This document shows, piece after piece, positions 1 through 14,144 of a DNA stretch of 14,144 bases; the first letter of the stretch is position 1, and the number at the start of each line of letters is the position of its first letter. The stretch is taken from contig JBHHUM010000056.1 of NCBI GenBank assembly GCA_046861645.1, positions 1 through 14,144 of the forward strand, written 5' to 3'. The notes beneath the pieces are model-generated. The model saw only the letters and a program-made list of their open reading frames with translations. It had not been told where the DNA came from and made no database searches. A program made the position numbers and the translations under genes. The stretch is from Fidelibacterota bacterium (GTDB taxonomy: Bacteria; Fidelibacterota; Marinisomatia; Marinisomatales; UBA2128).

Positions 1-106
1 AACGACTAATCCAATACAACAAGGATTGAAACAAAGAGAACTTATAGAAGCATAGGAGGCAGTCGTGAGGTCTAAACGACCAATCCAATACAACAAGGAT
101 TGAAAC
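1..106 (+). CRISPR. CRISPR array, trailer end: truncated repeat 1-32, 37-bp spacer 33-69, full 37-bp repeat 70-106 (GTCTAAACGACCAATCCAATACAACAAGGATTGAAAC); array probably continues left of the window
   Basis: Two direct repeats identical at 31 of 32 shared bases (GACTAAT vs GACCAAT), separated by a unique 37-bp spacer. Internal stem AATCC...GGATT and 3' end ATTGAAAC, typical of Cas6-processed type I/III repeats. No cas genes in the window. Confidence 0.9.
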
Positions 107-148
107 TTGTTCGATTGCCATAAATATTTTATATACATTACAGTTGCT

Positions 149-166
149 CCGTCCCTTCGGGGGCGG
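149..166 (+). terminator. GC-rich hairpin with cUUCGg tetraloop downstream of the CRISPR array; possible terminator/3' stabiliser or degenerate repeat
   Basis: CCGTCCC-TTCG-GGGGCGG forms a 7-bp stem with one G-U pair. It is not immediately followed by a U-tract; A/T runs occur at about 179-192. Confidence 0.35.
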
Positions 167-310
167 TATAGAAGTCTGAAAAAAAGTTTTTTATGGACAT
201 TTTTTATCTCAAAATTGATATGTGGCAGTGACTCATTCTGAAGTGAGCCGTCTGGAATCACTAATCAATCCGGGCAAACTTGCTATGCTGCCCGGTGTTT
301 TGATTCTCAC

Positions 311-868
311 ATGAGAAATCTTCTGGTCACAGGCAGGCCAGGCGTCGGTAAGACCACCCTGGTGGAACGAGTAGCAAAGAGCCTCTATGTTTCCATCGGA
401 GGTTTCTGGACGCAGGAGATACGGGAAAGAGGGGAGAGAAGAGGTTTCCGCCTCGACACATGGGATGGGAATAGCGGCATCATGTCTCATGTAGATTTTA
501 CCAGCCCTTTTAATGTGGGGAAATACGGTGTAGATGTACGAGTAATTGATGAAATTGGAGTGCCTGCCATTGAATCTGCCCTGGCTGAAAGTAATCTTGT
601 CGTCATTGATGAGCTGGGGCGGATGGAGCTTTTCTCGGAAAGATTCCGGGAAACTGTTGTGAAAGCTTTGGACAGTGATGCGCCGGTACTGGCTGTGATT
701 CAGGATCGGTCTCATCCATTTCTGGATCAAGTACGAAGGCGTACCGATGTAGAGATAGTGCGCATCACTATGGAGAACCGGAATGCCCTTGTGATGGAGC
801 TACGAAATCGGCTGGAACAGTTCGGTGAGTCTTCAAGTGGTCAAGTGGATGATGAATCCTTAAATTGA
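311..868 (+). CDS. Nucleoside-triphosphatase, THEP1/UPF0334 (NTPase_1) family
   Basis: Walker A GRPGVGKTT at the N-terminus, GGFWTQEIRERGERRGF, VGKYGVD, and Walker B VVIDELGRMEL are hallmark motifs of the family; 185 aa. Confidence 0.9.
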   Translation: MRNLLVTGRPGVGKTTLVERVAKSLYVSIGGFWTQEIRERGERRGFRLDTWDGNSGIMSHVDFTSPFNVGKYGVDVRVIDEIGVPAIESALAESNLVVIDELGRMELFSERFRETVVKALDSDAPVLAVIQDRSHPFLDQVRRRTDVEIVRITMENRNALVMELRNRLEQFGESSSGQVDDESLN

Positions 869-905
869 CCATTGGAGATTATTTTTATGCAGGAGTAAAA
901 AGACG

Positions 906-1043
906 ATGGCTACAATCATAAAGTTATATGATATTGTTCAAGCACTGGATTTTATAGGTGATGAGCTCAAGACTTTCCTTGACAAGAGGACGGGGAAGGT
1001 AGAGATAATAGCTAATGATGAATCTTTGTGCCAGTTAATCTGA
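906..1043 (+). pseudogene. Truncated UPF0158-family-like gene (45 aa: MATIIKLYDIVQALDFIGDELKTFLDKRTGKVEIIANDESLCQLI)
   Basis: Not in the ORF track. AGGAG Shine-Dalgarno at about 892-896, ATG at 906, TGA at 1041-1043 overlapping the 3' end of the convergent isomerase gene. The KLxDIVxALxF...FLDKRTGKV pattern resembles, from recall, the N-terminus of UPF0158 proteins, which are normally much longer. Confidence 0.55.
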
Positions 1044-1475
1044 TTCCATCCGCCGAATTCGCTCGATCTGCTTCAAGTTCCACTCGTCATCGCTGAATGG
1101 AGTAGAAAACCACGCATCAAGGATGTCCATCAGGAGGGATTCTGAAGTGGCTTGCAGGCTTAGCGCTAGGACGTTGGCATGATTCCAGGTTCGGGCACCT
1201 TTAGCTGTTTCAGCATCCCGGCAAAGTGCTGCTCTGATCCCCTTGACCTTATTAGCAGCAATGGAAGCACCGGTCCCGGTCCAGCATAGAACAATGCCTT
1301 CATCAGCAATACCGTTAGCCACCGCTTCCGCTGCCTGGTGAGTAACCTCCGGCCAATCTGCCTCTTCCCCTGCCGCGGGACCGAAATATAGTACCTCGTT
1401 ACCTCGCCCTTCCAATTCATCTAATAGTGCTTCTACCAAAGAGGTGCGTTCATCGGTACTGACGGCAATTTTCAT
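1035..1475 (-). CDS. RpiB/LacA/LacB family sugar(-phosphate) isomerase, divergent active site
   Basis: MKIAVSTD start, GIVLCWTGTGASIAANKVKGIRAALC, NHANVLAL, ILDAWFSTPF; 146 aa. Confidence 0.88.
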   Translation of the reverse strand: MKIAVSTDERTSLVEALLDELEGRGNEVLYFGPAAGEEADWPEVTHQAAEAVANGIADEGIVLCWTGTGASIAANKVKGIRAALCRDAETAKGARTWNHANVLALSLQATSESLLMDILDAWFSTPFSDDEWNLKQIERIRRMESD

Positions 1476-1518
1476 GGTGAGAATTTAGTAATAGAGTCGT
1501 AGAAAGAATACGAGGATC

Positions 1519-1545
1519 ATTGAATAGTACTAAAACATATTCAAT
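1519..1545. promoter_or_regulatory. Perfect inverted repeat ATTGAATA-N11-TATTCAAT in the divergent isomerase/hypA intergenic region; candidate operator
   Basis: 8-bp arms at 1519-1526 and 1538-1545, upstream of both divergent start codons. Confidence 0.4.
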
Positions 1546-1613
1546 AATAGATTAATCCTTGACTTTAGCCCATCTACCTTGGACTTTATGGTTACTCCTA
1601 GGCGGGTCTGGTT

Positions 1614-1985
1614 ATGCATGAGCTAGCGATAGTGGTGAATATACTGGAGATTGTGGAGGAACATCTATCCCGGGAAGAATCTCCCGGGGAAGTGAGTCGT
1701 ATAGTACTTCGTGTGGGGGAATTATCTGGTGTAATGGAAGAGGCATTGAAGTTCAATTTTGAGATGGCAAAAAGGGGAACCCTGGCTGATCAAGCGGTAC
1801 TTGAGATCAATGCGGTAGAGGGCAGAGGCTGTTGCAGAAGCTGTCTGGAAGAGTTTAAGGTCGGTGAGTTTGTAGTGGTATGTCCTGCTTGTGGAAGTCG
1901 CAATGTAGAAATTACAGCTGGGCAAGAGTTGCAAATCAAGGAGATATATCTCCAAGAAACGCCGGCAACTTCTGACAGCAATTAA
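1614..1985 (+). CDS. hypA: Hydrogenase maturation nickel metallochaperone HypA
   Basis: N-terminal MHE Ni site, VGELSGV, zinc motifs CRSC and CPACGS, GQELQI. Confidence 0.96.
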   Translation: MHELAIVVNILEIVEEHLSREESPGEVSRIVLRVGELSGVMEEALKFNFEMAKRGTLADQAVLEINAVEGRGCCRSCLEEFKVGEFVVVCPACGSRNVEITAGQELQIKEIYLQETPATSDSN

Positions 1986-2031
1986 TGCTTTTTACCCTAT
2001 ATTCATAGTATATTTATGTTAGGAGGAAGAT

Positions 2032-2829
2032 ATGTGTGACACTTGTGGTTGTGGACAGCTTGAAGGCGAAGTAACAATCAAGGAACCGCACGAGACTCCA
2101 AGAGAACATTATCATGACCATGACCATCCTCACTCTCATGGAGATCGTCCAGAACGTGTTTTACAGGTAGAAAAAGATATCCTCGCAAATAATAACCTGA
2201 TTGCGGAAAGGAACCGTGGTTATTGGGAAGCGAAAGGTATTTTTACTTTAAATCTGGTAAGTTCCCCTGGTTCGGGAAAGACAACCCTGCTGGAACGGAC
2301 GATTATGTCGCTGAAGAATCAGTTGAGTATCAGTGTAATCGAAGGGGATCAGCAATCCCTGCGGGATGCCAACCGTATTAAGGCTACAGGTGTACCGGTT
2401 ATCCAGGTTAATACTGGTACGGGGTGCCATCTTGATGCAGCGATGATCAACAACGCTATGAAAAAGCTTACCCTGAAGGAAAAATCTCTCCTCTTGATTG
2501 AAAACGTGGGAAATCTTGTCTGTCCAGCCTTATTTGACCTCGGTGAAGCCCATAAGGTTGTGATTATCAGCACCACTGAGGGTGACGATAAACCACATAA
2601 GTACCCATTCATGTTCAGCGTGTCAGATCTATGTATTATCAACAAAATTGACCTGCTCCCTTATGTTGATTTCGACATCGGGAAGTGTAAAGAGTCTGCC
2701 CGTCAAGTAAATCATAATCTAGAGTTTATGGAAGTTTCTGCAGTAACGTCTGCGGGATTAACTGACTGGTACTCCTGGATAAATAGTCAAAGGAAGCTCA
2801 AAGATACTACCCTGATGGAAGAGCATTAA
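2032..2829 (+). CDS. hypB: Hydrogenase nickel incorporation GTPase HypB
   Basis: AGGAGG SD; N-terminal CxxCGC (MCDTCGC); His-rich HYHDHDHPHSH; SSPGSGKTT; CHLDA; ENVGNLVCPA; NKID. Confidence 0.97.
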   Translation: MCDTCGCGQLEGEVTIKEPHETPREHYHDHDHPHSHGDRPERVLQVEKDILANNNLIAERNRGYWEAKGIFTLNLVSSPGSGKTTLLERTIMSLKNQLSISVIEGDQQSLRDANRIKATGVPVIQVNTGTGCHLDAAMINNAMKKLTLKEKSLLLIENVGNLVCPALFDLGEAHKVVIISTTEGDDKPHKYPFMFSVSDLCIINKIDLLPYVDFDIGKCKESARQVNHNLEFMEVSAVTSAGLTDWYSWINSQRKLKDTTLMEEH

Positions 2830-2848
2830 AGCCCTTTTGTATTTTCTC

Positions 2849-5122
2849 ATGTTGTCTTCAATCCAGAGCGAGAGGCGACACGTTCTCATCAACGGTATTG
2901 TTCAGGGTGTGGGGTTCCGTCCTTTTGTCTATAATCTTGCCGTGGACGCAGGTTTGACCGGCTATGTAACCAATACATCTAATGGTGTGGAAATTGAAGT
3001 AGAAGGTCCCCACTCGAGGGTTAGTAATTTTCTACGACAATTACAGATTAAAGCTCCCCCCCTCTCCATAATTACGAATATTGAGTCTGAATTGATACGA
3101 TTGAATGGTGATACCACGTTTATCATTCAACCATCAGAGGAAAGCGAGTCTGTGTCTACACTTATTTCTCCCGATGTTGCCGTCTGTGATGATTGTCTTT
3201 CGGAGCTCTTTGATCCAAATGATCGTCGCTATCGTTATCCTTTTATCAATTGCACAAACTGCGGTCCCCGCTATACTATCATTGAAAGTATTCCTTATGA
3301 CAGACCGTTCACATCCATGCGCGAGTTTGTGATGTGCCCTACCTGTCAAAAGGAGTATGATGATCCTACTAACCGTCGCTTCCATGCTCAACCCAATGCC
3401 TGTCCAGAGTGCGGTCCTAAGGTATCATTGCATAATCCTGATCGTAGCTTGATCCGAACGGATGATTATATTGCCGAAGCGGCTTCGCTCCTCAAGAGTG
3501 GAAGCATCCTGGCTATAAAAGGCCTGGGAGGATATCATCTGGCTGTTGATGCTACAAATAAGAGAGCAGTGCGGGAACTCCGCCGGAGGAAGGGGCGGGA
3601 AGAAAAACCTCTGGCCGTAATGGTGAAAGACATAAACAGAGCTCGTCAAATCTGCTACATTTCACCAGAAGAAGAGGACATTATCACCTCAACCCAGACG
3701 CCTATCGTATTAATAAGGAAAAAGGACAACTACGATCTGACAGAGTCAGTAGCGCCGGATAGTGACCGCTTTGGGGTCATGTTACCCTATACCCCACTAC
3801 ACCATCTACTCATGGATTATGGTTTTACCGCCTTGGTCATGACCAGCGGTAACTACAGCGAGGAACCTATCTGTATCGATAATGACGAGGCCTTCTCACG
3901 GCTGGGAAGTATCGCTGACTATTTCCTCATTCACGACAGAGATATCTATTTGCGAAGCGACGATTCGGTTGTGGTTTATCTGGAGGGCTCGCTCAGACCT
4001 ATTCGACGCAGTCGTGGTTTTGTTCCCCGTCCAGTATTTGTCAATTCTAGAGGACCTGCCGTTCTGGCTGTGGGCGGTGAATTGAAAAATACCGTCTGCC
4101 TGCTGAAGGATGATCACGCCTTTCTGAGCCAGCATATTGGAGATTTAGAAAACCTGGAGGCCTACAACTTCTTCCAGATGACCATAAAACATCTTCAGAA
4201 AATCTTCGAAACCAAACCAGAACTTATTGTCTATGACTTGCACCCCAACTATCTTTCCACTCAGTGGACGCTAGAACAAAAGAGAGTCCCTGTTCTCGGT
4301 GCTCAGCATCACCATGCTCATCTGGCATCGTGTATGGCAGAGAATGGGATTTCTGGTCCAGTCATCGGAATTATCATGGATGGTACCGGTTTTGGAACGG
4401 AGGGTACTATCTGGGGAGGAGAAATATTAATCGGCGATTATGGTAGCTTTGAACGGTATGCCCACTTTCAGACCATGCCACTTCCCGGTGGAGACGCCGC
4501 CATTAAGGCGCCATGGCGGACTGCTGTCAGTTATCTGTACCAGGTATTCGAGGGGGAAATTCCAGAACTTCCGTTCATGGAATTACACGAGATAGAGCCG
4601 ATTATTGAGATGGTTTCCAAAGATATTAATTGTATTCAGACCTCTAGTTGTGGGCGACTGTTTGATGCGGTAGCGGCCATGTGCGGAGGTCTACAGACGA
4701 TCCACTACGAAGCCCAAGCAGCGATTGGTTTCATGCAGGTTGCAGGTGGTCAGACTGATGAACCCTTTGAGTTTAGAATCAAAGATGTAGAGGGTCACAA
4801 AGAGTTGATGATTGATACTATTATCCGTGCAGTGGTTGATGCGATCAAAGACAGCCAGCCCCTCGCTGGTATCAGCCAACGGTTTCATGGGACACTCATT
4901 AAACTTTTCAGTAAAATAGCACAATACGCCAGCGATGACAGTAGTATAAGGGATGTTGTACTGAGTGGTGGAGTATTCCAAAATGAGTTACTCATTAAAG
5001 GGCTAATTCCCTTACTGGAAAACGAAGGCTTGCATGTTTTTACTCAATCTCAGGTACCGACAAATGATGGTGGATTAGCGCTTGGACAGGTCATGATAGG
5101 AAGAAACTATCTGAAACAATAG
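2849..5122 (+). CDS. hypF: Carbamoyltransferase HypF (start ATG 2849 or TTG 2837)
   Basis: Acylphosphatase domain GIVQGVGFRPF; zinc fingers CDDC...CTNC and CPTC...CPEC; KGLGGYHL; QHHHAH; DGTGFG; PTNDGGLALGQ. Confidence 0.97.
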   Translation: MLSSIQSERRHVLINGIVQGVGFRPFVYNLAVDAGLTGYVTNTSNGVEIEVEGPHSRVSNFLRQLQIKAPPLSIITNIESELIRLNGDTTFIIQPSEESESVSTLISPDVAVCDDCLSELFDPNDRRYRYPFINCTNCGPRYTIIESIPYDRPFTSMREFVMCPTCQKEYDDPTNRRFHAQPNACPECGPKVSLHNPDRSLIRTDDYIAEAASLLKSGSILAIKGLGGYHLAVDATNKRAVRELRRRKGREEKPLAVMVKDINRARQICYISPEEEDIITSTQTPIVLIRKKDNYDLTESVAPDSDRFGVMLPYTPLHHLLMDYGFTALVMTSGNYSEEPICIDNDEAFSRLGSIADYFLIHDRDIYLRSDDSVVVYLEGSLRPIRRSRGFVPRPVFVNSRGPAVLAVGGELKNTVCLLKDDHAFLSQHIGDLENLEAYNFFQMTIKHLQKIFETKPELIVYDLHPNYLSTQWTLEQKRVPVLGAQHHHAHLASCMAENGISGPVIGIIMDGTGFGTEGTIWGGEILIGDYGSFERYAHFQTMPLPGGDAAIKAPWRTAVSYLYQVFEGEIPELPFMELHEIEPIIEMVSKDINCIQTSSCGRLFDAVAAMCGGLQTIHYEAQAAIGFMQVAGGQTDEPFEFRIKDVEGHKELMIDTIIRAVVDAIKDSQPLAGISQRFHGTLIKLFSKIAQYASDDSSIRDVVLSGGVFQNELLIKGLIPLLENEGLHVFTQSQVPTNDGGLALGQVMIGRNYLKQ

Positions 5123-5130
5123 GAGAAAAT

Positions 5131-5412
5131 ATGTGTCTTGGAATCCCAGGAAAGGTAATTGAAATCTTTGAAGAAAACGGGTTGAAAATGGGCAAAATCG
5201 ATTATAGTGGTACGATAAATAAAGCCTGTCTGGAATATGTACAGGATATTCAAATTGGGCAATATACAGTAGTTCATGCTGGCTTTGGCATTTCTATCAT
5301 TGACGAAGAGGAAGCTATGAAGTCCTACGAAGCTTGGCAGGAACTAGTTGAAGCAGCTCAGAGAGCTGAGATAGATGTATTTGGAAATCCATTGAAAACT
5401 GGAAAAGTGTAG
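5131..5412 (+). CDS. hypC: Hydrogenase assembly chaperone HypC
   Basis: AGGAG SD; MCLGIPG N-terminus (Cys2); VVHAGF; DEEEA; slightly long C-terminus (93 aa). Confidence 0.95.
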   Translation: MCLGIPGKVIEIFEENGLKMGKIDYSGTINKACLEYVQDIQIGQYTVVHAGFGISIIDEEEAMKSYEAWQELVEAAQRAEIDVFGNPLKTGKV

Positions 5413-5421
5413 AGGTGAGAA

Positions 5422-5505
5422 ATGGATAGTTATTCCAGTGAGACTCTTCGTGGGATTCTTTACGAAGCCCTTCAGGAAGTTCTCCATAACTTTGGAGACG
5501 CATGA
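5422..5505 (+). CDS. Putative 27-aa small protein between hypC and hypD ([27 protein letters not shown])
   Basis: SD-like GAGGTG at 5412-5417, ATG at 5422, open frame spanning the whole gap, and stop TGA 5503-5505 overlapping the hypD start as ATGA. Confidence 0.5.
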
Positions 5506-6599
5506 AGTTTTTAGACGAATTTCGTAATTCAGAAGTTGCCAGGCAAATTTTGGTGGAAATAAAATCGACGGTAACCCAACCTTGGGTAATTATGGAAGTT
5601 TGCGGAGGGCAAACGCACTCTATCATAAAAAATGGGATTGATCAAGTTCTGTCAGAAGAAATTGAACTGGTACACGGACCCGGGTGTCCGGTTTGTGTAA
5701 CTCCTCTTGAAATGATCGATAAGGCGATAGAAATAGCCAGCAGATCAGAGGTGATATTTACCAGTTTCGGAGATATGCTCAGAGTTCCCGGTAGTCACAA
5801 GGATTTGTTTGTGGTTAAGTCTGAGGGTGGAGATGTACGCACGATCTATTCTCCCCTAAAGGCTCTTGCCATAGCTCGAGAGAATCCGGATAAGGAAGTT
5901 GTATTTTTCGCTGTGGGTTTTGAGACAACAGCTCCTGGGAATGCCATGGCGATCTATCAAGCTGACCAGGAGAAGCTAACCAATTATAGTCAACTTGTGA
6001 GCCATGTACTTGTACCACCAGCCATGACGGCGCTGTTGTCATCGGAGAATAATAGGGTTCAAGGATACTTGGCAGCAGGTCACGTTTGCACCGTTATGGG
6101 ACTGGAAGAATATGAGCCCATTGCGAGCAAATACAAAGTTCCGATAGTCGCTACTGGTTTTGAACCCGTAGACATTCTTGAAGGACTTCTCATGGTCGTG
6201 AAGCAGTTGGAAGAGGGCCGCCACGTGGTCGAAAATCAATACGCTCGCTCCGTCCAGCGACAAGGGAACCTCAGTGCGAAAAACTTGGTGAATGAAGTGT
6301 TTGAAGTGTCTAATAGAAAGTGGCGTGGTATTGGAGAAATTCAGTCCAGTGGGTTGCGAATACGTGAACGCTATGCAGCCTTTGATGCCGAGAAAAAATT
6401 CTTCGTAAATGCAATTGAAGTCAATGAATCCGAACTGTGTATCAGTGGACTGGTACTGCAAGGGCTTAAAAAACCTAACCAGTGTCCAGCTTTCGGTAAG
6501 GAATGTACCCCAACACATCCATTAGGAGCTACCATGGTTTCAGCCGAAGGTGCTTGCTCTGCTTATTATAAGTATCACCGTATCCCTGTCAAGACATGA
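5502..6599 (+). CDS. hypD: Hydrogenase formation protein HypD
   Basis: [28 protein letters not shown], and C-terminal Fe-S Cys motif C...[10 protein letters not shown]...MVSAEGAC. Confidence 0.97.
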
Positions 6600-7651
6600 C
6601 GGGAGAATTTCCAGAGGCACTTTCCTGTCCATTACCCCTGATGGATCAGGATACTATCCAGCTGGCTCATGGCGCCGGTGGTTTACTCTCCTTTGAACTG
6701 ATAGAGAAGATATTCTTACCCAGATTTGGCAACGTGATATTGGAGAGGTTAGAGGATCAGGCGGTGCTTGATGTTCTTGGGGGAAAGATGGCATTTACGA
6801 CGGACACGTTTGTTGTGGACCCTATTTTCTTTCCTGGGGGTGACATCGGAGAGTTAGCTATTAATGGAACAGTGAACGATATCGCCATGTCTGGTGCAAC
6901 ACCAGACTACATCAGTGTGGCTTTCATTCTTGAAGAAGGTCTCTCCCTTGAAATCCTCCACCGAATCACTTTATCCATGGAAAAGGCAGCAAAGAAGGCA
7001 GGTATTGCCATTGTAACGGGTGATACCAAAGTAGTGGATAAGGGTAGTTGTGATAAGGTTTTTATCAATACAACGGGTGTTGGGAGGGTTCCTGAAGGTG
7101 TAAATATTTCAGCTACAAACTTAAGACAGGGTGACAGGATTATTTTGTCTGGGACCATGGCTGATCACGGCATGGCTGTTATGACCAGTCGAGAAGGGCT
7201 CTCCTTTCAATCGCAGGTGAAGAGTGATACGGCTCCGCTGAATGGTCTGGTATCATTAATGTTTGAGCATACCGCCGAGATACACGCTATGCGAGATCCC
7301 ACACGCGGGGGTGTGGCTACGACCCTTAATGAATTCGCTCGAGCTGCCCACGTTGGCATACAGCTATATGATGATCGAATTCCCGTAAAGCCCGAGGTTA
7401 AAGGGGCGTGCGAAATTCTGGGTATTGACCCTCTTTACGTAGCTAATGAGGGAAAACTCGTTGCCTCAGTAGCCAGCAATGTGGCTAACAGTCTTGTTGA
7501 AGCTATGCATAAGCATGAATATGGTAAGGAGGCTAGCATCATTGGTGAAGTCACTTCAGAGCATCCCGGCATCGTAGTCATGAGAACTGGGCTTGGGGTA
7601 GACCGTATCTTGAATATGCCAGTGGGAGAACAACTCCCCAGAATCTGCTGA
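6596..7651 (+). CDS. hypE: Carbamoyl dehydratase HypE
   Basis: [39 protein letters not shown]-terminal PRIC; ATGA overlap with hypD. Confidence 0.97.
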
Positions 7652-7674
7652 TATAGCATCTGTTAACTGTACGA

Positions 7675-8379
7675 ATGGAGACGGACCTAAATATTCTTTT
7701 AACAGCCGCTATCTTTATAGGCATTATCCATACGGTGATAGGTCCAGATCATTATCTTCCATTCATCATGATAGCTAAAGCAAGAAATTGGTCATTGGGG
7801 AAGACCACGTCAGTCACTCTTTTATGTGGGGTCGGGCATGTTTTAGGTTCGGTAGTACTGGGTATGGTAGGAATTGCTTTGGGAGTAGCATTAGGTATTT
7901 TGGAACAGGTAGAATCAGTGCGTAGTGAGTGGGCGAGCTGGTTACTGGTTGGCTTTGGAGTTGCTTATGCAACATGGGGCTTAAGAATTGGTTATAGGGC
8001 AAGGGAACATACTCATGTCCATCATCATAATGACAATACCCACACCCATCTTCATCAACATTTAGGGAGACATGTTCATTTGCATGATGAGGGTAAAATG
8101 TTAACGACCTGGGCACTGTTTATTGTTTTCATTTTGGGACCATGTGAACCCCTTATTCCCATTCTTATGTATCCGGCAGCTCAGGGTAGCTGGAGTGATA
8201 TCCTGTGGGTTACGTTAGCTTTTGGTATTACTACAGTCGCCACTATGACAGGTATCGTAGTGGTTACTTCCAAAGGATTATTACATATAAAGTTAGGACT
8301 GTTGGAGCGTTACATCCACGCTATTGCTGGGGTAATTATAGCCATTTCTGGTCTTTCGATAAAACTGTTTGGGTTATAA
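7675..8379 (+). CDS. His-rich integral membrane protein, UreH/NiCoT-like (DsbD_2/TauE-type fold) putative nickel transporter
   Basis: About 6 hydrophobic segments; HTVIGPDHYLP motif (HxxxxDH, NiCoT/UreH-like); loop HTHVHHHNDNTHTHLHQHLGRHVHLH; GPCEP; last gene of the hyp operon. Confidence 0.78.
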   Translation: METDLNILLTAAIFIGIIHTVIGPDHYLPFIMIAKARNWSLGKTTSVTLLCGVGHVLGSVVLGMVGIALGVALGILEQVESVRSEWASWLLVGFGVAYATWGLRIGYRAREHTHVHHHNDNTHTHLHQHLGRHVHLHDEGKMLTTWALFIVFILGPCEPLIPILMYPAAQGSWSDILWVTLAFGITTVATMTGIVVVTSKGLLHIKLGLLERYIHAIAGVIIAISGLSIKLFGL

Positions 8380-8445
8380 TCAAACTCGATATTTATTAAA
8401 TCTCAATCAGTGTATCGTTATAGGTATAAGTTGTAACCAACCCTA

Positions 8446-8955
8446 TTATGACTTCTTTTCAACTTTTATTCCTATTTTAGTCAGTTGGTTAAGTAGAACC
8501 CCAATCAGGGAATCGAGATTTGAACTTATTGTTAATGTCATCTCTAAGCTTGGGGTTGATATGTCAGCAGGTTGCATGCCCAAAATAGTCGTCGGAGGGA
8601 GTTCATCAATTAGTTGTGCTGAAATAAGGATATCGAGAAGATCAATTCCATGGGCGGTGTCCTTTTTCACATAATTATCAGGGATGGCATCATAAGTAAA
8701 TTGGACAATAGTTCCTGGATCCTCTCCAACAAGAAGGGCATCAATGATATAAAGGTAGTCTTTATCTTTTATTTCAGAAAGTAAACTGAGCCCACCAGTC
8801 CCCCCATCGCATAAGGTTACATTGTCTGGAAATTCGTATCTGTCCTGTAATAGATGGATGGTATGCACGCCCAAACCTTCATCGGAAAGCAAAAGATTGC
8901 CAATACCCAGAATCAGAACTTTAGGATTCAGGTTGCTATTTTTATGGTATTTCAC
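8446..8955 (-). CDS. Hydrogenase maturation endopeptidase, HyaD/HybD family
   Basis: LGIGNLLLSDEGLGVH, DGGTGG, IIDA, TAHGIDL; GTG start uncertain. Confidence 0.93.
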   Translation of the reverse strand: MKYHKNSNLNPKVLILGIGNLLLSDEGLGVHTIHLLQDRYEFPDNVTLCDGGTGGLSLLSEIKDKDYLYIIDALLVGEDPGTIVQFTYDAIPDNYVKKDTAHGIDLLDILISAQLIDELPPTTILGMQPADISTPSLEMTLTISSNLDSLIGVLLNQLTKIGIKVEKKS

Positions 8956-9104
8956 TCTAACAACCTAACAATCAATGTTAAATTACCCTCCTCTACTTTG
9001 TAAAATCTTGTGGTTTGATGTTCAATATTTTATCACCAGTAGGTTAGGGTTTATAAATTGAATACCGTACTTAAACAACAAACGTGTGTTAGAGAAAGGA
9101 ATCC

Positions 9105-9785
9105 TTATTTATTAGCCTGAGTATACCGATATCCACCAAAAATAGCGTCTATATTACCAGTCTTGAGTTTAATTGTTTTCCAAATTTGAAAGTAGACGTG
9201 GACAATTACCCAGATAAGAATAAGCCACCACATAATGTGATGAGCGATTCTCGTTCCATTTAGACCACCGAAGATGAAGACCACCCAGTCCGTAGTAATA
9301 TGGAGGAATTTTGGCCACCACCAATTCAGTGAAAAGGATGCTACGTAAAGGGCAAACCCTGTGAACATGAGCAGAATTGCCAGGACATGAAAAGACAACC
9401 ATGAAATGATATCCACAGGATCTTCGTGCTCATAATCTATCTTTTCCCCCCTTAATCGGAAATAATATTTCAGTTGAATCCATGCCTTTCTCAAATTTTT
9501 CTTGGTGGGAATTAAATCGCGCCAGGGGGCATGAAACGTAGAGAAAAATATGAGATAAATGGAAATAATAATACCGACATCAAATACTATAGCAGCGATG
9601 AAATGAATAAAACGCATGTTTGCCATAAAAAAGTTTTCAAAAGGTTCCCCTGTGGGATTTACATAAGAGGGAGTATGAGCAATATAATTACCTGTGACAA
9701 GTAGTACGACAACACTGAGAAAAATGAGCCAGTGTAAAACTCTGATACTACCTGACCAAACGTAGCGAAATTTTGCTTTTTCCAT
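9105..9785 (-). CDS. cybH: Ni/Fe-hydrogenase di-heme cytochrome b subunit, copy 2 (226 aa; likely start ATG 9785, not 9971)
   Basis: YVWSGSIRVLHW, RFIHF, FTGFALY, RIAHH...HVY, AIFGGY; His18/61/182/196. Starts 2 nt after the stop of copy 1 and aligns with it without gaps. Confidence 0.92.
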   Translation of the reverse strand: MEKAKFRYVWSGSIRVLHWLIFLSVVVLLVTGNYIAHTPSYVNPTGEPFENFFMANMRFIHFIAAIVFDVGIIISIYLIFFSTFHAPWRDLIPTKKNLRKAWIQLKYYFRLRGEKIDYEHEDPVDIISWLSFHVLAILLMFTGFALYVASFSLNWWWPKFLHITTDWVVFIFGGLNGTRIAHHIMWWLILIWVIVHVYFQIWKTIKLKTGNIDAIFGGYRYTQANK

Positions 9786-9787
9786 GC

Positions 9788-10468
9788 TTACTTTCCTGCA
9801 TCGATGAATTTGTATCCACCAACGATTGCTGAAATATCGTACTGTTTCAGACGAACGCTTTTCCATACTTGGAAATAAACATGTATAAACGCCCACCCCA
9901 ATATCAACCACATACATAAATGGTGGGCAGTGCGGACCCCTTGGAGATTGCCGAACAGGTACAGAGTCCAAACGCTCAGGAAGTGCATCAGAGAAGCAAA
10001 AATACCTGTTGTGGTCCGGGGAGCAACGTAAAGAGCTATTCCTGTGAATATGGTGATAAGGCTTAGAATAGTGTAGGTTGAGACGGATAAAAGAGCCATG
10101 GGATCCATATAATCATAATGACGATGATGTTTGGAGAATCCGAAGTAGTACTTTATGCTTTTCCAGGCTTGTTTGAGGTTTGAACCAGTGGGACGAATAT
10201 CTTTCCACAGATCGTGAAATCTATAGAAGAAGATCAGGTAAGTCGCGGTCAGGAAACAGATCATCATCACGATAGCCGCCAGAAAGTGGATGAGTCGGAG
10301 ATTTGCCATGAAGAAGTTCTCAAAAGGCTCTCCTCTGGGAGCAATGAAATCAGGTGGAAAGGCGATATAATAGCCCGTGATTGTCAAGATTGATATGCTG
10401 AAAAAAGTAAACCAATGCGTCAATCGAATTGGCCAAGACCATACATACTTAACCTCTTTTCTGGGCAT
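9788..10468 (-). CDS. cybH: Ni/Fe-hydrogenase di-heme cytochrome b subunit, copy 1 (226 aa)
   Basis: YVWSWPIRLTHW, RLIHF, FTGIALY, RTAHH...HVY, SAIVGGYK; His18/61/182/196. Confidence 0.93.
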   Translation of the reverse strand: MPRKEVKYVWSWPIRLTHWFTFFSISILTITGYYIAFPPDFIAPRGEPFENFFMANLRLIHFLAAIVMMICFLTATYLIFFYRFHDLWKDIRPTGSNLKQAWKSIKYYFGFSKHHRHYDYMDPMALLSVSTYTILSLITIFTGIALYVAPRTTTGIFASLMHFLSVWTLYLFGNLQGVRTAHHLCMWLILGWAFIHVYFQVWKSVRLKQYDISAIVGGYKFIDAGK

Positions 10469-10480
10469 AGGAGTTAGCTT

Positions 10481-12100
10481 TTAGACAACTTGAGGAAACA
10501 AGCCATTCCTTGTTTGGAACTTCAGGATCTTGTTTGAGCTCGGTTCAATCACGTGAACCCCACAACCCAGTCATGGGTCGAATGAATGTACCACTCGCAT
10601 CACCTCTATGGGTTGTTCAGGGTTTTCGACAGGAGTACCAATGAGGGCTTCTTCAACTGGGCCTCTGGTACCGTTATCGTCCCTGGGGGAGAAATTCCAG
10701 GTTGAGGGAGAGACAACCTGGTAGTTTTTCAGCACACCATTTTCAATATTATTCCAATGGGCTAGAGCGCCTCTAGGGGCCTCCCAGGTACCTACCCCCA
10801 TAGCCGAATCAGGGAGATCGTAGGAATACCAGAGATCAGTCTGATCATTCTTGATGTTCTCGGTTAATTCCCCTGTCCAATCAACCATTTCATCTACGAT
10901 GAGTTTACATTCGAGAGCGCGAGCAGCAACCCTCCCAAGCGTGGAAAGTAATACCTCTGGTTTACCCCCGACGCCTAAGGCTTCAAGTGTAGAATTAATA
11001 AGGGATTGAGCTTTCTCACCCCCTGATAAATAAGCGACTAACATCCGTGATAGAGGTCCGACTTCCATTGGCTTTCCGTTTAAGCGAGGTGCTTTCACCC
11101 AACTATATTTATCGTCGGGGTTAATACCGGTATACTTGGGCTTGGTTTGACCTTCTGCTGGGTTCCGGGGTGCACTCTTATCAGTATACCAACTGTGCGT
11201 AATATGCTCCGTCACCTGGTTGACAGAGGGTTTATGTAATTCAAGTTTTCCATCAAAGACAGCCCCTTGAGGTAAGAGGCGCTTTTCAGGGTCGTGGCTG
11301 TCGTCTTCGAATACTCCCCAGGCAAGATAGTTGGTATGTCCTGTGCCTATGGCAGCCCAGTCCAAATAATGGGGTGCCACAGCAAGAACATCCGGGATAT
11401 AAACATTAGTTACCCAATCTTGAAGTTCCTTAACCATGGAGAAGGCTTTAGCCAGAGTTTCTGATGTAGGAGTAATCGTCACCCCCCCGGGAGCTGCAGT
11501 CATCATGTGAGGAAACTTTCCACCGAAGAGAGCCAGTAGTTGGGAAGCTTTGGCCTGCATCTCCAGAGCCTCCAGATAATGAGCTACTGCTAATAGATTA
11601 ATTTCGGGTGATAGCTTATATGCAGGATGCCCCCAATAGGCATTGGCGAAGGGTCCCAACTGACCGCTCTCGACGAAGGATTTCAACTTTTTTTGTACCT
11701 TTTTCAGAGAAGCTTCAGTTGGCCTTGCGGAGAGGGCGCTTACCACGTCCACATAATCAAGGGCGTGTAAATGATAAAAAGCAAGGATGTGAGAATGAAC
11801 AAATTGTGCACCTTCAATGATATTACGAATGATTCTTGCATTATCGGGGGGTGTCACTCCAAAGGCATCTTCGAGCCCGAATGTGGAAGTGTGTCCATGT
11901 GAAATAGGGCAAACCCCGCAGATTCTTTGGGAGAGATACCACGCATCCCTCGGATCGCGGTTTTTAAGGACGATCTCCATACCTCTGAAAAGAGGGCTCG
12001 TACTCCAAGCGTCCTTTACTTTTCCATTTTCAACTTCCACCTCAATTCTCAAGTGTCCTTCCAGTCGAGTAAAGGGGTCAATAGTAATTTTAGTTGCCAT
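10481..12100 (-). CDS. hysA: [NiFeSe] hydrogenase large subunit, selenoprotein (539 aa; in-frame TGA 10571-10573 = Sec510)
   Basis: AAGGAG SD; DPFTRLEGH; L1 motif RICGVC (C61/C64). Reading through the TGA gives SFDP-U-LGCGVH-VIEPSSNKILKFQTRNGLFPQVV-TAA(10481-10483), which restores the L2 motif and a cleavable C-terminal tail. Confidence 0.93.
10535..10570 (-). promoter_or_regulatory. Putative bacterial SECIS element immediately 3' of the Sec UGA
   Basis: mRNA reads UGA-C-UGGGUU-GUGG-GGUUCA-CGUGAU-UGAACC-G-AGCUCA. A perfect 6-bp upper stem starts 11 nt after the UGA with a G-containing loop, and a 6-bp lower stem has two G-U pairs. Confidence 0.75.
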
Positions 12101-12138
12101 GCTGATTTCTCCTTAAGAAAGATGATATGTGCGTGTAA

Positions 12139-13263
12139 TCAATTTTCTTCTTCGACCTCTACTGGTTTCTTTTCTTCCTCATTCCGGTGTTTTTTAGAAG
12201 TGTAAATGGCATGGGCTGCTAAACCGGCTGCTGTAGCCCCCAGCAATGTAAATCCAACCCTATCCACAGTATATTCCACACCTCTCATCCCCGGGATTTT
12301 TATACCGGGCAATCTGCTGAAGAAGGGAGACCCGGCGTCAGCCCAATTAGGCTGAGCACATCCGATACAGGGAGACCCAGCGCCGATACACCAGTTATTT
12401 TTATTATTCCAGCGCGTGATGGAACAGGAAGCGTAAGTTTCCGGTCCCTTGCATCCCATTTTATAGAGGCAGAATTGCTTCCGGGCTTCAGCACTTCCAA
12501 AAGCTTCTACAAATTCGCCAGCGTCAAAATGGGCTCGCCGCTCACATAAATCGTGGATCCTCTGTCCATACAGGAATTTGGGCCTTCCCCGGCTATCTAA
12601 TTCTGGAATTCTGCCCAAAAGGAGATAATTTACCACGGTAGCAGCTAACCAGTCTGGATGCACAGGGCAGCAAGGGAGGTTGATGAATTTCTTTTTGCTA
12701 ATTCCAGTGGCCTGTTGAGTGCCCGTTGCCCCTGTTGGATTTGGTTTAGCGGCAACCCAGCCACCATCAAAAGAACAGCTTCCCACGTTAATCACAGCAG
12801 CAGCATCCCGACAGACTTCTTTGGCAATTTCTACGGCTGTTTTTCCCCCAATTCTCAGGTAGTTTCCATTATCACCAAGAGGCACAGCGCCTTCCACGAT
12901 GGTAATATACTTGCCTTTATACTTCTCCATAGTCTGATAGCGTAACTCTTCTGCCTGCTTCCCACCCCCAGCCATGATTGTTTCCTGGTAGTCCACCGAT
13001 AGAATGTCCAAAATAATCTCTGCTGGAGAAGGGTGAAATCCTTGGATAAATGATTCAGTACAGCCGGTACAGGAAGCAAAATGCAACCAGATTACGGGAG
13101 TACGTTGAGCCGCTTTTTCTATGGTTTTAACCAGTTTTGCCGCAGTTAATCCGGGAATACCCATAATTGCGACTAGAGCGCTGCAGTATTTAAGAAAATC
13201 TCTCCGGGTTACATTGCTCAGAGGAAGATTCATACGGTCTGAAGAGTCAGTAAATTCGCTCAT
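12139..13263 (-). CDS. hysB: Hydrogenase small subunit with Tat signal, three Fe-S clusters and C-terminal membrane anchor
   Basis: AAGGAGG SD; TRRDFLK twin-arginine motif; SCTGCTES, GSC, PCCP (proximal); HDLC...CLYKMGCKGP (distal); SC...WC...PCIGC (medial); hydrophobic tail VGFTLLGATAAGLAAHAIY. Confidence 0.93.
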   Translation of the reverse strand: MSEFTDSSDRMNLPLSNVTRRDFLKYCSALVAIMGIPGLTAAKLVKTIEKAAQRTPVIWLHFASCTGCTESFIQGFHPSPAEIILDILSVDYQETIMAGGGKQAEELRYQTMEKYKGKYITIVEGAVPLGDNGNYLRIGGKTAVEIAKEVCRDAAAVINVGSCSFDGGWVAAKPNPTGATGTQQATGISKKKFINLPCCPVHPDWLAATVVNYLLLGRIPELDSRGRPKFLYGQRIHDLCERRAHFDAGEFVEAFGSAEARKQFCLYKMGCKGPETYASCSITRWNNKNNWCIGAGSPCIGCAQPNWADAGSPFFSRLPGIKIPGMRGVEYTVDRVGFTLLGATAAGLAAHAIYTSKKHRNEEEKKPVEVEEEN

Positions 13264-13312
13264 ATTTCCTCCTTATGAATTACGCCGGCAAATCATTTTG
13301 CCAGATGTTTTC

Positions 13313-13885
13313 TCACGCCGTTTCTGTAAGACTCCTGATCAAGGTATGATAACAAGACTTGTTGCCTTCTTTTAGAAGTGGACAGGCCTCGGAGTAAGAC
13401 GTATTGCAGTGCAGACAGATCAGGTCGACCTCATGGCGATATTCATGCAAAAGAATGGTAATATATTGGTGTAGAATCCTTTCCAGCTCCGCCAGCTCTT
13501 TATTATCAAAATGTGTAAAAATGCGGTTTTCTTTCTGTCGCCGTAGCTGGAAATAACGTTCCACAATTCGTTCCCCTTCGGGGAGAATTCTGACAATGGC
13601 CATCCTGCGGTCCGTGTCCGGAATAGTCCGTTCTACAAGACCATGAGTTACCAGATTGTGTACTGACTTACTGGCTGCCGGCCGGCTGATCATCAGGAAT
13701 CTGGCCAGGTTACTGACCGAAAAAGCTCCAGAGATGTGCAAGATCTTTAGTATTTCAAACTGGCGTCTTGATAGTGAAACTACGCTACTCTCTGCAATTA
13801 GGTTTTGCTCTACAATTTGGTTGATAAACTTAGAGAGGATATAAAGCAGGAAAGAGACGTTTTTAGATTTTCTATCAGTTGGCAT
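13313..13885 (-). CDS. MarR-family winged-helix regulator with C-terminal Cys-rich extension (start ATG 13885 or TTG 13897)
   Basis: LSRRQFEILKIL, SVSNLARFLMISRPAASKSVHNLVTHGLVER, DRR wing motif, ILPEGE; tail CLHC-x7-C-x9-C. Confidence 0.88.
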   Translation of the reverse strand: MPTDRKSKNVSFLLYILSKFINQIVEQNLIAESSVVSLSRRQFEILKILHISGAFSVSNLARFLMISRPAASKSVHNLVTHGLVERTIPDTDRRMAIVRILPEGERIVERYFQLRRQKENRIFTHFDNKELAELERILHQYITILLHEYRHEVDLICLHCNTSYSEACPLLKEGNKSCYHTLIRSLTETA

Positions 13886-13895
13886 TTGACAAACC

Positions 13896-13918
13896 AAGTT
13901 AATGGTTAACTTAGTTAA
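13896..13918. promoter_or_regulatory. Overlapping palindromes, candidate MarR operator(s)
   Basis: AAGTTAA-tgg-TTAACTT (13896-13912) and TTAACT-t-AGTTAA (13906-13918) lie between the predicted -10 box and the marR start. Confidence 0.55.
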
Positions 13919-13924
13919 TAATAT

Positions 13925-13953
13925 AGTATAAAAATTGACAGCTTATGATGCAA
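13925..13953 (-). promoter_or_regulatory. Sigma70-type promoter for the marR-hydrogenase operon
   Basis: Minus strand TTGCAT (13953-13948), 17-nt spacer, TATACT (13930-13925). Confidence 0.6.
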
Positions 13954-14130
13954 GATTTTATTGAACTTGATACGTCGCTATGTAGACTGGTTATCGCCAT
14001 CAAATCCCATGTTTGGGAATCAGTAAAGAAGGTACGGTAGCACATCTATACCAATAGTTGTTCCTTCCCCAATCACTTTCTATATTCCCCCACTTCTTTC
14101 GGGAGAGCATTTCAGTAGAGGTCTAATAAA

Positions 14131-14144
14131 ATGAGAAAGTGGCT
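14131..14144 (+). CDS. Possible start of a divergent gene running off the window (MRKW...)
   Basis: AGAGGT SD-like at 14117-14122, 8 nt before ATG 14131; only 4 full codons visible. Confidence 0.3.

Follow-up and report, generated by a model that had tools for sequence, protein, structure and literature searches.

An in-frame TGA that probably encodes selenocysteine in a cytochrome b-linked [NiFeSe] hydrogenase of a Marinimicrobia genome

Hydrogenases of the HysAB type, such as those of Desulfovibrio vulgaris Hildenborough and Desulfomicrobium baculatum (structures 2wpn, 5jsh, 1cc1, and 4kl8), are soluble or lipid-anchored heterodimers without a cytochrome b subunit, and all of their iron-sulfur clusters are [4Fe-4S]. 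The [NiFeSe] hydrogenases of the C-terminal UxxC type have been characterised well for Groups 1 and 3 (PMC13582414), and Table 1 of the HydDB paper places [NiFeSe] variants under 1a, 3a, and 3c only (PMC5037454). A 2026 review states that no organisms other than sulfate reducers and methanogens have [NiFeSe] hydrogenases (PMC13188914). Periplasmic, Tat-dependent [NiFeSe] clusters of three genes, including a cytochrome b subunit, were reported for the Firmicutes Syntrophaceticus schinkii, Thermacetogenium phaeum, Carboxydothermus hydrogenoformans, and Desulfosporosinus orientis (PMC5113046). The truncation of hydrogenases with hidden selenocysteine (Sec) by ORF callers is a known annotation problem (PMC4730141, PMC13582414).

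The locus analyzed here lies in a stretch of 14,144 nucleotides (contig JBHHUM010000056.1, positions 1 to 14,144; referred to as the window) of a metagenome-type assembly (GCA_046861645.1) of 2.51 Mb, 184 contigs, and 94.5% completeness. The apparent stop near the end of its hydrogenase large-subunit gene is almost certainly a selenocysteine codon, with the residue placed at the nickel site, as judged from the codon, its homologs, and the gene content of the genome. When the protein was compared with solved structures, the best relatives were Cys-type periplasmic [NiFe] enzymes (1h2a_L from D. vulgaris Miyazaki with 562 bits, followed by 4u9h, 1frf, and 2frv), the next were Hyd-2 (about 475 bits) and Hyd-1/MBH (394–443 bits), and the Desulfovibrio/Desulfomicrobium [NiFeSe] structures scored 343–357 bits, with HysA first appearing at rank 41 of the PDB matches. 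This ranking puts the protein closer to the Cys-type enzymes of D. vulgaris Miyazaki and D. gigas than to those of the Hys type. The HysAB models (NF045518/NF045520) failed for the large subunit (456.2 versus 780 bits), the small subunit (263.8 versus 470 bits), and the protease (99.7 versus 190 bits). These scores place the predicted enzyme outside the HysAB family. The original prediction, which was made from the DNA letters, had drawn a parallel with Hys; it held for the position of Sec in the motif, but the protein is not of the Desulfovibrio Hys type (HysA model, 456 versus 780 bits).

Hydrogenase gene cluster and its in-frame TGA

The minus-strand frame beginning at 12100 was found to run through EVMRVVHSFDP to a TGA and to continue as LGCGVHVIEPSSNKILKFQTRNGLFPQVV up to the TAA at 10483..10481. 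When TGA was translated as U, this codon (10573..10571) was the sole in-frame TGA, at codon 510 of 539. Translation with table 11 yielded a 509-aa ORF (10571..12100), and read-through of the TGA yielded 539 aa. The N-terminal nickel motif, RICGVCPISH, fits RxCGxCxxxH, and the C-terminal motif of the read-through protein is DPULGCGVH. The position of the codon, the length of 539 aa, and this variant motif had all been given exactly in the original prediction.

The read-through protein matched PF00374, the large-subunit fold family, with 618 bits, and the genome has no second PF00374 gene. It also matched the NCBIfam model NF033181 ('NiFeSe_hydrog') with 626.1 bits (curated cut-off 600), a model that cannot tell Sec from Cys, as all five Cys homologs tested passed it (602.7–628.6 bits); the three truncated Sec records tested were slightly under the cut-off (567–595 bits). 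The mature large subunits of solved structures (4u9h_L and others) end at the residue aligned to His516, and the 23-residue tail beyond it would be lost by the action of the maturation protease. At the sequence level, the predicted enzyme has all the features of a [NiFeSe] hydrogenase of the C-terminal UxxC type.

The features of the locus are listed in Table 1. The small subunit carries a Tat motif (RRDFLKY) and, in its translation, a hydrophobic C-terminal tail that aligns with the anchors of the MBH and Hyd-1 small subunits (8pou_S and 4gd3_S). In the motif of its medial Fe-S cluster, Cys replaces the usual Pro (WCIGAGSPCIGC), and 'fpi' of 8pou_S aligns to 'wci'. The two cytochrome b subunits share 45% identity. 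On the basis of the Tat motif, the anchor, and the TIGR02125 matches, the predicted enzyme belongs to the membrane-bound, cytochrome-b-linked group 1 uptake hydrogenases (HydABC/Hya type). The HyaD/HybD-type protease that the original prediction had named as encoded in the window was located by profile match; its score against TIGR00140 was 142.2 bits, which is under the cut-off of 151.8. The membrane protein following hypE is probably a nickel permease, a function suggested by its family; the look-alike clusters of this protein include NicO/HoxN/UreH-named ones.

Table 1. Coordinates of the hydrogenase locus features in the window
Feature	Position	Strand	Basis or remark
hypA	1614-1985	plus	marginal: 87.6 bits, cut-off 88.1
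hypB	2032-2829	plus	above curated cut-off
hypF	2837-5122	plus	above curated cut-off
hypC	5131-5412	plus	above curated cut-off
hypD	5502-6599	plus	above curated cut-off
hypE	6596-7651	plus	above curated cut-off
DsbD_2/NicO-like membrane protein following hypE, 234 aa	7675..8379	plus	PF13386, 32.6 bits, cut-off 24.9
HyaD/HybD-type maturation endopeptidase, 169 aa	8446..8955	minus	TIGR00072, 117.6 bits, cut-off 47.45
Cytochrome b subunit 2, 226 aa from ATG at 9785	9105..9785	minus	TIGR02125, 148 bits
Cytochrome b subunit 1, 226 aa	9788..10468	minus	TIGR02125, 148.4 bits, cut-off 121.5; PF01292
Large subunit	12100..10481	minus	539 codons including predicted Sec510; stop TAA 10483..10481
UGA predicted to be read as Sec, residue 510	10573..10571	minus	position of first Cys of DPCxxCxxH
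C-terminal extension, 23 residues after His516	10484..10552	minus	translation; removal by maturation endopeptidase expected
Candidate SECIS hairpin	10542..10559	minus	stem GGUUCA/UGAACC, loop CGUGAU; minimum-free-energy fold
Small subunit, 374 aa	12139..13263	minus	TIGR00391 hydA, 396.5 bits, cut-off 179.5

Conservation of the TGA and constraint on the downstream RNA

The database listing for the read-through protein comprised 120 clusters. Among these, 21 (P0002–P0022, 72–100% identity) were 508 or 509 aa long and ended with HSFDP or HSYDP. The same ending was observed for an N-terminally cut fragment (P0119), and one cluster (P0023) stopped earlier. The other 97 listed clusters (58–67% identity) carried DPC[LI][AS]C..H. 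Two of the truncated records were NCBI entries titled 'nickel-dependent hydrogenase large subunit'. The 31–38-aa members of cluster 2 were considered as the C-terminal tail and were ruled out on inspection, being unrelated short peptides. A split, VhuU-like arrangement was also ruled out; the stretch from the TGA to the Cys/His residues contains no start codon, and Sec itself would be lost.

In a scan of 401 genomes of the phylum, five matched at E ≤ 1e-180, and all five had '1 TGA'. In the search of relatives, which covered 41 genomes (this genome, G000, and 40 others), the TGA form was found in two (G000 and G013), 15 had only Cys-type homologs (45–51% identity), and none of the three genomes of the same genus had any large-subunit match. 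Among the loci listed in the scans of genome contigs (79) and metagenome contigs (80), a selection that favoured Cys forms, only one in each scan was of the TGA type. Over 202 sources (201 stored loci and the window), the motif codon was TGC in 107, TGT in 58, and TGA in 8. The eight TGA sources correspond to six distinct genes, as one stored locus (L022) repeats the window and two others (L052 and L201) are the same. Homologs had been expected to carry either a Cys codon or TGA at this site, and both were found. Following the TGA, the frame and the residues LGCGVHVIEP.SN were kept in all six distinct genes.

The codon was also inspected in Logan contigs. Contigs of four runs (X1–X4), which are assembled contigs from one sample labelled as a hydrothermal vent metagenome that is possibly the source of the window itself, covered positions 10571–10573, and no other letter was reported there. 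The contigs broke at 10539–10582, where the summed depth rose 5- to 12-fold, and loose contig ends matched downstream sequence of the L199/L201 type and of an L023-like type. The break and the matching loose ends indicate that several co-occurring gene variants share a 44-nt core letter for letter. The shared core fits the constraint on the hairpin described below and confirms the TGA a further time, though not independently.

A candidate SECIS hairpin was identified in the minimum-free-energy fold of the mRNA. It starts 11 nt past the UGA, the spacing of the minimal E. coli fdhF element. The second position of its loop (CGUGAU) is G, and a G at one of the first two positions of the loop was reported as universal in bacterial SECIS elements (PMC13582414). 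The hairpin is identical letter for letter in the six distinct TGA genes. These six genes come from the less divergent half of the Sec clade, the other half being the 15 HSYDP-type clusters. In their codon alignment, 339 (93%) of the 363 degenerate codons with an invariant amino acid showed synonymous variation. The least variable 10-codon window of the whole gene was at codons 509–519, where two of ten vary; it covers the hairpin, and codons 514–519, which correspond to the hairpin, showed no synonymous change. As a control, five Cys-type sister genes with similar divergence (79–88% identity) varied at 307 of 343 codons overall and at 10 of 12 of the equivalent codons, and their lowest window (5/10) was elsewhere. 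An RNA-level constraint on the candidate hairpin was shown, and it was present in the Sec clade but not in the Cys sister clade.

The Rfam scan of positions 10400–10700 at E ≤ 10 retrieved no SECIS family and gave two snoRNA matches with E > 1. The folding energy of the hairpin was unremarkable (z of −0.88, with 37 of 200 shuffles folding equally well), and that of a 111-nt region was no better than shuffles (z of −1.03). As the hairpin is invariant, covariation gives no support to its pairing. The hairpin is a plausible SECIS element in structure and constraint, which is short of proof of SelB binding.

Selenocysteine machinery and readings of the TGA

The original prediction placed the sel genes outside the window, and tRNA-Sec, selA, selB, and selD were indeed retrieved elsewhere in the genome, each above its curated or gathering cut-off. 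One tRNA-Sec match exceeded the Rfam gathering score of 47, with 63.9 bits (17 others were below it), and ARAGORN called the same tRNA as tRNA-SeC with anticodon tca. The selA (531 bits) and selB (395 bits) genes adjoin each other. The selD gene (390 bits) has one in-frame TGA of its own, read as GSGUACK, which agrees with the UxxK motif tabulated as the Sec motif for SelD in a review (PMC13188914). Both selA and selB were found in all four other genomes with the TGA form. One genus-mate without the hydrogenase likewise has selA and selB. TGA served as the stop in 5 of 15 genes of the window and, across the genome, in 386 of 1067 frames with 300 or more codons, which rules out a genome-wide reassignment of TGA (codes 4 or 25); elsewhere in this genome, TGA is an ordinary stop.

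If translation really ended at the TGA, the product would be an inactive 509-residue protein missing two of the four metal ligands, or the gene would be a pseudogene in decay. The table 11 ORF and the public records do give proteins of 509 aa, and the energy of the hairpin is not special. However, an identical stop is found at the same codon in 21 listed clusters, down to 72% identity, the downstream frame and residues are kept in six of six genes, and the genes for maturation, for the protease, and for making and decoding Sec are all intact; moreover, the genome has no other PF00374 gene, and this one lies beside an intact hyp operon. We regard termination at this codon as very improbable. 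A sequencing or assembly error for TGC or TGT might be suspected in a window taken from a 184-contig metagenome-type assembly, but the assembled contigs of the four runs show TGA, with no other letter at 10571–10573, and TGA also stands at this site in five more genes, which come from other genomes or metagenomes. We give practically no credence to an error, which the original prediction had named as a way for its reading to fail, and consider it effectively refuted already.

A slight chance attaches to the recoding of the UGA to cysteine or another residue, by a Cys-accepting tRNA-Sec-like tRNA or by near-cognate read-through, which would result in an ordinary [NiFe] enzyme. tRNA(ReC)-like tRNAs with UCA or GCA anticodons were reported to recode UGA when a SECIS is given (PMC13582414). 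Against this, the tRNA of this genome exceeds the Rfam gathering score for tRNA-Sec, selA and selD, which are needed only for Sec synthesis, are intact, and selD itself has a UGA at a known Sec position. A lineage wanting Cys could also use TGC or TGT, as the sister clade does. The sel genes, the codons of the homologs, the protease, and the contigs all support the read-through to a [NiFeSe] hydrogenase that was originally proposed.

We consider it very probable that the locus encodes a respiratory H2-uptake [NiFeSe] hydrogenase, exported and linked to cytochrome b, in which the UGA is decoded as Sec via SelB and the hairpin. The large-subunit gene would encode its catalytic subunit. SelB, recruited by the mRNA hairpin, would decode the UGA as selenocysteine with Sec-tRNA(UCA), and selenium would take the place of sulfur in the terminal nickel ligand (first Cys of DPCxxCxxH). 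HypABCDEF, all of which are encoded in the window, would supply the NiFe(CO)(CN)2 centre to the 539-residue precursor, and the HyaD-type protease would then trim the last 23 residues. The large subunit is expected to leave via Tat together with the small subunit, for which three [4Fe-4S]-type clusters are predicted and whose C-terminal helix would anchor the enzyme on the outer face of the membrane. Electrons would flow from the enzyme through the two cytochrome b subunits to the quinone pool, the likely physiological acceptor.

Evolution, host, and relation to known hydrogenases

A quick maximum likelihood tree (LG+G4, with SH-aLRT support only; the root and the Hys lineage lie outside its scope) was built from 21 Sec rows, every second row of the 97 Cys ones (49 in total), and 13 chosen outgroup loci, leaving aside P0023 and P0119. 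The Sec rows formed one clade (support 99) that was sister to the Cys clade (92), and both were apart from the Cys-type outgroups (100). A single state change explains the distribution of Sec on this tree. Because Cys is found on both sides, the simplest reading is a switch from Cys to Sec at the base of the clade. There were 13 residue positions specific to the Sec clade (e.g., W107A and M198H).

The Cys of the medial cluster was found in all eight TGA loci and also in 50 Cys-sister loci, and 89 more distant loci have Pro; the small-subunit motif was not found in 25 loci of this survey. Its occurrence in the Cys-sister loci indicates that the four-Cys medial cluster predates the switch to Sec and is not tied to it. 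Tandem cytochrome b genes were observed in all six distinct Sec loci, and a single cytochrome b gene was observed in all 12 Cys-sister loci examined. The conserved doubling of cytochrome b is the sole anatomical feature of the enzyme that is unusual.

The host was assigned by EF-Tu. Among the best 120 matches, all six organism-named ones (89–90% identity) were 'Candidatus Marinimicrobia' or 'Neomarinimicrobiota', which identifies the genome as one of Marinimicrobia (SAR406). At 94.5% completeness, dsrA was not found, and by its gene content the host appears to be neither a sulfate reducer (dsrA marker) nor a methanogen. An aa3-type oxidase set was retrieved, consisting of a CtaD-like gene (570 bits, curated cut-off 671) with CoxB and CtaE-like genes. 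As a candidate cbb3 oxidase, ccoN gave only a weak match of 28.6 bits, and the gene proved to be the aa3-type, CtaD-like one. The host may respire oxygen, and we infer, as an inference only, that its H2 oxidation could be coupled to O2.

A wider scenario is possible but doubtful. In it, the Cys-to-Sec switch occurred separately from that of the Desulfovibrio Hys, as judged by the score rankings of PDB and NCBIfam only, within a membrane-bound, quinone-reducing family, and was accompanied by the doubling of cytochrome b; O2-respiring or microaerobic Marinimicrobia of vents would oxidise H2, with selenium resisting damage by O2. If this is true, H2 oxidation by relatives of SAR406 depends on selenium, and [NiFeSe] chemistry extends beyond strict anaerobes. 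An enzyme that works alongside oxygen respiration would offer a natural test of whether selenium shields the nickel site from O2.

The kind of enzyme is known, and the host phylum and setting are new as far as the literature was searched; a Sec hydrogenase of Marinimicrobia was not found in the papers retrieved. Together with the published Firmicutes cases, the Marinimicrobia case would widen the known host range and ecological setting of [NiFeSe] hydrogenases. The public records of the Sec clade are 509-residue proteins without two metal ligands; as a consequence of this truncation, surveys of hydrogenases or selenoproteins that are based on called ORFs miss or misjudge the clade.

The predicted enzyme shares features with four described groups. 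With HysAB, it has in common Sec at the first position of DP(U)xxCxxH, a small subunit with Cys for Pro in its medial cluster, and a C-terminal extension for which there is a dedicated protease. It differs in being distant (343–357 bits to the Hys structures versus 562 bits to the Cys-type Miyazaki enzyme) and in its predicted membrane anchor, with two cytochrome b genes after the large-subunit gene. The Firmicutes clusters, likened here by their published gene content, also combine a Tat small subunit and a Sec large subunit with a third subunit that resembles cytochrome b, and their hosts are not classical Desulfovibrio-type sulfate reducers; in contrast, there are two cytochrome b genes in the present locus, the hyp genes adjoin it, and the host is a member of Marinimicrobia.

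The Cys-type sister clade (Nitrospirota, Desulfobulbaceae, and 'Deltaproteobacteria' MAGs; e.g., L040–L061 and P0024–P0121) is similar in its identity of 58–67%, its gene order (small subunit, large subunit, and cytochrome b), the medial-cluster Cys, and its NF033181 scores (603–629 bits), whereas it has TGC or TGT for TGA and shows no synonymous constraint after this codon. HydABC of Wolinella, Hyd-1 of E. coli, and MBH of Cupriavidus likewise are Tat-exported heterodimers with a small-subunit anchor and a TIGR02125 cytochrome b, but they have Cys ligands and the medial-cluster Pro ('sfpiqsghgcigc' in 8pou_S), in place of which the present locus carries a probable Sec ligand and a medial-cluster Cys.

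Assembly behaviour of the candidate SECIS core

Contigs were assembled from four sequencing runs (X1-X4) of one hydrothermal vent metagenome sample, which is possibly the source of the window itself, and all of them broke at a 44-nt stretch at window positions 10539-10582. The summed depth of these contigs over the stretch was 5-12 times that of the flanks, and the loose contig ends corresponded to other variants of the large-subunit gene. Together, the contig breaks, the rise in depth, and the variant ends indicate that the candidate SECIS core, this 44-nt stretch with the hairpin just downstream of the UGA codon, is letter-for-letter identical in at least three co-occurring lineages and behaves as an assembly repeat.

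Host genome and neighbouring genes

The locations of the associated genes in the window and in the host genome (G000) are listed in the table. The CtaD-like gene of the aa3-type oxidase set scored 570 bits, and a search for dsrA in the genome (94.5% complete) did not retrieve it; the oxidase gene set in a genome with this negative dsrA result points to a possibly oxygen-respiring host for the selenium hydrogenase. The SelD N-terminus-like frame was located approximately 6.5 kb from selD. The membrane protein encoded next to hypE matched Pfam DsbD_2 (32.6 bits), and its look-alikes were NicO/HoxN/UreH-like, while an NCBIfam search with this protein gave no match. The DsbD_2 match and the look-alikes make it probable that this protein acts as a nickel permease for the hydrogenase.

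Features associated with the hydrogenase locus
Feature	Location	Strand	Remarks
Membrane protein, 234 aa	window 7675-8379	plus	immediately 3' of hypE
Cytochrome b pair	window 9105-9785 and 9788-10468	minus	226 aa each; 3' of the Sec large subunit
Hydrogenase small subunit	window 12139-13263	minus	motif WCIGAGSPCIGC
MarR-family regulator	window 13313-13897	minus	immediately upstream of the small subunit, same strand
selD	G000:C34:25008-25934 (L018)		itself a selenoprotein, reads GSGUACK
SelD N-terminus-like frame, 65 aa	G000:C34:32445-32582 (L020)		one in-frame TGA
aa3-type cytochrome oxidase gene set	G000:C67:27916-31515 (L202)		CoxB-like, CtaD-like, two CtaE-like frames

Hydrogenase subunits and cytochrome b genes in the Sec clade and its Cys sister

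Among the matches listed, 13 large-subunit positions (13, 35, 36, 41, 55, 66, 107, 112, 196, 198, 199, 464, and 470) were invariant in 21 Sec-clade proteins and different in at least 97% of 97 Cys-sister proteins, with W107A, M198H, and G35S/T36P as examples. The two cytochrome b genes of the window are 45% identical and arranged in tandem with a 2-nt gap. A tandem pair was present in all six distinct Sec-clade loci; a single cytochrome b gene was found in each of the 12 Cys-sister loci examined.

At the medial Fe-S cluster of the small subunit, Cys replaces the usual Pro (motif WCIGAGSPCIGC). This Cys was common to all eight TGA loci and 50 Cys-sister loci, and Pro occupied the position in 89 more distant loci. 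From the exchange of Pro for Cys, the medial cluster is predicted to be [4Fe-4S] rather than [3Fe-4S].
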